This document shows, piece after piece, positions 1 through 64,000 of a stretch of 64,000 nucleotides of DNA. Source of the DNA: Myxococcota bacterium. Its GTDB lineage: Bacteria > Myxococcota_A > UBA9160 > UBA4427. A program made the position numbers and the translations under genes. The notes under the pieces were generated by a model. It was not told the DNA's origin and did no database searches. It was given only the letters and a program-made list of their open reading frames with translations. The DNA is taken from positions 1,888,001-1,952,000 of the forward strand of contig OZ252299.1 in NCBI GenBank assembly GCA_965250285.1. The letters run 5' to 3'. The first letter of the stretch is position 1. The number at the start of each line of letters is the position of its first letter.

Positions 1-378
1 CAGCACCTCGTGGTAGTCGTCGCCCCGCGCATAGCGGGCGACGCGGCCGGTGGGCCCCGCCATCCCGCCTGTCGCATCCGCTGCCGGCGCGCTCCCGGCG
101 GCCACCGGATCGGCCACCGGGGGCTCGTCTGCCTCGCCGGGGCCGTCATAGTCGAGGGCCACGGCGATGACGCTGCGCGCACCCTCGAGCACACGGCGCG
201 GATCTTCTCGTTCGTCGAGGCGGCGCTCGAGATAGTGCATCTCACCGCCGTAGCCCCGGGCAAGCCACTCGCGCAGGTAGCGCGTCCCGTCGGTGGGTTC
301 GGCGCGGGCGATCCCGACGCGATCGAAGCCGAGCGCACGCGCAGCGGCCTTGACGTCGCGCGCGAGAGCTTCGCTCAT
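1..378 (-). CDS. queG: tRNA epoxyqueuosine(34) reductase QueG, N-terminal part (runs off the window)
   Basis: Not in the ORF track. Manual translation from ATG at 378 gives [24 protein letters not shown]...[13 protein letters not shown]...[19 protein letters not shown]...[16 protein letters not shown], a typical QueG N-terminus. Confidence 0.92.
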
Positions 379-469
379 CGAAGGGCTCCCGGCGCGTTTC
401 CGCCAGCCCCAACGGAGCGGCCCACACACATCGGGCGCGGGTCTCGATCGGCGCGGCGCTGGGCCCCGC

Positions 470-1339
470 TCATGCGAGGGCCGGTCGACCGCGCTCGTCG
501 AGCAGCCAGCGCTGCGCACCCGCGACGCCCAGCAGCACGCCGCACGCGAGCACGTAGGTGAAGATGCCCGACCACTCATGCAGGAACCCCGACGTCGCGA
601 CGTCGACGCCGTGTTGGCTCGCGACGAAGACCGTCGCCGTCACGCGCACGAGGTTCCCGAGCATCGCGGCCGGAACGACGCATGCGATCAGCACGGCGCG
701 GCGGGCGGCCGTTCGCTCCGTGGTCCAGGCGAGCAGCAAGCCGAGGGGCACCAGGGTCACCACCGACGTGATGCCGCTGCAGGCTTCATCGACGAAGAGC
801 GACCCGCCCGACGGCAGGACCAGCACGTTGCCATCGCGGAGGATCGCGAACCCCAGCCAGCGCAGGATCGTCACGGCCGCGATGCTGACCTGCAGCTGCA
901 GGTTCAGGATCACGGGCCCGATCCAGCTCTCGGGCGGCGGGATCATGAAGACGAGGAAGAAGAGCGGGAAACCCATCACGCGCACGCCCGCCCTGCCGCG
1001 CAGCGTCCAGACGGCCCCGATGACCGCCGCGACGACGCCGACCCCGATCACGGCGGGCTCATCGATCAGCAGCCCGAAGCCCGTGAGACCGAGCGCCCCG
1101 ACCACCCACAACAGCCCCCTGAGATCGCGCCCGGGCGCCAGCGCCGCCCAGGCGTCGCGTCGGCCCACCGCGAGGAAGGCGGCGACGACGGGCACCATGA
1201 AGCAATGCGTGAGGTAGTCGGTCGCGCTCCAGACCGTGGCCAGCTCGAGCAACGCGGGCGCGAACGCAGCCGCGCCGAGGGCGACGACGAGCCACTCGGT
1301 CACGCTCAGGGCAGAGCCTCGTGCGGGTGCGGCGCTCAT
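470..1339 (-). CDS. Exosortase/archaeosortase family membrane transpeptidase
   Basis: Multi-TM protein with VDEACSG (catalytic Cys), GNLVRV (Arg) and FLHEWSG (His). Start taken as MSAAPARG at 1339. Confidence 0.88.
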
Positions 1340-1688
1340 GCGCTGTCTCCAGAACCCTCGACGGGCCGCGCACCGAGGGCGCGCGCGACGCGCCCCCGAC
1401 GGTAGCCCGCGCGCCCCCACGCGGGGGCCGAGGCACCGGGCTGGGGGGGCCAAATCGAATCGCGCACGCAGGTCTCCTGATAGGTCCTTGTGAAGTGGCC
1501 GCGACCCCGCCGCGCGTGACGCAGCTTTGCGAGGCCTCGATTCGCGCGCCTCTGAAACCCTCCTCGTCCGCGCGAATTCGGGGGGGCGCTCACGTCGGTC
1601 CGCCGTCGGCCGAAGGGGGGTTGGTATGCTCTCGGCCCCGCATCTTCAGGCCGAGTCCCGCGGCCGTGGGGCCACACAGGAGACGTCC

Positions 1689-2699
1689 TTGGAAGAGCAG
1701 CTGGTCTTCATCATCAGCCCGCCGCGCGCGGGCTCGACGCTGCTGAACCGCATGCTCGGCTCACACGAGGACGTGTACGCTCCCGAGGAGCCCCACCTGC
1801 TGACCCCCCTCGCCCACCTCGGCTACTACGAGATGGTGCGGGAGGCGCCCTACGACCCCTCGATCAGCCAGCGCGGCCAGCGGGCCTTCGTCGAGGCGCT
1901 GCCCGGGGGCGAGGCCGACTATCTCGACGCCCTGCGGGCCTATACCGACACGCTCTACGAGCGGGCCCTCGCCCCGACCGGTGCCAAAGCTCTGCTCGAC
2001 AAGACGCCCGCCTACGCGCTCGTGCTGCCCTTCATCGCCAAGCTCTACCCGAAGGCGAAGTTCATCGTGCTCACGCGGCACCCGCTCGCGGTGTGGTCGT
2101 CGGTCGTTGAGTCGTTCTTCGACGGCGACCACGAGGCCGCCCACGCGCACAATCCGATCATCGAACGCTACGTGCCCGCGATCGCGCGCTTCCTCGAGAC
2201 GTCGCCCGTCCCGTACTGCCACGTGCGGTACGAGGATCTGGTGCAGGACCCCGAGGCGTGGATGAAGCGCATTTGCGACTACGTCGGGCTCGAGTTCGAC
2301 CCGGGCATCGTCGACTACGGCGAGCGGGGCGGCGCCCAGCAGTCGGCGCGCGGCCTGGGAGACCCGATGACGGTCGCTCGGGAGTCGAGGCCCACCACGG
2401 CCTCGCTCGCCAAGTGGGCGACCGAGATGACCGGGCGACCCGACAAGGTGGCGCAGTGCCGCGCGATCCTCGCCGAGCTCGGCGACGCCGAGCTCGAGAC
2501 CTGGGGTCACAGCCGCGCCGCAATGTGCGCTGAACTCGACGCGATCGACCTCGAGGGTCAGCCCGGGCCGGTCAAGCCGACGACCCGCTATACCCTCGAG
2601 CGCCGCGTCCTCGTGAACGTCCGGCGCCGGGTGGGCGACAACGCGCTCGGTCGACTCGTACGCAAGGTCAGAGAGGCGTGCGACATCCTGCTCCGCTGA
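1689..2699 (+). CDS. Sulfotransferase family protein (PAPS-dependent)
   Basis: FIISPPRAGSTLL (PSB loop), LDKTP, RHPLAVWSS and VRYEDLV. TTG start at 1689 follows AGGAG; an ATG at 1626 is the alternative. Confidence 0.85.
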   Translation: MEEQLVFIISPPRAGSTLLNRMLGSHEDVYAPEEPHLLTPLAHLGYYEMVREAPYDPSISQRGQRAFVEALPGGEADYLDALRAYTDTLYERALAPTGAKALLDKTPAYALVLPFIAKLYPKAKFIVLTRHPLAVWSSVVESFFDGDHEAAHAHNPIIERYVPAIARFLETSPVPYCHVRYEDLVQDPEAWMKRICDYVGLEFDPGIVDYGERGGAQQSARGLGDPMTVARESRPTTASLAKWATEMTGRPDKVAQCRAILAELGDAELETWGHSRAAMCAELDAIDLEGQPGPVKPTTRYTLERRVLVNVRRRVGDNALGRLVRKVREACDILLR

Positions 2700-2750
2700 G
2701 TCGGCGACCCGGAGCATGCACGATGCGAATTCGTTGGGGGGTGACCGGCC

Positions 2751-3428
2751 GTGATGCGCCGCGCTTGGAATACGATCTTCGAACTCACCCGGCGATACTT
2801 CCTCGCCGGCCTGGTCGCGCTCGCGCCCCTCGTGGTCACGCTCGCCGCGCTGGCGTGGATCGTCCGCACCCTCGACAACCTGCTGCTGCCGCGCGTGATC
2901 GACTGGTTCGTGCCCGGCCTCGAGGCCCCGCCCCAGGCGCCGCCGTTCGTCGGCGCGATCTTCACGTTCGCCGTGATCCTGCTGGCGGGCGTGATCGTCC
3001 GACACTTCTTCGGCAACGAGCTGGTGCGGATCTGGGAGCGGGCCCTCGTCAACGTGCCGGTGGCCCGCAGCATCTACGCCGGCGTCAAGCAGCTCTTCGA
3101 TGCCATCATCACCACGAGCAAGACCCAATCGAACTTCAATCGAGTCGTGCTCGTCGAGTATCCGCGCAAGGGTATGTACGGCCTGGCCTTCGTCACGGGA
3201 CGCGTGCGCGGGCCCGTCGCCGACGCGTTCCCGGGCCACGCGATGCTCAACTGCTTCATCCCGACGACGCCGAACCCCACCTCGGGCTTCTACCTGGTGG
3301 TGCCTGAGACGGACGTGCTCGAGATCGACCTGTCGGTCGAGGACGCCTTCAAGGTGATCATGTCGGCCGGGCTCGTCACGCCCGACGCGAACGTCGACTC
3401 ACTGGCCTCGCTGACGGGCAGCGACTGA
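2751..3428 (+). CDS. DUF502 domain membrane protein
   Basis: Two N-terminal TMs, VPVARSIY, VLVEYPRKG, FIPTTPNPTSGF and IMSAG. Confidence 0.88.
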   Translation: MMRRAWNTIFELTRRYFLAGLVALAPLVVTLAALAWIVRTLDNLLLPRVIDWFVPGLEAPPQAPPFVGAIFTFAVILLAGVIVRHFFGNELVRIWERALVNVPVARSIYAGVKQLFDAIITTSKTQSNFNRVVLVEYPRKGMYGLAFVTGRVRGPVADAFPGHAMLNCFIPTTPNPTSGFYLVVPETDVLEIDLSVEDAFKVIMSAGLVTPDANVDSLASLTGSD

Positions 3429-3443
3429 CGCAGACCGAGCCGC

Positions 3444-4418
3444 TCAGCCCTCGGCACTCGCCCCCTCCGACAACCGCGAAACGAGCCGCTGGATGCCGGG
3501 GTGCGTCAGCAGCCCGATCGTATCGCCTGACTCGAGCAACGCGATGACCTCGGGATCTTCGGCCAGACGCTGGAGCTCGGGGTCGTTTCGCACGCCTTTC
3601 AGTCGCGGGCCGACGGCGTCGAGCATCTCGGCGACGTCGGCGCGGAAGACGTCCGTATCGGCGGCGGCCGATTCGCTCACCAGGCCGAGATCAGCCATGC
3701 GCCGGCGCAGCTCGTCGTCGTGGGTGATCGTGTAGAAGCTCGTGCTGTTGAGCGCGCGGTCGCTCGCGCCGTTCTCGACGAGCGTCCAGAAGAAGCGGTC
3801 CTTCTGCAGCGCCTGGAAGCCCGGATCGTCGAGCACCTCCTGCAGCCCCTTGAGCGCCGGGCCGGGGTTCGAGGCGATGCGCGCCATGACCTTGCCCGCC
3901 GTCGAGTCGACGTCTCCGACTGCAGCGCCGACCACGGTCTCGACGACCTGCCCGCTCGCCCCCGCGACCAGCGAATCCTGCGTGCTGGGGACAGGCACGG
4001 CCGGCTCCCAGACGCCCAGCTCGCGGGCGGCGTCGAGCCAGCTCGCGAGAATCGACAAGAGCAGCACGATCAGCATGCCGCGCATGGCGCCAAACGTCGC
4101 GCCGGTCACCCGGTCGGCGGCGCTGCGCGGATCGTCGCCCCGGCGCGACTTCTCGATGCGCTGCAGGATCATGCCGACGATCGCGACGCCCACGTAGACC
4201 GACACGAAGGCGACGCTCCCCGCTGCGGGCGCGGCGAGCAGACCCGGCACGCCGCGGTCGGACATCCAACCGACCAGCGGCCCGGTGGCGGCCACCACGG
4301 CCGCGGCATAGCCGAGGCCCAGCGCCAACAGCGCGATGCCGCCGGCGAGACCCCCGCGAAACGCACCGAGGGTCATGAAGACGGCGAGCACGATGAGCGC
4401 GAGTAGATCGAGAGACAT
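3444..4418 (-). CDS. CvpA (colicin V production) family membrane protein with a C-terminal soluble extension
   Basis: MSLDLLALIVL..GAFRGG N-terminus, four TMs and the DRVTGATFGAMRG motif. Confidence 0.72.
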   Translation of the reverse strand: MSLDLLALIVLAVFMTLGAFRGGLAGGIALLALGLGYAAAVVAATGPLVGWMSDRGVPGLLAAPAAGSVAFVSVYVGVAIVGMILQRIEKSRRGDDPRSAADRVTGATFGAMRGMLIVLLLSILASWLDAARELGVWEPAVPVPSTQDSLVAGASGQVVETVVGAAVGDVDSTAGKVMARIASNPGPALKGLQEVLDDPGFQALQKDRFFWTLVENGASDRALNSTSFYTITHDDELRRRMADLGLVSESAAADTDVFRADVAEMLDAVGPRLKGVRNDPELQRLAEDPEVIALLESGDTIGLLTHPGIQRLVSRLSEGASAEG

Positions 4419-4508
4419 GCCCCTGTATCGACCTCCCGTTCGAGCGGCTGTAGACGGCTCCGGTCCGTGGGGTGGCGGCTCGGGCCCTCCGGGCGGCAAG
4501 AGAAGCGC

Positions 4509-5108
4509 TCAGTCGCCCGAGGGTGCCCCGACGAGCAGAGCCCGCACCCGGGCGGCCACATCGAACACGTGCGGATCCTCGGCCCGCAGCTCGCGCAGGG
4601 CCTGCTCGAGGCGAAGGACGTACTCGGGGTTCGGTCCGCTCGGCCCCACGGCCCCCACGACCTGGCGCGCGATCGCGTCGGTCGGCGCCGGGCCGAGGAA
4701 GTTCGGGTTCTCGTCGGTCGCGAGATACATCAACGCCGCGACGCGCTCGGGCCCGGCTGCGCCGGGCCGCAGCTCGACCTCGACCGTCTCCCGGGCGTAG
4801 CCCCCCTGCTCCCGATGATCGAGGCCGGCCAACACGCCGTCGGCATCCTCGGGGCGCACCCGGTAGGCGATTCCGTCGCAGATCGCGCGCGCCTCGCGGA
4901 TCACGGTGACCACTCGCCCGGGTGCGCCGGGCACGCCTCGGTGATCGGTGGAGCCCTGCCAGAAGCGCCGCGCCCAGCCGCTGACCGCGGCCGGCACCCG
5001 CTCGACGTGGTCGAAGGCCGGGCGCGAGACCAGCGAGCCGTAGCCGAAGATCCAGAGCGGGTCCGGGCTCGTTCGCCGACCGAGTCCTCGGAGCGTGTCG
5101 GGGCTCAT
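4509..5108 (-). CDS. chaC: Glutathione-specific gamma-glutamylcyclotransferase, ChaC family
   Basis: WIFGYGSL, RRFWQGSTDHRG.P..PGRVVT, LDHRE and GPSGPNPEY. Confidence 0.9.
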   Translation of the reverse strand: MSPDTLRGLGRRTSPDPLWIFGYGSLVSRPAFDHVERVPAAVSGWARRFWQGSTDHRGVPGAPGRVVTVIREARAICDGIAYRVRPEDADGVLAGLDHREQGGYARETVEVELRPGAAGPERVAALMYLATDENPNFLGPAPTDAIARQVVGAVGPSGPNPEYVLRLEQALRELRAEDPHVFDVAARVRALLVGAPSGD

Positions 5109-5605
5109 TCGCCGACCGGCTCCTCGTAGCGAATCTCGATCACGGTGTACGATGCCGTGCCCTTCGGTCGCACCACGTCGAAGGCTTCGTCGACGACCCG
5201 TCCGAGCAGGGCCCTTCCGACCGGCGAATCCATGCTGATCCAGCCGCGCTTCGGGTCGAACTCGTCCGGCCCAACGACACGGTAGAGCGCCTCTTCGCCG
5301 TCCTCGTCTTCGAGACGAACCCAGGCACCGAAGAACACCTTGCCCGCCTGCGCCGCGGGATCGGGTTGCACGACGGTCAGCTCGTCGATCCGCTTGGAGA
5401 GAAACCGCACGCGCCGGTCGATCTCGCGCAGTCGCTTCTTGCCGTAGATGTACTCGGCGTTCTCGGAGCGGTCACCGAGCGCCGCCGCGGCCGAGACCTG
5501 TTCGGTCACGCGAGGCCGCTCGACCTTCCACAGGTGCTCGAGCTCTGCACGCAGTGCCTCGAAGCCCTCGGGCGTGATGTAGTTGCTCGCGGTTCGGGCG
5601 GCCAC
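5105..5605 (-). CDS. greB: Transcription elongation factor GreB
   Basis: NYITPEG, LWKVERP, GDRSENAEYIYGKKRLREIDRRVRFL and ISMDSP. Confidence 0.95.
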   Translation of the reverse strand: MAARTASNYITPEGFEALRAELEHLWKVERPRVTEQVSAAAALGDRSENAEYIYGKKRLREIDRRVRFLSKRIDELTVVQPDPAAQAGKVFFGAWVRLEDEDGEEALYRVVGPDEFDPKRGWISMDSPVGRALLGRVVDEAFDVVRPKGTASYTVIEIRYEEPVGE

Positions 5606-5611
5606 GGGCGG

Positions 5612-5661
5612 ACTGTGACGTCGGCGCGGAGGCCGGTCAAGCCGGTCGCTGGCGCTATGCT
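5612..5661. promoter_or_regulatory. Back-to-back sigma70-type promoters, probably giving leaderless transcripts for greB and the 5668 gene
   Basis: Minus strand: TTGACC(5640-5635)-N17-CACAGT(5617-5612)-N6-GTG. Plus strand: TATGCT(5656-5661)-N6-ATG(5668). Confidence 0.55.
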
Positions 5662-5667
5662 CCCGCC

Positions 5668-6165
5668 ATGTCCGAAGAGCCCAACAAGACCGACGTCACC
5701 AACCCCGGCGCGAACCAGGCGGGGCCCGACGAAGAGGTCGAGACCGGCCCCGCGCCGACGCCGTTCGATCATCCGTTCTTCCTGCCGGCCGTGTGCATCG
5801 GCTTCACGCTTTGGTTCGGGTACGACACGTTCATCCACCCGATGGAAGACCACCTGGACTTCAACTACTACGGGTTCAAGGTCGTGCTCGCCGCGGCCGC
5901 CTGGTACTCGTACCTCGCGTTCTGCGAGATCAACGAACGGCCCGTCCTGCCCTTCGTGCTGCCGGCCATCTTCGCCGCGCTCGCCGTCTGGCTGGGCGCC
6001 GAGGCGTTCGGGATGATCGAGCTGCCCGATCTGATCGAGTACCCGTCGATCTCACGAGGCGGCTTCTACCTCGCGTTGGCGATGGTGCCGCTCACGGCCC
6101 TGCGCGAGTGGATGCGCGTGCGCCGCGGCGCCGGGTCGGGCGACGACCCCGCCGCAGCGGCCTGA
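5668..6165 (+). CDS. Hypothetical membrane protein (about 4 TM)
   Basis: Host-like codon usage and hydrophobic segments; no family recognised. Confidence 0.7.
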   Translation: MSEEPNKTDVTNPGANQAGPDEEVETGPAPTPFDHPFFLPAVCIGFTLWFGYDTFIHPMEDHLDFNYYGFKVVLAAAAWYSYLAFCEINERPVLPFVLPAIFAALAVWLGAEAFGMIELPDLIEYPSISRGGFYLALAMVPLTALREWMRVRRGAGSGDDPAAAA

Positions 6166-6171
6166 CCCGGC

Positions 6172-6711
6172 GTGTCCGGCCCCGGTGGCGGAGACCCCTC
6201 GCCCGAAGAGCAGATCGAGCAGCACATCCGCGGCGACATCGAACGCTTCGGCTGGCACGTCGCGAAGATCGAAGGCGACGATCGAGTGCCGCCGTGGGCG
6301 TTCACGATTGGCCTGGGCGACACGTTCGATCACCCCGAAGTCCTCGCGGCCGGCATGAGCCTCGAGCAGCTGCACGCGCTGCTGAACCGCATCGGTGACC
6401 TGCTGCGCGCGGGCAACCGCTTCGCCGACGGCCAGCACGTTCACAACATTCTCGAAGGTTTCGCGTGTAGCTTCAGACGCATCGATCCCGCCTGGCACCA
6501 GCCGTTCGCGGGCAACGCAGCCTGGCATCACCGCGACGACGGGCTCGAGCTGCTGCAGTGCTTCTGGCCCGACCCCGAGGGCCGGTTTCCGTGGGACGAC
6601 GGCTTTCCCGCCGACCTGATCCCGCTCCAGCCCATGCTGTACGACGCGACGCCCGAGCGGGCCCTGGCGCCGACGGTGCTCGCCACGCTCCGAGAAGAAG
6701 GCGTCCTGTAG
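6172..6711 (+). CDS. DUF4262 domain protein
   Basis: I.RFGWHV..I, WAFTIGL, HPEV...G, LLN and LQCFWPD..GRFPW. Confidence 0.78.
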   Translation: MSGPGGGDPSPEEQIEQHIRGDIERFGWHVAKIEGDDRVPPWAFTIGLGDTFDHPEVLAAGMSLEQLHALLNRIGDLLRAGNRFADGQHVHNILEGFACSFRRIDPAWHQPFAGNAAWHHRDDGLELLQCFWPDPEGRFPWDDGFPADLIPLQPMLYDATPERALAPTVLATLREEGVL

Positions 6712-6826
6712 CAGCGGATTCCGCGCCGGCGGTGGACGCCAGGGGGCTTCGTTTTCGTCTCGTTTCGGCCGATGCAGGGGCCGGAGGGGGCTGCGACTCG
6801 AGCGCCCCCGCAGCGAGGACGCCCGC

Positions 6827-8353
6827 GTGAAGCCGCGCAGCAAGGGACCGAGACGGTCCGCGCACGAGACGACGGTCACCGAGACGGTGCTCGGCCAGCG
6901 ATCCGCCGAAGGCGACGCGTCGGCCGATACGCCCGCCGTCGACACGCGCCTCGAGCCCGACGCGGATGAGGACGAAGCGAAGTCGCCGACGCGATCGTGG
7001 GCGGGACGCAGCCGGACGCGCGTCGGCGTCGGCGACGTCGTGCGCGGCCGCCACACCTATCGCCTGGTCCGGCGCCTCGGCGCCGGTGGCTTCGGCTCGG
7101 TGTTCCTCGCCGATCTGATTCAGCTCGACCCCGACGTTCCGATCGATGAGCGACCGCCGCCGCAGGTCGCCGTGAAGGTGCTGGGCGAGACGAACAACCG
7201 GCAGGCACTGCTCGGCCTGAAACGCGAGCTCGCCGCACTGCGCGCGGTCGATTCCCCAAAGATTCCAAAGCTCTACGACTGGTCTCTCGAGGGCGACCTC
7301 GCGTTTTCGGTCGTGCACTACTACCCGGGTGGCAGCCTCGCCGACGCGCTGCCGCTGGTCGGGCATCTCGAGGAGGAGCAGATCTGGCGCCTGCTCTCCG
7401 ATCTGCTCACGGCGCTGTCCGCCGCGCATCGCGCATCGATCCTGCACCTCGACGTCAAGCCCTCGAACGTGCTGCTCGACGGCGACGGCGGCTACGTGCT
7501 CACCGACTTCGGCGTGTCGCACTCGTCACGCATGTCGAAGGGCCTGCTGCACCAGGGGCGCATTGCGGTCGGGCTCGGCACACACGGCTACCGCGCCCCC
7601 GAACAGGCGAACATGACGATCCAGTCGTTCGATCTGCGGACCGACCTCTGGGGCGTCGGCGCCACGGCCTGGGCCTGCTACACGGGCATCGACCTCAACA
7701 AGCGACGCGACGTGCTGCGCGACCCCGAGAAAGGCAACGTGTTCGGGCTGCAGCGCGTGAGCGACGTGCGCATCCACTGCCCGCCCCACCTCGAAGAGGT
7801 GATCATGGGCATGCTCTTTCTCGATCCCGGGCGCCGGCCGGGGGGGTCGAGCGAGGTGCTGACGCAGCTCGACGCGATCGCGCGGGGCTTCGGACTCGAC
7901 TCCCAGACGGTCGCCTCCGCGCGCCAGGACCGCGCCGACCCGCGCGAGATTCGCGGCGTGATCGAGTCGCTCGTCGACCCGCTCTGGGCGAGCATCTGCC
8001 GCGCGCCGGGCTTCGAGCGCTACTTCGTCAAATACGAAGACGGCGACCTGCTGTCGACGAGCGGCGAGGCGACGCACCACACCTTCCTGCTGCTGCAGGG
8101 TGAAGTCGAGATCGAGCGCGAGGGCCAGATCGTCGATGTCGAGACGCGCGAGGGCGTGTTGATGAGCGCCATCTCGACGCTGACCGGCGCGCCCCGCACG
8201 GTCACCATGCGTGCGCGCGGCACGGTCTGGGTCTGCATCTTCAACGAGGCCGAGCTCGAGCAGCTGGTCACGTGCAACTCGTCGGTCGCCGTGCGGATGA
8301 TCCGCACGATGGCCAGCCGCATTGCCAACGGGCCACCCCGCAGCGAGGCCTGA
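6827..8353 (+). CDS. Hanks-type Ser/Thr protein kinase with a C-terminal cyclic-nucleotide-binding-like domain
   Basis: LGAGGFGSV, VAVK, HLDVKPSN, DFG, GTHGYRAPEQ and DLWGVG. C-terminal GE...FLLLQGEVEI...G...PRTVTMRA matches the cNMP fold. Confidence 0.85.
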   Translation: MKPRSKGPRRSAHETTVTETVLGQRSAEGDASADTPAVDTRLEPDADEDEAKSPTRSWAGRSRTRVGVGDVVRGRHTYRLVRRLGAGGFGSVFLADLIQLDPDVPIDERPPPQVAVKVLGETNNRQALLGLKRELAALRAVDSPKIPKLYDWSLEGDLAFSVVHYYPGGSLADALPLVGHLEEEQIWRLLSDLLTALSAAHRASILHLDVKPSNVLLDGDGGYVLTDFGVSHSSRMSKGLLHQGRIAVGLGTHGYRAPEQANMTIQSFDLRTDLWGVGATAWACYTGIDLNKRRDVLRDPEKGNVFGLQRVSDVRIHCPPHLEEVIMGMLFLDPGRRPGGSSEVLTQLDAIARGFGLDSQTVASARQDRADPREIRGVIESLVDPLWASICRAPGFERYFVKYEDGDLLSTSGEATHHTFLLLQGEVEIEREGQIVDVETREGVLMSAISTLTGAPRTVTMRARGTVWVCIFNEAELEQLVTCNSSVAVRMIRTMASRIANGPPRSEA

Positions 8354-8372
8354 TCGCCCGCTTCGCTCGCCC

Positions 8373-9005
8373 CTACGCCCCCGGCATCACGACCCGCTTC
8401 ATTGGCCAGACCCTCGGGCCGTCGCGAATCTCGAGCGGCTCGAGCAGCTCGAAGCCGTGGCGCCGATAGAAGGGGATGTTCTCCTCCTTCGACGATTCGA
8501 GGTAGGCCGGCAGGCCCCTCGCGTCGCAGAGGCGCAACACCGGGGTGAGCAGCGCGCTGCCCACGCCCTGCCCCTGATGCTTCGGGTCGGCCCCCAGCAG
8601 CGGCAGGTAGACGTGGGGCTCGCGGGGGTGCCGGGCCTCGATCGGCGCGAAGCCGCGACCGACCTCTCCAGCGCGGCGCCCGAGCAGTCGCAGCATCCCG
8701 AACTTGAACGAGAGATCCTCGAGCGGCCCCAGCTGCATGCGATGGGGGCGCCAGAGCGCGGCCCCCCGCATCTCGGCGTCGGTCAGCACCGCGCCATGCC
8801 GCAGCATCTGCCGGATGAAGAGCGCGAACATGCCGGGGCTTCGGCGCGCGCGTTGCGGCGCGTTCGGGAAGATCCACTGGTAGACCGGGTCGTCCTGAAA
8901 CGCGCGGGCCAGCACGCGCGACAGCGTCGCCACCTCGCTTCGCGTGGCGAGCCGGACGCCCGAGGCGTCGGGCAGCTTCAGACTGGCCGCATCGAGGAGC
9001 GTCAC
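8373..9005 (-). CDS. GNAT family N-acetyltransferase (puromycin acetyltransferase-like)
   Basis: AFQDDP, YLPLLGADPKHQGQGVGSALL, YLESS and NIPFYRRHGF. Confidence 0.88.
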   Translation of the reverse strand: MTLLDAASLKLPDASGVRLATRSEVATLSRVLARAFQDDPVYQWIFPNAPQRARRSPGMFALFIRQMLRHGAVLTDAEMRGAALWRPHRMQLGPLEDLSFKFGMLRLLGRRAGEVGRGFAPIEARHPREPHVYLPLLGADPKHQGQGVGSALLTPVLRLCDARGLPAYLESSKEENIPFYRRHGFELLEPLEIRDGPRVWPMKRVVMPGA

Positions 9006-9240
9006 GCTCGGTCTCTCTTCGGTGCCACGACGATCGTCCTATCCCGACCCGCCTCGTCCCGCGTCGTCTGGTCTGTGCTCGTCGCGCCGCGTCGCGCCAC
9101 GCTGCGCCGGGCGGGGCCTCGCCCCGACTCGACCCCGTTCGAGGACGCTCGTCGGCAGCTATGCTGCGCCGCATCCCCCCAGACACCGCGATCTACGCGA
9201 CGTGCCCCGGGCGCGTCGTCGCCGACCGGAGCGTCCACGC

Positions 9241-10602
9241 ATGCCGTCCGCACGCTACGCCACCGCCCCGATCCCGTCCACGCGCATGCCGACGGGGCTG
9301 CCGTACATCCTGAGCAACGAGGTGGCCGAGCGCTTCAGCTACTACGGCATGCGCACCATCCTGTTCATCTTCATGACCCAGCATCTCATCGCGTCGGACG
9401 GCTCGCTCGACGTGATGACCGAGGCCGAAGCCACCGAGACCTACCACCTGTTCTCGTCGGCGGTCTACCTGACGCCCATTTTCGGGGCCCTGCTCGCCGA
9501 CATCTTCCTCGGCAAGTACCGCACGATCCTCGGGCTCTCGATCGTGTACTGCCTGGGCCACCTGGCCCTCGCCCTCGACGAGACGCGGCTCGGCCTCACC
9601 GTCGGCCTCACGCTGATCGCGATCGGCTCGGGCGGCATCAAGCCCTGCGTGTCGGCGCACCTCGGCGATCAGTTCGGCCAGCGCAACGGACACCTGCTCT
9701 CGAGTGCGTACTCGTACTTCTACTTCGGCATCAATCTGGGCGCGTTCGTCTCGACGCTGCTGACACCGATCCTGCTCGCCAAGATCGGACCGCACGTGGC
9801 GTTCGGGCTCCCCGGCCTGCTCATGTTGCTGGCCACGATCGTGTTCTGGTGGGGCCGCACCGAGTTCGTACACGTCCCAGCGGGCGGACGCGACTTCGTG
9901 CGCGAGCTGTTCGAGGTCGACACCTTGCGCGCGCTGGCCCGTCTGTGCCTGCTCTACGTCTTCATCGCGCCCTTCTGGAGCCTCTTCGACCAGACGGGCT
10001 CGTCGTGGGTCGCTCAGGCCCAGGAGATGGATCGGCACCTCTTCGGCCACGAGTGGCTCCCCTCGCAGATCCAGGCGATGAACCCGCTGCTGATCATGCT
10101 GCTGATCCCGCTCTTCGGTTTCGTCGTGTTCCCCTTCATCGAGCGCGCCGTGCGGCTCACACCCATGCGTAAGATCGGCGCCGGGCTCTTCATGACCGCC
10201 GCCGCATTCATGATCAACGTGCTGATCGAGGTGTGGATCGAGGCCGGCCAGACGCCTTCGATCGCCTGGCAGATGCTCGCGTATGTGATCATTACGGCCG
10301 CCGAGGTCCTCGTCTCGATCACGGGGCTCGAGTACTCGTACACCCAGGCGCCTCGGCGCCTCAAGAGCGTCGTCATGTCGCTCTATCTGATGAGTGTCTC
10401 GTTCGGCAACTTCTTCACCTCGCTCGTCAATCGCGTGATCCAGGACGAGCGTGGCGAGAGCACGCTCGAGGGCACGGAGTACTTCCTGCTCTTCGCAGGC
10501 GTCATGCTGGTCACGGCCGTTCTCTTCGTCCCCATCTCGGCGCGGTTCCGCGACCAGACCGTCCTGCAGGAGGAGGCGCCCGAACCGCCCCCGGTCGATT
10601 GA
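9241..10602 (+). CDS. POT/PTR family proton-dependent oligopeptide transporter
   Basis: EVAERFSYYGMR (ExxERFxYY), GSGGIKPCVSAHLGDQF, YFGINLGA and EYSYTQAP. Confidence 0.93.
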   Translation: MPSARYATAPIPSTRMPTGLPYILSNEVAERFSYYGMRTILFIFMTQHLIASDGSLDVMTEAEATETYHLFSSAVYLTPIFGALLADIFLGKYRTILGLSIVYCLGHLALALDETRLGLTVGLTLIAIGSGGIKPCVSAHLGDQFGQRNGHLLSSAYSYFYFGINLGAFVSTLLTPILLAKIGPHVAFGLPGLLMLLATIVFWWGRTEFVHVPAGGRDFVRELFEVDTLRALARLCLLYVFIAPFWSLFDQTGSSWVAQAQEMDRHLFGHEWLPSQIQAMNPLLIMLLIPLFGFVVFPFIERAVRLTPMRKIGAGLFMTAAAFMINVLIEVWIEAGQTPSIAWQMLAYVIITAAEVLVSITGLEYSYTQAPRRLKSVVMSLYLMSVSFGNFFTSLVNRVIQDERGESTLEGTEYFLLFAGVMLVTAVLFVPISARFRDQTVLQEEAPEPPPVD

Positions 10603-10632
10603 GCCGCCGAACGGAGCGGCTACCGTCTCGCG

Positions 10633-11709
10633 ATGCCCGAGCCCCACGCCGATCCTGCACACGCCGGCCCGCTGCCTTCCCTCGGCCTGCTGGTGAATCC
10701 GACCTCGGGGCGCGACGCGCGACGCATCTTCGCGCGCGCCGACCGCTCGACGATCGAGAGCAAGCGCAACCAGGTCGAGCGGATCCTGATCGGAGCCGCT
10801 TCGGGCGGCGTGAAGAAGACGCTCTTCGGCCGCGAGCCCTTCCGGGTGGCCGAGCACGCGAGCGACGCGCTGGGCGTGCACATGCACCGCGAGATCCTCG
10901 ACACCGGGGCGCACTGCAACTGGCGCGATACGCAGAGCGCGGTCGAGCAGATGCGCGATGCGGGCTGCGGCGCGCTCGCCGTGCTCGGGGGCGACGGGAC
11001 GAACCGCATCGTCGCCCGCACGTGGCCCGACGCGCCGATCCTGCCGCTGTCCACCGGCACCAACAACGTGTTCCCGAGCATGCTCGAGGCCACCGTGGCC
11101 GGCGCAGCCGCGGGGCTCGTGGCGAGCGGACGCGTGCCACTCGAAGAGGCGGCCCAGCGCGCCAAGGTCGTGCGCGTCGAGGTCGACGACGAACCCGACG
11201 ATCTCGCACTCGTCGATGCGGTGCAGCTCGTCGGCGACAAGATGGGCAGCTACCTGCCCGTCGATCCCAAACACATGCGGACGCTGGTTCTCACGACGGC
11301 GATCCCCGACGCGGTCGGCATGTCGCCGGTCGGCGGGCTGCTGCAGCCGACGCCGGCGCACGAAGATGCCGGGCTCGCGGTCGAGTGTGCCGAGAGCTGC
11401 GACGACGGCCGCCCGCTGCTCGCGCCGATCTCGCCCGGGCTCTACCGCACCGTGCACGTCCGCGAGCATCGCCGCCTCGCTCTGGGCGAGCGACTCGAGG
11501 TGCGGGGCCCGGGCCTGCTCGCCTTCGACGGCGACCGCGAACGCGAGCTGGCCGACGGGCAGTCGGCCTGGCTGCGCGTCGAGCGCGATGGGCCATGGGT
11601 GATCGATGCAGGCCGCGCTCTGATGATCGCCGCGCGCGAGGGGATCTACCTCGACCTCGAGGAGCTGCACGATCAGCGCTCGGAGGCCGGCGGCCTCGGC
11701 TGCTGCTGA
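10633..11709 (+). CDS. ATP-NAD/AcoX kinase family protein (AcoX-like)
   Basis: LLVNPTSGRDARR, VLGGDGTNR, STGTNNVFP.MLEATVAG and AFDGDRE. Confidence 0.8.
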   Translation: MPEPHADPAHAGPLPSLGLLVNPTSGRDARRIFARADRSTIESKRNQVERILIGAASGGVKKTLFGREPFRVAEHASDALGVHMHREILDTGAHCNWRDTQSAVEQMRDAGCGALAVLGGDGTNRIVARTWPDAPILPLSTGTNNVFPSMLEATVAGAAAGLVASGRVPLEEAAQRAKVVRVEVDDEPDDLALVDAVQLVGDKMGSYLPVDPKHMRTLVLTTAIPDAVGMSPVGGLLQPTPAHEDAGLAVECAESCDDGRPLLAPISPGLYRTVHVREHRRLALGERLEVRGPGLLAFDGDRERELADGQSAWLRVERDGPWVIDAGRALMIAAREGIYLDLEELHDQRSEAGGLGCC

Positions 11710-11716
11710 GGCGTTC

Positions 11717-12523
11717 GTGCCGACGCCGACCTCCGCCGACGACGCTGGCCCCGACCGCGCTCGCACCGCGCCCCACCTCACCGCATCCGAACGGAGCTTC
11801 GACCTCGCGAGACGCGTGGCTGAGCTCGACTGGTGGCATCGCATCGATCTCGGCGACGGGCTCGTGACCCCGGGCCGCGACGACTCAGCCACCAAGCTCG
11901 CGCGCCTCGGCCTGCCCGACGATTTGAGCGGCCAGCGCGTGCTCGACATCGGCGCTTGGGATGGCTTCTTCAGCTTCGAAGCCGAGCGGCGCGGAGCCGA
12001 GGTCGTCGCCATCGACGGGCCAGCCTGGGAGAGGGGTGCTCGCAGTGGCCGCGCCTGCTTCGACCTGGCCCACTGGGCGCTCGGCTCGCGCGTCGAGGCG
12101 GTGCCCCTCGACGTGATGCAGCTCGACGCGAGCACGCTCGGCCGCTTCGATCTCGTGCTCTGCCTCGGTGTGCTCTACCACCTCCGGGATCCGTGGGGGG
12201 CCCTCGCCCGCATCGCCGACGTCGCGGCGAACCGACTCGTGCTCGAGACCCACGTCGATGGAGTCTCGCTCGGACGTCCGGGCATGGTCCTCTACCCCGA
12301 AGCCGAGCTGAACGGCGATGCATCGAACTGGTGGGGACCGAACGAAGGCGCCCTGCACGCGATGCTGCGCGACGTCGGTTTTTCGGACGTGCGCACGCAT
12401 GCCCGACGCAGCCGGCTGGCGCGCTGGGCACGAGCACTCGATCGACGACGCCGCGGCGACCCGGCTTCGCTGCGCCACCTGGCCGATCAGGATCGCGTCG
12501 TGATCCACGCCGGGCGCGGCTGA
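11717..12523 (+). CDS. Class I SAM-dependent methyltransferase (CmoB/DUF1698-like)
   Basis: WWHRIDL, VLDIGAWDGFFSFEAERRGA, FDLVLCLGVLYHL and NWW.PN. Confidence 0.82.
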   Translation: MPTPTSADDAGPDRARTAPHLTASERSFDLARRVAELDWWHRIDLGDGLVTPGRDDSATKLARLGLPDDLSGQRVLDIGAWDGFFSFEAERRGAEVVAIDGPAWERGARSGRACFDLAHWALGSRVEAVPLDVMQLDASTLGRFDLVLCLGVLYHLRDPWGALARIADVAANRLVLETHVDGVSLGRPGMVLYPEAELNGDASNWWGPNEGALHAMLRDVGFSDVRTHARRSRLARWARALDRRRRGDPASLRHLADQDRVVIHAGRG

Positions 12524-12589
12524 CGGTCAGCCACCCTCCGCATCGGCGGGCCTCTTTACGCCGCCGTGCCCCGCGGCGACACTGGCCGC

Positions 12590-13372
12590 ATGCCGATCGA
12601 TGAAGCCGAGCTCGAAGCCCAGATCGAGGCCGCCCGCGACCTCGTCGACGCCGCATCGAAGGTCGCCGTCCTGACCGGAGCGGGGATCTCCACCGACTCG
12701 GGCATCCCCGATTTTCGCGGACCCCAAGGCGTCTGGACGAAGAACCCCGAGGCCGAGAAGATGGCCACGCTGCAGCACTACATGGCCGATGGCGAGCTGC
12801 GCGCGCGGGCCTGGCAGACCCGCTTGGCGATGGCCGACCGCGCGAACCAGCCGAACCGGGGGCACCGCGCGCTGCTCGCACTCGAAGCACGCGACAAGCT
12901 GGTCGCGTTGATCACCCAGAACGTCGACGGGCTGCACCACGATGCCGGGTCGGACCCTGCGCGGGTGGTCGAGATTCACGGCACGATGCGTGAGGTCACC
13001 TGCATGGCGTGCGGCGACCGTCAGCCGATGGCCCCGGTGCTGAAGCGGGTGCTCGACGGTGAAGGCGACCCGGCCTGCCTCCTCTGCGGGGGCATTCTCA
13101 AGAGCGCCACGATCTCGTTCGGCCAGGGCCTGGTGGCCGCCGACCTCGAACGCGCCGAGATCGCGGCGCGCTCGTGCGATCTCATGATCGCAATCGGCAC
13201 GACGCTCGGCGTTTATCCGATCGCGGCGGTGGTGCCCATCGCGGCAGAGAACGGCGCTTCCGTCGTCATCGTCAACGCCGAGCCGACCGAGATGGATGCC
13301 CTCGCCGACGTGATCGTGCGCGGATCGATCAGCGATGTGCTGCCGCAGATCCTGCGAGCGAACGAGGGCTGA
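12590..13372 (+). CDS. cobB: Sir2 family NAD-dependent protein deacylase
   Basis: TGAGISTDSGIPDFRG, TQNVDGLH, EIHG and a CxxC...CxxC zinc site. Confidence 0.92.
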   Translation: MPIDEAELEAQIEAARDLVDAASKVAVLTGAGISTDSGIPDFRGPQGVWTKNPEAEKMATLQHYMADGELRARAWQTRLAMADRANQPNRGHRALLALEARDKLVALITQNVDGLHHDAGSDPARVVEIHGTMREVTCMACGDRQPMAPVLKRVLDGEGDPACLLCGGILKSATISFGQGLVAADLERAEIAARSCDLMIAIGTTLGVYPIAAVVPIAAENGASVVIVNAEPTEMDALADVIVRGSISDVLPQILRANEG

Positions 13373-13447
13373 GCCGCGGCCCAGCCGGCTCCTCGCTCGT
13401 TCCGTCCGCGCCGGCCGGGTCCCTCGACCCAGCGCAGAGGCCGGTGA

Positions 13448-14218
13448 TCAGAACCGGTCGGGGCGGATCATCGCGTCGGTGCCGCCATCCGCGTACACGA
13501 TCGACCCGTGCATGAACGCGGCGCCCGAGCCCAGCATGAACTCGATCACGCCGGCCATCTCGTCGGGCTCGGCCCAGCGTCCGAGCGGAACGGGCAGCCC
13601 CCGAATCGCCTCCCCGGCGCCGGGCGTACCGAGCCCGCCCTCGAGCAGCGGGGTCTTGGTCGGCCCCGGGCAGATGGCGTTGATGCGCACCCCGGCCTCG
13701 CCCCAGCTCTCGGCGCGCCGGCGAACCGCGCGAGCCACCGCGTTCTTCGACGCGAGGTAGGCCATCTGACCACTCTCCTTCGCCGTCGTCTCGGCGAGCG
13801 CCTTCGCTTCATCGCCCTCGAGACACGCCTGCACGATCTCGCCCTCGGCGATGAACTCGGACATCGCGGCGCTGTTCGACGCGATCACGACGACTGCTGG
13901 GTCGTCGCCGCGCTGGAAGGCCGGCAACAGGCCGTCGAGCAGACTGACCGCTCCGAAGTAGTTGACGGCGACGACCTTCTCGATGTCGTCGATGTGCCCG
14001 CCGAGGCCTGCGCAGAACGCGCCCCGCTCGAGCTTGCCGGTCGAGACGCCGAGCACTTCGTCGATCGCCTTTTGTCGGCCCTCGGGCGTCGACAGGTCGG
14101 CGATGATCTCGGCGTCCTTGATGTCGACGCCGATCACGTCGAGCCCCTGCGCTTCGAGTCGCTTGCGCGTCGCCGCACCAATGCCGGTGGCGCAGCCCGT
14201 CACGACCGCCTGACCCAT
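13448..14218 (-). CDS. SDR oxidoreductase, 3-alpha-hydroxysteroid dehydrogenase/carbonyl reductase-like
   Basis: TGCATGIG, ADLST..GR, VNYFG, YLASK (YxxxK) and HGS...DGG.DA..RP..F. GGAG RBS upstream. Confidence 0.85.
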   Translation of the reverse strand: MGQAVVTGCATGIGAATRKRLEAQGLDVIGVDIKDAEIIADLSTPEGRQKAIDEVLGVSTGKLERGAFCAGLGGHIDDIEKVVAVNYFGAVSLLDGLLPAFQRGDDPAVVVIASNSAAMSEFIAEGEIVQACLEGDEAKALAETTAKESGQMAYLASKNAVARAVRRRAESWGEAGVRINAICPGPTKTPLLEGGLGTPGAGEAIRGLPVPLGRWAEPDEMAGVIEFMLGSGAAFMHGSIVYADGGTDAMIRPDRF

Positions 14219-14466
14219 GTGCTCTCCTCCCCGTTCGGCCTCGTTCGGCCCCGTCTGCTTGTCGGAAGCGCCTGTGTGACTCGCGCGGCCTCCGCCGCCT
14301 TTCGCGTGCGCCGCAGCGGATATAGCCCAGAAGGTCGCCCGCTCCACCAACGGGGCCCGTGCGCCGCGGAGCCACACGGGGTACACCCTCGATCGCCCAC
14401 GCGCCTTCGAGACGAAGGAAGCCGGCCCTGACGTGAGGAGCCCACGCCGCCGCGCGGCTCGAAGCC

Positions 14467-15804
14467 ATGCCCCTGCCCCGTTTCGACCTTGCCTCTGCCG
14501 ATGATCGTCGCCGCTGGACCGAGCGCCTCGACGCGCTGCGCGCCACCGCGACGACGTCGACCGAAGCCGCCGAGACCGTCGCGGCGATCGTCGAAGACGT
14601 GCGCGTGCGCGGCGACGACGCCGTCGTCGACTACATGCGGCGTTGGACCGATCCAGAGTTCGATGCCGACCGAATTCGGGTCAGCGCCGACGAGCTCGAT
14701 GCCGCCTACGCGGCGATCGACCCCGACCTCGAGGCGGCGCTCCAGGCGTCGATCGAGAACGTGCGTACGTATCAACAGCACGTGATGCCGAAGGCCCCCG
14801 CTCCGATGGAGCTGGCCGGGGCCGAGGTCGGCATGCGCTTCACGCCCGTGGCCAGCGCCGGTTGCTGCGTGCCCGGCGGCACGGCCGTGCTCGTCTCGAC
14901 GCTCGTGATGCTCGCCGTGCCGGCGATGGTGGCTGGCGTGCCCGCCTCGGGCGTCGCGGTCATCCATCCGCCGCCGACGCGCCGAGAAGGCGATGCCCCG
15001 GGCGACGTGTCTCCCGTCGCGCTCGCCACGTGCCGCATGCTCGGCATCGATACGCTGTACCGCGTGGGTGGGGCCCAGGGCGTGGCCGCGTTGGCCCACG
15101 GCACCGAGCAGATCGATCCGGTCGCGATGATTGCCGGCCCCGGCAACGTGTTCGTGCAGCTCGCGAAGCAGCGCGTGAACGGCGTGACCGGCACCGACGG
15201 GGGCTTCTACGGTCCGAGCGAGATCGTGACGATCGCAGACGACGGTGCCGACCCGGCCTGTATCGCCGCCGACCTGATGGCGCAGGCCGAGCACGACCCG
15301 GGCAAGTGCTTCCTCGTCGCCTGGTCGCGAGACGTGCTCGATCGCGTCGACGTCGAGCTCGACCGACAGCTCGCCGAGCGCGGGCGCGCACCGGCGATCG
15401 AAACCGCGCTGCGCGACGACTCGGCTTCGCTGCTCGTCTCGGGGGAAGACGAGGCGGCTGCCGTCGCCGACGCCATTGCCGCCGAGCACGTGAGCCTCTC
15501 GGTCGCAGACCCCGAAGCGTGGCTCGCCCGGCTCGAGAACGGCGGCGAGTTCTTCCTCGGCGACCAGACCCCCGTCGCCGCCGGCGACTACTACGCCGGC
15601 CCCAGTCACTGCCTGCCGACCGGCACGACCGCCCGCTTCGCGAGCGGGATCAGCGTCTATACGTTTCTCAAGCGCACGGGCACCGTGCGCTACCGCGACG
15701 GCATGCCGGGCCGGGCGATCGACGTGATCGATCGGCTGGCGACACTCGAGGGGCTCGACGCCCACGCAGCCTCGGTCCGCGTGCGTCGGCGGCTCGATGA
15801 CTGA
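14467..15804 (+). CDS. hisD: Histidinol dehydrogenase
   Basis: VPGG, GGAQ, GPGN, GPSE, QAEHD, AEH, GDY.AGPSHCLPT and EGL.AH; the zinc and catalytic residues are present. Confidence 0.9.
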   Translation: MPLPRFDLASADDRRRWTERLDALRATATTSTEAAETVAAIVEDVRVRGDDAVVDYMRRWTDPEFDADRIRVSADELDAAYAAIDPDLEAALQASIENVRTYQQHVMPKAPAPMELAGAEVGMRFTPVASAGCCVPGGTAVLVSTLVMLAVPAMVAGVPASGVAVIHPPPTRREGDAPGDVSPVALATCRMLGIDTLYRVGGAQGVAALAHGTEQIDPVAMIAGPGNVFVQLAKQRVNGVTGTDGGFYGPSEIVTIADDGADPACIAADLMAQAEHDPGKCFLVAWSRDVLDRVDVELDRQLAERGRAPAIETALRDDSASLLVSGEDEAAAVADAIAAEHVSLSVADPEAWLARLENGGEFFLGDQTPVAAGDYYAGPSHCLPTGTTARFASGISVYTFLKRTGTVRYRDGMPGRAIDVIDRLATLEGLDAHAASVRVRRRLDD

Positions 15805-16498
15805 CGACGCCGAGCACGTCGTCGACGGTTGGTCGCCCCGCCCGGCACCCGACGCTGCGCGGCTCGAGGGTCCAACGATCGTGCTCGAGCGCTTCGAAGC
15901 CGCGTATCACGCCGAACGGCTCTTCGATGCGATCAATCGACCCGAGCATGCCGACCTCTGGCGCTTCATCCCGTTCGGCCCGTTCGAGTCGGCCGAGGCG
16001 ATGGGGCAGGCTTTCTCGGCGATGAACGCGGCCGGCGAGTGGGTCACCTATGTCGCGCGGCCCCGGGATGCAGAGCACCTGGTGGGCACGGCGAGTCTCA
16101 TGGCCAACCGCGGCGCCCACGGCGTGAGCGAGGTCGGCTGCGTGATCTATGCCCCCGAGCTCAAGCGCACGACGGCCGCCACCGAGCTGCAGGCCCTGCT
16201 CGCCCGCTACGTCTTCGACGAGCTCGGCTATCGCCGATACGAATGGAAGTGCGACGCGCGCAACGCCGCGTCTCGACGCGCGGCCACAAGGCTCGGCTTC
16301 ACGTTCGAGGGCGTCTTTCGTCAGCACATGGTCGTGCGCGGCCTGAACCGCGACACGGCCTGGTTCTCGATCACCGACGCCGAGTGGCCCGCCGTGCGAG
16401 CCGCCTTCGACACATGGCTCGCACCCGACGCCGTCGATGCCGACGGCCGACCCAAGCGACCCCTCGCCGAAATTCGCGCGGCCCTCTCTGGTCGATGA
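15797..16498 (+). CDS. GNAT RimJ/RimL family N-acetyltransferase
   Basis: ATE....L..YVFDELGYRRYEWKCDARNAASRRAA.RLGF.FEGVFRQHMVV.G.NRDTAWFS. Confidence 0.88.
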   Translation: MTDDAEHVVDGWSPRPAPDAARLEGPTIVLERFEAAYHAERLFDAINRPEHADLWRFIPFGPFESAEAMGQAFSAMNAAGEWVTYVARPRDAEHLVGTASLMANRGAHGVSEVGCVIYAPELKRTTAATELQALLARYVFDELGYRRYEWKCDARNAASRRAATRLGFTFEGVFRQHMVVRGLNRDTAWFSITDAEWPAVRAAFDTWLAPDAVDADGRPKRPLAEIRAALSGR

Positions 16499-16571
16499 CG
16501 CCTGACACGGGGTCGGCGCCGCCCCCGCCATGCGAAGGCGCTCCCGAACGACGCAAGAAACCGCGGGGCGA

Positions 16572-16610
16572 ACAACGAGAAGACCCCGCGGCGGCGAGCG
16601 CGCGCGGGGC
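16572..16610 (-). terminator. Possible intrinsic terminator downstream of tRNA-Gly
   Basis: Minus-strand stem GCCCCGCG/CGCGGGGT followed by the U-rich CTTCTCGTTGTT. Confidence 0.45.
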
Positions 16611-16621
16611 CATCCGAAATC

Positions 16622-16697
16622 TGGAGCGCGAGACCGGGTTCGAACCGGCGACCCTCGGCTTGGGAAGCCGATGCTCTACCAACTGAGCTACTCGCGC
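16622..16697 (-). tRNA. tRNA-Gly, anticodon CCC
   Basis: GCGCGAGTAGCTCAGTTGGTAGAGCATCGGCTTCCCAAGCCGAGGGTCGCCGGTTCGAACCCGGTCTCGCGCTCCA forms a 76-nt cloverleaf with encoded CCA. Upstream TTGCGA-N16-TACCCT looks like its promoter. Confidence 0.97.
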
Positions 16698-16769
16698 GAC
16701 GCGCGTAGGGTACGCCGACCAAGACGCCTCGCAAGACCGGGCGCCGAGCGCCCGTGGTAGGTTCGGTGC

Positions 16770-17945
16770 ATGCCGTCCGAGGCCAAGCCGTCGTCCAAGC
16801 AAGGCCGCCGCCTCGGGCCCGCCAGCGCGCTCGCCGCGGCTGGCCTCGTGGTCCTGCTCGGGTTCGGCGAGCTTTGGGCGCGCCATGAGGCGGCGCGCGA
16901 TGGCGCCTCGCTGCCGGCGATGCTCGGTGGGCCGAGCGAAGCCGGCACGACCGAAGACGGGCGGCCGATCTTCACCGGCATGCGGGATCTCACGCGGCCC
17001 CACCTCGACGGCGTGTTTCGGGGGGCAGACTACCGCTCGGACGCCATCTCGTTTCGCGGTGCGGATCGGCCGAGGGGCGCGGCGCCCGGCACGCGGCGCA
17101 TCATCGTGACGGGCGACTCGATCGCCCTGGGCGCCGGCGTCGAAGAAGCCGAGGCCTTTCCGATGGCCGCTGAGGCCTGGCTCGAACGCGAGGCAGCGCC
17201 GCCCGCCTGGGAGGTGTTCAACGCCGGCATGGCCGGTGCGAATGCCGCCTTTGCCATGCAGCGGCTGGAGCGTGGACTCCGTCGGTATGGCGCCGATGTC
17301 ATCGTCTACGGGTTCAGCCCGAACGATCTCGAGGGGCCTGCGTACCAGCGGTTCCCTGCCGAGCGCACGGCATTCGATCTGATCGCCGAGGCGGGCTGGC
17401 CCGCGCGCTCGAAGTCGGAGCTGATTCGCATGGCCGCATGGCGCTGGTACGGCCTGTGGGATCGCATCATCGCCCTGAACGTCGAGCATCACGCGCGCGA
17501 AGTCCGCTTCAATGCTTTCGAGAATCCGGCGGCGTGGGAGAACCTGCTGAACGAGCTCGACCGCTTCGCCGGTCTGGGTGAGCCCGAGGGACGCTGCGCC
17601 GTCCTGCTCGTCCTGACTCGGCTCGTCGCCCTGAAGCCCGAAGAGCACCCCTTCGGCGAGGTCTACGACGCCGTCATCGTCGAAGCGCGTTCGCGCGGCC
17701 TCCACGTCGTCGACACGCGCTCGCTCTTCCTCGGCCGAGAGGCCGACGAGCTGCGCCACTCGGTCTTCGATCCCCACCCGAACGTCGCGGCCCACGCCGA
17801 GATCGGCGCGCTGCTCGGCGAGGCGGTGGCGGGGCTGCCCGAAGCGTGCTGGACGGCCTCGGACGACGGATCAACCCGCGGCTTTCGCACGCTCGACTCG
17901 CCCGAGGGCCAGGCCGAACGTCACGAGCGCGATACAGGCGAGTAG
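16770..17945 (+). CDS. SGNH/GDSL hydrolase family protein with an N-terminal membrane anchor
   Basis: Blocks GDS (VTGDSIALG), NAGMAG, PNDL and DPHPN (DxH). Confidence 0.8.
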   Translation: MPSEAKPSSKQGRRLGPASALAAAGLVVLLGFGELWARHEAARDGASLPAMLGGPSEAGTTEDGRPIFTGMRDLTRPHLDGVFRGADYRSDAISFRGADRPRGAAPGTRRIIVTGDSIALGAGVEEAEAFPMAAEAWLEREAAPPAWEVFNAGMAGANAAFAMQRLERGLRRYGADVIVYGFSPNDLEGPAYQRFPAERTAFDLIAEAGWPARSKSELIRMAAWRWYGLWDRIIALNVEHHAREVRFNAFENPAAWENLLNELDRFAGLGEPEGRCAVLLVLTRLVALKPEEHPFGEVYDAVIVEARSRGLHVVDTRSLFLGREADELRHSVFDPHPNVAAHAEIGALLGEAVAGLPEACWTASDDGSTRGFRTLDSPEGQAERHERDTGE

Positions 17946-19112
17946 CCCCGCCGCGAAGTGCGCCGCGCCGGGGAAGAAGATCGGCGCCCCCTCGCTCGTG
18001 AACATGTGAAAGAGCCGCGTCATCAACAGTGGCGAGAAGACCATCGTGAGCGACGCAATGCTCGTCATGGCGCCCTGCAGTTCGCCCTGAGCGTCGGCCG
18101 GGACGGCCGCCGACATGATGCTGCGCATCGCTGGCATCCCGAGCCCGCCGAGCGCGAACGGCACCATGCACGAGAGGAAGAGCACCTCGCTTGGCGCCAG
18201 GGCGAAGCCAAAAAAGCCGATCGACGTCATCGCGAAACCGACGCGAGCCGTCCGGGCCTCGCCGAGCACTGGGATGACCCGGCGGATCAGCAGAGCCTGC
18301 ACCAGCACGTTGAAGATGCCGAACACGCCGAGCGAGAGCCCGACCTGACCTTCGGTCCAGCCGAACTTGAGCATCGTGAAGTACGTCCAGACCGCGGGGT
18401 TCGCATCGTGGGCCAGTTGATAGAAGACGATCACGACGAACAGCCCTGCGACGGCGGGGAACCGCTCGAGCGAACGCAGTGCGCCGACCGGATTGGCCCG
18501 GGCCCACCGAAACGGGCGGCGGTGGGCCGGATCGAGGCTCTCGGGGATCACGAAGAGCCCGTAGATCACGTTCGCGGCTGCAAGCGCCGATGCTGCGTAG
18601 AACGGCACGCGCGTGCCGAAGCCCCCCAGCCAGCCCCCGATCACGGGGCCGAGAATGAAGCCCAGCCCCCAAGCCGCGCCGATCAGACCGAAGTTCTGCG
18701 CGCGCTCTTCGGGCGGCGTCACGTCGGCGATGTACGCGTTGGCGGTCGCGCCGGTCGCGCCCGCGATCCCCGACACGGCGCGACCGACCAGCAACCACGG
18801 CAGGCTCGGCGCGAGGGCCATGAGCAGATAGTCGATCGAGTACGCACCGAGGGAAGCGAGCAGGACGGGACGCCGACCGAGGTGATCGGACAGGTTGCCG
18901 AGCACGGGCGCGGACAGAAACTGCATGAACGCGAAGACGAACAGCAGCCAGCCGCCGTACACCGCCGCATCCGACAGGCCTTGCCCGGTCAGCTCGACGA
19001 CGAGCTCGGGAACGACCGGGATGATGATGCCGAACCCGATCGTGTCGAGGAGCACCGTGAAAAGCACGAAGGCGAGTGCGCGACGGCGCGGTGCGGGCGG
19101 ATGGTGGGCCAC
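17871..19112 (-). CDS. MFS efflux transporter, TCR/Tet (DHA1) family
   Basis: [14 protein letters not shown], motif [29 protein letters not shown] and QGELQG. GTG at 19112 is preceded by TACGGT-N6. Confidence 0.9.
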
Positions 19113-19203
19113 GCACAGACCGTAGCGCCGCATCGCAGGGGCCCACTCCGCCGCGGGCCCAAGGGGCGCGCGTGTCGCACCCCGCGGTAGCGCTTCGGCG
19201 CGC

Positions 19204-20475
19204 CTACTCTTCGATCAGCTCCACGAACAGATCATCGAGATCCTGGACGACGGGCTGACCACCGGTCTCGGCCTCGGGCTCGTCGGAGAGCACGATCTGG
19301 GTGGCCTCGGCCGAGAGCGAAGCCGAAGCGTTGTCGGCTTCGAACGTCGGCAACGCCTCGCTCAGCGAGTCGCCCGGGTCAGCCGACCCGAAGCCGGCGT
19401 CCATCAATGTCGTGAGCTCCGCCTCGGCGCTCGCCGCCTTCGGCGAAGCGGCCGCGCCGCTCGGCTCGACGTAGGCGTCGAGGTCGGTGCCCGTCGAGAT
19501 GATGGTCGTCTGTTCGGCGCTCGCGCTGTCGTTGCCCCCGCCCAGCACGGCATCCGCAACGGCAGCGGCGGGCTTCGGCGGCGGGATCGGGCGCTCGAAC
19601 GCCTCGGCGAGATCGGCCGGCGGCGCGACCCCCGGTGCCAGGCTGGTATGCGTCGAGCCGGGCTCCGCACCGATGGCCAGATCGCCCGCTGCTCGCTCGA
19701 CGTCGGTCGGCTCGATCGACTGACGGCCGGCGAGGAACGCCTCGAAGAGCGCGTTGTCGATCAGCGTGTTGATGATGCGCGGACGACCGCGACTGAACTT
19801 GAGCAGGGTCTCGGCGGCCGCGGGCGGCACGATGTTCGGCTGGCCGCCGGCCAGACCGATCCGGTGGTAGAGATACGCGGTGACGTTCGCGAGATCGAGG
19901 GGCTGCAGACGCACCCGCACGTCGACCCGTTGATGCAGCGAAGACTCACCCTGAAGCCGATCCTCGAGCTCGGACGAGCCGACGAGCACCAGCGACAGGA
20001 GGCCCCGATCCTCGTACTCGAGATTCAGCAGGCCACCGATCTCGGCCAGCGCGTCGGGGCTCAGGATGTGCGAGTCGTCGATGATGAGCACCGCGTGGCG
20101 ACCGTCTTCGCGGACGATCGCCAGGTGCTCGTAGATCTGACCGATCAGGGCCGAGCGTTCGCCCGCGGGCTCGTCGACGCCGAGCTGGCCCGCGAACCGC
20201 GACAGCACGCTCTGCGCGTCGGCAGCGCCCGGCAGCATCACCATCAGCACGGCTTCGAAGATCTCCTCTTCGAGGTTCTCGTAGAGCCGACGGGTGAGCA
20301 GCGTCTTGCCGGCACCGGCCTCACCGGTCAGCAGACACAGCCCCTTGTTCTGCCGCACGGCCCGGTCGAGCCGACGCATGGCGTCCGTATGGCACGCGCT
20401 CTCGAAGAAGAAGCGCAGATCGGGCTCGTTGCGGAAGGGATCCTGGCTCAATCCGAAGTGCTGCAGATGCTCCAC
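19204..20475 (-). CDS. ExeA/GspA-family AAA ATPase with an acidic C-terminal tail
   Basis: HFGLSQDPFRNEPD.RFFF, Walker A GEAGAGKT, LIIDDSH and GRPRIINTLIDNALF. Confidence 0.85.
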   Translation of the reverse strand: MEHLQHFGLSQDPFRNEPDLRFFFESACHTDAMRRLDRAVRQNKGLCLLTGEAGAGKTLLTRRLYENLEEEIFEAVLMVMLPGAADAQSVLSRFAGQLGVDEPAGERSALIGQIYEHLAIVREDGRHAVLIIDDSHILSPDALAEIGGLLNLEYEDRGLLSLVLVGSSELEDRLQGESSLHQRVDVRVRLQPLDLANVTAYLYHRIGLAGGQPNIVPPAAAETLLKFSRGRPRIINTLIDNALFEAFLAGRQSIEPTDVERAAGDLAIGAEPGSTHTSLAPGVAPPADLAEAFERPIPPPKPAAAVADAVLGGGNDSASAEQTTIISTGTDLDAYVEPSGAAASPKAASAEAELTTLMDAGFGSADPGDSLSEALPTFEADNASASLSAEATQIVLSDEPEAETGGQPVVQDLDDLFVELIEE

Positions 20476-20527
20476 GACTCGACCTCTCGATTCCTGACGC
20501 GCGTCTCTCGGCCGCGGCGGCGGCGGA

Positions 20528-23500
20528 TCAGACGAACGAGATCTTCTTCTTGCGGCGACCCGACGACCCCGGATCGGTCGGCGGTTCGTCGTCGGCCTCG
20601 GGCATCGGCTCGGCGTCGACGACGTCGGGCTCGGGTTCTTCTTCGACGGCCGTGATCACGTCGTCGAAGCTCTCGAACGACTCGGCCGGGGCCTCGGGTG
20701 CAGCGTCGTCGCCCCCGTCTTCCGAGAACAGGTCGTCGAACGACTCGAAGCCGGCATCGGCCTCGCTCGCGAGCTCGACGGGCGCACCGCTGCCGCCACC
20801 GCGGACGGCCTCGAGCCGCTCCTCGATGGTCGGGAAGCTCGCATCGAGGGACTGCACCTCGAGATAGACACTCTCGGCCCGACCCGGATCGCCGGCGGCC
20901 TCGTGCGCGCGACCGAGATCGAAGTACACACCGACCTTTCGGCCTTCTTCGAGCTCGGGGGTGGCGAGCGCCTGCTCGAGGTGGTTGACCGCGTCGCTCG
21001 CGCGCCCCAGATCGAGGGCACACAGGCCCATCATGTGCAGGCTCTCGAGCCGACGGTTGGTCGAGTCGATGCAGACGCGGAACTCGGCAATGGCGTCTTC
21101 GTACAGACCCATCTCGCGGTAGGCAATGCCGAGGTCATAGCGCGTCTCGTAGTCGCCCTCTTCGAGCGACGCGCTCACGCCCTTCTTGAAGTCGCTGAAG
21201 ATCGACTCGAAGCCATCTTCGACCTTCGAAAGGACCGAGGCCGTCTCGCCCGACTCCCCGTCGCTGGGCGGATCGTCGGCGTTGGCCTCTTCGAAGGCCC
21301 CGGCCAGCTCGGCCGCGAGATCGAACGAGTCACCGGCGTCGTCGGCCGCCGCCGCGACGGGCTCGGGCGGCGTCGAAGCAGACTCGAGCGTGGGCTCGAT
21401 CGGCTGCGTTTCTTCGATGGTCGGGGTCGCGTCGGCAAGCGCGGCATCGGCCATGTCTTCCGCGAGCAGCGGGCTCGCAGGGACTTCGACCGCGGCGGCG
21501 GCCGCGGCGTCGAGCATCTCGACCTCGGTCGACTCTTCGGTGTCGGCGTCGAAGGTCACGTCGAGATCGAGACCCGCTTCCACGCTCTCCGTGGTCGGCT
21601 CGCTCTCGTCTGCTGCCGGCGTCGGATCGGGGGCGGCTTCGAGGCCGATGTCGAGCGCGGCCTCTTCGATGAGCGCGCCGTCTTCGCCGTCCGTCGCGGC
21701 GTCCACCGACTCCGGGCTGCCCCCGCGGCTCGCCTCGATCTCGCCGAGCCGCAGCAACGCGCTCGGGTGGCCGGGCGCCGACGCGAGAACGCGGCGGTAG
21801 ATCTCCTCCGCCTCGTCGTACAGCTCCTGCTGCAGGTAGAACTCGGCCTCTTCGAGCTCACCGGCGATGCGCTGAGCGGTCGTGGTCGAGTGCTCACCTG
21901 CCGACGTGTCCATGTCGCCGGGCGCTTCGATCGCGGTGCCGTCCGTATCGACGTCCACGTCGATGTCGAGCTCGGCGCCCACGTCGTCGCTCAGTTCGAG
22001 GCCCGCGTCGCCGTCGCCGATCTCGAAACCGATCTCGTCGTCCGGTTCGTCGGCGCCGGCACCGATCTCGAGCCCGGCATCGACGCTGATGTCGAGCCCG
22101 GCGTCGGGGTCGGTCTCGGAGAGATCGAAGCCCACGTCGGCTCCGCTGTCCGAGAGATCGAAGCTCGAATCGGAGTCGGCTCCGGAATCCGTCAGATCGA
22201 AGTCCGAATCGGATTCGGCCCCCGAATCCGACAGATCGAAGCCGGCGTCGCCCGCGTCGAGGTCGAGCTCGTCGTCCGCGGCGCTGGCATCGGCCCCAAC
22301 GCCGTCCGAAGCCTCTGCCAGTGCGGCCGCGAGATCGTCGTCGGCATCGATGTCGATCTCGAACGAGCCGTCGTCGGCGGCGACATCACCGTCGCCGGTG
22401 GCATCGTCGAGCGATAGCTCGAGCCCGTCCTCGTCGTCGAGGTCGAGGTCGATCTCCGCGCCCGCTCCGGCGCTCGGTTCGGGCGCATCGACTTCGACAT
22501 CGAGATCCAGCTCGAGCTCGAGCTCGTCGTCCGCTGCGCCGTCAGCGGCCGCGGACGGTCCGGCGTCGAGGCTCGGCAGCGCGGCCGCGGCGTCGGGATC
22601 GAGCGTGTGAATGCGATCGCGAAGCAGATCGAGCGCGCCGGCGTCGCCCTGCTCTGCGGCGAGCTCGGCGGCACGCGTCCAGTGCGCGACGGCGCCCGCT
22701 TCGTTGCCCTGCTCGGCCACGGCCTCGCCCAGCTTCTCGAGCGCACCGCGGTGACCGGGATCCTGGAGGAGGATGGCCTTCAGGCTCGCCATCGCCTGCT
22801 CGACCTTGCCGTAGCGCAGATAGACACTCGCCTCGGCGAAGAGCTGGTCGGGGTCGCCTTCCGGCACCTCGATCTCGGGGGCACTGTCGGCGTCGGGATC
22901 TGCGTCGGGGACCTCGAGCGGCGTCGGATCCTGCGGCGTGTCGAGCTCGATCTCGGGCTCGGGCTCGGGCGCCGGCGGGCTGTCGTCGACCTCGTCGCCG
23001 AGCAGGAACTCGTCGTCGTCGAGCAGCTCGTCGTCCGAGAGCGAGGGCTCCTCCATCTCACTCTGATCACTGCCGATGCCACCGGCATCCACGACGGCGT
23101 CGGTCGGCAGCCGCTGCATGATCTCACGGGCCTGATCTTCATCGCCGCGGTCGCGGTAGAGCTTCGCCAGCGAGCGCGTCGTGATCGCGAGCTTCTCGTC
23201 GTCGTCGAGCGACCGATAGATCGTGCAGAGCCGCTCGAGGTTCTCGGCGTCCGCATCGAGGTCGGCCAGGCGAGCGGCGAAGGGTTCGGCGCGGTCGGCG
23301 CGACCGAGCTCGATGTTGACGTCGGCGAGCTTCGACAGCGTGTCCGTCGACTCGGGCTCGATCTCGAGGATCCGCTCGAGGACGGGCGGCACCGAATCGA
23401 GCGCGCCCTGACGCTTCAGCTCGTCGGCGACCTCGCCGTACTCGGCCACCGCATCCGACTCCATGCCTTCCTGCTTGAGCAGGTCGGCCACCTTCATGCG

Positions 23501-23947
23501 GCTCGTCGTGTTCGAAGGGTCGAGCGCAGCCATCTTGCGAAGCAGCTCGAGGGCCTTGGGCTTGTTGCCCTCTTTGTGATAGCCGTCGGCGGCGGTCTGC
23601 AGCGCGCCGATCGCCTCGGCGTCGAGGCCCATGTGCTGATACAGATCGCCCAGCGAGACGTGCGTCTCGTAGCGCTTCGGGTCGAGGTTCAGGATCTGCT
23701 TGTAGACCGCCACTGCGCGGGCATCGAAGCCATCCTGACGAAACTGGGATGCGACCTTGTTGTACTGCGCGATCGCCTCTTCGACCTGGCCCCAGCGCCG
23801 ATACGCGTCGCCGACCTCGAGCATGAGCTTGGCGTCGCGGGGATCCGCCGCGAGGAGCTTGTCGTACTCCTTGAGAGCCTTCTGCTTGGCGCCCTTCTGC
23901 GCATGTTTGCGCGCGGCGTCCAGAACTTTGCGCTTGTTCAAGGCCAA
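20528..23947 (-). CDS. Large TPR protein, SgmX-like (type IV pilus polarity factor)
   Basis: N-terminal TPR array, two isolated TPR modules inside long acidic linkers, C-terminal TPRs (YETRYDLGIAYREMGL) and a basic tail KKKISFV. Lies downstream of pilQ/roadblock and upstream of exeA, as in myxobacteria. TTG start. Confidence 0.78.
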   Translation of the reverse strand: MALNKRKVLDAARKHAQKGAKQKALKEYDKLLAADPRDAKLMLEVGDAYRRWGQVEEAIAQYNKVASQFRQDGFDARAVAVYKQILNLDPKRYETHVSLGDLYQHMGLDAEAIGALQTAADGYHKEGNKPKALELLRKMAALDPSNTTSRMKVADLLKQEGMESDAVAEYGEVADELKRQGALDSVPPVLERILEIEPESTDTLSKLADVNIELGRADRAEPFAARLADLDADAENLERLCTIYRSLDDDEKLAITTRSLAKLYRDRGDEDQAREIMQRLPTDAVVDAGGIGSDQSEMEEPSLSDDELLDDDEFLLGDEVDDSPPAPEPEPEIELDTPQDPTPLEVPDADPDADSAPEIEVPEGDPDQLFAEASVYLRYGKVEQAMASLKAILLQDPGHRGALEKLGEAVAEQGNEAGAVAHWTRAAELAAEQGDAGALDLLRDRIHTLDPDAAAALPSLDAGPSAAADGAADDELELELDLDVEVDAPEPSAGAGAEIDLDLDDEDGLELSLDDATGDGDVAADDGSFEIDIDADDDLAAALAEASDGVGADASAADDELDLDAGDAGFDLSDSGAESDSDFDLTDSGADSDSSFDLSDSGADVGFDLSETDPDAGLDISVDAGLEIGAGADEPDDEIGFEIGDGDAGLELSDDVGAELDIDVDVDTDGTAIEAPGDMDTSAGEHSTTTAQRIAGELEEAEFYLQQELYDEAEEIYRRVLASAPGHPSALLRLGEIEASRGGSPESVDAATDGEDGALIEEAALDIGLEAAPDPTPAADESEPTTESVEAGLDLDVTFDADTEESTEVEMLDAAAAAAVEVPASPLLAEDMADAALADATPTIEETQPIEPTLESASTPPEPVAAAADDAGDSFDLAAELAGAFEEANADDPPSDGESGETASVLSKVEDGFESIFSDFKKGVSASLEEGDYETRYDLGIAYREMGLYEDAIAEFRVCIDSTNRRLESLHMMGLCALDLGRASDAVNHLEQALATPELEEGRKVGVYFDLGRAHEAAGDPGRAESVYLEVQSLDASFPTIEERLEAVRGGGSGAPVELASEADAGFESFDDLFSEDGGDDAAPEAPAESFESFDDVITAVEEEPEPDVVDAEPMPEADDEPPTDPGSSGRRKKKISFV

Positions 23948-24025
23948 CGGGTCCCTCGGCGGTCGACAGAGGGGCAGCCACGGCACACCACGCCAGCGGT
24001 GGCAGTGATCCCCCCACGTACTGCC

Positions 24026-24051
24026 TATCGGCCAGCGCGCGCCCCCCTTGA
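24026..24051 (-). promoter_or_regulatory. Sigma28/FliA-like promoter upstream of the SgmX-like gene
   Basis: TCAAG-N14-GCCGATA on the minus strand, about 80 bp above the start. Confidence 0.65.
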
Positions 24052-24221
24052 GCAAACCAGGGGGTTCCCTTCGGGAAACTGAGTGCTTCCACGCACGGTG
24101 ATTCGGGGGGAGTACGCAGCCTCGTTCGGGTCTCGAATCGCGCCGGAGGCGGCTTGAAATGCACTGAGACAGGGCCCGGCACGGCCGCGAGGCGGCGAAC
24201 TCCGGATCGAGGGCGAGCCCC

Positions 24222-24671
24222 TCAGCGCGCCTTCAGGTGCTCCACGAGCCCCTCGAGTCCGGCGCGATATCCCGCCGCGCCGAGGCCCGAAACCACCGCC
24301 AGCGCGATGTCCGACACGTAGGAATGGTGCCGGAAGGGCTCGCGGGCGAAGACGTTCGACAGGTGCACCTCGACGATGGGGAGCCCGGTCGCCGCGAGCG
24401 CATCGCGGATGGCGATGCTCGTATGGGTGAAGGCCGCCGGGTTGATCACGACACCATCGGCCTCGCCCATCGCCTGCTGGATGCGCTCGACGAGCTCACC
24501 TTCGTGATTCGATTGGAACGACGCGACTTCGCAGCCGAGCGACTTGCCCGCTTCGGCGAGACGGGCGTCGATGTCGGCCAGCGTCGTGTGCCCGTAGATC
24601 TCGGGCTCACGCCGCCCCAGCAGATTCAAGTTGGGACCGTGCAGGATCAGGATGCGGTGGACGTCGGACAC
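24222..24671 (-). CDS. aroQ: Type II 3-dehydroquinate dehydratase
   Basis: [39 protein letters not shown] and [15 protein letters not shown]. Confidence 0.96.
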
Positions 24672-24738
24672 GAGCGATCTCCGCGTCGGAGACGACGGAT
24701 CGGCGGCAGGCGCCCCGCCCTTCGATCGTCTCGCCGGC

Positions 24739-25113
24739 TCAGAGTTCCTGACGGATCGCCAGGATGCTGCGACGAATCAGATAGCGCGCTTTGCCGAGGT
24801 TGGCCTCTGGCGACAGCGCGCACACGACGAGGATGTCCTCGTCAACGTGGTGGAAGATCAGGGTCATGCGCTCGAGCGTCACGACGGTTTCGCGCACTGC
24901 GCCGCCACCGAGCGTGCTCGCGGCCTTGGCCACGTCGCCGATGATCCGGCTGAACTCGACCCCGGCGGCCCCGATGTCGCCGCCGAGCGGATCGCTCGCC
25001 CCCGACTGCGCCTGCACGCTCGAAATGGCGATGCCATCCGACTCCATCAGCGCGAGCGCCAGCGCCCCCGGACAGTCGGAGAGGATCTGCTGCAGAATCG
25101 TCTCGAAGCTCAT
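24739..25113 (-). CDS. Roadblock/LC7 domain protein (MglB/MglC-like)
   Basis: MSF..IL......PGA....LM..DGI and GKARY motifs; position after pilQ matches mglC-type loci. Confidence 0.8.
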
Positions 25114-26288
25114 GCCACCCCCCGCTGCAGATTATGCAGCCAGCGCTCGAGTGTGGCCAGCACGCGGGCCCTCTGCGCCGCGTCGAGCTCATCTTCGGTC
25201 GTGGCCGACGCAGGCGCGGGCATCTGCTCGGCCGCATCCATCGGCGTGGCATCCTCGAACGGCGCGCCGGCCGCGAGCCCGGGTGCGAGCCCCTCAGGCT
25301 CGAGCGTCTCGTCGTCGAGCGCCGTGCGGATCGAGTTGGCGCCCGCATGATCGCCCTGCTGCTCGAGCAGACCCGCCATCGTGTGGGTCGCGAACGCCCC
25401 GCTCGCGGTCAGGTCGTATTCGCCCGGCTCGGCGTCGGGCCCCGGTGCCGCATCGACCTCGACCGCTGCGCTCTCGTCGGGGGCGTCGAACTCGGAGCGG
25501 TGAGCAGACGACCCGGTCTCGGCCCGCGCCGCGGCGCCGTGGTCGGCCACGCTGTCGAACGCCGAGGTGTCACCGAGCGGGCCGTCGGTCACAAGCGCAG
25601 ACGCGTCCGAGAGCGTCGAATCCCCATCTAGCGACACATCGGGATCAAAGAGCGACGGTTCGGCAGCGGACTGCGCGCGCGTCTCGCTCGACGCTTCGGC
25701 GTCGAGCGGAGCCTCGACCTCGAGCGGAGCGTTCGCCTCCAGCGCAGCGTCTGCGGCGAATACAGCCTCAGCGTCGAGCCCGGCCCCTTCTTCGAGCAAC
25801 GGATCCGCGTCGATCTCAGCGTCGACTTCGAACGGGGCCTCGGCGTCGAGGATCGACTCGGCCATGCGATTCGGTGAGTGCATTTCGTCGGGCTGCGCCT
25901 CGGCCTCGTCGAAGGCCGCATCGATCTCGGCGTCGGCGACCACCTCGAACGTATCCGACGAATCGGTCCGCGCATCGACCGGCGCCAGCGGTGCCTCCGG
26001 CTCGGTCTCGATGCGGTAGGGCTCGAGCATCTCGTCGAGCACGCGCTCGAGCTGGGCACGGCCCTGCTCGGGCTCGCCCAGATCCATTCGCGCCAGCGCG
26101 AGGGCCACGCGGCCGGCCAACCGTGAAGGCGCGCTGTCGAGGCCCGCCTCGGCCACGTCGCGGGCAGAAGTCGCGTCGCCCGCGCGCCGCAGCGCTTCGG
26201 CCAACGCCGGAAACTCGGGCGCCCCGGGGTCGTCGGCGACACGCGTGCGCAGGGCATCGAGGTCGAATCGAGCGTGTTCGTCGTGCAT
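25110..26288 (-). CDS. Hypothetical protein with a TPR-like N-terminus and an acidic repetitive linker
   Basis: DP....F..LAEALRRAG...A helix pair, quasi-6-aa DAEA repeats and a C-terminal FAT.TMA.LL.QQG...LERWL motif. ATGA overlap with the roadblock gene. Confidence 0.7.
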   Translation of the reverse strand: MHDEHARFDLDALRTRVADDPGAPEFPALAEALRRAGDATSARDVAEAGLDSAPSRLAGRVALALARMDLGEPEQGRAQLERVLDEMLEPYRIETEPEAPLAPVDARTDSSDTFEVVADAEIDAAFDEAEAQPDEMHSPNRMAESILDAEAPFEVDAEIDADPLLEEGAGLDAEAVFAADAALEANAPLEVEAPLDAEASSETRAQSAAEPSLFDPDVSLDGDSTLSDASALVTDGPLGDTSAFDSVADHGAAARAETGSSAHRSEFDAPDESAAVEVDAAPGPDAEPGEYDLTASGAFATHTMAGLLEQQGDHAGANSIRTALDDETLEPEGLAPGLAAGAPFEDATPMDAAEQMPAPASATTEDELDAAQRARVLATLERWLHNLQRGVA

Positions 26289-26330
26289 CCCTTGCCCCCC
26301 ATCCGATGCGCGACCGACCGGCTGATCGGC

Positions 26331-26372
26331 TCGGTCCTCGCGTCGGTCCTCTTGTCGGTCCTCGCATCGGTC
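26331..26372. repeat. 12-bp tandem repeat TCGGTCCTCNNN, about 3.5 copies
   Basis: tcggtcctcgcg tcggtcctcttg tcggtcctcgca tcggtc. Confidence 0.8.
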
Positions 26373-26400
26373 TCGGTCGATCCGCGCGTCTCGACCCGAG

Positions 26401-26463
26401 CTCAGCCGCCGGCGCTCGGCCCGCGTTGCTCAGCCGCCGGCGCTCGGCCCGCGTTGCTCAGCC
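26401..26463. repeat. 28-bp perfect tandem repeat, 2.25 copies
   Basis: CTCAGCCGCCGGCGCTCGGCCCGCGTTG at 26401 and 26429, then CTCAGCC. Confidence 0.92.
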
Positions 26464-26560
26464 CCCGGCCAGCCGCCGTCGTCCGTGATCCGTCATCGGC
26501 AGATTCCGGCACCGAAGTGAGTCTCGCCAGCCGACCCGCCCCGCGTCGGACGAGGCCCAG

Positions 26561-26597
26561 TATAGAAGACGGGGGGAAGCCAAAGCTCCCCCCCGTC
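26561..26597 (-). terminator. Intrinsic terminator after pilQ
   Basis: Minus strand GACGGGGGGGAGC-TTTG-GCTTCCCCCCGTC (13-bp stem with one G:U) then TTCTATA. Confidence 0.75.
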
Positions 26598-26627
26598 CAG
26601 TTTGGTGCCGTTCTCAGCTTGGAACGA

Positions 26628-29600
26628 TCAGTTCGTCGCCAGCTGAGGGTTGAGCACGATCCTCGGCGTCACGAAGATCAGCAGCTCCTTGCGGATGTCC
26701 GAGAGCTCTCGCGACTTGAAGGCCGCGCCCAACACCGGGATCCGGTGCAGGTAGGGCACTCGCGTCTCGCGCTCGGTCTTGTCGATGGTGTAGATGCCAC
26801 CGATGACCAGCGTCTGACCGTCCTTCACCAGCGTCTCGGTCTTCGCCTGGTTCTTGGCGATGGCCGGCGAGCCGGTGGGCGTGGGCACCGAGGCGTCGGG
26901 CGCATTGCGCGTCACCTCGAGGCTCATGATGATGCTGCGATCCGTGGTGATGTGCGGCGTGACCTTGAGCGAGAGCACGGCGTCGATGAACTCGAGCCGG
27001 GCGTCGCCACTTTCGAAGGTCTGGAACGGGATCGACACACCCTGCTCGATGACCGCTTCCCGGTTGTCGAGGGTCACCACGCGCGGGCTCGAGATCACCT
27101 TGCCCTCACCGGTGGCCTCAGCCGCCTGGATCTGCACGTCGACGCGCATCTTCTCGTCCAGCAGGAAGGCGCCGAAGTTCAGAGCGCCCGTCGCCGTGCT
27201 GGTGATCGGATTCGCGACCGCCACGCTGTTCTCACCCTGGAACTTGAAGGCATCGCTGCCCAGGTCCTGGCGCGGATCCGAAGCCGGATCGAAGCCGTTC
27301 TGGAGCGGCTGCGTGCCGACTCGCCACACCGAGCCGAGCTCGCGAGCGAAGTCGAGGCTGGCCTCGACGATCTTGGCTTCGATCATCACCTGCGGCGTCT
27401 GCGTATCCACCGCCTGGATCAATGCCGTCGCCTCGTCGATGACCGCGCTGATGTCCTTGATGATCACGGTGTTGGTGCGCTCGTCGATGTTGACCGTGCC
27501 TCGGGGCGACAGGAGCCGCATCACGAGGTTCGAGACGTCGTCGACGTTCGCGTAGTTGACCGGATGAAGCTTGACCTCGAGGTCCTCGAGCTTCTCCTTG
27601 TTGCGGCGCTCCTGCAGCCGGACTTCTTCCTCGACCTTGAGGATCTCGGCCGGCGCGATGCGCAGGACATTGCCCACGCGAACGAAGCCGAGGCCCTTGG
27701 TCAGGAGGATCACGTCGAGCGCCTGATCCCACGGAACGTCGACCAGGCGGATCGTGATGATGCCCTGCACCTCGTCACCCGCGATGATGTTGAGATCGGA
27801 GACCTCGGCGATGAGTCGCAGCACGTCGGCCACCTCGACATCCTTGAAGTCGAGCGAGATCCGGCGCCCCTTGTACTCCTTGCCGTCGATGAGGCCACCC
27901 TCTTCGAGGAGCTCCACCGCAGCCGGCGGCTCGAGCGAAGCGGGCGCAGCCGCACCGATCGAAACCATCCCCGCCGAGGGGTTCTCGTCTTCCCAGTTCG
28001 ACTCCGGGACGTCCTCGATCAGCGCGGGGGCGGTCGGTGCCGCATCCTCGAGCGTCTCGACGACGACCTGGTCGTCGCCCTCGGCCATGGCCGAGGCGAC
28101 CATGCCACCCTCGATCGGGTCGGCCGCCGAAGCCGGGCCAGCGTTCATTGCGGCCTCATCGGTCGCGAAGGCGGCCTCGGCGCCCGCATCCATCGCGGGC
28201 TCCGCTGCGGCCATCGCCATGCGCGCCTCCTGCTCGCCTTCGACGAACGCCGGCGGCGGCGCAGCGGCCACACCCGTGTTCTCGAAGTCGATGAAGAGGA
28301 GCGAACCGCGGCGCGTGAGCGTGGGCTCGAGATCGGGCGCACGCTTCATGACGACACGCACTTCGTCCCTCGCCACATCGGGCTGCTGGAACGTCGTGAT
28401 CAGCGAAACCGGACCAGCCTGCTGGGGCGTGATCCGCTCGGCCGCCGACGGCGCGATGCGTGCATCGAAGATGCTCACGACCACCGTCTCGGGGTCGGGC
28501 GTGTGCATCTCGTACTCGATCGTCGTGTCCGAGAGCACCGCAATGCGGTCCCGCTCGGGCGTGGTGTCGTACTGGAGACCGTAGATCTCGGCCGTCGACG
28601 AATCGCGCTCGTCGACCTCTGCGACCTCGGCGACGTCGTCCTGGGCGACCGCCGCGAAGATCTCTTCGTCCGAGACCGACTCGTCCATCATCGGGCCAGC
28701 GTCGGCCTGAGCGAAGGCATCATCGATGTCATCAGCGGTCGCCATGGCGGGCGCCGAGTCGTCAGAGACCATTGCCAGCTGCGGCTGATCGGCCGTCGAC
28801 AGCACCTCGGCCACGAGCGAGTCGACTTCCGGCGTCGTCCCCGACGAGAGCACGAGGCCCGACGTCACGGGCATGACGCGCTTGCCGGCGAAGCCCGCCG
28901 CCTGCGGACCCCCATCGAGCACCACGCGCACCTTCTCGGCGTGCGTGCCGATGCGGACGCGCGCCAGCTCGGGCGAATCGACCTCGATCTGGTTGGTCGT
29001 CACCGAGTTGGCGAGACCGGGCAGATCGACCACCAGGCGGTCGGGATCTTCCAGCTGGAAGGTCTCGGCCGAGGTGATCGTGCCGTCTGCTTCGAGGTGA
29101 ACCACGGCTCCGCCCGTCGTCGACTGCACCGACACGTTCGAGAGCTTCGTCGCCGGCGGAGCCGGAACGACTTCTGCCGCCTCGACTTCATTCGCGTCGA
29201 TCGCTTCGAAAGCCATGTCGTCCGAATCGGCTTCGGCCATCTCGGGCTCGGCCCACGGATCGTCATCGGCGGCGAGCGGCTCTTCGATCGCCTCTTCGTC
29301 GCCTTCGATCACGGCACCGATCTCGCTCACGCGGATCGCGAAACCGCCGCCGTCCGACTGCACGCCGAGGTCGGCCGCCGTCGCCAGCGCCACCTCCACA
29401 CGCACGACGGTGGCGCCGTCGCCATTCTCGAAGCTCGACGTCGAGACCTGATCGACCAGGCCGTCGTAGACCGACACCTGCTCACCCGGCTCGGCGAACG
29501 CCGCAGCCAGGCTCGTGGGCTCGGCGAGCTTGACCCCGCTGAGATCGAGCACGAAGACGTTCTCGTCTTCGAGGACGAACTCGCTGTAGGACGGAGAATC

Positions 29601-29819
29601 CAGCCCCTCGAGGCGAATCACCGTCTCTTCACCTTCGCGCTCCACGCTCACACCGGAGAGCTCCTGGAGCTCACCAGCTGCATAGTCTTCCGAGGAGCCG
29701 GAGCCGCTCGGGGACTGTGCACTCGCGCACGCGAGCACTGCGGCCGCTGCACAGATCACGAAGATCCGCAGAGCATGCCCCCCCCATCTTTCACTGATCG
29801 GACCCATCATCGAGCTCAC
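26628..29819 (-). CDS. pilQ: Type IV pilus secretin PilQ with AMIN domains
   Basis: AMIN-like repeats (F.LEDPDRLVVDL), ISLDFKD, VPWDQALD, QVMIEAKIVEA, VPYLHRIPVLG..F and ELLIFVTPRI. Confidence 0.95.
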   Translation of the reverse strand: MSSMMGPISERWGGHALRIFVICAAAAVLACASAQSPSGSGSSEDYAAGELQELSGVSVEREGEETVIRLEGLDSPSYSEFVLEDENVFVLDLSGVKLAEPTSLAAAFAEPGEQVSVYDGLVDQVSTSSFENGDGATVVRVEVALATAADLGVQSDGGGFAIRVSEIGAVIEGDEEAIEEPLAADDDPWAEPEMAEADSDDMAFEAIDANEVEAAEVVPAPPATKLSNVSVQSTTGGAVVHLEADGTITSAETFQLEDPDRLVVDLPGLANSVTTNQIEVDSPELARVRIGTHAEKVRVVLDGGPQAAGFAGKRVMPVTSGLVLSSGTTPEVDSLVAEVLSTADQPQLAMVSDDSAPAMATADDIDDAFAQADAGPMMDESVSDEEIFAAVAQDDVAEVAEVDERDSSTAEIYGLQYDTTPERDRIAVLSDTTIEYEMHTPDPETVVVSIFDARIAPSAAERITPQQAGPVSLITTFQQPDVARDEVRVVMKRAPDLEPTLTRRGSLLFIDFENTGVAAAPPPAFVEGEQEARMAMAAAEPAMDAGAEAAFATDEAAMNAGPASAADPIEGGMVASAMAEGDDQVVVETLEDAAPTAPALIEDVPESNWEDENPSAGMVSIGAAAPASLEPPAAVELLEEGGLIDGKEYKGRRISLDFKDVEVADVLRLIAEVSDLNIIAGDEVQGIITIRLVDVPWDQALDVILLTKGLGFVRVGNVLRIAPAEILKVEEEVRLQERRNKEKLEDLEVKLHPVNYANVDDVSNLVMRLLSPRGTVNIDERTNTVIIKDISAVIDEATALIQAVDTQTPQVMIEAKIVEASLDFARELGSVWRVGTQPLQNGFDPASDPRQDLGSDAFKFQGENSVAVANPITSTATGALNFGAFLLDEKMRVDVQIQAAEATGEGKVISSPRVVTLDNREAVIEQGVSIPFQTFESGDARLEFIDAVLSLKVTPHITTDRSIIMSLEVTRNAPDASVPTPTGSPAIAKNQAKTETLVKDGQTLVIGGIYTIDKTERETRVPYLHRIPVLGAAFKSRELSDIRKELLIFVTPRIVLNPQLATN

Positions 29820-30397
29820 CCTCCCTGGCTCCTTCGAATGCGCATCTCGACGTCCTTCGTGGTCTGTTCACCAGCGAAGTTGACGTACGTTTCCTTCACC
29901 AACACCAGGTTGTCCCCGATGTGGATCACGCGGCCGTTGTTCTTCCCGATCTGGGAACCCTCATGGACGATGAACGACCGCCCACCCGGATCTGCAACGA
30001 GGGCTCGCGGCTTTCCGGTATCCCACACCACGGCGACCACCGAGAGCTGCTGCAGCTCGTAGTCGCCGAGGGGACCGAAGTCGCCGGACGGCTCCTCTTC
30101 GTTCATGTACTGGAACGACCGGAACGGGTCTCGCTTGTCCGCCGGGTCGTACGCGTAGCGCGCGTCCATGCCGCCGAAGCCTTCCTCGAGATTGCTTTCG
30201 CCTTCCTCGAGTACGGCCCCCTCGGCGGCCGCAGGCTGCCGCTTGGTCGCCAGCTTGCGCTCTCGCGCCGCCTTGGCCTGCTCCACGGCGCTCGCGTAGT
30301 CCTGCGTCGAAGGGGCCGTCACCGGCTCCTCCGCACAGCCCACGAGAAGCGCCAACAGGGCCATCGTGAATGCTGCAATGATCGCTCTCACGGTCAT
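29816..30397 (-). CDS. pilP: Type IV pilus lipoprotein PilP
   Basis: Lipobox LVGC, YDP..KRDPF, PL..YEL.QL and G..IGKNNG. Confidence 0.92.
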   Translation of the reverse strand: MTVRAIIAAFTMALLALLVGCAEEPVTAPSTQDYASAVEQAKAARERKLATKRQPAAAEGAVLEEGESNLEEGFGGMDARYAYDPADKRDPFRSFQYMNEEEPSGDFGPLGDYELQQLSVVAVVWDTGKPRALVADPGGRSFIVHEGSQIGKNNGRVIHIGDNLVLVKETYVNFAGEQTTKDVEMRIRRSQGG

Positions 30398-30402
30398 CCC
30401 CC

Positions 30403-31044
30403 CTAAGCCCTGCGTCCCGGCGTCGCGGTCGTGTCTGCCGAGGCGGTGTCACCCGACTCGGTGTTCAAGAACCGGAACGTCGTGGCCGTGCCCGTGACCT
30501 TCAGCACCGTGGCGCGTCGCCCCTCGGTCGCCACCGATACGTCGAGAGCGCCGATGTTCACGATGCGCGGAAGCCGCGCGACCCGCTCGAAGAAGCGTGC
30601 CAGGTCGTGGTACTCGCCCTCGAGCTCCAGCTTGAACGGCACCTCGGCATAGAAGTCGTGGGACAGCTCGGCCTTGCGCTCGATCGACTTGATCTGAACG
30701 CCCACCTGCTTGCCCGCGGTGCTGATGTCCTGGAGCAGATCTTCGAACTGCTTGCGATTCGGCAGCTGCTTGAGCGCCTTCTCGAGGTCGCGCTCGAGAT
30801 CGGCGACCTCCTGTTCGAAGGCACCCAGGTTCGTCGCCACGGCGCGCACGTTGTTCAGCTTGCGCTGAAGCTGCTGCGCCTGTGTCCGGAGCCGCGTGAC
30901 TTCGGTCGCCTTCGGGGCATACGACATGAAGTAGTAGCCCCCGGCGATGGCAGCGAGGATCGCTGCGACGATGCCCATGCGCGCGGCCTTGGGAATCTTC
31001 GCGACGACCTGCAGCTGCTCTTCGATGTCGAACTTCATCTCCAT
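30403..31044 (-). CDS. pilO: Type IV pilus assembly protein PilO
   Basis: TM plus coiled coil, QLP, FYAEVP and G.YHDLA.FF..VA.LPRIVN. Confidence 0.93.
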   Translation of the reverse strand: MEMKFDIEEQLQVVAKIPKAARMGIVAAILAAIAGGYYFMSYAPKATEVTRLRTQAQQLQRKLNNVRAVATNLGAFEQEVADLERDLEKALKQLPNRKQFEDLLQDISTAGKQVGVQIKSIERKAELSHDFYAEVPFKLELEGEYHDLARFFERVARLPRIVNIGALDVSVATEGRRATVLKVTGTATTFRFLNTESGDTASADTTATPGRRA

Positions 31045-31056
31045 CGTCTGCGCTCC

Positions 31057-31638
31057 CTATGCTCCGGCCGTTTCATTGGCGGCTTCGGCGTCGGCCGGCG
31101 TGACAAGGTCGGCGGTGATCTCGAACTGCACGAGACGTACGCCACCGACGGTGCTGCCACGACCGGTCTTCACCAGGTCGACGTTCTGGAAGTAGTTGGA
31201 CGAGTTGAGACCTCGGAGGAAGTCCGCCACCACGCCGTTGTCGAGGCTGTTGCCCTTGAGCTGGATCCGCCCCGACTCAGTGCTGAGCTGAGTGAGCCAG
31301 AGTCGCTCGGGCGTGTGCGCCGCGAGCTGCTCGAGCACTCGAACCGGACCCGTGCGCGCCGAATCCAGGCCATCGATGACGTCGAGCTTGTCTTCGAGCT
31401 CGCTCTTCTTGGCCTTGAACTGCTCGACCTTGGCCTCCTGGGGCTTGTACCGAGCGATCTCGCTCTCCATCTGCTGGACGGTCTGGCGAGCACGATCGAT
31501 CTCGCCCTCGACCCGGCCGTTCATGAAGAGCGAGACGCCGGCGATCACGACGAGCCCCAGGACGAGAACGGCGACGTTCTCGCGGAGGTCGGCGACCCGC
31601 TTGGCTTCTCGATGGGGAAGAAGGTTGATTTCGATCAT
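31057..31638 (-). CDS. pilN: Type IV pilus assembly protein PilN
   Basis: MIEINLLPHR N-terminus, TM, coiled coil and P..LWLT. Confidence 0.93.
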   Translation of the reverse strand: MIEINLLPHREAKRVADLRENVAVLVLGLVVIAGVSLFMNGRVEGEIDRARQTVQQMESEIARYKPQEAKVEQFKAKKSELEDKLDVIDGLDSARTGPVRVLEQLAAHTPERLWLTQLSTESGRIQLKGNSLDNGVVADFLRGLNSSNYFQNVDLVKTGRGSTVGGVRLVQFEITADLVTPADAEAANETAGA

Positions 31639-32717
31639 CAGGCCTCGAGCCTCCGGGTGGCGAGGCCGACGCCCACGCTCAGCGAGGGGCCGATCTCATC
31701 GAGGTACTCGGTGTCGAACCCCTTGCTCGGCAGCATGCGGCCGAGGGGGTTCATGAGTTCGACGTCCAGACCGGTGCGCTCCGAGAACGCCGCGGCGAAG
31801 CCCGCCGTCTTCGAGCCACCACCCGAGAGGAGCACCCTGGTGATCCTCCCTTCGGTGGCCGTCGCACTGAAGAAGTCGAGGGAGCGCGAGATCTCGCCGA
31901 CCACCGTGTCGGTGACCGAGCGCATCGCCTGCTCGACTTCCTGGGGCACGACCTCCTGGCTCTGCTCACCGTCGGAGCCGCCGACCTTGATGCGCTCGGC
32001 CTCGTCGTAGCCGACCGACAGCGCCTTCTGGATCTCTTCGGTGTACTGGTTGCCACCGGTCGTGATGTCACGTGTGAAGGCGGGCACGCCGTCCTGCACG
32101 ATGTTGATGTTCACGACCTGGGCACCGATGTTCACCAACGCCACGATGCCCTCGGGCTCGGGCTCGTAGTTCAGCTCGTAGGCGTTCTCGATGGCAAAGG
32201 CGGCGACGTCCACGGCCACCGGCGACAGGCCGGCCTCTTGGATCACCTGCACGTAGTCGTCGATGAGATCCTTCTTCGCCGCGACGAGCAGGACGTCCAT
32301 CTGGCCCTCGTTCGTCGTGGTGTCAAGGATCTGGAAGTCGAGGTTGACCTCGTTCACGTCGAACGGGATGTACTGCTCGGCTTCCCACTGAATCTGGTTC
32401 TCGAGTTCTTCTCGACTCATCATGGGAAGGCTGACCTTCTTGACGATGACCGAGTGACCCGCGACCGCGGCGGCGACTTCCTTCGTCTTGATCCGACCGG
32501 TCTGCACGGCCTCCTGGATCGCTTCGACGATCGCGCTCGAGTTGAGGAAGGCGCCTTGGACGATGGCTTCGGCCGGCATCGGCGCGACGCCGAGGCTGCG
32601 AAGCTCGAAGCCCTTGTCCTTCCCCTTCTGCACGATCTCGACGGCCTTCACACAGTTGGAGCCGATGTCGAGTCCGACGAGGCTCTTGCGACCGAAGCTG
32701 GGCAACGAAAAGTTCAT
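31638..32717 (-). CDS. pilM: Type IV pilus assembly protein PilM
   Basis: VGLDIGS, EAEQYIPF, VLLVAAKK, EISRSLDFF, LSGGGSK and VGLATR. Confidence 0.95.
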   Translation of the reverse strand: MNFSLPSFGRKSLVGLDIGSNCVKAVEIVQKGKDKGFELRSLGVAPMPAEAIVQGAFLNSSAIVEAIQEAVQTGRIKTKEVAAAVAGHSVIVKKVSLPMMSREELENQIQWEAEQYIPFDVNEVNLDFQILDTTTNEGQMDVLLVAAKKDLIDDYVQVIQEAGLSPVAVDVAAFAIENAYELNYEPEPEGIVALVNIGAQVVNINIVQDGVPAFTRDITTGGNQYTEEIQKALSVGYDEAERIKVGGSDGEQSQEVVPQEVEQAMRSVTDTVVGEISRSLDFFSATATEGRITRVLLSGGGSKTAGFAAAFSERTGLDVELMNPLGRMLPSKGFDTEYLDEIGPSLSVGVGLATRRLEA

Positions 32718-32740
32718 ATTCGGGTTCTCCCTCCGAGCTC

Positions 32741-33010
32741 CTAGAGCCGGGGCTCCTCGTCCGCGATGGAAACGCTCGATTCGTCAGGCGGCGACACCGC
32801 TTCGTCTGCGCCGAGCGCACCGAAGACACGATCCTTGTCGGAGACCTTGAAGCCGAGGGCGAGCAGGATCTTTCGCTTCGTATCGAGGCGGCACGGACGT
32901 CCCGCCTCGACGCGATCGATCGTGAGCGTCGAGAGCCCGGCTTTACGGGCGAGCTCGGCCTTGCTCATCATGAGGTTCTCTCGATACCTCTGTACGTTGT
33001 TGCTGGGCAC
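32741..33010 (-). CDS. Small XRE/Cro-type helix-turn-helix protein heading the pilM operon
   Basis: NNVQRYRENLMMSKAELARKAGLSTLTIDRVEAG. GTG start after GGAGGAGG. Confidence 0.85.
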   Translation of the reverse strand: MPSNNVQRYRENLMMSKAELARKAGLSTLTIDRVEAGRPCRLDTKRKILLALGFKVSDKDRVFGALGADEAVSPPDESSVSIADEEPRL

Positions 33011-33068
33011 CGCACCTCCTCCGGATCTGCGACCGCGTGCGCGTGCACGCGAACCGGACTGAGGGAGG

Positions 33069-33095
33069 TATCGGCCCCGTGTTTCGGGGACTTGA
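33069..33095 (-). promoter_or_regulatory. Sigma28/FliA-like promoter upstream of xre-pilMNOPQ
   Basis: TCAAG-N15-GCCGATA on the minus strand. Confidence 0.65.
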
Positions 33096-33310
33096 GACAA
33101 CTGCGCTCCGGTTCGTTGTGTCGCGAATCACGATCCGGGGTAGGCAGCTCACTCGCGAAAGCCCCTTCGTCGAGGGATCGGGCGCCGGCAGCCGATTCGC
33201 AGCCGTCACGCGGCGCGCAAGCGCCTCGACTGCGCAGATTGGTGCATAATCCCCTCACCCGGGCGCCGAGTCGTGCCGATGAACCGGGTTGGAGCGACCG
33301 GAGGACCCCC

Positions 33311-34663
33311 TTGCCCGCACGCATCCTGCTCGCCGATCAACGCCCCGGTCAGCGCGAAGCCGTCGAGGCTGCGCTGAACGCGACCGACTGGCAACTCAGC
33401 GTCGCACCCGACGCCCGACGCGCCCTGGCTCTGCTCGCCGCTGATGGCGCCGAGGTCGCAATCTGTGATCCAGAGATGCCGGGGCTCGACGACTTCGAGC
33501 TCGCACCGCAGCTGCAGCGCAGAGAGCCCGCGCTCCAGATCGTGCTCTGCATCGAACGCGACGATCGCGGCCGCTTCGAGATGGCGCAGCGCCTCGGCGC
33601 AGCGGCGCTGATCGCCTACCCCCTCGACCCCGTCGAGCTCGCGTTCGCGATGGGCGAGACGCAGCGACGAATTCAACATCACCAGCGAACGCGTCTGCTC
33701 GAACGAGACCTGACCCTTGCCGTCGGCGAGAAACCGATCGTGGGCGCCAGTGAATCGATGATCGACCTGCTCGAAGCCATGGAGCGTGCGGCGGGATTCA
33801 AGACGCCGGTGCTGATTCGTGGCGAACGCGGAACGCACAGAGAAGTGCTCGCGCGAGCGATCCATACGCAGTCGCTCAGGCGGGCGGGCCCCTTCGTTGC
33901 GGTGCGCTGCAGCGCTGACACGCCCGACAGCATCGAACGCCAGCTCTTCGATGCGCCCCGTACAGACGGAGACAGCCGTCTGCTCGCGTACGTTCGCGCG
34001 GCCCAGGGCGGCACGCTGTTTCTCGACGAGTTGTCCGCGCTGTCGCCGGGTGCGCAGGCGCGGTTGCTGCACCTCCTCGACCACGAAGAGCTCGTCTCCT
34101 CCGAGACCGGCAAGTCGCACCCGGTCGACGTCCGGGTCATCGCCGCGACCCACTGCGACCTCGACGTGACCGGGAGCGACCCCAATGTCTCGGCCGAGCT
34201 GGCAGACCGACTCGGCGCGGCGCTGCTGAGCGTGCCCCCGCTGCGCGAGCGCGCCGATGACATCCCTCTGCTGATCGACCACGCCGTCGCTCGACTGCGC
34301 GCCGAGCTCGGCGTCGACGTCGAAGGCGTTTCGGATTCGGCCATGGACCGGCTCCGGCACTACGAGTGGCCCGGCAATCTCCGCGAGCTCGAGAACGTCG
34401 TCGAGCGTGCCATGCTGCTCGCGAAGACCGACCGAATCACGCTCCATGAGCTGCCGGCGGCCATCGCGACGGCCGTGCCGGAAGGCGGCGGAGGCCGCAA
34501 CGGCGACTTCTCGCTGCGCCGGGCGCGGCGCTCGTTCGAAGCCGAGATGATCCGTCGCGCTCTGCGCAAGACCGATGGCAACCGCACGCGCGCCGCGCGG
34601 CTCCTCGAGATCAGCCATCGCGCACTGCTCTACAAGATCAAGGAGTTTGGTCTCAGGGACTGA
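33311..34663 (+). CDS. NtrC-family (REC-AAA-Fis HTH) regulator with degenerate Walker A and GAFTGA motifs
   Basis: REC-like N-terminus, GERGTHRE instead of GESGTGKE, no GAFTGA, LFLDE and WPGNLRELEN retained, intact HTH (GNRTRAARLLEISHRALLYKIK). TTG start after GGAGG. Confidence 0.85.
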   Translation: MPARILLADQRPGQREAVEAALNATDWQLSVAPDARRALALLAADGAEVAICDPEMPGLDDFELAPQLQRREPALQIVLCIERDDRGRFEMAQRLGAAALIAYPLDPVELAFAMGETQRRIQHHQRTRLLERDLTLAVGEKPIVGASESMIDLLEAMERAAGFKTPVLIRGERGTHREVLARAIHTQSLRRAGPFVAVRCSADTPDSIERQLFDAPRTDGDSRLLAYVRAAQGGTLFLDELSALSPGAQARLLHLLDHEELVSSETGKSHPVDVRVIAATHCDLDVTGSDPNVSAELADRLGAALLSVPPLRERADDIPLLIDHAVARLRAELGVDVEGVSDSAMDRLRHYEWPGNLRELENVVERAMLLAKTDRITLHELPAAIATAVPEGGGGRNGDFSLRRARRSFEAEMIRRALRKTDGNRTRAARLLEISHRALLYKIKEFGLRD

Positions 34664-34717
34664 GCGGGTCGAGGTGCCGATCGGCGCGGTGCGTCGCGCG
34701 CCGTTCGCCGCGGGCCG

Positions 34718-36106
34718 TCAGTTCTCAGCGTCGGGATCGTCGAGACCGAGCTTCTCGAGCCGATACCTGAACGATCGAAACGAGATCCCGAGCAACCGGG
34801 CCGCGTGCTTCTTGACCCCGCCCGTCTTGCGAAGCGCTTCACGCAGCAGGCTGCGCTCATACTCGTCGACCAGGGACTCGAGCTTCACGCCCTCCTCGGG
34901 GATCACCACGCGACCGGGTGTCGGGCGCGATTCGGTGACCGTCGGGGGCAGCGCATCCAGCCCGATCACGCCGTCCTGCGAGAGCGCGACGGCACGCTCG
35001 ACCACGTTCTCGAGCTCGCGCACGTTGCCCGGGAACGCGTAGGCGATCAGCTCGCTCATCGCCTCGTCGGTCACGCGCTCGATGGGTCGCCCGAGCTCTT
35101 CGGCGTACTTCTCGACGAAGTGCTGGGCCAGGAGGGGCACATCCTCGCTGCGCTCGCGCAGCGCGGGAAGCGCGACCTGAATCACGTTCAATCGATAGTA
35201 CAGGTCTTCACGGAACCGCCCCTCGGCGACCTCTTGGGCGAGATCCCGGTTGGTGGCCGAGATGATCCGCACATCGACGCGCTTGTCGTTCGTGCCGCCG
35301 ACCCGCCGAATCGTCTTCTCCTGAATCGCACGCAGCAGCTTGACCTGCAGGGCCGGCGAGAGCTCACCGATCTCGTCGAGCAGCAGAGAGCCGCCGTCGG
35401 CCGCCTCGAAGAGCCCCTCTTTGTTCTGAACCGCACCGGTGAAAGAGCCCTTCACGTGGCCGAAGAGCTCGCTCTCGAGGAGGTTCTCGGGGATCGCGCC
35501 GCAGTTGAGCGCGACGAAAGGCTGATCCGATCGGTCGCTCTGATCATGAATCGCGCGGGCGACGAGCTCCTTGCCGGTGCCGCTCTCGCCCGAGATGAGC
35601 ACGTTCGTCTTCGTCCCGGCGACCTGGGCTACCAGGTCGAAGACGCGTTGCATGGCCTCGCCCGAGCCGATGATGTGACGGGGGCGGGCCTGGCTGCGAA
35701 GCTCCGTCTTGAGTCGCTTGTTCTCGCTCGACAGGCGCTTCTTCTCGAGCGCCTTCTCGACGACGATGCGCATCTCGTCGACTTTGAACGGCTTCGTCAC
35801 GTAGTCGTACGCGCCATCCTTCATCGCGGCGATGGCGCTGTCCGTGGTCGCAAAGGCAGTCACGACGATCACCGGCGTCTCGGGCGTCACGTCGCGGGCG
35901 ACCTGGAGCAGATCGAGACCGGTCTTGCCAGGCATCTGCATGTCGGTGATGACGAGATCGATCTCGTCATTCTCGAGCACGAGCGCCGCTGTATCGACAC
36001 TCTCCGCCGTCTCGACTTCGAAACCCTCGCGGCGGAAGAAGATCTCGAGGAACTCGCGCATGCTGCGCTCGTCGTCGACGACCAGAATCTTGTGGGGGTC
36101 GCTCAT
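34718..36106 (-). CDS. pilR: Sigma54-dependent response regulator PilR
   Basis: VVDDE receiver, GESGTGKE, ESELFGHVKGSFTGA, FREDLYYRL and HTH ISFRSFRYRL; follows pilS. Confidence 0.9.
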   Translation of the reverse strand: MSDPHKILVVDDERSMREFLEIFFRREGFEVETAESVDTAALVLENDEIDLVITDMQMPGKTGLDLLQVARDVTPETPVIVVTAFATTDSAIAAMKDGAYDYVTKPFKVDEMRIVVEKALEKKRLSSENKRLKTELRSQARPRHIIGSGEAMQRVFDLVAQVAGTKTNVLISGESGTGKELVARAIHDQSDRSDQPFVALNCGAIPENLLESELFGHVKGSFTGAVQNKEGLFEAADGGSLLLDEIGELSPALQVKLLRAIQEKTIRRVGGTNDKRVDVRIISATNRDLAQEVAEGRFREDLYYRLNVIQVALPALRERSEDVPLLAQHFVEKYAEELGRPIERVTDEAMSELIAYAFPGNVRELENVVERAVALSQDGVIGLDALPPTVTESRPTPGRVVIPEEGVKLESLVDEYERSLLREALRKTGGVKKHAARLLGISFRSFRYRLEKLGLDDPDAEN

Positions 36107-37857
36107 CGACTCTCCTCGGCCGGGGATGCGAAGCGCGGCAGCCGCACGCGGAAGGTGGTTCCGAGCCCCAACCGGCTCTCGAGGAGCAGCTCACCGCCAT
36201 GCCGCTCGACGATCGAGTGCACGGTGGCGAGGCCGAGGCCCGTCCCCTCCTCCTTCGTCGTGAAGAAGGGTTCGAAGACTTCGGCCTGAAGCTCGTCGGG
36301 GATGCCCTCGCCCGTATCCGAAACAGCGAGCTCCACCCATCCGGCTTCGCCCCAGACCGCGCCCCTCTCCTCGTTACGGACGTTCGAACGCACGTCTTGA
36401 GCCGCCTCTCGGCCGCCCGACGAGACCGTGACTCTCAGGCAGCCGCCCTTGGACATGGCCTGAACGGCGTTCAAGCAAAGGTTCCAGACCACCTGACGCA
36501 GCTGTCGTTCGTCGCCGAGGGCAGCCGCATCGCCTTCCTCCGGGCCCTCTGCACGAATGTCGGCCGGCAATGTCCCACCGAGCACCTTCAAGACCTCATC
36601 GGCGAGCGGCGCGAGTGCGACCCTCTCACGCAAGGGAGGCGCAGGTCGCGAGAACTGCAGGAAGTCGGTGATCAGCTGATTCAGCCGCTCGGTCTCGCGC
36701 AACACGATATCCATGAGCGCACCGGTCTCGGGGCCTTCCGGGATCTGACCGCTGCTCTTGAGGATCTCGATCGAGCCCGAGATCGACGCCAGCGGGTTCC
36801 GGATCTCGTGCGCGATCTTCGCCGCCATTCCACCGACTGCGGCCATGCGCTCCGAGCGCCGAAGCTCGCGCTCCATCGACACGACCTCGGTGACGTCGGT
36901 GAAGATGATCACGTGCCCGATCGGGTCCGCCGCCTCGTCGCGCAGCACCGATCCCGCCAAACCGAGCCAAAGCTCTTCGCCGCGGTCATTGTCGTACACG
37001 AGGCGTGCCCGATCTGGCTGCAGACCCGGGTCGCTGAGCCGCTCCTTCAACGCCACGTCCGTCGCACCGGGGATCAGATCCTCGAGCGCCACGCCGATCG
37101 CATCGCGCGCGCGCATCCCGGTGATTCGTTCGGCCTCGGGGTTGAACGACGTGATGCGACCCTCGAGATCGATCGTCAGCAGCCCGCTCATGATGCTCTC
37201 GATCGTGCGCTGATAGAGATCCCGCAAGACGCGCAGATCGCTCGTCCGCTGATCGAGCGCGCGCCCCGTTCGGTGAAGCTCGCCCGAGAGCACGCTGGCC
37301 AGCAGCCCGACGAGGTACAGTGCCGCGACGTGCACGCCCCAGGTCGCCACTGCGACCGAGAACGCCGACTCGCTCGCGTAGCCCGACTCGGGCATCGATA
37401 CGAAGCGACCCCCGAACAGCACCGCGCCATAGGCGGCCGATGACAGCGTCGCCGCGACCACAGCGCCGGAGCGCCGAAAGAGCACGGCACCGTACACCGT
37501 CACCAGCACGTACAGGAACGTGAAGATCGACTCGAGACCGCCCGTGAAGTACACGAGCGAAGAGACGATGCCGACGTCCGTCGCAATCTGGAGCGTGACC
37601 GCGAGCCGGTCGCTCCATCGCCTGCGTTCGCCGATCGCGAAGACGACCGTCATGAAGAACGCGGCCGCGACGGTGTAGTAGAGCCCGTTGCGCGACGCGA
37701 CGGGCAGCTCGCGACCCAGCGCATGAAGCCCGAGCGTCACACCGAAGCAGGCGAGGATCACGCCGAGACGTGCGGCGGTGAGCCCCATCAGCCTGCGACG
37801 GTCCTCCGAGACCGACCGGCGCTCGAGCGCACCCCCCTCTTCGCTGAGCGTCCTCAT
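36103..37857 (-). CDS. pilS: Sensor histidine kinase PilS
   Basis: About 6 TMs (YFTGG.ES.F.FLY), PAS, AHEIRNPLASI, NL..NAVQA and FEPFFTTK..GTGLGL. Confidence 0.9.
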   Translation of the reverse strand: MRTLSEEGGALERRSVSEDRRRLMGLTAARLGVILACFGVTLGLHALGRELPVASRNGLYYTVAAAFFMTVVFAIGERRRWSDRLAVTLQIATDVGIVSSLVYFTGGLESIFTFLYVLVTVYGAVLFRRSGAVVAATLSSAAYGAVLFGGRFVSMPESGYASESAFSVAVATWGVHVAALYLVGLLASVLSGELHRTGRALDQRTSDLRVLRDLYQRTIESIMSGLLTIDLEGRITSFNPEAERITGMRARDAIGVALEDLIPGATDVALKERLSDPGLQPDRARLVYDNDRGEELWLGLAGSVLRDEAADPIGHVIIFTDVTEVVSMERELRRSERMAAVGGMAAKIAHEIRNPLASISGSIEILKSSGQIPEGPETGALMDIVLRETERLNQLITDFLQFSRPAPPLRERVALAPLADEVLKVLGGTLPADIRAEGPEEGDAAALGDERQLRQVVWNLCLNAVQAMSKGGCLRVTVSSGGREAAQDVRSNVRNEERGAVWGEAGWVELAVSDTGEGIPDELQAEVFEPFFTTKEEGTGLGLATVHSIVERHGGELLLESRLGLGTTFRVRLPRFASPAEESR

Positions 37858-37880
37858 CCGGGGGGAGACTCTCGGGCGGA

Positions 37881-39092
37881 TCAGCCGATCGCGTCGGCGA
37901 TCGTGAAGATCGGAAGGTACATGGCGACGAGGATCGAACCGATCGAGCCACCCATGAACACCATCATGATGGGCTCGAGCATCGAAGTGAGCGCGCCAAC
38001 GGCAGCGTCGACCTCTTCGTCGTAGAAGTCGGCGATCTTGGTCAGCATGATCTCCATCGAACCCGTCTCTTCACCCACGGCCACCATCTGCACCATCATC
38101 CCCGGGAAGACCTTCGAGCCCTGAAGCGGCTCGGCGATGGTCTTGCCCTCTGAGATCGACTGACGCGTCGCCTGGATCTCTTCTTCGATGATCATGTTGC
38201 CGGCGGTTCGAGCGACGATGTCGAGACCATCGAGGATCGGCACACCACTCGAGATCATCGTTCCCAGCGTCCGCGTGAAGCGGGCCACCGCGACCTTCTT
38301 GATGATGTTGCCGAAGATGGGCAGCTTGAGCGCCAGCTGGTCGGTGCGATATCGGAACGGAACGCTGCGCTTCCGCGCCTGGCTGAATGCGACGTAGATC
38401 GTGACGAAGCCACCGATCAGATACTGAATGTAGGCCTGCAGCCAGTTCGAGATCCCGATCACGGTCTGGGTCGGACCAGGCAACGTGCCGCCGAAGTCGG
38501 CGAACATCTTCTCGAAGACCGGAATCACCTTCACGAGGAGGAGCACGATACAAGCGATCGCGATCACCGTAACGGTCGTCGGGTAGACCATCGCGCCCTT
38601 CAGCTGCTTGGCGAGCTTGTCGGCCTTCTCCAGCTGCACCGCCAGGCGGTTGAGGATCGTGTCGAGAATACCGCCGACCTCACCGGCAGCGACCAGGTTC
38701 ACATACAGCGAATCCCAGACGTGCGGATGCTTCGCGAGCGAATCGGCGAATGTGGCGCCCTGCTCGACGTCGTTGCGGACCTCCTTGAGGGCCTTCTTGA
38801 ACGTCGGGTTCTCCTGCTGGTCGCCGAGGATCTGGAGGCACTGAACCAGGGGCAGACCGGCGTCCACCATGACGGCGAACTGCCGCGTGAACACGACGAG
38901 GTCTCGCACCGTCACCTTCGGCTGAAGGAAGGTGAAGATCTCGCTGATGTCCTTGGGCTTCTCCTTGACCTTTCCCGGCACGATGCCCTGGGAGCGCAGC
39001 TGCCCCATCACGGCTTCGGCGGTGGCCGCCTCGAGCTCGCCCTTCTTCATCGCGCCGTCGCGCGTCTTTCCCTGCCAGAGGTAGATGGGCAT
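37881..39092 (-). CDS. pilC: Type IV pilus platform protein PilC
   Basis: FTRQFAVMVDAGLPL, AAGEVGG.L, AMVYP, VGEETG and AMYLPIF. Confidence 0.95.
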   Translation of the reverse strand: MPIYLWQGKTRDGAMKKGELEAATAEAVMGQLRSQGIVPGKVKEKPKDISEIFTFLQPKVTVRDLVVFTRQFAVMVDAGLPLVQCLQILGDQQENPTFKKALKEVRNDVEQGATFADSLAKHPHVWDSLYVNLVAAGEVGGILDTILNRLAVQLEKADKLAKQLKGAMVYPTTVTVIAIACIVLLLVKVIPVFEKMFADFGGTLPGPTQTVIGISNWLQAYIQYLIGGFVTIYVAFSQARKRSVPFRYRTDQLALKLPIFGNIIKKVAVARFTRTLGTMISSGVPILDGLDIVARTAGNMIIEEEIQATRQSISEGKTIAEPLQGSKVFPGMMVQMVAVGEETGSMEIMLTKIADFYDEEVDAAVGALTSMLEPIMMVFMGGSIGSILVAMYLPIFTIADAIG

Positions 39093-39167
39093 CGAATCAC
39101 CCTCCGCCGGACGAGCCGGCATTCGAACTCAGGAGCGCGCCGTGGCGGCGCCTCCGCGTCAATCGAA

Positions 39168-40247
39168 CTAGCGCGCTGCGCCGCCCGCCTTCATGATCAG
39201 TTGCTTCAGCTCGTCCGTGTCGGGGCTGCGGCCCTCGGCCCGGTCCATGTCGATCATGCGCCGCTGCACCAACGAGGCGAGCGACTGATTCATCGTCTGC
39301 ATGCCGAACTTCTGCTGCCCGACCTGCATCGACGAGTAGATCTGATGGATCTTGTCCTCGCGAATCAGGTTGCGGATCGCGGCATTCGGCACCATGACCT
39401 CGAGCGCCATCGCACGCCCCGGCCCATTCGCCCGCGGCAGCAGCGTCTGGCTCACGACCCCTTCGAGCACGAACGAGAGCTGCTGACGAATCTGCGACTG
39501 CTGATAGGGCGGGAACACGTCGACGATTCGGTTGATCGTCTGCACGGCCGAGTTCGTGTGCAGCGTCGCGAACGCGAGGTGGCCCGTTTCGGCGACGGTC
39601 AACGCCGCCTCGATGGTCTCGAGATCGCGGAGCTCACCGATCAGCACCACATCGGGGTCCTGGCGCAGGATGTACTTCAGAGCTTTCTTGAAGCTCTCGG
39701 TATCGGCGCCGACCTCGCGCTGGTTCACCACGCAGTTCTTGTGCGGGTGCAGGTACTCGATCGGGTCCTCGACCGTGACGATGTGTTCGTTTCGCTCGGT
39801 GTTGATCTTGTCGATCATCGTCGCCAGCGTGGTCGACTTGCCCGAGCCGGTCGGCCCGGTGACGAGAATGAGCCCGCGCGGCTTCTCCGAGAGCTCGGCC
39901 ATGACCGGCGGCAGCCCGAGATCCTCGAACGTCATGATCTTGAATGGGATGGCACGAAAGACGCCAGCGACGTTGCCGCGCTGAATGAAGACGTTGCCCC
40001 GGAAGCGGGAGAGCTTTTGCACACTGAAGGAGAGATCGAGCTCGTTCGTCTCCTCGAACTTGTGCTTCTGCGCGTCGGTCAGCACCGAGTAGCAGAGCTG
40101 CTTGGTCTCCTGCGGCGAGAGCGGCGGCATCTTGAGCGGGCACAGCTTGCCGTCGATTCGAAGCTGCGGCGGGGTCCCCGTCGTGATGTGGAGATCACTC
40201 GAGCCCTTCTCGATCATTGCCTTGAGCAGCTGGTGCATGTTGGCCAT
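39168..40247 (-). CDS. pilT: Type IV pilus retraction ATPase PilT
   Basis: SDLHI, GPTGSGKSTT, LRQDPD, AETGHL..TLH and AIRNLIRE. Confidence 0.96.
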   Translation of the reverse strand: MANMHQLLKAMIEKGSSDLHITTGTPPQLRIDGKLCPLKMPPLSPQETKQLCYSVLTDAQKHKFEETNELDLSFSVQKLSRFRGNVFIQRGNVAGVFRAIPFKIMTFEDLGLPPVMAELSEKPRGLILVTGPTGSGKSTTLATMIDKINTERNEHIVTVEDPIEYLHPHKNCVVNQREVGADTESFKKALKYILRQDPDVVLIGELRDLETIEAALTVAETGHLAFATLHTNSAVQTINRIVDVFPPYQQSQIRQQLSFVLEGVVSQTLLPRANGPGRAMALEVMVPNAAIRNLIREDKIHQIYSSMQVGQQKFGMQTMNQSLASLVQRRMIDMDRAEGRSPDTDELKQLIMKAGGAAR

Positions 40248-40285
40248 GGTGAATCGATTCCTTCGCGGTCCGGCGCCTGCCCGAC

Positions 40286-41983
40286 CTAGTCGATCGTCGA
40301 AACGCGGAAGACTTCGCTGAGCGTCGTGACGCCTTCCATCATCTTCTTCAACGCCGATCGGCGGAGGGACTGCATCCCACCACGGACGGCCTCGCGCTTG
40401 ATCTCGGCGGCCGAAGCACCGTTCAGAACGAACTCCTTGAGCTCGTCGGTCATGACCATGACCTCGTAGATGGCGACTCGGCCCTTGAAGCCGGTCTCCG
40501 AACAGTTGCTGCAGCCCGCGCCCTTCTTCGGCTGGAACGACGTCGACTCCTCCTCGGAGAGGCCGGCCGCGACCAGGTCGTCCTTGAGGACCTCGGGGTC
40601 GTCGGTCACACACTCGGGACAGATCCGGCGAGCCAGACGCTGGGCCACGATGCAGTTGACGGCGGACGAAACGAGGAAGGGCTCGATGCCCATGTTGAGC
40701 AGGCGGTTGATCGTGGACGGCGCGTCGTTCGTATGCAGCGTCGAGAGCACCATGTGGCCGGTGAGCGCGGCCTTGACCGCGATCTCGGCCGTCTCGAAGT
40801 CACGAATCTCACCGACCATGATGATGTCGGGGTCCTGACGCAGGAACGATCTGAGCGCTGCAGCGAAGTTCAGGCCGATGTCTTCGTGCATCTGTACCTG
40901 GTTGATGCCGCCGAGATTGAACTCGACGGGATCTTCGGCCGTCGACAGGTTCTCGCCGGGGGTGTTGAGCTCGGCGAGCGCCGAGTAGAGCGTGGTCGTC
41001 TTACCCGAACCGGTCGGGCCGGTCACCAGCACCATGCCGAACGGCAGATGAATGGCCCCCTGAAAGTCGGTGAGCTGGTGCTCCTCGAAACCGAGCTTGG
41101 TCATGTCGAGCTGAAGATTGCTCTTGTCGAGGAGACGCAGGACCACCTTCTCGCCGAAGAGCGTCGGCAGCACCGAGACACGAAAGTCCATTTCGCGGCC
41201 CTTACCGAGCTTCAGCTTGATGCGGCCATCCTGCGGCAGACGCCGCTCGGCGATGTCGAGCGCAGACATGATCTTGAGTCGAGAAGTGATCGCGTTCTTG
41301 AGCTTGAGCGGCGGCTTCATCACCTCGTAGAGGACGCCGTCGATGCGATATCGCACCCGAAACGACTTCTCGTACGGCTCGATGTGAATATCCGACGTGT
41401 TTCGCTTGATCGCGTCGGTCAGGATCAGGTTGACGAGCTTGACGACCGGCGCATCCTCGGCCTCCTTGCCCGCCTCGGCCGCGTTGAATTCGTCTTCGGC
41501 CTCGACGACGTCGATCCCGTCATCGTCGAAGCCGGCCATGACGTCCTCGAGCACGTCGGCCTGCTCATAGTGCGCTTCGATCGTGGCGCGGATCGTCTCC
41601 TCGGAGGCAACGACCGGCTGGATGTTGTACCCGGTGAGGAACTTGATGTCGTCGAGCGCGAAGATGTTCGACGGATCGGGGGTCGCCAGGATCAGCGTCG
41701 AGCCCGCGCGGTTCACGGGCACCACGGTGTGCTTGAGCGCGACTTCTTCGGGAATGAGCTCGATGACTTCGGGGTCGATCTCGAAGTCCGAGAGGCTGAT
41801 CGAAGGCACGCCGTACTGCTTGGCGACGAAGTCGGTGAGCTCTCCCTCTTCGAGGAAGCCGAGCTTCGTGATCTGCGCGCCGAGACGTTCGCCCTTCGAC
41901 GCGGCCTCTGCGCGCGCCTTCTGAAGCTGCTCGGTCGAGAGCAGATTTTCTTTGACCAGGAGCTCGCCAATGCGCTCGTTCAC
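40286..41983 (-). CDS. pilB: Type IV pilus extension ATPase PilB
   Basis: MshEN-like N-terminus (RIGELLV...RLG), SDIHIEP, GPTGSGKTT, LRQDPD and a CPEC/CSNC zinc site. Confidence 0.96.
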   Translation of the reverse strand: MNERIGELLVKENLLSTEQLQKARAEAASKGERLGAQITKLGFLEEGELTDFVAKQYGVPSISLSDFEIDPEVIELIPEEVALKHTVVPVNRAGSTLILATPDPSNIFALDDIKFLTGYNIQPVVASEETIRATIEAHYEQADVLEDVMAGFDDDGIDVVEAEDEFNAAEAGKEAEDAPVVKLVNLILTDAIKRNTSDIHIEPYEKSFRVRYRIDGVLYEVMKPPLKLKNAITSRLKIMSALDIAERRLPQDGRIKLKLGKGREMDFRVSVLPTLFGEKVVLRLLDKSNLQLDMTKLGFEEHQLTDFQGAIHLPFGMVLVTGPTGSGKTTTLYSALAELNTPGENLSTAEDPVEFNLGGINQVQMHEDIGLNFAAALRSFLRQDPDIIMVGEIRDFETAEIAVKAALTGHMVLSTLHTNDAPSTINRLLNMGIEPFLVSSAVNCIVAQRLARRICPECVTDDPEVLKDDLVAAGLSEEESTSFQPKKGAGCSNCSETGFKGRVAIYEVMVMTDELKEFVLNGASAAEIKREAVRGGMQSLRRSALKKMMEGVTTLSEVFRVSTID

Positions 41984-42099
41984 GAGCCACCCCCTCCGCA
42001 GCCGGTGCGTGCGCTCCTTCGAGAAACGCGCGCGCGCCGAACGACAGCTGACTTCGAAGCCCCAGTTGCTTCACGCAAAAGGGCCGCAATCTCGCTGGG

Positions 42100-42127
42100 T
42101 TATCGGAAGGTGATCGGAGCGACTTTA
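42100..42127 (-). promoter_or_regulatory. Sigma28/FliA-like promoter upstream of pilB
   Basis: TAAAG-N15-TCCGATAA on the minus strand; the -35 overlaps the upstream gene's TAA stop. Confidence 0.6.
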
Positions 42128-43210
42128 CCCGGAGCGCCGCATCATTTCGGCAATCGTGATGCGGCTGGCACGCAGCACGATCACGCCGAGCAGGGTGAGG
42201 CTCAGCCAGAACGCCGCCCAGACGAGCACGCCCATCGCCAGGGCCGCGGCCGGATCGACGCCGAACCGGATCAGAACCGCCTGAAACGCCAGCTGATACG
42301 GGCCGATGAAGCCGGGGGCCGACGGCAACGCGACGGCGACGCCGACGGCGGCGAGGAGGACCCACGATGTCACGATCATCTCCCAGGGGGAGTCGAAGGA
42401 CACCACGTCGGGGCCGAAGGCCCAGAAGCCGATCAGCATCGGTCCGGTCGATGCCACCAGCCAGATCAACGCCGTGTGCAAAGCGATCCAGAAGAGGTGC
42501 CCACCGCGGCCGAGCGCCCCGAGCCCATCGCTGAAGCCGCGAAGCACGCGTTCGGCCAGCTCGCGGGCGCGCGTCGGCGCCGGGCGCAGACACCAGAGCG
42601 CCGCCGCGATCAGGGGCTCGGGGGCCAGGCGCAGGGCGAACAAGACCGCGAGCGGTGCGAGGGCAACCGGCAGGAGCAGGATCGAACCCTCCTGCAGAAT
42701 TCCCGCCGCATCGGAGTGCGCGCCCACCCACGACAGCGAGATCACGGCGAGCAGCAGCACCGACACGACGTCGAGTACGCGCTCGATCACGACCGTGCCG
42801 AGGATCGCGCTCCGCGAGACCCCGGCCTCATTGGCGAGCGTGACCGAGCGGATCAGCTCGCCCATCCGCAGCGGCAGTAGATTGTTCGCGAGAAAGCCGA
42901 TCGAGGCCGCTCGAAACAGGACGCTCGTCTCGATCGACGCGACCGGGTCGGTCAGATGGCGCCATCGCAGCGCCCGCAGATACACGCTCACCACGTAGAA
43001 CGGTGCGCTGGCGACCAGCAGCGCGAAGAAGTTCGCCCGCTGCATCGCTTCGAAGACCTTGGCCAGCGGGATGCCGCGCACGGCGATCCACACCGACACC
43101 AGGGTGATCCCCAGCCCGAGCCAGAACCGCCAGTCGCGCACCCAATCCGACAGGCTCGGCGGGCTCTCGAGAGCGTCGTCGTCACGGCCGGGCGGTTCGG
43201 CCGCGGTCAT
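42125..43210 (-). CDS. Lysylphosphatidylglycerol synthase TM / UPF0104 flippase-like membrane protein
   Basis: LRALRW, GFLANNLLPLRMGELIR, TVVIERVLD and PSAPGFIG. Confidence 0.88.
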   Translation of the reverse strand: MTAAEPPGRDDDALESPPSLSDWVRDWRFWLGLGITLVSVWIAVRGIPLAKVFEAMQRANFFALLVASAPFYVVSVYLRALRWRHLTDPVASIETSVLFRAASIGFLANNLLPLRMGELIRSVTLANEAGVSRSAILGTVVIERVLDVVSVLLLAVISLSWVGAHSDAAGILQEGSILLLPVALAPLAVLFALRLAPEPLIAAALWCLRPAPTRARELAERVLRGFSDGLGALGRGGHLFWIALHTALIWLVASTGPMLIGFWAFGPDVVSFDSPWEMIVTSWVLLAAVGVAVALPSAPGFIGPYQLAFQAVLIRFGVDPAAALAMGVLVWAAFWLSLTLLGVIVLRASRITIAEMMRRSG

Positions 43211-44151
43211 GCGCGTGTCAACCACGCGCGCGCGTCGTCGACGTCACGACGGATCCGTTCGCGGAGCGCGTCGATCGAATCGAACTTCTGCTCGCCGCGC
43301 AGCTTGTGCTCGAAGGAGAGCTCGACGATCCCGCCGTAGAGGTCGCCTGAGAAGTCGATCACATGGGCTTCGGCCACCAGATCGCGGCCGTCATCGAACG
43401 TCGGCCGGAAGCCGACGTTGGTCACTGCGCCGAAGGTCTGGCCGGCGATCGGCCCCTCGATGCCACGGACATGGCCGGCGTACACGCCCGCGCCAGGCAG
43501 AATCTCGTTGTCGGGCGCCAGGTTCGCGGTGGGAAACCCCATCTCGCGGCCCCGCTTCATGCCTTCGACCACCGGCCCCCGCACGCAGTACGCCCGACCG
43601 AGCAAATCCGCCGCCTCCTCCACCGATCCATCGGCAATCAGGCCGCGAATCCGCGTCGAATTGACGTCCCGGTCACCGACGGTCACTTCGGGGATGATCG
43701 TGACCGAGAAGCCGCGATGCGGGCCCTGCTCGGTCAACAGCCTCATTGAGCCTTCCCGGTCTCGACCGAAGTGGAAGTCGTAGCCGACGTAGACCTCGAG
43801 CGGACCAATGCCCTTGTCGATCTGCTCGTCGATGAACTGATCGGGGGGCGTCCGCGCGAACTCGCGATCGAAGGGCTGGAGCACGACCCAGTCGAGGCCG
43901 ATCGACTCGAGAATCTCGAGCTTCTGCTCGGTCGTTGCCAGCAGCTTCGGGCCGGCGTCGCCCTGGAGCACCTTCCGGGGGTGCGGATCGAACGTGTAGA
44001 GGATCGCCTCGCCCTCGAGCTGGCGAGCCCGGTCGATGACGGTGTCGAGGATCTTGCGGTGGCCGACGTGCAGGCCGTCGAAGTTGCCGATCGTCAGAAC
44101 GGGACGCACCGGTCGCCGCGAGAACTCCGCTACGCCTCGAACGACCTCCAC
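43207..44151 (-). CDS. ribF: Bifunctional riboflavin kinase/FAD synthetase
   Basis: TIGNFDGLHVGH, TFDPHP, VGYDFHFG, STRIR, GFPTAN, GVY and EAH. Confidence 0.95.
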   Translation of the reverse strand: MEVVRGVAEFSRRPVRPVLTIGNFDGLHVGHRKILDTVIDRARQLEGEAILYTFDPHPRKVLQGDAGPKLLATTEQKLEILESIGLDWVVLQPFDREFARTPPDQFIDEQIDKGIGPLEVYVGYDFHFGRDREGSMRLLTEQGPHRGFSVTIIPEVTVGDRDVNSTRIRGLIADGSVEEAADLLGRAYCVRGPVVEGMKRGREMGFPTANLAPDNEILPGAGVYAGHVRGIEGPIAGQTFGAVTNVGFRPTFDDGRDLVAEAHVIDFSGDLYGGIVELSFEHKLRGEQKFDSIDALRERIRRDVDDARAWLTRA

Positions 44152-44191
44152 CGATCGGTCTCCCTTCGCGCCGTCGCTGCCGGGGCCGCGC

Positions 44192-45079
44192 TCAGCGCGC
44201 CCCGCCCTCGGGTGCGCTCGACCGAAAATACTCGAAGAACTCGTGCTCTGGAGACAGCACGAGCGTCGTGCTCTCATCGATCGTCGCGCGGTACGCGCGC
44301 AGGCTGCGCACGAACGCGAAGAACTCGGGATCGGCCGAGTACGCCTCGGCGTAGATCGAAGCGGCTTCGGCGTCGCCGGCGCCGCGGGTGATCTCAGATT
44401 CGGACCGCGCCTGGGCCAGCAGGGTCCTCGCCTCGCGCTCGGCCTTCGCGCGAATCTCACGCGCCTCGCGCTCGCCCTTTGCGCGGTGTTCGCGGGCGAT
44501 GGCGAGGCGCTGCTCGCGCATCTGATTGAAGGTCGACTCTTCGTTCTGCTTGGGAATATCGGTGCGGCTGATGCGCAAATCGACCACGGTCACGCCGGTC
44601 TCGGCGAGCGTCTCGGTCGCTTCGACGGCAATGTCTCCCAGAACGTCCGCGCGCGCGAGGATCTCGTCGAGCGGCAGCCCCGAGATCTTGTCACTGACCC
44701 GCGACTGCAGGCGAGCCCGGATCACTCGCGTCGACGCATCGACGCTCGGGTAGCGACGCGCGAACGCCAGCGCGTCGCTGATGTGCCACACCGCAAAGTA
44801 GTCGACGAGCAGCGTCTCGTTGCCGACGATCATCTCGGACGGCTCGACGCCCAGATATCGAAGCCGCATGTCCTGGGTTCGAACCGACTCGATCACGGGC
44901 AGACGCAGCGACCAACCGGGCTCGGTGATGACGCGGTTGGGCGCGCCGAGCCGCAGCACGATGTTGTTCTCCCACTGCTGCGTCACGATCACCGGCCCCC
45001 AGCCATAGCTGCCAGCCCAGAGGCTCGTGATGCCGACGATGAGCACGAGCCAGATCGTGAAGATCAGAGTCCGAATCAC
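44192..45079 (-). CDS. hflC: HflC-like SPFH protease modulator
   Basis: N-terminal TM, L.VD....W.I.D, M...R..IA...RA.G, RG.GDA.A..IYAEAY..DPEFF.F.RSL.AY. Confidence 0.88.
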   Translation of the reverse strand: MIRTLIFTIWLVLIVGITSLWAGSYGWGPVIVTQQWENNIVLRLGAPNRVITEPGWSLRLPVIESVRTQDMRLRYLGVEPSEMIVGNETLLVDYFAVWHISDALAFARRYPSVDASTRVIRARLQSRVSDKISGLPLDEILARADVLGDIAVEATETLAETGVTVVDLRISRTDIPKQNEESTFNQMREQRLAIAREHRAKGEREAREIRAKAEREARTLLAQARSESEITRGAGDAEAASIYAEAYSADPEFFAFVRSLRAYRATIDESTTLVLSPEHEFFEYFRSSAPEGGAR

Positions 45080-46281
45080 GGGTTCGATCCTCCGGTCGTG
45101 GTCGAAGCGGTCGTCGAGGTCGTCGAGGTCGTCGAGGTCGAGGCGCCGGTCGCAGGCGCTGGCGTCGTCGGAGCGGTTCGAGAGGCTCCTCCGGGCGGGG
45201 GCGCAGAGACGGCGGGTGCCAGCGCGCCCGCGCGCTCGGAGAAGATCGGGATCACGCTCGAGGCCGCCGGATCGACGAGCATCTTCTCGGCGCGGGCCAG
45301 CACCTCTTCGAGCGTCTCGATGTACAGGCGCGTCCGCGTGACGTCGGGGGCGCGGCGATACTCGGCCACCAGCGCGGTGAATCGCTGCGACTCACCGCGG
45401 GATTCGAGCACGCGGGCCTGCTTGTACGCCTGCGAGCCCTCCTCGAGCTCGGCCGCCTCGGCGCGAGCGCGCTCGATGATCTCGCGAGAATCACCCCGCG
45501 CGCGCGAGATCGCACGATCTTCGTCCTGCTGGGCCGCCTTGACGTCTTCGAACGCCCCACGCACCTGCGCGGGCGGGTGGACCGTCTGGAGCGAGATCTT
45601 GTCGATGTCGAAGGGCGAGCGTTCATCGAACGTCGGATCGGCCGGCTCGCTCGGCAGACCGTCCGGCTCCTGGATGATCAGGGCGGAGTACTGCGACATG
45701 ATGCCTTGCAGGATCGAGCGCGCCTCGCGCTCGATCTTCTGCTTCTCGAAGATCAGCACGTTGTCGACCGTCTTGCCGCCGATCACCTGCCGCACCGAAG
45801 CCTGGGTGGCGTCGTGCAGGATCAGATCGGGCTCGATCATGCCGAACTCGAACGAGTACGGGTTGTTGATCGAGTACTGCAGCTCGTAGGAGACGCTGAC
45901 GATGTTGTTGTCGGCGGTCTGCACGAAGCGCGAGAAGGTGCCCTCCTCGCCGCCGCGGTTCTCACGCTGACCGTCGTCACTCATCGCCGGCCGATTGCCG
46001 TCTTCCATGCCGAACGAGATCGATCGAATCTCGACCACGTTGACCGGTACGGCGATTTCGAGCGGCGGCGGCAGATGCCAGCCGAGCCCCTCCTGGCGAA
46101 CCACGCGGTCGAACTCGCCGACCTTCATGATCACGGCCGCCTCACCGAGTTCGAGGCGATAGAAGCCCGTGCTCGCCCAGCCGCCGAGCAGGCCGAGCGT
46201 GACGAGGATCAGCAGTCCGTTGGTGACCGCGCGCGCCGCGCCGCTTCGGATGCGGCGCGCGGTCTCGTCGCCTTCGGCCAC
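45076..46281 (-). CDS. hflK: HflK-like SPFH protease modulator
   Basis: GL.WH.P.P.E, T.D.NIV, PP.QV..AF.DV..A.QD, A.G...RF and Y..AP.VTR.RLYIET.E.VL. Confidence 0.88.
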   Translation of the reverse strand: MAEGDETARRIRSGAARAVTNGLLILVTLGLLGGWASTGFYRLELGEAAVIMKVGEFDRVVRQEGLGWHLPPPLEIAVPVNVVEIRSISFGMEDGNRPAMSDDGQRENRGGEEGTFSRFVQTADNNIVSVSYELQYSINNPYSFEFGMIEPDLILHDATQASVRQVIGGKTVDNVLIFEKQKIEREARSILQGIMSQYSALIIQEPDGLPSEPADPTFDERSPFDIDKISLQTVHPPAQVRGAFEDVKAAQQDEDRAISRARGDSREIIERARAEAAELEEGSQAYKQARVLESRGESQRFTALVAEYRRAPDVTRTRLYIETLEEVLARAEKMLVDPAASSVIPIFSERAGALAPAVSAPPPGGASRTAPTTPAPATGASTSTTSTTSTTASTTTGGSNP

Positions 46282-47088
46282 CTAGACCTCCAGCTCGGGC
46301 TGCTCCGGCGTCGACGCGGGCGCGTCGCCGGCGTTCTCGGCCAGGTGCTGCACGAAGGGCTTCAGCAGATCGATGGGGAACGGAAAGATCGTCGTCGAGC
46401 TGTTCGTGCCCGCGATCTCGGCGAGCGTCTGCAGGTAGCGAAGCTGGATCCCGGCGGTTTCGCTCGAGAGCGTGGCCGCCGCATCGGCGATGCGCTGGGC
46501 GGCGAGCACCTCACCATCGGCGAGCGTCACCTTCGCGCGCTTCTCACGTTCGGCCTCGGCCTGCTTGGCCATCACGCGCTGCATCTCCTGCGGAAGATCG
46601 ATCTGCTTCACCTCGACCGCACGCACCTTGACGCCCCAGGGCTCGGTCTGCTGGTCGATGATCTCCTGCAGCTGCTGATTGATGCTGTCTCGTTCGGCGA
46701 GCAGCGTATCGAGCTCGGCCTGGCCGCAGACGCTGCGCAGCGTCGTCTGGGCGAGCTGCGACGTACCGAAGAGGTAGTTCTCGACCTGGATCACGGCCTT
46801 GTCGGGGTGCAGCACGCGGAAGTACAGCACCGCATTCACCTTGACCGAGACGTTGTCGCGCGTGATCACCTCTTGCGAGGGCACATCCATCACGATCTCG
46901 CGCAGACCGATGCGCACCATGCGGTCGACGCCCGGAATGATCCACTTGAGACCGGCGCTCTTGGTGCCGGTGTAGCGGCCGAGACGAAACACCACGCCCC
47001 GCTCGTACTCGGGCAGCACCCGGACGCCGGCGATGAAGATCACCGCAGCGAGGCCGATCAGAATGATGGGAAACAAAGACATGCTCAC
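46282..47088 (-). CDS. SPFH/band 7 stomatin-like (slipin) protein
   Basis: EYERGVVFRLGR, QEVITRDNVSVKVNAV, AQTTLRSV.G, QAEAERE.RAK and QLRYLQTL. Start at 47088 (GTG) or 47082 (ATG). Confidence 0.92.
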   Translation of the reverse strand: MSMSLFPIILIGLAAVIFIAGVRVLPEYERGVVFRLGRYTGTKSAGLKWIIPGVDRMVRIGLREIVMDVPSQEVITRDNVSVKVNAVLYFRVLHPDKAVIQVENYLFGTSQLAQTTLRSVCGQAELDTLLAERDSINQQLQEIIDQQTEPWGVKVRAVEVKQIDLPQEMQRVMAKQAEAEREKRAKVTLADGEVLAAQRIADAAATLSSETAGIQLRYLQTLAEIAGTNSSTTIFPFPIDLLKPFVQHLAENAGDAPASTPEQPELEV

Positions 47089-47269
47089 TCCCGACGGTCG
47101 ACGCCGGGGGTGAGGTCGTGGTGACCATCCGGGTCACCCGCCCCCCCAGCGGATTTCGACGCGCTTGAATCGTATCGAAAAGGTCGCCACACGGCCGCGC
47201 CATGAACGGCTGCGCACAGGCGGGTCGATTCGCCCCCCGCGCCCGCTCGACGGTGCGCCGACCCGGTCT

Positions 47270-48583
47270 TCAGTCGGCGCCCAGCGCCCGTCGGACGCGC
47301 AGTCGCAGGCCGTCGACGGCTACGACCTCGACGGCTTCACCGGCTTCGACCGGCTCCTCGGCCTCGACGTTCCAGTACTCGCCCCGGATGAAGATCTTGC
47401 CGGCCGGATCGAGCGCGGTGCTCGTTCGCCCCACCAGCCCGATCATCTCGTCGACACCCGCGACCTGATCCTTCATCAGACTGCGGCCGACGAGGAACGC
47501 GACCATGCCGGTAAAGGCGCCGAAGCCGACGACCACCGGCACGAGCACCGACCAGAAGTCGATGGTGAGGTCGGACATCTCCGGCACGTCGAACACCATC
47601 GTGCCGCCGACCAGAAAACAGAGGATGCCCGCGGCGAAGAGGACGCCGAAGCTGGTCACGAAAATCTCGGCCACGAGCAGCCCGATGCCCAACAGGATCA
47701 GCAGAATGCCGACCCAGTTGAAGGGCAGGATCTGCATCGCGAAGCCCGCGAGTACGAGGCACACGAGCCCCGTGGCCCCGGGCAGAAGCAGCCCGGGGTT
47801 CTGGAACTCGACGTACAGCCCGGCAAGCCCACCGAAGATCAGCAGCGCCACGATGTTCGGGTCGGCCAGAAAGCTGAAGATCGCCTGCAGCGTCGTCATC
47901 TCGAGCGAGCGCACCTCGACCGCCCCGAGCACGAGCTCGGTCTCCTCGCCGTCGACCTCGACGACGCGCCCGTTGATCTCCTCGAGCAGCTCCGCGCGAT
48001 TCTTCGCGATGAGGTCGACGACATTGAGCTCGACGGCCTCTTCGGGACCGATCGCCACCGAGTTGCGCACGGCTTCGGCGGCCCATTCGACGTTGCGATT
48101 GCGCTGCTTCGCGACCGATTCGATGTACGCGATCGTCATGTTCTCGATCTTCTCGGCCATGTAATCGCGGCTGTCGCCCTCTTCCTTCGTGTTGTCGCCG
48201 CCGACCGTGACCGGGTGCGCCGCGCCGATACTCGTGCCGGGCGACATGGCGGCCACATTGGCCGCCATCGTGATGAAGACACCCGCCGATCCGGCCCAGG
48301 CGCCGCGAGGCGTGACGTAGACGGCGACCGGCACGCGGGCGTTCAGCATCGACTGGATGATGTCCTGCGTCGATTGCAGCAGGCCGCCCGGCGTATCCAT
48401 CTCGATCAGCAGCAGCGCCGCACCATCGCGCTCGCTCTCGGCGATCGCGGTGTCGACGTAGTCGGCGACCGCCGGGTTGATGCCGCCATCGATCGTGATC
48501 ACGTTCACGTGGTTCGCATTCGCCGACGTCGCGAGCAACATCGACGCGACGACGAGCCCCAGCAGCTTGAATCCGCGGCGCAT
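47270..48583 (-). CDS. nfeD: Long-form NfeD membrane-bound serine protease (ClpP class)
   Basis: Signal peptide, DTPGG, A.SAG, IGAAHPV, TM block and a C-terminal OB fold (GEYW). Confidence 0.92.
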   Translation of the reverse strand: MRRGFKLLGLVVASMLLATSANANHVNVITIDGGINPAVADYVDTAIAESERDGAALLLIEMDTPGGLLQSTQDIIQSMLNARVPVAVYVTPRGAWAGSAGVFITMAANVAAMSPGTSIGAAHPVTVGGDNTKEEGDSRDYMAEKIENMTIAYIESVAKQRNRNVEWAAEAVRNSVAIGPEEAVELNVVDLIAKNRAELLEEINGRVVEVDGEETELVLGAVEVRSLEMTTLQAIFSFLADPNIVALLIFGGLAGLYVEFQNPGLLLPGATGLVCLVLAGFAMQILPFNWVGILLILLGIGLLVAEIFVTSFGVLFAAGILCFLVGGTMVFDVPEMSDLTIDFWSVLVPVVVGFGAFTGMVAFLVGRSLMKDQVAGVDEMIGLVGRTSTALDPAGKIFIRGEYWNVEAEEPVEAGEAVEVVAVDGLRLRVRRALGAD

Positions 48584-48618
48584 GGGTGCCTCCCTCGAAC
48601 GGCGCGATTGTGAGCGAC

Positions 48619-49833
48619 TCACGCCCGTCGCTCGCGGGCGATCTTCTCGATGCGATCGAAGAGCTGCGCCGCGACCTCGCGCTTCGGCAGGAGCGGCAGC
48701 TCCTCGACGTCGCCGCCGGGCCGCACGAAGAGCACGGCGTTGTCGTCGGTGCCAAAGCCGGCGTCGGTGCGCGAGATGTCGTTGGCGACGAGCAGATCGC
48801 AGCCCTTGCGCTCGATCTTGCGCTTCGCAGCGCCGACGACGTCGTGGCTCTCGGCTGCGAAGCCGACGACGATGCGGTCCCCCTTCTGCTCGCACACCTC
48901 GCTCAGAATGTCGGTCGTGGCGACGAGCTCGAGGTGCAGCCCGCTGCTCTCCGCGAGCGCCTCCTTCTTGATCTTCAGCTCTTCGGCGCGCGCGGGCCTG
49001 AAGTCGGCCACGGCCGCGGCCTTGATCACGATCGTCGAAGCCTCGAGCTGGCCGAGCACGGCCTCGCGCATCTGCGCGGCGGTGCCCACGTCGAGTCGCT
49101 CGACGCCCGACGGCGTTTCGAGGGAGACCGTCGGTCCGACGATGAGAAGCACCCGCGCGCCCCGGCCCGCCGCCTCCTCGGCAATGGCGAAGCCCATCTT
49201 GCCCGTCGACCGGTTCGTCACGCTGCGCACCGCATCGATCGGCTCGGCGGTGCCGCCGGCGGTCACGATCACCGTTTCGCCGGCCAGGCTCTTGGCCGTC
49301 AGCGCGGCCTCGGCTGCGGCCACGATCGCCTCGGGGGGCGACATCCGACCGAGGCCTTCCCACCCGCAAGCCAGCTCGCCGGCCTCGGGCCCGACGCGCA
49401 GCACACCGCGCTCGGCGAGCACCGCCACGTTGGCTTCGGTGGCGGGGTGGGACCACATATGGACGTTCATCGCCGGGGCGACGAGCACCGGCGCCCGGGT
49501 CGCGAGCAGCACCGCCGTCACCAGGTCGTCCGCGCGGCCGTGCACCATCCGCGCGAGTAGATCGGCGGTCGCCGGGGCGACGATGACGAGCTCGGCCCAG
49601 TCGGCGAGCCCGATGTGATCGATCTCCGATTCCTCCCCTGGGTCGAAGAGGTGCTGGCGAACGGGCTCGCCCGAGAGCGTCTGGAGCACGAGCGGGCTGA
49701 CGAACTCGGCCGCCGACCGGGTCAGCGCGCAGCGCACCTCGTGGCCCGCCTTCTTGAGCTGACGCACGAGCTCGGGCGCCTTGTAGGCGGCGATCCCACC
49801 GGTCACGGCCAGGACGATGCGGCGTGAATCCAT
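48619..49833 (-). CDS. coaBC: Phosphopantothenoylcysteine decarboxylase/ligase
   Basis: TGGIAAYKA, APATA, PAMN, LACG..G.GRM, TAG.T.E.ID.VR, STGKMG, AAVADF and GFAAE. Confidence 0.96.
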   Translation of the reverse strand: MDSRRIVLAVTGGIAAYKAPELVRQLKKAGHEVRCALTRSAAEFVSPLVLQTLSGEPVRQHLFDPGEESEIDHIGLADWAELVIVAPATADLLARMVHGRADDLVTAVLLATRAPVLVAPAMNVHMWSHPATEANVAVLAERGVLRVGPEAGELACGWEGLGRMSPPEAIVAAAEAALTAKSLAGETVIVTAGGTAEPIDAVRSVTNRSTGKMGFAIAEEAAGRGARVLLIVGPTVSLETPSGVERLDVGTAAQMREAVLGQLEASTIVIKAAAVADFRPARAEELKIKKEALAESSGLHLELVATTDILSEVCEQKGDRIVVGFAAESHDVVGAAKRKIERKGCDLLVANDISRTDAGFGTDDNAVLFVRPGGDVEELPLLPKREVAAQLFDRIEKIARERRA

Positions 49834-50156
49834 GCGAAGCGCTCCTTCACCCGACGGCTCCCGCCGTCCCCCGCACCGCGCACCGCGCGCGCGGGCCCCA
49901 TCTCGGTGCCCCCGAAGCCCCGGCCAGCCGGGTACGGGCACTCCCTCTTCGGTGCCCGACCGATCCGCTCGTGACGCCGAACCAGCACCGATCGTCTCGT
50001 CGACCACTCGGGGCGTTGAGCGAAGACCGACACGCTCCGAAACGGTCTCTTCGCAGCCGGAGGAGCCCGCGGGGACGACCTGGAGGAGGGTACCACCCCG
50101 ATCTGGCGCCCGCTCTCGACGGCGGACGCACCGGCGCCGGGCTTCTCGGGACGAAG

Positions 50157-51611
50157 CTAGTGGTCAGCCTTGCCGAGCAACGCCTCGAGTCGGTCGAGCC
50201 GGTCGGCCAGCGCGGCCGGCCCCGGGCCTTCTGCGTAGATGCGCACGCGCGGCTCCGTCCCCGATCGCCGCACGTAGCCGAAGCCATCGTCGAGCTCGAG
50301 ACGGATCGCGCCCTCTTCGATCGTCGCCTCGTGCACCCGGTCGGCCCCCAGCTGATCGGGCGGCGCCTGGCGCAGCGCTTCGAGCGCTGCGATGACATCC
50401 GGCGACGCGGGCAACGCGCGCCGGGCGCACGCCCGTCGGCCGAAGCGGCGCTCGAAGCCGCGCAGTCGCGCGCCGATCGCACCCGGCTCGGTCGCGACGA
50501 GTTCGGCGACGAGGATCCCGGCCAGGATGCCGTCCTTGTCACGCCCGATGGGCGCCCAGGCGAAGCCCCCGCTCTCGTCCCCCGCCACGTCGGCATGGCC
50601 GTCGAGCAGCGCGAGGGAGAGATGCTTGAAGCCGATCGGCCACCGCGTGACGGCGAGCCCGTGCGACTCGGCGACGCGGGCGACCAGACTGCCCGTGGCC
50701 GCGCCGATCGCCACACCGCGCTGGATGCGCCCGGTCTCGGCGAGTCGATCGACCAGCAGCGCACACGCCTCGGTCTCGCTGAGCAGGCGTCCGCCCGGCT
50801 CCACGACCGCGAAACGATCCGCGTCCCCGTCCGTCGCAAGTCCGAGGCACGGCCCTCCCGTGCGCTTGACCGCGCGGACGAGGGGAGCGAGGTGGGCGGC
50901 GACCGGGTCGGGTGGCTGTCCGCCGAAACCGGGATCGCGTTCGGCGCGCAGCGTCTCGACGCGGCACCCGGTCCGCCCGAGGATCGTGTCGAGCACACCG
51001 GCCCCGACGCCGTGCATCGCGTCGTAGAAGACGGTCAGGTCGCTGCGGGCGAGCGCGTCGCCATCGACGACGTCGAGCAGATCGGTCACGTATCGCTCGA
51101 GCAGCTGCACGTCGGCGACGGGCCAGCGCTCGGGCACCGCCGCGCCATCGCCGGGGTGTGCCGCGGCGAGGGCTTCGATCGTGGCGGCGTCGTCGTCACC
51201 GATCGCGCCGCCCCAGCGGCCGAAGACCTTGACGCCGTGATACTCGGGCGGGTTGTGGCTCGCCGTGATCATGACGCCGGCCGCGGCGTCGTAGCGGGCG
51301 ATCGCGCGCGTGAGGACGGGGGTGGGAACGGGCTCGTGGGCGGCGAGGACATCGCAGCCCGCGTCGGTGAGGATGCGCGCTGCGAGGCGGGCCATGCGCT
51401 CACTCAACAGGCGGGTGTCGTGACCGAGCACGATCCGCCGCCCGACGTCGGCGCCGAGCGCCCAGGTGGCCACCGCGTCACACAGGGCGGCGAGTGCGTC
51501 GAAACGGACGTCTTCACCGGCGATGCCACGCCAGCCACTGGTGCCGAACCGAATGGGGCGGGAGCTCGGGGTGGACGCGTCGTCCATCGCGTCGGTCATA
51601 TCGAAGTCCAT
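50157..51611 (-). CDS. Phosphoglucomutase/phosphomannomutase family protein
   Basis: FGTSGWRG, TASHNP, DGDADR, GFK, ESGG and SGTEP. Start could be 51599 or later. Confidence 0.9.
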   Translation of the reverse strand: MDFDMTDAMDDASTPSSRPIRFGTSGWRGIAGEDVRFDALAALCDAVATWALGADVGRRIVLGHDTRLLSERMARLAARILTDAGCDVLAAHEPVPTPVLTRAIARYDAAAGVMITASHNPPEYHGVKVFGRWGGAIGDDDAATIEALAAAHPGDGAAVPERWPVADVQLLERYVTDLLDVVDGDALARSDLTVFYDAMHGVGAGVLDTILGRTGCRVETLRAERDPGFGGQPPDPVAAHLAPLVRAVKRTGGPCLGLATDGDADRFAVVEPGGRLLSETEACALLVDRLAETGRIQRGVAIGAATGSLVARVAESHGLAVTRWPIGFKHLSLALLDGHADVAGDESGGFAWAPIGRDKDGILAGILVAELVATEPGAIGARLRGFERRFGRRACARRALPASPDVIAALEALRQAPPDQLGADRVHEATIEEGAIRLELDDGFGYVRRSGTEPRVRIYAEGPGPAALADRLDRLEALLGKADH

Positions 51612-51651
51612 CGGGTCGAGCCCGCGAGCGAGCGGGCTCGTCTGGCGGACG

Positions 51652-52155
51652 CTAGCGCCCCGAGGCGTATCGCTTCTGCAGATACTCAGCGACGATCGGC
51701 GGCACGAACTCGTCGACGCTCTCGCCGAACTGGACCAGCTCCTTGAGGCGCGACGAGCTGACGTAGAGGTAGTCCTGACTCGACGCGAGGAAGATGATCT
51801 CGACGCGGGGCTCGAGATGGCGATTCATCAGCGCCATCTCGAACTCGTACTCGAAGTCGCTCATCATGCGCAGGCCGCGAATGATCGCGCAGGCGCCGAT
51901 CGCCGTGGCGTGGTGCACCACGAGCCCGTCGAACGTCTCGACCCGCACGCGCTCGTGATTCGCGAGCATCCCTCGCAGCATCTCCAGCCGCTGCTCGACG
52001 TCGAAGGCGCCTGTCTTCTTCACGTTCTTCGCGACCGCGACCACCACTTCGTCGAAGAGGTGCAGGCTGCGGTCGATCAGGTCGAGGTGCCCGTTCGTGG
52101 GCGGGTCGAAGCTCGCGGGGAACAGGGCTACGCGTTTTTGGGTCGAGTCGGACAT
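51652..52155 (-). CDS. coaD: Phosphopantetheine adenylyltransferase
   Basis: FPASFDPPTNGHLD, IRGLR..SDFEYE, MN and SSS..KE. Confidence 0.95.
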   Translation of the reverse strand: MSDSTQKRVALFPASFDPPTNGHLDLIDRSLHLFDEVVVAVAKNVKKTGAFDVEQRLEMLRGMLANHERVRVETFDGLVVHHATAIGACAIIRGLRMMSDFEYEFEMALMNRHLEPRVEIIFLASSQDYLYVSSSRLKELVQFGESVDEFVPPIVAEYLQKRYASGR

Positions 52156-52186
52156 GTCGCCTCGTTCATGGCTCGCGCGACGGGGT

Positions 52187-52741
52187 TCAGGCGTCGTCGT
52201 GGGTCAGGAAGTACAGCACCGTGTCCCCGTAGGCGCGGTCGTCGAGCCGCACCAAACCGGGTACAGGCGGCAGAGCATGGCGCTTCGCCCCCTCGACGAC
52301 CACCCGCGCGCCCGACGCGAGCAGGGCGCCGTCGAGCAGCGCACCGAGGACACCCGACTCGAGTCCGGCGTCGTACGGGGGGTCGAAGAACACCACGTCG
52401 AAGCGGTCGCCCGCCCGCCCCAGCCTCTTGAGTGCAGCCCGCGCTTCTCCGCCCAGAACGCGGACGCGATCATCGAGCCCGAGATCGGCGGCGTTCGCGC
52501 GAATCACGCGCCGCGCTTCGGCGCCGCGGTCGAGCGCGACCAGCGACTTGGCCCCTCGGGAAAGAGCCTCGAGACCGAGTGCGCCCGACCCCGCACAGAT
52601 GTCGAGGATGGCGGCCTCACGCAGCACGTCCTCGCCGAGGATCGAGAACAGGGACTCGCGGACCCGGTCGCTCGTTGGCCGAGTGCCGCGCGGCACGCTT
52701 CGCAGCCGACGCCCGCCCAGTGTCCCGCCGATCACCCGCAT
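52187..52741 (-). CDS. rsmD: 16S rRNA m2G966 methyltransferase RsmD
   Basis: MRVIGG..GGRRL, RPTSDRVRESLFSIL, AGSGALGLEALSRGA and DPPY. Confidence 0.94.
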   Translation of the reverse strand: MRVIGGTLGGRRLRSVPRGTRPTSDRVRESLFSILGEDVLREAAILDICAGSGALGLEALSRGAKSLVALDRGAEARRVIRANAADLGLDDRVRVLGGEARAALKRLGRAGDRFDVVFFDPPYDAGLESGVLGALLDGALLASGARVVVEGAKRHALPPVPGLVRLDDRAYGDTVLYFLTHDDA

Positions 52742-53684
52742 GCCGCCGACCCTACCCCATCGTGCACGCATCGCCGGTCGGCGATTGGGCACGTCGCCCC
52801 ATCGCTGACTCGTTCGCTCGAGCGTCCGACACGCGTCGGCGTCCGGCTCGTCACCGGACGTGACCCAGAGTCGAACGACCGGCGATCGATCGCTCGGTGG
52901 TACGCCGTTCGGTGGCACCCGACACGGCATGGTGAGACACGCTCGGGTGAATCGAGGGATCGACTAGGGATTTACCCTGCTCGACTGCGCCGCTTCGAGC
53001 CGGGACGCGCGCAACTCGATCGCGTTCCGAAGTGCTTGGTCGAACATCGTCGCCCTGTGTGTATCGCATTCATGTGTCTGCTGTCCGGGACAGGCAGATC
53101 CACATCGGATGTTCATGCGAGCGCAAACCAAGGGAGAACCCCCACCACGTCGTTCAATTCGACGGAATGGGCGCGTTGCACCTTGATGGCTCGGTGACCC
53201 GTGCATAACATGCGCTCGCGTTCGATCCGGATACGCATCTTTGTGACAGCGCGCAACACGCCTTGCACCGTTCGATCACGGCGAAAGCGCACGAAGCAGA
53301 GAAACGGACGCACGAGACACGGCGACGGTACGCTCGAGCACCCGGGCGCGCCCGACGTCTCGTGCGGGATCGAACCGGGGGTGAGTGGGGTCCAAGATCC
53401 AAAGGACGAGCGTGTTTCGCCTCTCCTGTCTCTGCGCTGCACGTGCGACTCAGCACGGTGACGGGCGACGAGGGACGCGAGACGAGGGACGAACCCGCTT
53501 CGAGCCGTCGAGCGATCGATGCGCCCGTCGTCGATCGTCCGAACGATCGAACGACCCCACATCAGAGCAGTGACTGCACGCAGCAGCGCTGACTCGCCGC
53601 GATCGACCGTTGATCGATCGCAATGAGAACCAGAAGCAGAGAACCTGCGACCAAAGAAGAGAACAGAAGGAGAACAGGCTCGTC

Positions 53685-53924
53685 ATGTCCAAGACGTCCG
53701 TCGATCGAATCAAGCGGAAGCTTCCCGAACGCCTCGCCCAGATCCGGGGTGACCGCTCGCAGCGACAGTTTGCGCGCGACCTCGGCGTGTTCCAGCAGAA
53801 CGTGAACCGCTACGAAAACGGCACCACGCCGCATACCGACTTCTTGATCACGCTGGCGACGAAGGAGCGCGTCTCCCTCGACTGGCTGCTGCTCGGCAAG
53901 GGCCGCATGCGGCGCACCCGCTAG
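53685..53924 (+). CDS. Small XRE-family helix-turn-helix regulator
   Basis: ERLAQIRG..SQRQFARDLGVFQQNVNRYENG..P...L..LA....VSLDWLLLG. AAGGAG upstream. Confidence 0.88.
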   Translation: MSKTSVDRIKRKLPERLAQIRGDRSQRQFARDLGVFQQNVNRYENGTTPHTDFLITLATKERVSLDWLLLGKGRMRRTR

Positions 53925-54056
53925 ATCGAGCCGGGCAGGCGGCGCCGGGGCGTCTCGAACGCCGCGGCGCCCCGCCCTACTGGGCGCCCGGGCGGCTCCC
54001 AAGCCGCGGCGCCCGGCGCTTTCGAGCGCCCGACCGTTCCGGTCGCCGCGTCCCGA

Positions 54057-54164
54057 GCGTTCAACGCGTCTCGCGGGTTCAACGCGTCTCGCGCGTTCGA
54101 GGCGCCTCGAGCGGTCAGAACGTCTCGCGGGTTCCACGCGTCTCGCGCGTTCGAGGCGCCTCCC
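54057..54164. repeat. Six degenerate 18-bp tandem units with a 54-bp higher-order period
   Basis: gcgttcaacgcgtctcgc / gggttcaacgcgtctcgc / gcgttcgaggcgcctcga / gcggtcagaacgtctcgc / gggttccacgcgtctcgc / gcgttcgaggcgcctccc. Confidence 0.85.
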
Positions 54165-54433
54165 GCGCGCTCACTTCGTCTCCAGCGCGCCCGCCACGAC
54201 CGATGCGCCGGACGCCCGCGCTCTCCTTCAGCTCGCAGGCGCTCCGAGTCGATCCCGACCCCACGCACCCGACGGGCGGGCCCCTCGAGGGTCTCGCGGC
54301 CGCATCGCGCCGCAGGAGTGGAACTCCACTACCCACTCCCCATGGGCGCTGCCCCCTCGTTTCACATCACGCGCCGGCAACGCACAACGTAAGCCGCTGC
54401 GCGCAGAGGGCTCCCCTGCGAATGGGCGGTCCG

Positions 54434-54449
54434 TGGCACGCGGCTTGCT
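54434..54449 (+). promoter_or_regulatory. Sigma54 (-24/-12) promoter for the DUF5658-slt unit
   Basis: TGGCACGCGGCTTGCT matches TGGCACG-N4-TTGCW with exact GG-N10-GC spacing, about 60 bp above ATG 54513. Confidence 0.8.
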
Positions 54450-54512
54450 CTTCTCATCGGGCGAACCCTTCGCGCTCTCGACGACTCGCGGACTGCTGGA
54501 ACCCCGCCCCCG

Positions 54513-54848
54513 ATGCTGCGTCTTCTCGTTCTGATCACCCTCGCCCTGACGACCGCAGACCACTGGACCACGTGGCAGTGCCTGCGCGCGCCCGTGCCGG
54601 GCTGGAACGTGACCGAAGCGAACCCGGCCGCCAGCTGGCTGTTCCAGGCGACGGGCCTCGTGCCCGGGTTGCTCATCGACTCGGCCATCACCGTCGCCGC
54701 GGTGGCGTTCCTCGTCACGACGCAAGCGATCCCGCGTCCGGCGAAGCTCGCGTTCCTCGCGTTGATCTCGGTCTGCACGGGCTACGCGGTGGCGAACAAC
54801 GTGCTCGCGATTCGGGACATGGGGCTGCTCACGGTGGGGGTGTCCTGA
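54513..54848 (+). CDS. Small membrane protein, DUF5658-like
   Basis: D..TT...L...EANP motif, 3 TMs and C-terminal NN. Confidence 0.65.
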   Translation: MLRLLVLITLALTTADHWTTWQCLRAPVPGWNVTEANPAASWLFQATGLVPGLLIDSAITVAAVAFLVTTQAIPRPAKLAFLALISVCTGYAVANNVLAIRDMGLLTVGVS

Positions 54849-54852
54849 CGAG

Positions 54853-55548
54853 ATGCGACGCTTTGCCCCGATTCTGATCGTGTTCGGCCTCGCGAGCCTC
54901 TCGTGCAGCGGCTTCGGCTCCTTCTCGAATGCGCCGACCGACGCCGCTGCGGTGCTCGTCATCCCGCCGACCGAGCTCAAGGAAGCGCCCGAGCTCGCCC
55001 ATCCCATTCGCGCCGATCAGGATCAGCTCGCGGTCATCAAGGCCGACGCGCTCGACGGACGCGTGCGGGGTGAGATTCTCGACGAGCTCCACGCGCGACA
55101 TACCGGACTCTCGGATCGCGAGCTCATGCGACTCGCGTACACCATCGTCCAGGAGTCGGAGCGCCATGGGATCGACCCGACGCTCACGCTCGCGGTGATC
55201 AAGGTCGAGAGCGGCGGCTACCACCTCGCCGTGTCGCCCGTCGGTGCGCTCGGCCTGATGCAGCTGCTGCCGAGCACGGCCGAAGAGCTCGCCCGGAAGC
55301 ACGGGCTGCACTGGCGCGGCGCCAACTCGCTCTTCGATCCGATTCTGAACGTCAAGCTCGGCACCGCGTACCTCAGCCAGCTCGAGCGCAAGTACGGCAG
55401 CATGCACACCGCGCTCGCGGCGTACAACTGGGGGCCCGGTCGCATCGATCGGCGACTGCGGCGCGGCGCGTCGGTGCCGCGGCTCTACCGCGAGCAGGTG
55501 ATGAAGTTCTATGAGGCCGGCGGCAAGCCCTCGGCCTCGCGCTCGTGA
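54853..55548 (+). CDS. Soluble lytic transglycosylase (SLT domain), exported or lipoprotein
   Basis: AVIKVESG (catalytic Glu), GALGLMQL.P.TA, N...GT.YL and ALAAYN.GPG. Confidence 0.92.
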   Translation: MRRFAPILIVFGLASLSCSGFGSFSNAPTDAAAVLVIPPTELKEAPELAHPIRADQDQLAVIKADALDGRVRGEILDELHARHTGLSDRELMRLAYTIVQESERHGIDPTLTLAVIKVESGGYHLAVSPVGALGLMQLLPSTAEELARKHGLHWRGANSLFDPILNVKLGTAYLSQLERKYGSMHTALAAYNWGPGRIDRRLRRGASVPRLYREQVMKFYEAGGKPSASRS

Positions 55549-57074
55549 GCCCCGAGCCAGAGACCTCGACCGGCGTCGGCCGCCTGCGGGACCGCGCCTT
55601 CGTCGCCGCCCACCTCAGCCCCGTGACGCACCAGCTCGGCGACGAAGGCGTCGACGCCGTCCATCGCCGCGCGCGCGCCGTTCTTGTAGCCGTTGACGAT
55701 CACCGCGAAGATGGCGAGCTCGCCGTCCGCCAGCTCGGCGTAGCCCGACAGGCTCGTGACGCGCGCATCCGACAGCAGGCCGGTCTTGGCGCGCACCCGG
55801 CCACGCAGTCCGGCCGCGCGCTTCTCGAGCGTGCCGTCCGCCTGCGCCAGCGGCAGCGAGGCGAGCATCTCGGGACCGAAGGCGAACGAGGCACGTGAGG
55901 CGACGAGGGCCCGGTGCAGCGTCCGGGCCGACACGCGGTTGCGCGTCGACAGCCCCGACCCGTCGACGAGCACCGTGCCGGCACCGAGCACACCCATCTC
56001 GTCGAGCGCCGCTTGCATCGCTGCGAGCCCGGTCGCCCAGCTGCCGGCCTCGCCCGTTGCGGCGCGCCCCATCGACTTCACGAGCGACTCCGCGACCGCG
56101 TTGTTGCTGTACTTCATGAAGAGCTGGACGATCTCGCTGAGCGGGCGCCCCTCGAAGACGAGCAGCTCGTGTCGGGCTTCGTCGGCCTTCCCCCGCCGCA
56201 CGACGCCGGTGACCTCGATTCCTACCGCCTCGAGCTGCATCTTGAGAACGGCACCCGCGTAGATGGCCGGGTCGGAGACGCTGCGCGGAAACACGTCGGG
56301 TTGGGCCCCCGCCGCGAGGCGTCCGCGAACCGAGACGCCCTCGCCCTCGGCCGCGCGTCGACGATCGACGACCAGATTTGGTCGCGTCCGGGGTGCTCCG
56401 GTCGTCGCTCGATTCTCCACCCGAAAGAAGTCGATCGGCGGATCGACGTCGACCCGCACCGGAGCGCCGGGCTTCGGTCCGGCCGTGACCCGCACGAAGT
56501 AGGCGCCGTAGTTGGCGGTGAGCGCGGTGATGGGCGCGTGATACGCGCGCGACGAGACGCGGCCCCAGTCGGGATGGGCGCGCACGGCGTCGAACGCCGA
56601 GTCGTTCACGATGAGGTCGCCCTCGACGCGCCGCAGGCCTTCGGTGCGCAGGGCCGAGGCCACGCGCCACCAGTCCTCGCTGTTCGTGACCGGGTCGCCG
56701 CCGCCGACGACGAGCAGCGCGCTGACGCGCCCCTCGGCGTCGGGCGGCTCGGGCGTGAGCAGCCGCGTCTCGAACTGATGCGTCGGCCCGAAGCGGTCGA
56801 GCGCCGCCATCGCCGTCAGGATCTTCATGTTCGAGGCTGGGATCAGCGAAAGATCCGCATCGTGGGCGTACAGGACGGCCCCGTCACGTGCGCGCCCGAC
56901 CAGGATGCTGGTGCGCGCCCCGGCGAGCCCGGCCCTCTGGCGCGCCCGATCGAGCGCTTGCTCGCGCTTCGCGGCGCGCGTGGACGCGAGATCGCTCGCC
57001 TGTACGGGCGTCGGCGGCCCGCCGCAGGCGAAGAGCAGAGAGAGAAGGAGGGCCGTCAACCCGGTCCGCATCAT
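55509..57074 (-). CDS. dacB: D-alanyl-D-alanine carboxypeptidase/endopeptidase (PBP4, peptidase S13), lipoprotein
   Basis: LFAC lipobox, PASNMK (SxxK), GGGDP, KYSNN (SxN), DGSGLS..N and AKTG. Confidence 0.93.
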   Translation of the reverse strand: MMRTGLTALLLSLLFACGGPPTPVQASDLASTRAAKREQALDRARQRAGLAGARTSILVGRARDGAVLYAHDADLSLIPASNMKILTAMAALDRFGPTHQFETRLLTPEPPDAEGRVSALLVVGGGDPVTNSEDWWRVASALRTEGLRRVEGDLIVNDSAFDAVRAHPDWGRVSSRAYHAPITALTANYGAYFVRVTAGPKPGAPVRVDVDPPIDFFRVENRATTGAPRTRPNLVVDRRRAAEGEGVSVRGRLAAGAQPDVFPRSVSDPAIYAGAVLKMQLEAVGIEVTGVVRRGKADEARHELLVFEGRPLSEIVQLFMKYSNNAVAESLVKSMGRAATGEAGSWATGLAAMQAALDEMGVLGAGTVLVDGSGLSTRNRVSARTLHRALVASRASFAFGPEMLASLPLAQADGTLEKRAAGLRGRVRAKTGLLSDARVTSLSGYAELADGELAIFAVIVNGYKNGARAAMDGVDAFVAELVRHGAEVGGDEGAVPQAADAGRGLWLGAHEREAEGLPPAS

Positions 57075-57251
57075 GTCCACCCCGACCCCGTGTCGGCCGC
57101 GCGACGACCGCGTCGGACGCCTCGATGCGAGCGATCGACCGGTCGCGGCGCGCAGGGGCCACCGCCGCGCCGCCCCGTTCGAATCGGTCGCGGCGCCGGA
57201 AATCTTGGGGGGATCGAGCCAGACGCGGGGGCATCTTCCACCGCCGCGTGC

Positions 57252-57280
57252 TTGACGCCGTCGAGCTTATCCCCGAGGCT
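57252..57280 (+). promoter_or_regulatory. Possible sigma70 promoter of the spmAB-amgK-murU operon
   Basis: TTGACG-N17-GAGGCT. Confidence 0.35.
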
Positions 57281-57326
57281 GCACGCCGGCAAACCGGAGC
57301 CCGCTCCGGTGACTCTGGGGGGAGTC

Positions 57327-58685
57327 GTGCTCAGCTGGATCTGGCTCGGGATCGTTCTGGTCTCGGTTCTGTGGGCCGCGCTCTGGAGCGGCGACATGGA
57401 GGCCGTCACCGCTTCGGTGACGGAGGGCGCCCGCTCGGCCGTCACACTCGTGATCGGCCTCGTCGGCATCATGGTGTTCTTCCTCGGGCTGACCCGCGTC
57501 GCCTTCGACGGCGGCCTGCGGGACGCGTTCGCTCGAGCCCTGACCCCGGTGACTCGCCGCCTGTTCCCCGACGTCCCGCCCGATCACCCGGCGATGGGCG
57601 CGATGATCATGAACATGGCGTCCAACATGCTCGGGATGGGCAACGCCGCGACGCCCTTCGGTCTCAAGGCGATGCGTGAGCTGGGCCGGCTGACGCCCCG
57701 GCCGGGCATCGCGAGCAACGCCATCGTGCTCTTCCTCGCAATCAACACGTCGGCGATCACGATCCTCCCGCCCGTGGGCACGATCGCGATCCGCGCCCAG
57801 ACCGGCTCGGCCGACCCGTGGGCCATCTGGGTGCCGACGCTGATCGCCACGACGTGCTCGACCTTGACCGCGGTCACCGCCTACTTCCTGCTGTCGAAGC
57901 TGCCGATGTTCGCGATGGCGGCGCGCCCCGAGATCACGTCGCCCCCCGAGCCCGAGGACATCGACGGCGGCGACGACCCCGCGACGTCGCTGTCCTCGGA
58001 CTCGGGGGGCGACGACCCCGCGACGTCGCTCGAGGCGCCGGAGCGCGCGCCGGTGGGCCCCGGCCGCACCTGGCTGGTGCGCATCACGGCGCTGCTGCTC
58101 GGCGTGGCGATCGTGCTCTTCTTCGTCGATGCCGTGCCCGAGCTCGGCGGCGTCGGCGCCTTCAAGGTCTTCGCGCGCGCCTGGCTGCTGCCGCTGCTCG
58201 TCGTCACGATGCTCCTCGTCGGCGTCGGCGGCGGCGCAGACGTCTACGGCTCGCTGATCTCGGGTGCGAAGGAGGGTCTCGAGGTCTCGGTGCGCATCGT
58301 CCCGTACCTCGTGGCCATGCTGGTCGCCGTTGCGATGCTGCGCGCATCGGGCGCCCTCGGCTCGATCATTGCGACGCTCGACCCGTACACCGCTGCGGTC
58401 GGCGTGCCCGCCGAGGTGCTGCCGATGGCGTTCCTCCGGCCACTCTCCGGCTCGGGCGCGTTTGGTGTGATGAGCGAGATCCTGACGACCCACGGGCCGG
58501 ACACGTTCATCGGGTACCTGACGAGCACGCTCATGGGCTCGACCGAGACGACCTTCTACGTGCTCGCGCTCTACCTGGGTGCCGCCGGCGTCGTCGACGG
58601 TCGACATGCGCTGCTCGCGTGCGTGCTCGGCGACATCGGCGGCTTCATCGGCGCCGTGGCCGCCTGCCACTGGTTCTTCGGGTGA
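57327..58685 (+). CDS. spmAB: Fused SpmA-SpmB (spore maturation / nucleoside-recognition Gate domain) membrane protein
   Basis: SpmA part: LFPDVP..HPA.G, NMLGMGNAATPFGLKAM.EL, FLAINTS. SpmB part: GAKEG, PYLVAML, LRPLSGSGA, GSTETTFYV. GTG start after GGAG. Confidence 0.9.
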   Translation: MLSWIWLGIVLVSVLWAALWSGDMEAVTASVTEGARSAVTLVIGLVGIMVFFLGLTRVAFDGGLRDAFARALTPVTRRLFPDVPPDHPAMGAMIMNMASNMLGMGNAATPFGLKAMRELGRLTPRPGIASNAIVLFLAINTSAITILPPVGTIAIRAQTGSADPWAIWVPTLIATTCSTLTAVTAYFLLSKLPMFAMAARPEITSPPEPEDIDGGDDPATSLSSDSGGDDPATSLEAPERAPVGPGRTWLVRITALLLGVAIVLFFVDAVPELGGVGAFKVFARAWLLPLLVVTMLLVGVGGGADVYGSLISGAKEGLEVSVRIVPYLVAMLVAVAMLRASGALGSIIATLDPYTAAVGVPAEVLPMAFLRPLSGSGAFGVMSEILTTHGPDTFIGYLTSTLMGSTETTFYVLALYLGAAGVVDGRHALLACVLGDIGGFIGAVAACHWFFG

Positions 58686-59791
58686 CGCCCGACACCGACA
58701 CGGCCCCGATCGACGACGCGCGACTGACCGAATGGGTCCACGCCTGCGTCGGCCGCGCCCCGCGCGCGCTCGAGCCGATCGCGCCCGGTCTCGGGCATCG
58801 CACCTTCCATCGTGTCCACTTCGATCCGCCCCTGCCCGTCGGGCCCCGCTCGCTCGTGCTGCGCGTCGATCCGCCCGATGCCCGGATCGCCGTCGGCGGC
58901 GTCGCCCCCGAGCCCGAGCTCGAGCCGATTCGCGCCTGCCTCGAAGCGGCTGGCGTGCCCGTGCCTCGCAGCTTCGGTTCGGACGCGGATCGGGGGCTCG
59001 ACCTGCTCGAGGACGTCGGCGACGAGACCCTCGAGGTCGTCGCCGCGACCGCGCCGCCGGAGATCCGGAAGTCGCTCTACCGTCGAGCCATCGAAGTCGT
59101 CGGGCGACTGCAGACGATCGAAGCACCCGCCGCGAACGACGCCCGCCCGGCGGCGTTCGAGCGGCGCCTCGACCGCGCGCTCATCGCGACGAAGGCGCGC
59201 AAGGTCGTCGATTGGCTCCTGCCCGAAGCGCTCGGGCGCGCCGCTTCGACCGGTGAACGCGAGGTCATCGAAACGAGCTTCGACGCGATCGCCGACCTGG
59301 TCGAGGCCGCGCCGCCGCGGCTGGCGCACCGCGACTACAAGGCGGCCAATCTCCACGTGATGCCGCCGCAGCGGCTCGTGCTGATCGATCTGCAGGGCGC
59401 CTTCATGGCGCCGCCCGAGTACGACCTCGTCTGCCTGCTGCGCGACAATCACGTCGCGCTCGACGACGCCGAGATCGAAGCGCAGCTCGCCTTCGCCCTC
59501 ACCGTATTGCCGGCCGCGCCCGACACCGACACGGCGGGCCTGCGCTTCGACGCCCTGACGATCAGCCGGGTGGGCAAGGATCTCGCGCACTACCTCGACG
59601 CGGCGCGCTCGCGCGGAGACGAACGCTATCTGCGCTTCGTCGCAACGGGGCTCGCGCGGATGCAGACCGCCGCCGAGCGGCTGCGCGCCCGCGACGCACG
59701 CTGGCACGCTCTGGCCGATCTGATCACGCAGCTGACGCTGCCCCCGCGGTGCCGCACGCACGCGAAGGAGGCCCCGACGTGCGCGCCATGA
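58682..59791 (+). CDS. amgK: Aminoglycoside-phosphotransferase-fold sugar kinase, AmgK-like (N-acetylmuramate 1-kinase)
   Basis: R.F.R, G..LLED.GD, HRDY...NL and ID.Q.A...P..YDL..LLRD; directly upstream of a MurU-like gene. Confidence 0.78.
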   Translation: MTPDTDTAPIDDARLTEWVHACVGRAPRALEPIAPGLGHRTFHRVHFDPPLPVGPRSLVLRVDPPDARIAVGGVAPEPELEPIRACLEAAGVPVPRSFGSDADRGLDLLEDVGDETLEVVAATAPPEIRKSLYRRAIEVVGRLQTIEAPAANDARPAAFERRLDRALIATKARKVVDWLLPEALGRAASTGEREVIETSFDAIADLVEAAPPRLAHRDYKAANLHVMPPQRLVLIDLQGAFMAPPEYDLVCLLRDNHVALDDAEIEAQLAFALTVLPAAPDTDTAGLRFDALTISRVGKDLAHYLDAARSRGDERYLRFVATGLARMQTAAERLRARDARWHALADLITQLTLPPRCRTHAKEAPTCAP

Positions 59792-60726
59792 TCCTCGCCG
59801 CCGGGCTCGGCACCCGCCTGCGCCCACTCACCGAGCTGCGACCGAAGCCGGCGCTGCCGGTCGGGGGGCGGCCTGTGATCGCCTACCTGCTCGCGCTGCT
59901 CGCGCACCATGGCGTGCGCGAAGTCGTCGTGAACCGATCCTATCTCGGGGACGTGCTGACGAGCGCCGTCGACGCGTGCACACCCGAAGGCGTACGCGTC
60001 GAGTACAGCGACGAGCACGAGCCCCTCGGCACGGGCGGCGGCATTCGCCGCGCGGCCGAGTTTCTCGCCGAGAGCGACCCGTCGATCGTGCTCGCAGGCG
60101 ACATGCTCTTCGATGCCGACCTGACGGCGTTGGCCGAGGCCCACCGCGCCAGTGGCCGGCGCGCGACGGTGCTGCTCCGCGACGATCCGCGCGCCGACGC
60201 GTTCGGCACGATCGGCCTCGATGCCGCCGGCCGCATGCGCCGCATCGCCAGCCGCTTCGACCTGGGCGGCGAACACTACGCCGGTGTCTTTACAGGTGTC
60301 CGTTTCTTCTCACCGTCCGTGTTCGACGACTGGCCCGACGCCGCCGAGTTCGAGGATCTCACCGACTGGCTGGCGCCCCAGCTGCGCGCCGGCGCCGACG
60401 ACATCGGCGGAATGGTGATCTCGGTCACCGAATCGCAGTGGGAGCCAGTGGGGACGCCCGCCGAATACCTCGCTGCAAACTTGAAGCCTCCGCCCCTTTC
60501 GTTTGCATCGAAGCTGAAGCCCCTCGCGCCGAGCGCAGCGGCGCGGGAGGATCTGGTGATCGGCGCCGAAGCGAAAGTTGTAGAACCCGAGCTGTTGCGC
60601 CGATGTGTCGTATGGGACCACGAAACAGTCCCACCCGGCACTCGAGGCGAAGACGGCGTCTTCGCAGGGGGCCGACTCGTGCCGTGTCGCGACGGCGCGT
60701 CGATCGATGGGAAGGGAGCGACATGA
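59779..60726 (+). CDS. murU: Nucleotidyltransferase, MurU-like (MurNAc-alpha-1-P uridylyltransferase)
   Basis: AMILAAGLGTRLRPLT...PKP, E...LGTGGGI, GD and W..VGTP..Y; paired with the AmgK-like gene. Confidence 0.78.
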   Translation: MRAMILAAGLGTRLRPLTELRPKPALPVGGRPVIAYLLALLAHHGVREVVVNRSYLGDVLTSAVDACTPEGVRVEYSDEHEPLGTGGGIRRAAEFLAESDPSIVLAGDMLFDADLTALAEAHRASGRRATVLLRDDPRADAFGTIGLDAAGRMRRIASRFDLGGEHYAGVFTGVRFFSPSVFDDWPDAAEFEDLTDWLAPQLRAGADDIGGMVISVTESQWEPVGTPAEYLAANLKPPPLSFASKLKPLAPSAAAREDLVIGAEAKVVEPELLRRCVVWDHETVPPGTRGEDGVFAGGRLVPCRDGASIDGKGAT

Positions 60727-61460
60727 ACGAGGTCGTGTTCGTCGGGACGAGCGACGCCTTCGGCGCCGGCGGGCGGCGCCAGTCGGCGGTGCTCGTGCGC
60801 GGTCGCCGCGGCGGCATGCTGCTCGACTGCGGTGCGACCACGAACACCGGGCTCGCCGAGCTCGGCGTCGACCGCGGAGAGATCGACACGATCCTGGTCT
60901 CTCACTTCCACGGCGATCACTTCGGCGGCATCCCGCTCTTCCTGCTCGCAGCGCTGTACACCGACCGGCGAACCGCCCCGCTCGAGATCGCCGGCCCGCC
61001 CGAGGTCGAGGCGCGCGTACGCGCCCTCGCCCACGCGATGGGCCACGACCTCGATCGAAACGACTGGAGCTTCGACATCCGCTTCACCGAGGTGCGACCG
61101 GGCCTGCACTACTCGCTGGGGCCCGCCGAGATCGACGCGTTCGAGATGAACCACCAGCTCGAGGCCCATCCCCAGGGCTATCGCGTATCTCTCGGCGAGC
61201 GCCTGGTCGCGTACTCGGGCGACACCGGATGGTTTCCGCAGCTGCCCGAGCTCTCGGCCGGCGCCGATCTGTTCATCTGCGAGTGCACGCTGCACCACGA
61301 GGTGCTCGACTTCCACATGAACCTGGATCAGATCGTCGAGCACCGCGAAGAGTTCGATTGCGGCGATCTGATCCTCACGCACCTCGGCGCCGAGATGGCC
61401 GAGAAGCGCGGACGCTGCGAGATCGAAACCGCCGACGACGGCGTCGTGAAGAAGCTCTGA
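60723..61460 (+). CDS. MBL-fold metallo-hydrolase (RNase Z/PhnP-like)
   Basis: Start MNEVVFVGTSDAFG, LLDCG, SHFHGDH (HxHxDH), YSGDT, ECT and LTH. ATGA overlap with murU. Confidence 0.88.
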   Translation: MNEVVFVGTSDAFGAGGRRQSAVLVRGRRGGMLLDCGATTNTGLAELGVDRGEIDTILVSHFHGDHFGGIPLFLLAALYTDRRTAPLEIAGPPEVEARVRALAHAMGHDLDRNDWSFDIRFTEVRPGLHYSLGPAEIDAFEMNHQLEAHPQGYRVSLGERLVAYSGDTGWFPQLPELSAGADLFICECTLHHEVLDFHMNLDQIVEHREEFDCGDLILTHLGAEMAEKRGRCEIETADDGVVKKL

Positions 61461-61514
61461 GCCAAGGCGTGATGCGCCGCCTTCGACACGACCCAAGTCC
61501 CGACGCCGCGCCCG

Positions 61515-61610
61515 CGCGTTAGATCTGCCCGTCGGCGCCCGGCACGCGTTGGATCTGCCCGTCGGCGCCCGGCGCGCGTTAGATCTGCCCGTCGGCGCCC
61601 GGCACGCGTT
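61515..61610. repeat. 30-bp tandem repeat (3.2 copies) made from the 3' end of anmK
   Basis: CGCGTTRGATCTGCCCGTCGGCGCCCGGCR at 61515, 61545 and 61575. Confidence 0.93.
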
Positions 61611-62748
61611 CACCCAGCACGGCGGCACGAGAGGCACCCGTACACGCGGGCAGGTGATTCGGCAGGCCGAGCACCGCGTTGCGCCCCATGAGCGAGAACG
61701 CGATGGCTTCGACGGCCTCGTCGGGTACGCCATGATCGCGACAGCGCTCGATCTGGAGGTCGGGGAGCGCCGCCTGCAGCGCGTCGATCAGGGTCGGATT
61801 GAAGGCCCCCCCGCCACAGGCGAGCAGTCGACCGGGCCGCTCGGCGTCGGCGTCGATCGCCGGCAAGAGTTCGTCGACGGCGAGCGCGACACTGCGAGAC
61901 GTCAGCGCGACCAGGGTCGCGATCAAATCATCGAGCGCGCGCCCTTCGGTCACACATCGCTTCGCGAGCACCTCGGCTTCGGCCCGACCATACCGCTCGC
62001 GGCCCGTCGACTTCGGCGGCGGCTTCGTGAAGTAGGGATCGTCGAGCAGCTCTTCGAGCAGCTCGTCGTCGACCCTGCCCCGGCGACCGCGCATCCCGTC
62101 GCGGTCCATTCGCTCGCGACCTTCGGTCGCGTGCACGAGGACCGCATCGATGAGCGCGTTCGCGGGCCCGATGTCGAAGGCGACCACACGCCCCGGATCA
62201 CCGCCCGCCGGGAGCCACGTGATGTTCGACATCCCGCCGAGATTCAGAACCGCCCGGCCCTCGCCGACATCGGCGAAGGCCGCGTGGTGAAAGAACGGTG
62301 CGAGCGGAGCACCCTCGCCCCCGGCCGCCATGTCGCGCGGTCGAAAGTTCGCGACGACCGGCCGACCCGTTCGCTCGGCCAACCTCGAGGGCGAGCCGAT
62401 CTGCAACGTGCCGCCGTGCTCCGGATGGTGCGCGACCGTCTGGCCGTGGCTCGCGATCGCGCGCACCCCAGCGAGCGGCACACCCGCTTCGGCGGCGACC
62501 GCCTCGGCCGCGTCGGCCAGGGCCTCGGCGACGAAGGCATCGACCGCGACGAGCTCGGCCAGGACGTCTTCGCCAGGAAGGGACCGATCGGCCAGGCGGT
62601 GGATCCGCGCCTGAGCGTCCCTCGGGAAGGGACGCTCGATGTACGCCTGCAGCTCGAACGGGCGCGCCGAGGCGTCATCGGGCCAGTCGACGAGGGCGGC
62701 GTCGACGCCGTCCGCAGAGGTGCCCGACATCAGGCCAATGATCTTCAT
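61579..62748 (-). CDS. anmK: Anhydro-N-acetylmuramic acid kinase
   Basis: IGLMSGTSADGVDAA, SHGQT..H, FR.RDMAAGGEGAPL.P, NLGG.SN, FD.GP.N, PPKSTGRE and CGGG..N. Confidence 0.95.
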   Translation of the reverse strand: MKIIGLMSGTSADGVDAALVDWPDDASARPFELQAYIERPFPRDAQARIHRLADRSLPGEDVLAELVAVDAFVAEALADAAEAVAAEAGVPLAGVRAIASHGQTVAHHPEHGGTLQIGSPSRLAERTGRPVVANFRPRDMAAGGEGAPLAPFFHHAAFADVGEGRAVLNLGGMSNITWLPAGGDPGRVVAFDIGPANALIDAVLVHATEGRERMDRDGMRGRRGRVDDELLEELLDDPYFTKPPPKSTGRERYGRAEAEVLAKRCVTEGRALDDLIATLVALTSRSVALAVDELLPAIDADAERPGRLLACGGGAFNPTLIDALQAALPDLQIERCRDHGVPDEAVEAIAFSLMGRNAVLGLPNHLPACTGASRAAVLGERVPGADGQI

Positions 62749-62905
62749 GCGCCGGATCTTAGGCCGCTTTCGCCGCCGGTCCGCAGTCGATCCGCCCGCA
62801 TCGCCCGCCGGCCGGGTGCCGGCCCCCTCGGCGCTGGCTTGGTCCATCGACCGACCGCCTGCCCCAGCGGCACCCGACGAGGGCGCTTGGGAGTGTTCCA
62901 ACTGG

Positions 62906-62933
62906 TTGACAGCGATATGAAATCGGCCACTCT
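62906..62933 (+). promoter_or_regulatory. Possible sigma70 promoter ahead of a long leader
   Basis: Perfect -35 TTGACA-N16-CACTCT in a locally AT-richer patch. Confidence 0.45.
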
Positions 62934-63192
62934 ACGCGCGCTCTCGGCTGCGGCCGGGCCGACTCGGAGCGCCCCCGGGTCGTGGACGTTCCCCGTTCGG
63001 GGGCCAGGGTGGATCGGCGCGTCGCACGTCACCGATCCGCCCGCGTCGGCAGCGAGTCCGAAGCCTCCAAACGTCGGTTTGACGACGACTGGAATCAGCC
63101 GATCCCGGCCCCTGCGCGTGCCCGAGCGGTGCCGCGGGCGGGCCGGACGGGCCCCTGCGGCCCGGCCATCCTCACGCGGAGAACGCGAGACC

Positions 63193-63462
63193 ATGAACGA
63201 CTCCACGCGCGCCCAGGGCTGGGCGATCTGCATCGGGGCGGGGCTGCTCGCCCTGCTCTTCATCATCGGCATCCTGAACGGCAGCTACTGGGCGCTCGCG
63301 GTGCCGGTTGCGATCCTGACGCTCTTCGTGCTCGGGCTGGCCGGCTGGGTCGGCTACACGATCGCGACGATCCAGGTCGAGCCCGACCCGGCGCCCGAGG
63401 TGCTCTCGACCGACGCGCCGGCCGCGTCCGAAGCCGGCGGCGAAGCCGGCGAGACGGCCTGA
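63193..63462 (+). CDS. Small 2-TM hypothetical protein
   Basis: ATG after GGAG, two hydrophobic helices around YWALAVPV, and an acidic tail. Confidence 0.75.
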   Translation: MNDSTRAQGWAICIGAGLLALLFIIGILNGSYWALAVPVAILTLFVLGLAGWVGYTIATIQVEPDPAPEVLSTDAPAASEAGGEAGETA

Positions 63463-63472
63463 CGAGCGCACC

Positions 63473-64000
63473 ATGCGCATCGCTCTCCTCACGTATCGCG
63501 GCAACATGTTCTGCGGTGGCCAGGGCATCTATGCCTCATACCTGGCCCGAGAATGGAAGAAGGCCGGGCACGACGTGCACGTCTTCGCGGGCCCGCCGCT
63601 CCCCGACGTGGGCGACGACATCCCGGTGCACGTGATCCCGAACGACAACGTGTTCGGCTTCGACCACCCCGAGTTCTTCGACCCGCAGCGCCCCTTCTCC
63701 CTGCTCAAGCCGCTCAGCCTCTGGGAGCTCGGCGTCTCGCGCTTCGGCGTGTTCCCCGAGATGCAGACGTTCGGCTATCGGCTGATGCGGCGCTGGCCGG
63801 AGTTCCAGCGCAGGTACAAATTCGATGTCGTGTTCGACAATCAGTGTCTGTCGTGGGGCCTGCTCGGCATCCAGAAGATGGGCGTGCCCGTCACCAGCGT
63901 GATCCACCACCCGCTGCATATCGACCGCGAGGCCGACTACTCGATCGATCCCAGGCTCATCAAGAAGATCAAGCGCACGCTCTACTTCCCGCTCTTCATG
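63473..64000 (+). CDS. Glycosyltransferase family 4 (GT-B), N-terminal part (runs off the window)
   Basis: Not in the ORF track. Manual translation gives MRIALLTYRGNMFCGGQGIY..YLAREW.KAGHDVHV.AGPP.P...GVFPE...F...FDVV.DNQ.L.WG...IHHP. Confidence 0.85.
   Translation, partial: MRIALLTYRGNMFCGGQGIYASYLAREWKKAGHDVHVFAGPPLPDVGDDIPVHVIPNDNVFGFDHPEFFDPQRPFSLLKPLSLWELGVSRFGVFPEMQTFGYRLMRRWPEFQRRYKFDVVFDNQCLSWGLLGIQKMGVPVTSVIHHPLHIDREADYSIDPRLIKKIKRTLYFPLFM

What the first reader, a model, noticed from the sequence alone, without database searches (positions are those of the whole stretch)
54513..62748. Self-contained peptidoglycan cut-import-recycle cluster with unconventional members
Seen: slt, dacB (S13), then a translationally coupled four-gene run spmAB-amgK-murU-MBL (GTGA, 13-nt and ATGA overlaps) that converges on anmK. 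Established: lytic transglycosylases release 1,6-anhydro-muropeptides and PBP4 cleaves cross-links. AnmK, MupP, AmgK and MurU form the anabolic recycling shortcut to UDP-MurNAc described in Pseudomonas, which bypasses MurA and lowers fosfomycin sensitivity. The window has no ampG, mupP, nagZ or ampD. Inference: the two unexplained operon members (SpmAB and the MBL hydrolase) fill the transporter and phosphatase gaps, making this a variant recycling system.
Basis: partly seen in the sequence, partly recalled or inferred. Interest (0 to 1): 0.8.

Follow-up and report, generated by a model that had tools for sequence, protein, structure and literature searches.

The report
SpmAB-linked cell-wall salvage gene block
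A conserved block of cell-wall-sugar recycling genes in uncultured Myxococcota includes SpmAB, a long-unexplained membrane protein that is predicted to fold like a transporter and likely imports cell-wall fragments, which would give the spore-maturation family its first concrete job.

Summary
The genes and overlaps are real, but dacB is on the minus strand and the cluster is not self-contained. The genome (95% complete, one contig) has nagZ, murQ, nagA, ldcA and mpl elsewhere; no ampG, AmpD-family amidase or MupP was found. The kinase and nucleotidyltransferase are the genome's best matches to gammaproteobacterial AmgK and MurU, below curated cut-offs. The block is conserved across the order, but so are unrelated neighbours (coaD, rsmD). 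The sister order has the same block without spmAB.
The phosphatase-gap argument is weak: MurQ occurs in 54 of 61 genomes, and the hydrolase has an RNase Z/YhfI/Apyc1 fold.
The transporter idea gains independent support. SpmAB models as an elevator-type (CNT/IT-like) transporter. In 14 of 155 other loci it lies beside stem-peptide-cutting enzymes of five families, once also near anmK; controls gave 0 of 141. It coexists with AmpG-like genes in 10 of 20 genomes, and an Opp-type system and an SDF fusion are rival importers.
Best reading: SpmAB likely imports stem peptides or small muropeptides for LdcA/Mpl, while AmgK-MurU supplies UDP-MurNAc. The host MurA has Asp at the fosfomycin-target cysteine, so an MIC test would not inform. 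New variant of a known kind; interest 0.58.

The parts
54513..54848 (+). 111-aa membrane protein, DUF5658-like; upstream of slt, role unknown
   Evidence: No Pfam hit; Atlas first hit 0.96, DUF5658 on 36% of members; beside the block in 32 of 51 relative loci
54853..55548 (+). Slt-domain lytic transglycosylase, predicted lipoprotein
   Evidence: PF01464 E 4e-28; lipobox-like N-terminus and ES catalytic motif read from the sequence (motifs recalled); in 36 of 52 relative loci
55509..57074 (-). dacB / PBP4 (peptidase S13) DD-carboxy/endopeptidase; converges on slt, diverges from spmAB
   Evidence: PF02113 E 5.8e-98; TIGR00666 254 bits over cut-off 107.8; SxxK, SxN and KTG motifs present (motifs recalled); 53 of 56 relative loci
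57327..58685 (+). Fused SpmA-SpmB (two Gate domains); predicted elevator-type secondary transporter
   Evidence: PF07670, two stretches; AF2 model pLDDT 90.7; VIA top hits CNT Z 14.3 and 13.7, then ArsB, TRAP SiaQM, YdaH, DASS; found in 59 of 61 order genomes
58682..59791 (+). AmgK-like anomeric sugar kinase (APH fold)
   Evidence: Only NCBIfam hits are the two AmgK models, far below cut-off (56/550, 52/500); sole hit in the genome for the Xanthomonas kinase beside annotated murU; HRD, DxQ and YDL motifs conserved
59779..60726 (+). MurU-like nucleotidyltransferase with about 80 extra C-terminal residues
   Evidence: Best NCBIfam model MurU 140 bits, cut-off 250; best MurU-model match in the genome; best hit of annotated Xanthomonas MurU; best PDB hit is a UDP-glucose pyrophosphorylase, then MurU
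60723..61460 (+). Metallo-beta-lactamase-fold hydrolase of the RNase Z/YhfI/Apyc1 group; substrate unknown
   Evidence: PF12706, PF00753; HxHxDH and other His/Asp residues invariant in 126 sequences; Foldseek top hits 1zkp, YhfI, RNase Z, Apyc1; 49 of 53 relative loci
61515..61610 (.). 30-bp tandem repeat, 3.2 copies, between the convergent ends of MBL and anmK
   Evidence: TRF score 178; not found elsewhere in the genome
61579..62748 (-). AnmK, anhydro-N-acetylmuramic acid kinase
   Evidence: PF03702 E 7e-97; NF007148 382.7 bits, cut-off 387; 45 of 48 relative loci

Best explanation
The locus is a conserved cell-wall salvage block in which an AmgK-like kinase and a MurU-like transferase likely turn free MurNAc into UDP-MurNAc, AnmK likely sends anhydro-MurNAc to the MurQ-NagA route encoded elsewhere, and SpmAB, predicted to be an elevator-type transporter, likely imports wall fragments, most probably stem peptides or small muropeptides. 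Slt and PBP4 would cut the wall outside; imported peptide would be trimmed by LdcA and joined by Mpl (both encoded elsewhere) to the UDP-MurNAc from MurU. The MBL hydrolase is an old member of the block, but no phosphatase is needed for the model and its substrate stays open. Shown: genes, orientation, overlaps, conservation, presence or non-detection of pathway genes, neighbour counts. Predicted: the folds. Inferred: every substrate and all flux. Rough odds by step: AmgK/MurU act on MurNAc 0.8; SpmAB moves some peptidoglycan fragment 0.5 (peptide-containing 0.3, sugar only 0.2); MBL is a MurNAc-6P phosphatase 0.2.
For: AmgK/MurU: best-hit relation to the Xanthomonas pair, same gene order, tight coupling in relatives, convergent anmK in 45 of 48 loci. 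MurQ with both catalytic Glu motifs (motifs recalled), over cut-off, in 54 of 61 order genomes and 3 of 3 sister-order genomes; NagA just over cut-off. T. forsythia runs an anabolic AmgK/MurU branch beside a catabolic MurK/MurQ branch (PMC7670621, passages). SpmAB: CNT/IT fold. Outside the block it adjoins stem-peptide-cutting enzymes in 14 of 155 non-redundant loci: AmiA-like (L189, L371, L372, L401, L404, L435), Amidase_3 (L414, L422, L434), Amidase_2 (L167), LdcA (L188, L194, L199), S11 DacB (L378). Controls gave 0 of 141 loci fetched for other genes. These fall in about six separate places on a tree of the SpmA half. One gammaproteobacterial locus has M23-anmK, AmiA-like amidase and spmA-spmB together (L447). 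One clostridial locus reads lysA, Ala-Glu-epimerase-like, spmA, spmB, ldcA, M20 peptidase (L199). In this genome NagZ, LdcA and Mpl show no signal peptide (read by eye), so fragments must enter, and six AmpG-like proteins from relatives give no tblastn hit.
Against: 140 of the 155 other spmAB loci show no wall-peptide hydrolase neighbour with these queries (one more, L112, has an S13 gene 3.8 kb away), and none of the 90 loci scanned outside the block has amgK or anmK nearby; the nucleotidyltransferases beside spmAB in three distant loci are GalU/RmlA. The 14-versus-0 contrast is biased: the queries came from the spmAB loci, windows differ (1.5-9 kb) and controls are not independent. Non-wall neighbours are as conserved as the block (coaD 48 of 50, rsmD 49 of 51). 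The sister order lacks spmAB in the block (3 of 3), and two loci that nest inside the order on the tree have spmAB elsewhere (L143, L144). AmpG-like genes coexist in 10 of 20 genomes (3 over cut-off). Rival importers exist here: one Opp/Dpp-type operon and an SDF-binding-protein fusion just upstream of ldcA. NagZ was found in only 24 of 61 genomes and NamZ in 3 of 61, so the source of free MurNAc and anhydro-MurNAc in most of the order is unexplained. AmgK and MurU fail the curated cut-offs. The fold Z of 14 is near the range typical for helical proteins (note).
Confidence: 0.42

Rival explanations
1. One reading: SpmAB replaces AmpG and the MBL replaces MupP, completing a Pseudomonas-type AnmK-phosphatase-AmgK-MurU shortcut.
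For: No MupP-model match over cut-off in 61 genomes, and 27 have no match at E 1e-10. MBL coupled to murU across the class, including the sister order, and AnmK is nearly confined to this class (3 of 98 other genomes in the phylum sample). G012, G042 and G057 keep anmK and MBL but MurQ was not found. In G154 the MBL moved with anmK. Phosphatases come from many families (PMC5371407, passage).
Against: MurQ in 54 of 61 removes the need. Fold neighbours are phosphodiesterase-type. G045 keeps the MBL with no AnmK found; G044 keeps anmK, amgK and murU with no MBL. The MupP cut-off is strict (0 of 14 controls pass), and generic HAD phosphatases exist in the genome. 0 of 80 distant MBL loci lie near recycling genes.
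Confidence: 0.15
2. SpmAB imports the free sugars (MurNAc or anhMurNAc, or the disaccharide) that feed AmgK and AnmK, like MurT of Tannerella.
For: Coupled directly to amgK; closest fold is the nucleoside transporter CNT, and TRAP SiaQM carries a sugar acid; NagZ was not found in most of the order while the kinases are kept; independent anmK-amidase-spmAB locus (L447); AmiA also releases the disaccharide (PMC4600125, passage).
Against: S11 DacB, LdcA, LysA and the epimerase neighbours act on peptides, not sugars (enzyme chemistry recalled); a weak relative, E. coli YjiH/YjiG (E 0.32; NF007811 E 2e-4), sits with isoaspartyl dipeptidase; sister order has the kinases without spmAB beside them.
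Confidence: 0.18
3. SpmAB and the MBL are housekeeping passengers in a slowly rearranging chromosome segment; only AnmK and AmgK-MurU are recycling genes, and import runs through Opp, the SDF fusion or AmpG.
For: coaD, rsmD and an HTH gene are as conserved beside the block; about nine in ten spmAB loci elsewhere have unrelated neighbours; distant MBL relatives sit in an equally stable but unrelated block (DNA ligase, DUF6460, MATE, pyrD); spmAB joined the block once.
Against: Five hydrolase families in several lineages next to spmAB against 0 of 141 controls; tight junction to amgK kept in 41 of 52 loci.
Confidence: 0.2
4. The kinase/transferase pair makes a different nucleotide sugar (for example for the GT4 glycosyltransferases beyond anmK) and is not a MurNAc pathway.
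For: The transferase has a C-terminal extension that the 218-243-aa reference MurUs lack, its best PDB hit is a UDP-glucose pyrophosphorylase, homologs score as well on the Man-1P guanylyltransferase model; two GT4 genes follow anmK here and in the sister order.
Against: Best-hit relation to the Xanthomonas pair, same gene order, anmK, slt and dacB on both sides.
Confidence: 0.05

Closest known systems
Pseudomonas-type anabolic MurNAc recycling (AnmK, MupP, AmgK, MurU)
   Same: AnmK, AmgK-like and MurU-like genes; amgK-murU order and overlap
   Different: No MupP found; MurQ is present, whereas Pseudomonas lacks it (PMC5371407 abstract); no AmpG or AmpD-family gene in this genome; transferase has a C-terminal extension; MurA has Asp at the fosfomycin-target position
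Tannerella forsythia MurT with parallel AmgK/MurU and MurK/MurQ branches
   Same: Anabolic and catabolic branches side by side with a non-PTS importer (PMC7670621 passages)
   Different: AnmK rather than MurK; MurA present; the candidate importer is a Gate-domain protein; MurT itself was not searched
Bacillus dacB-spmA-spmB (spore maturation proteins)
   Same: Same protein family (about 41% identity to Bacillus and Brevibacillus records); a DD-peptidase gene is adjacent
   Different: Fused gene in a Gram-negative lineage; the peptidase is S13 and divergent, not S11 and co-oriented; mechanism unknown in Bacillus (bioRxiv 10.1101/2022.02.25.481979, passage)
Agrobacterium YejBEF-YepA, an AmpG-independent muropeptide importer
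   Same: Recycling enzymes present without AmpG, implying another importer (PMC9790009 passages)
   Different: That is an ABC system; this genome has one Opp/Dpp-type operon, but no YejA hit
Concentrative nucleoside transporters and IT-superfamily elevators (CNT, AbgT/YdaH, DASS, TRAP)
   Same: Predicted fold (VIA Z 14.3, rmsd 4.2, 275 aligned; Foldseek E 0.003 for YdaH)
   Different: 10-16% identity; no sequence hit in the PDB; substrate and coupling ion unknown
RNase Z / YhfI / Apyc1 MBL-fold phosphodiesterases
   Same: Fold (TM about 0.8) and metal-binding motifs
   Different: 20-24% identity; 245 aa, shorter than RNase Z; below all curated cut-offs; genomic partner is murU

Membership tests
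Pseudomonas-type MurNAc shortcut | AnmK present | tested here: met
   PF03702 325 bits over cut-off; NF007148 382.7 of 387
Pseudomonas-type MurNAc shortcut | AmgK orthologue | tested here: inconclusive
   Only AmgK models hit but far below cut-off; sole genome hit of the Xanthomonas kinase, E 3e-11; the Legionella kinase gave no hit at E 1e-3
Pseudomonas-type MurNAc shortcut | MurU orthologue (minimal nucleotidyltransferase next to amgK) | tested here: inconclusive
   140 of 250 bits; best genome hit of both reference proteins; extra C-terminal region
Pseudomonas-type MurNAc shortcut | HAD-family MurNAc-6P phosphatase MupP | tested here: not met
   Best HAD 82 of 359 bits in an unrelated context; 0 of 61 over cut-off; the cut-off also fails all 14 controls, so a divergent MupP is not excluded
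Pseudomonas-type MurNAc shortcut | Absence of MurQ | tested here: not met
   MurQ over cut-off here and in 54 of 61
Pseudomonas-type MurNAc shortcut | Enzyme activity on MurNAc and MurNAc-1P | not testable with these tools
   Needs assays
E. coli-type catabolic route (AnmK, MurQ, NagA) | AnmK, MurQ and NagA in the genome | tested here: met
AmpG-dependent muropeptide recycling | AmpG permease and AmpD amidase | tested here: not met
   No TIGR00901 match, no tblastn hit of six AmpG-like queries, no Amidase_2; genome 95.4% complete
SpmA/SpmB (Gate-domain) family | Two Gate domains homologous to SpmA and SpmB | tested here: met
   PF07670; homologs named SpmA/SpmB; split orthologs in Bacilli and Clostridia
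Elevator-type secondary transporters (CNT/IT) | Shared fold | tested here: met
   All 13 VIA hits with Z 9 or more are CNT or IT-superfamily transporters; predicted model only
Elevator-type secondary transporters (CNT/IT) | Transport activity and substrate | not testable with these tools
   Needs uptake assays
RNase Z / Apyc1 | Score over curated cut-off | tested here: not met
   RNase Z 106 of 252; Apyc1 40 of 50; fold shared

The most novel reading that the evidence does not exclude
SpmA/SpmB is an unrecognised family of peptidoglycan-fragment importers, recruited repeatedly next to wall amidases and carboxypeptidases across phyla. Here it feeds an AmpG-free recycling route, and in endospore formers it clears the peptides cut from the spore cortex, which would explain its role in core dehydration. 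In the boldest form the MBL-fold hydrolase is also a non-HAD MurNAc-6P phosphatase.
Probability: 0.33. Interest if true: 0.85.

Novelty: new variant of a known kind. Interest (0 to 1): 0.58.

Why it matters
SpmA and SpmB are conserved in nearly all endospore formers and needed for spore heat resistance, yet their mechanism is stated to be unknown (bioRxiv 10.1101/2022.02.25.481979, passage). A transporter fold plus recurring wall-hydrolase neighbours gives a short, testable substrate list. It would also add a further kind of peptidoglycan-recycling importer beside AmpG and the ABC systems, and describe recycling in a widespread uncultured Myxococcota class that keeps both MurQ and AmgK/MurU. 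If SpmAB is a passenger, the locus is an ordinary recycling cluster in an unstudied lineage.

Tried and rejected
NamZ as the source of free MurNAc: found in 3 of 61 genomes, not in this one. A conserved HAD as hidden MupP: no match over cut-off, best matches scattered; I did not test orthology among them. The upstream phosphoglucomutase as a MurNAc-6P to 1P mutase: present in only 22 of 47 loci, not pursued. Nucleotidyltransferases beside distant spmAB as MurU: they are GalU/RmlA. Sequence search of SpmAB in the PDB: no hit; Foldseek gave no match at E 0.001 or better. Sigma-70 promoter scan: 0 sites; terminator-like sites lie inside genes. Expression: no RNA holder listed. Names and taxa for MBL cluster members could not be looked up; the Atlas gave Myxococcota and Binatota clusters. 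Literature: searches listed no paper tying SpmAB to transport of wall fragments; the library lacks most subscription papers, I judged most hits by title and abstract start only, and no supplements were read. A Legionella AmgK preprint had none of the six terms searched. Earlier-findings look-ups were empty. No complex prediction was run, as no binding is claimed. One gammaproteobacterial genome (G366) was not scored.


Full report
Observation. The window is G000:C1:1888001-1952000 of a 6.25-Mb, single-contig genome, 95.4% complete. Record titles of close homologs point to uncultured Myxococcota; the class name UBA9160 is recalled. dacB, however, is on the minus strand: it overlaps the end of slt and diverges from spmAB. 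The layout is a 111-aa gene and slt rightward, dacB leftward, spmAB-kinase-transferase-MBL rightward, anmK leftward.

Identity of the enzymes. AnmK and PBP4 are clear. The kinase hits only the two AmgK models, far under cut-off, and the transferase hits MurU best, at 140 of 250 bits. Eighteen class and phylum homologs also fail the cut-offs. The Xanthomonas kinase beside annotated murU finds only this kinase in the genome, and both reference transferases find this one first; the Legionella kinase gave no hit. The transferase has about 80 extra C-terminal residues. I take the pair as AmgK/MurU-like on best-hit relation and context, not on activity.

Rest of the genome. Not found: AmpG (model; six AmpG-like proteins of relatives by tblastn), Amidase_2, MupP (best HAD 82 of 359 bits), NamZ. 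Found: NagZ and MurQ over cut-off, an Mpl-like gene just under it in a run with ldcA and a serine hydrolase, NagA, two Amidase_3-like genes, one Opp/Dpp operon and MurA. NagZ, LdcA, the hydrolase and Mpl show no signal peptide by eye. MurA reads PGGD where one aligned reference reads PGGC, so the host enzyme is likely fosfomycin-insensitive (effect recalled). The cluster is therefore not self-contained, and AnmK's product has a catabolic outlet.

Conservation. SpmAB was found in 59 of 61 genomes of the order. In 62 fetched loci, counting only those with enough flank: amgK 53 of 55, murU 54 of 55, MBL 49 of 53, anmK 45 of 48, dacB 53 of 56, slt 36 of 52; but also coaD 48 of 50 and rsmD 49 of 51 (two genomes contribute two loci each because spmAB is split in the assembly). 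So the order-wide linkage is mostly inherited gene order. In 3 of 3 sister-order genomes the block slt, dacB, amgK, murU, MBL, anmK is intact without spmAB, and none of 13 amgK-like loci fetched from other classes has spmAB, MBL or anmK beside it. The simplest reading is that spmAB entered an older block once; this is not proven by a rooted tree.

The MBL. Its model (pLDDT 97.4) matches B. anthracis BA1088, YhfI, RNase Z and Apyc1, a group known for phosphodiester hydrolysis (recalled). MurQ is in 54 of 61 order genomes and 3 of 3 sister genomes, so no gap forces a phosphatase. In favour of a link: class-wide coupling to murU, AnmK nearly confined to this class (22 of 23 class genomes, 3 of 98 others), no MupP over cut-off in 61 genomes (a strict cut-off that all 14 controls fail), and three genomes of 93% completeness or more with anmK and MBL but no MurQ found. 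Against: one genome keeps the MBL without AnmK and one keeps AnmK without the MBL; 0 of 80 metagenome loci (33-43% identity, mostly one lineage) and 0 of 11 other Myxococcota MBL loci lie by recycling genes. I put the MupP-substitute idea at about 0.2.

SpmAB. The model from 103 sequences (pLDDT 90.7) has no Foldseek match at E 0.001, but its top rows and all 13 VIA hits with Z 9 or more are CNT and IT-superfamily elevator transporters. It is not a simple AmpG replacement: all 20 order genomes in the phylum sample have it and 10 also have AmpG-like genes, 3 over cut-off. Outside the block I examined 155 non-redundant loci. Most neighbours are unrelated. Fourteen have a stem-peptide hydrolase as first or second neighbour: six AmiA-like, three Amidase_3, one Amidase_2, three LdcA, one S11 DacB; one more has an S13 gene 3.8 kb away. 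The same queries hit 0 of 141 loci fetched for other genes; this control is favourable to my reading because the queries came from the spmAB loci. On a FastTree of the SpmA half (159 of 161 loci) these cases fall in about six separate places. One locus joins anmK, an AmiA-like amidase and spmAB (L447); another reads lysA, epimerase-like, spmA, spmB, ldcA, M20 (L199). AmiA splits GlcNAc-anhMurNAc-peptide into disaccharide and stem peptide (PMC4600125, passage). What all these neighbours share is the peptide, which is why I rank peptide or muropeptide import above sugar import. The coupling to amgK and the patchy NagZ (24 of 61) keep sugar import alive.

Mechanism proposed. Slt, PBP4 and amidases cut the wall (inferred from family). 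SpmAB takes up stem peptide or small muropeptide (inferred). LdcA trims it, AmgK and MurU make UDP-MurNAc from free MurNAc, and Mpl joins them (inferred). AnmK, MurQ and NagA burn or recycle anhydro-MurNAc (inferred). This resembles the two-branch scheme of T. forsythia (PMC7670621, passages) more than the MurQ-less Pseudomonas route (PMC5371407, abstract and passages). Rival importers in this genome, the Opp operon and an SDF fusion upstream of ldcA, were not excluded. Where free MurNAc comes from in genomes without NagZ or NamZ is unexplained.

Literature. Passages read: PMC13311989, PMC13046382, PMC5371407, PMC7670621, PMC4600125, bioRxiv 10.1101/2022.02.25.481979 (117), PMC3533761, PMC9790009; abstract and outline only: PMC13691567; term search with no passages: bioRxiv 10.1101/2025.03.21.644609 (120). 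Two of these state that the activity of SpmA/SpmB is unknown. Nine searches listed no paper linking SpmAB to wall-fragment transport; the library is incomplete and no supplements were read. One earlier scan note (e1-941133) judged another Gate-family pair an operon passenger; it is an unchecked AI note and served only as a caution.

Verdict. Real, conserved recycling block; a new variant of a known kind. The value lies in a testable function for SpmAB. Interest 0.58.

Noticed in passing
G000:C1:3365130-3371170 (L217:7128-13170): Operon-like run: SDF transporter fused to a family-3 binding protein, ldcA, a beta-lactamase-fold serine hydrolase without signal peptide, mpl. The hydrolase could stand in for AmpD (likeness to B. 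subtilis AmiE is recalled); the SDF fusion is a rival importer.
   Followed up: partly
L477-L479 (G045, G042, G057): NamZ was found in only 3 of 61 genomes, all among the 7 where MurQ was not found; in G045 AnmK was not found either, yet it keeps spmAB-amgK-murU-MBL.
   Followed up: partly
G000:C1:3140090-3141358 (L366): The only MurA has Asp at the position of Cys115 (PGGD), a change recalled to give fosfomycin insensitivity.
   Followed up: partly
L447:1520-6612 (G304): Small-genome gammaproteobacterium with M23 peptidase and anmK converging on an AmiA-like amidase, then a 192-aa gene with no Pfam hit (thioredoxin-like by eye) and spmA-spmB.
   Followed up: partly
L199:4440-10368; L188; L194: Clostridial run lysA, (Ala-Glu-epimerase-like in L199), spmA, spmB, ldcA, M20 peptidase: looks like a stem-peptide catabolism operon.
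   Followed up: partly
L180, L181, L184, L200, L203, L413-L416, L422, L429, L445: In Ignavibacteria-type loci SpmAB has about 100 extra N-terminal residues with no Pfam hit, and in most is followed by a 2-hydroxyacid dehydrogenase and/or alanine dehydrogenase.
   Followed up: no
G000:C1:2663700-2669730 (L449): One Opp/Dpp-type ABC operon with a family-5 binding protein; its distribution in relatives was not tested.
   Followed up: partly
window 54047-54167 and 61515-61610: An 18-bp repeat (6.7 copies) upstream of the 111-aa gene and a 30-bp repeat (3.2 copies) at the MBL/anmK convergence; both single-site in the genome.
   Followed up: partly
window 53610-53867 (-): Small HTH-like gene kept beside the block in 46 of 51 loci and in the sister order; possible regulator. 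No Pfam hit; the label is my reading of the sequence.
   Followed up: no
window 63133-63462 and L451:1474-4810: Conserved 109-aa membrane protein, then two GT4 glycosyltransferases and a methyltransferase, diverging from anmK here and in the sister order.
   Followed up: no
L143, L144: SpmAB that nests within the order's clade but sits between an RND/HlyD efflux pair and a glyoxalase: the gene has left the block at least once.
   Followed up: partly
L265-L335: Distant MBL relatives lie in a stable unrelated block: ATP-dependent DNA ligase, DUF6460, MATE, and convergent pyrD.
   Followed up: no
order-wide: NagZ was not found in 37 of 61 genomes that mostly keep AnmK and MurQ, so an unidentified glycosidase or environmental uptake must supply the monosaccharides.
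   Followed up: no

Follow-up and report, generated by a model that had tools for sequence, protein, structure and literature searches.

A fused SpmA–SpmB protein of predicted elevator-transporter fold from a Myxococcota bacterium, a candidate importer of freed wall peptides

Gene organization and conservation of the spmAB cluster

The window analyzed here is a 64,000-nucleotide stretch of contig OZ252299.1 from a Myxococcota bacterium. Its spmAB gene starts with GTG and lies in the gene cluster listed in Table 1. Residues 1–179 of the encoded protein match annotated SpmA of Brevibacillus (43%, E = 4e-49), and residues 286–451 (166 aa) match annotated SpmB (37%, E = 3e-41); the two reference proteins are annotated products of one dacB-spmA-spmB operon. 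In a Pfam scan, SpmAB gave two Gate (PF07670) stretches (E = 2.5e-19), Gate being the sole Pfam match. By sequence, SpmAB is a member of the already known SpmA/SpmB family, with both halves homologous over their full length.

Table 1. Genes of the spmAB cluster and their positions in the window
Product	Position	Strand	Basis of assignment
Fused SpmA-SpmB, 452 aa, predicted CNT/elevator-fold inner-membrane transporter	57327..58685	+	Family match, predicted fold, conserved hairpin-tip/broken-helix motifs
AmgK-like sugar kinase (APH fold)	58682..59791	+	PF01636; NCBIfam AmgK models the only matches, below cut-off
MurU-like nucleotidyltransferase	59788..60726	+	Best NCBIfam match MurU, 140 of 250 bits; PDB MurU matches
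Metallo-beta-lactamase (MBL)-fold hydrolase (RNase Z-like)	60723..61460	+	Domain matches; kept in operon, 18/20 order-level loci
AnmK, anhydro-MurNAc kinase, convergent on operon, start inferred	61579..62745	-	PF03702, E 1e-96; 385 of 387 bits
DacB/PBP4, family S13 D,D-carboxypeptidase/endopeptidase, divergent from spmAB	55509..57080	-	TIGR00666, above cut-off
SLT-domain lytic transglycosylase, convergent on dacB	54853..55548	+	PF01464, E 4e-28

The fused form is frequent, as 7996 of the 7998 scored candidates of similar length match SpmAB; because fused homologues number in the thousands, the fusion itself was dropped as a novelty. Both fused and split spmA/spmB forms are common across the sampled genomes, and the closest named homologues of SpmAB carry a Myxococcota label. 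A short duplication (window 57963–58033), in which a seven-residue acidic motif occurs twice, falls into the linker that joins the SpmA half to the SpmB half and is modelled with low confidence. In some homologues (P0141, P0154 and P0134), Kelch repeats interrupt the sequence close to the N-terminus or a lamin-tail-like domain follows at the C-terminus, and others have inserts of 100–200 aa behind the first helix; as clues to the substrate, the Kelch and lamin-tail fusions are uninformative.

The stop codon of spmAB overlaps the start codon of the amgK-like gene by 4 nt (GTGA, 58682–58685), and ATGA overlaps are present at the next two junctions (59788–59791 and 60723–60726). With three successive 4-nt overlaps, the spmAB, amgK, murU and MBL genes form one coupled run. 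The divergent dacB gene is 246 bp away from spmAB; its product scores 254 bits against TIGR00666, for which the cut-off is 108 bits. The local picture given by the original prediction, one ORF with SpmA and SpmB signatures that heads an amgK-murU operon and diverges from an S13-type dacB, is thus borne out; the anmK and SLT genes, which it did not mention, belong to the cluster as well.

The names of the two salvage genes need some comment. Both are best matches only, under the curated NCBIfam cut-offs (56 of 550 bits for AmgK; Table 1 for MurU). The single PDB match of the AmgK-like kinase is an uncharacterised phosphotransferase, and no paralogue of the kinase was found in this genome; for the MurU-like protein, MurU structures rank second and third among 13 PDB matches. 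Owing to the gene order and the linkage to anmK, we accept both names as likely despite their low scores. An Atlas look-up of the MBL-fold protein gave no match. It is tempting to speculate that this conserved hydrolase could fill a missing step, for example as MurNAc-6-phosphate phosphatase. Between the MBL gene and anmK, the window contains 3.2 tandem copies of a 30-bp unit (61515–61610, 93% matches), and further tandem arrays are located at 53942–54032 and 54047–54167. A search for a sigma-70 promoter found none.

Among 61 relatives, 59 possess spmAB, nearly always as a single match. The 1.5-kb flanks were inspected in 29 of the 58 matching relatives; dacB is present in 29/29 and amgK in 28/29 of these loci, and the sole amgK miss lies at a contig end. 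In 20 order-level loci picked from other families, murU is kept in 20, amgK in 19, the MBL gene and dacB each in 18, anmK in 16 and SLT in 6. In four sister-order loci the cluster is missing, and spmAB is followed by the gene of an SH3 protein. Since it is kept within the order and absent from these four loci, the spmAB-amgK-murU cluster is real yet represents one evolutionary event. Three loci titled Spirochaetaceae/Spirochaetales (L039, L042 and L044) carry the exact cluster with 52–64% identity and group with the window; their titles may be wrong. The gene itself is more widespread. SpmAB homologues occur in 105/251 genomes of the host phylum, in 59/121 genomes of a Bacteroidota-centred sample, and in 69/251 and 67/81 genomes of Pseudomonadota- and Bacillota-centred samples, the last two counts including some remote YjiHG-type matches.

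Predicted fold and conserved residues of SpmAB

The AlphaFold2 model of SpmAB, built from 87 sequences, has a pLDDT of 91.6 and a pTM of 0.89; it contains two hairpins and two broken helices. The top VIA-align match is CNT (Z 14.9, rmsd 4.4, 275 aligned), followed by CNT3 (14.0), ArsB (12.3), AbgT (11.3) and TRAP (10.6). The 13 best matches are all elevator transporters and unrelated chains begin at 6.9; helical bundles may reach about 13 by chance, but the top group here is of one shared architecture. Foldseek gave no match to the model at E <= 0.001, and its top rows come from the same elevator group. Among about 293 homologues, the near-invariant residues cluster at the two hairpin tips (Asn100 to Pro110 and Arg/Lys371 to Gly377) and at the two helix breaks (Asn140 to Pro149 and Gly404 to Tyr411), with Glu/Asp407 present in all 293 rows. 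Taken together, the model and the conserved residues make a transporter fold of CNT/elevator type well supported, in agreement with the kinship to CNT/SLC28 carriers that had been suggested from the Gate domains.

Like SpmAB, the CNT/NupC/SLC28 proteins have two Gate repeats. Different from them, SpmAB shows no PDB sequence match to the solved CNTs and no Nucleos_tra2 domain in Pfam. This genome also encodes a separate canonical CNT with intact motifs. In an HHalign comparison with that protein (probability 0.6%, mapping partly by eye), Asn100 of SpmAB pairs with CNT Asn149, which we take to be a residue with a sodium role; the roles of the other aligned CNT residues are likewise presumed. In the same weak alignment, Gln-Thr-Glu of the first CNT hairpin corresponds to Asn-Ala-Ala in SpmAB. 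The nucleoside-binding residues are apparently replaced in SpmAB, the residue mapping serving as a lead only.

Remote relatives of SpmAB are found in the E. coli YjiH/YjiG pair, which HHalign matches to the SpmB half (YjiG, 97%) and to the SpmA half (64%). YjiH and YjiG form a separate subfamily, and their hairpin-tip motifs differ from those of SpmAB. Like SpmA/SpmB, they are a Gate-family pair, and a cytoplasmic peptidase gene is located downstream; different from the partners of SpmAB, the E. coli partner IadA is an isoaspartyl dipeptidase and no wall enzyme. Among 12 yjiHG loci, the pair is followed by iadA in five, by an M20-type peptidase (BLAST labels at 23–31%) in five and by neither in two; iadA has no match in the present genome. 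The combination of a Gate-pair carrier and a following cytoplasmic peptidase in both subfamilies points to short peptides. In the accessible part of one report, the function of YjiG is called elusive (PMC13311989).

Neighbours of spmAB homologues across phyla

We collected 300 loci with SpmAB homologues. Genes were called with a simple script, and neighbours up to two genes away were labelled by Pfam, NCBIfam or BLAST; the BLAST labels mean similarity to labelled members, and second neighbours were scanned in part. After removal of 6 duplicates, 13 loci with the same cluster as the window and 29 loci of the Bacillota sample, which were kept apart, 252 distant loci remained. In a tree of the SpmA half, 12 of the 13 same-cluster loci group with the window, L156 being outside.

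As stem-peptide enzymes we counted LdcA, S13 dacB, Amidase_3, AmiA-like amidase, Ala-Glu epimerase-like, glutamate racemase-like, DppA and Alr, several of these neighbour labels scoring below their equivalog cut-offs. M14, M20, SBP_5, SH3, Ivy, M23 and CHAP neighbours were left uncounted because they are ambiguous. Stem-peptide enzymes make up 13/427 next genes, 3/356 genes two positions away and 1/700 genes further out, and, counting also those of the Bacillota sample, they seem to be spread over about a dozen separate tree branches. Within two genes, 15/252 distant loci have one and 237/252 have none, many flanks being short. The near-versus-far gradient is significant (p = 3e-5) with labels drawn mostly from near neighbours and therefore biased. 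When 150 of the 657 distal genes were scanned with Pfam as an unbiased control, one stem-peptide enzyme was found (Alr, in an ldcA locus), and the difference is not significant (p = 0.13); this sample also contained an Ivy gene and genes for a lysozyme and a transglycosylase. Because kin are not independent, all of these p-values fall short of a clean test.

The strongest single neighbour signal is ldcA, which is normally present in one copy per genome. It lies within two genes of an SpmAB homologue in seven loci, whose SpmA halves are mostly 0.7–1.5 substitutions per site apart (one pair, 0.17). As immediate neighbour it was seen five times, compared to about 0.1 times expected (estimated with 4000 genes per genome). 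The gene orders include spmA-spmB-ldcA-dppA (L090), spmA-spmB-ldcA-lysA with alr (L208) and M14-spmA-spmB-ldcA (L214). In other loci, an Ala-Glu epimerase-like gene precedes spmAB (L128), or spmAB is followed by S13 dacB, with a divergent gene for a peptide-binding protein (L283). An S11 dacB gene is located upstream of spmA in 11/29 loci of the Bacillota sample, and ldcA downstream in one; in Legionella, an amidase-like gene is divergent from spmAB in 2/2 records. Genome-wide co-occurrence of SpmAB and LdcA is uninformative, LdcA being present in 222/251 genomes.

Linkage to sugar salvage was not found across phyla. The amgK gene occurs in 11 and anmK in 5 of the collected loci, all carrying the same cluster as the window, and both are absent from the 281 loci outside this clade's cluster. 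A murQ gene three genes from an spmAB homologue was seen once (L216), and neither mpl nor nagZ stands beside any homologue in loci L039–L358. Two murU-like neighbours of distant homologues that were checked are GalU or RmlA, the apparent ampD-ampE neighbours of L098 and L101 are really a GyrI-like gene and a CobD/CbiB gene, and the racemase-like neighbour of L266 is EutA-like and was not counted.

Some other arrangements recur. In seven Pseudomonadota loci (L271–L274, L276, L287 and L288), spmAB lies behind gltP and/or ivy, a gene of the lysozyme-inhibitor family. One branch (L075, L081, L088, L120–L126, L191, L193 and L304) shows the order amidase, spmAB, D-2-hydroxyacid dehydrogenase and alanine dehydrogenase, with one or more of the four genes missing from some loci; speculatively, this order would fit lactyl-alanine breakdown. 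Two families without Pfam match are found directly behind spmAB, one of about 450 aa in seven loci (L143, L145–L148, L299 and L300) and one of about 185 aa in nine (L253 and L257–L263).

The link to peptidoglycan turnover that the original prediction proposed stands in part. The genomic linkage to recycling genes is strong within the order and for ldcA, and wall-gene neighbours occur on many separate branches; in bulk the excess is weak, with the low p-value coming from the biased labels and not from the unbiased control. Summed over the three wall readings discussed below, we consider some link of SpmAB to wall turnover fairly probable.

Candidate substrates and proposed role of SpmAB

The genome is assembled as one contig and is 95% complete. 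It carries three GH3 genes, MurQ, AnmK and an Amidase_3. Far from the window, ldcA shares one operon (G000:C1:3365130-3368854) with a serine hydrolase gene and a gene resembling mpl (377 of 389 bits). The serine hydrolase is, judged from its sequence, probably of the beta-lactamase/PBP type, and the operon likely represents a peptide-recycling arm. Neither AmpG nor Amidase_2 (AmpD) was found in this genome. SpmAB does not match the AmpG model TIGR00901, and its predicted fold is not of the MFS type. In E. coli, according to the accessible part of PMC10622912, fragments still linked to sugar depend on AmpD once they are imported, and freed peptides are all that MppA/Opp carries. With neither AmpD nor AmpG found, any peptide would need to be freed from sugar before it enters. 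Sugar and peptide probably enter separately here, either of them being a possible cargo of SpmAB; sugar is favoured by the operon, peptide by the family-wide pattern. Across the host phylum, AmpG scores above cut-off in 21/105 SpmAB carriers and 46/146 non-carriers (p = 0.044, kinship uncorrected), and one genome (G042) keeps the spmAB operon and carries AmpG. These counts rule out SpmAB as an AmpG replacement as a rule, and the notion of a simple substitute has to be given up.

In the best reading of the fold and the neighbours, SpmAB would be an elevator-type importer of freed wall stem peptides or fragments for recycling, to which we give somewhat less than an even chance. The likely cargo would be the stem tetra- or tripeptide, or something shorter, such as Ala-Glu or D-Ala-containing dipeptides. 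In the periplasm, the SLT, DacB and Amidase_3 enzymes, whose genes are present and whose activities are taken from family knowledge, would cut the wall into sugars and free peptides. Elevator movement of SpmAB, as suggested by the predicted fold, would then take the peptide across the inner membrane; its direction is presumed to be inward, and the movement would probably be coupled to a cation through the conserved Asn100. In the cytoplasm, LdcA would trim the tetrapeptide and Mpl would join the tripeptide to UDP-MurNAc, the ldcA and mpl-like genes being those encoded elsewhere in the genome. The UDP-MurNAc needed for this step may come from the co-transcribed AnmK/AmgK/MurU arm, working on salvaged sugar; the place of a peptide importer at the head of a sugar-salvage operon would then make sense. 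Against the import of peptides, the coupled partner in this order is a sugar kinase, and an ABC operon of the Opp/Dpp type, also encoded in this genome, could bring in peptides as well. To our knowledge, a tetrapeptide exceeds the size of the substrates of CNT, AbgT or TRAP carriers.

Three other explanations were weighed. SpmAB may move a non-wall solute (short peptides, amino acids, an ion or something nucleoside-like), its wall neighbours being due to a loose grouping of envelope genes. At most loci the adjoining genes are unrelated, the unbiased control gave a p-value of 0.13, and no wall gene adjoins in 3/6 annotated records; gltP, LOG-family and HAD enzymes, CorA and M20 amidohydrolases recur as neighbours, and the spore phenotype concerns core water content in the accessible text of PMC8745062. 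This explanation is nevertheless unlikely in our estimate, as the rare single-copy ldcA and the S13 dacB recur on separate branches, and as the genome has its own canonical CNT while SpmAB is without the aligned Gln-Thr-Glu motif (weak alignment). We think it improbable that the cargo is free D-alanine or another D-amino acid released by carboxypeptidases. Such a small substrate fits the fold; D-Ala release is established for S11 and S13 carboxypeptidases and for LdcA; and dtd (5 loci), alanine dehydrogenase (12 loci), racemase and D-Cys desulfhydrase-family genes are among the neighbours. The dtd loci and the alanine dehydrogenase loci, however, each form a single branch, amidases release peptides, and LdcA, DppA, the epimerase and LysA are intracellular enzymes that use imported peptides, or products derived from them, and not imported D-Ala.

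The least probable of these readings, in our view, is import of amino sugars (anhMurNAc, MurNAc or the disaccharide) or whole muropeptides for AnmK, AmgK and MurU, which the original prediction had placed first. The coupling to amgK in 28/29 and 19/20 relatives' loci, with anmK in 16/20, speaks for it, as do a fold that in CNT binds a sugar-bearing substrate, the single murQ of L216, the slight rarity of AmpG together with SpmAB (kinship uncorrected) and the failure to find AmpG, the one sugar importer searched for, in this genome. These salvage neighbours are confined to one clade's cluster (11 and 5 loci for amgK and anmK, 0/281 elsewhere), whereas stem-peptide enzymes occur across phyla; in addition, AmpG coexists with the operon in G042 and, without AmpD, the usual route for splitting whole muropeptides is closed. 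Among the substrates listed originally, stem peptides have thus moved to the favoured position, and D-Ala remains as a lesser rival.

Relation to known systems and significance

The proposed job of SpmAB is shared by AmpG, MppA-OppBCDF, YepA-YejBEF and MurP. They belong to the MFS, ABC or PTS types, and we know of none with a CNT/elevator fold. The substrate class proposed for SpmAB, freed wall peptides only, is that of MppA/Opp as given in the accessible part of PMC10622912. As a tentative proposal, which we regard as rather less likely than not, SpmAB could constitute an unrecognised structural class of peptidoglycan-recycling permease, in which an elevator carrier of CNT fold takes up freed stem peptides in many phyla.

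Like SpmAB, the B. subtilis SpmA/SpmB proteins (dacB-spmA-spmB) are of the Gate family and adjoin a D,D-carboxypeptidase gene. Different from them, SpmAB is one chain, is coupled to amgK-murU-like genes and comes from a non-Firmicute host; the neighbouring carboxypeptidase is of family S13 and divergent, whereas that of B. subtilis is of family S11 and upstream. In the accessible parts of the literature, SpmA/SpmB have no known activity or mechanism (PMC3533761; bioRxiv 10.1101/2022.02.25.481979) and are kept in nearly all spore formers (bioRxiv 10.1101/2022.02.25.481979). The accessible text of PMC8745062 describes the dacB operon and the spore-dehydration phenotype of spmAB for Firmicutes only, with dacB being monocistronic in C. 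perfringens. Our literature search, which covered sources outside subscription journals and supplements and in part only, found no paper giving SpmAB a role in recycling.

Being a single chain with a confident model, SpmAB lends itself to transport assays and structural studies. Once its substrate is named, the few recycling permeases known would gain a member of a new fold, and the spore phenotype, a long-open question, could be tested. If peptide import by SpmAB is true, the same carrier in sporulating Firmicutes would remove peptides that are cut off as the cortex matures, and this clearance would give the spore-dehydration phenotype of spmAB a biochemical basis.
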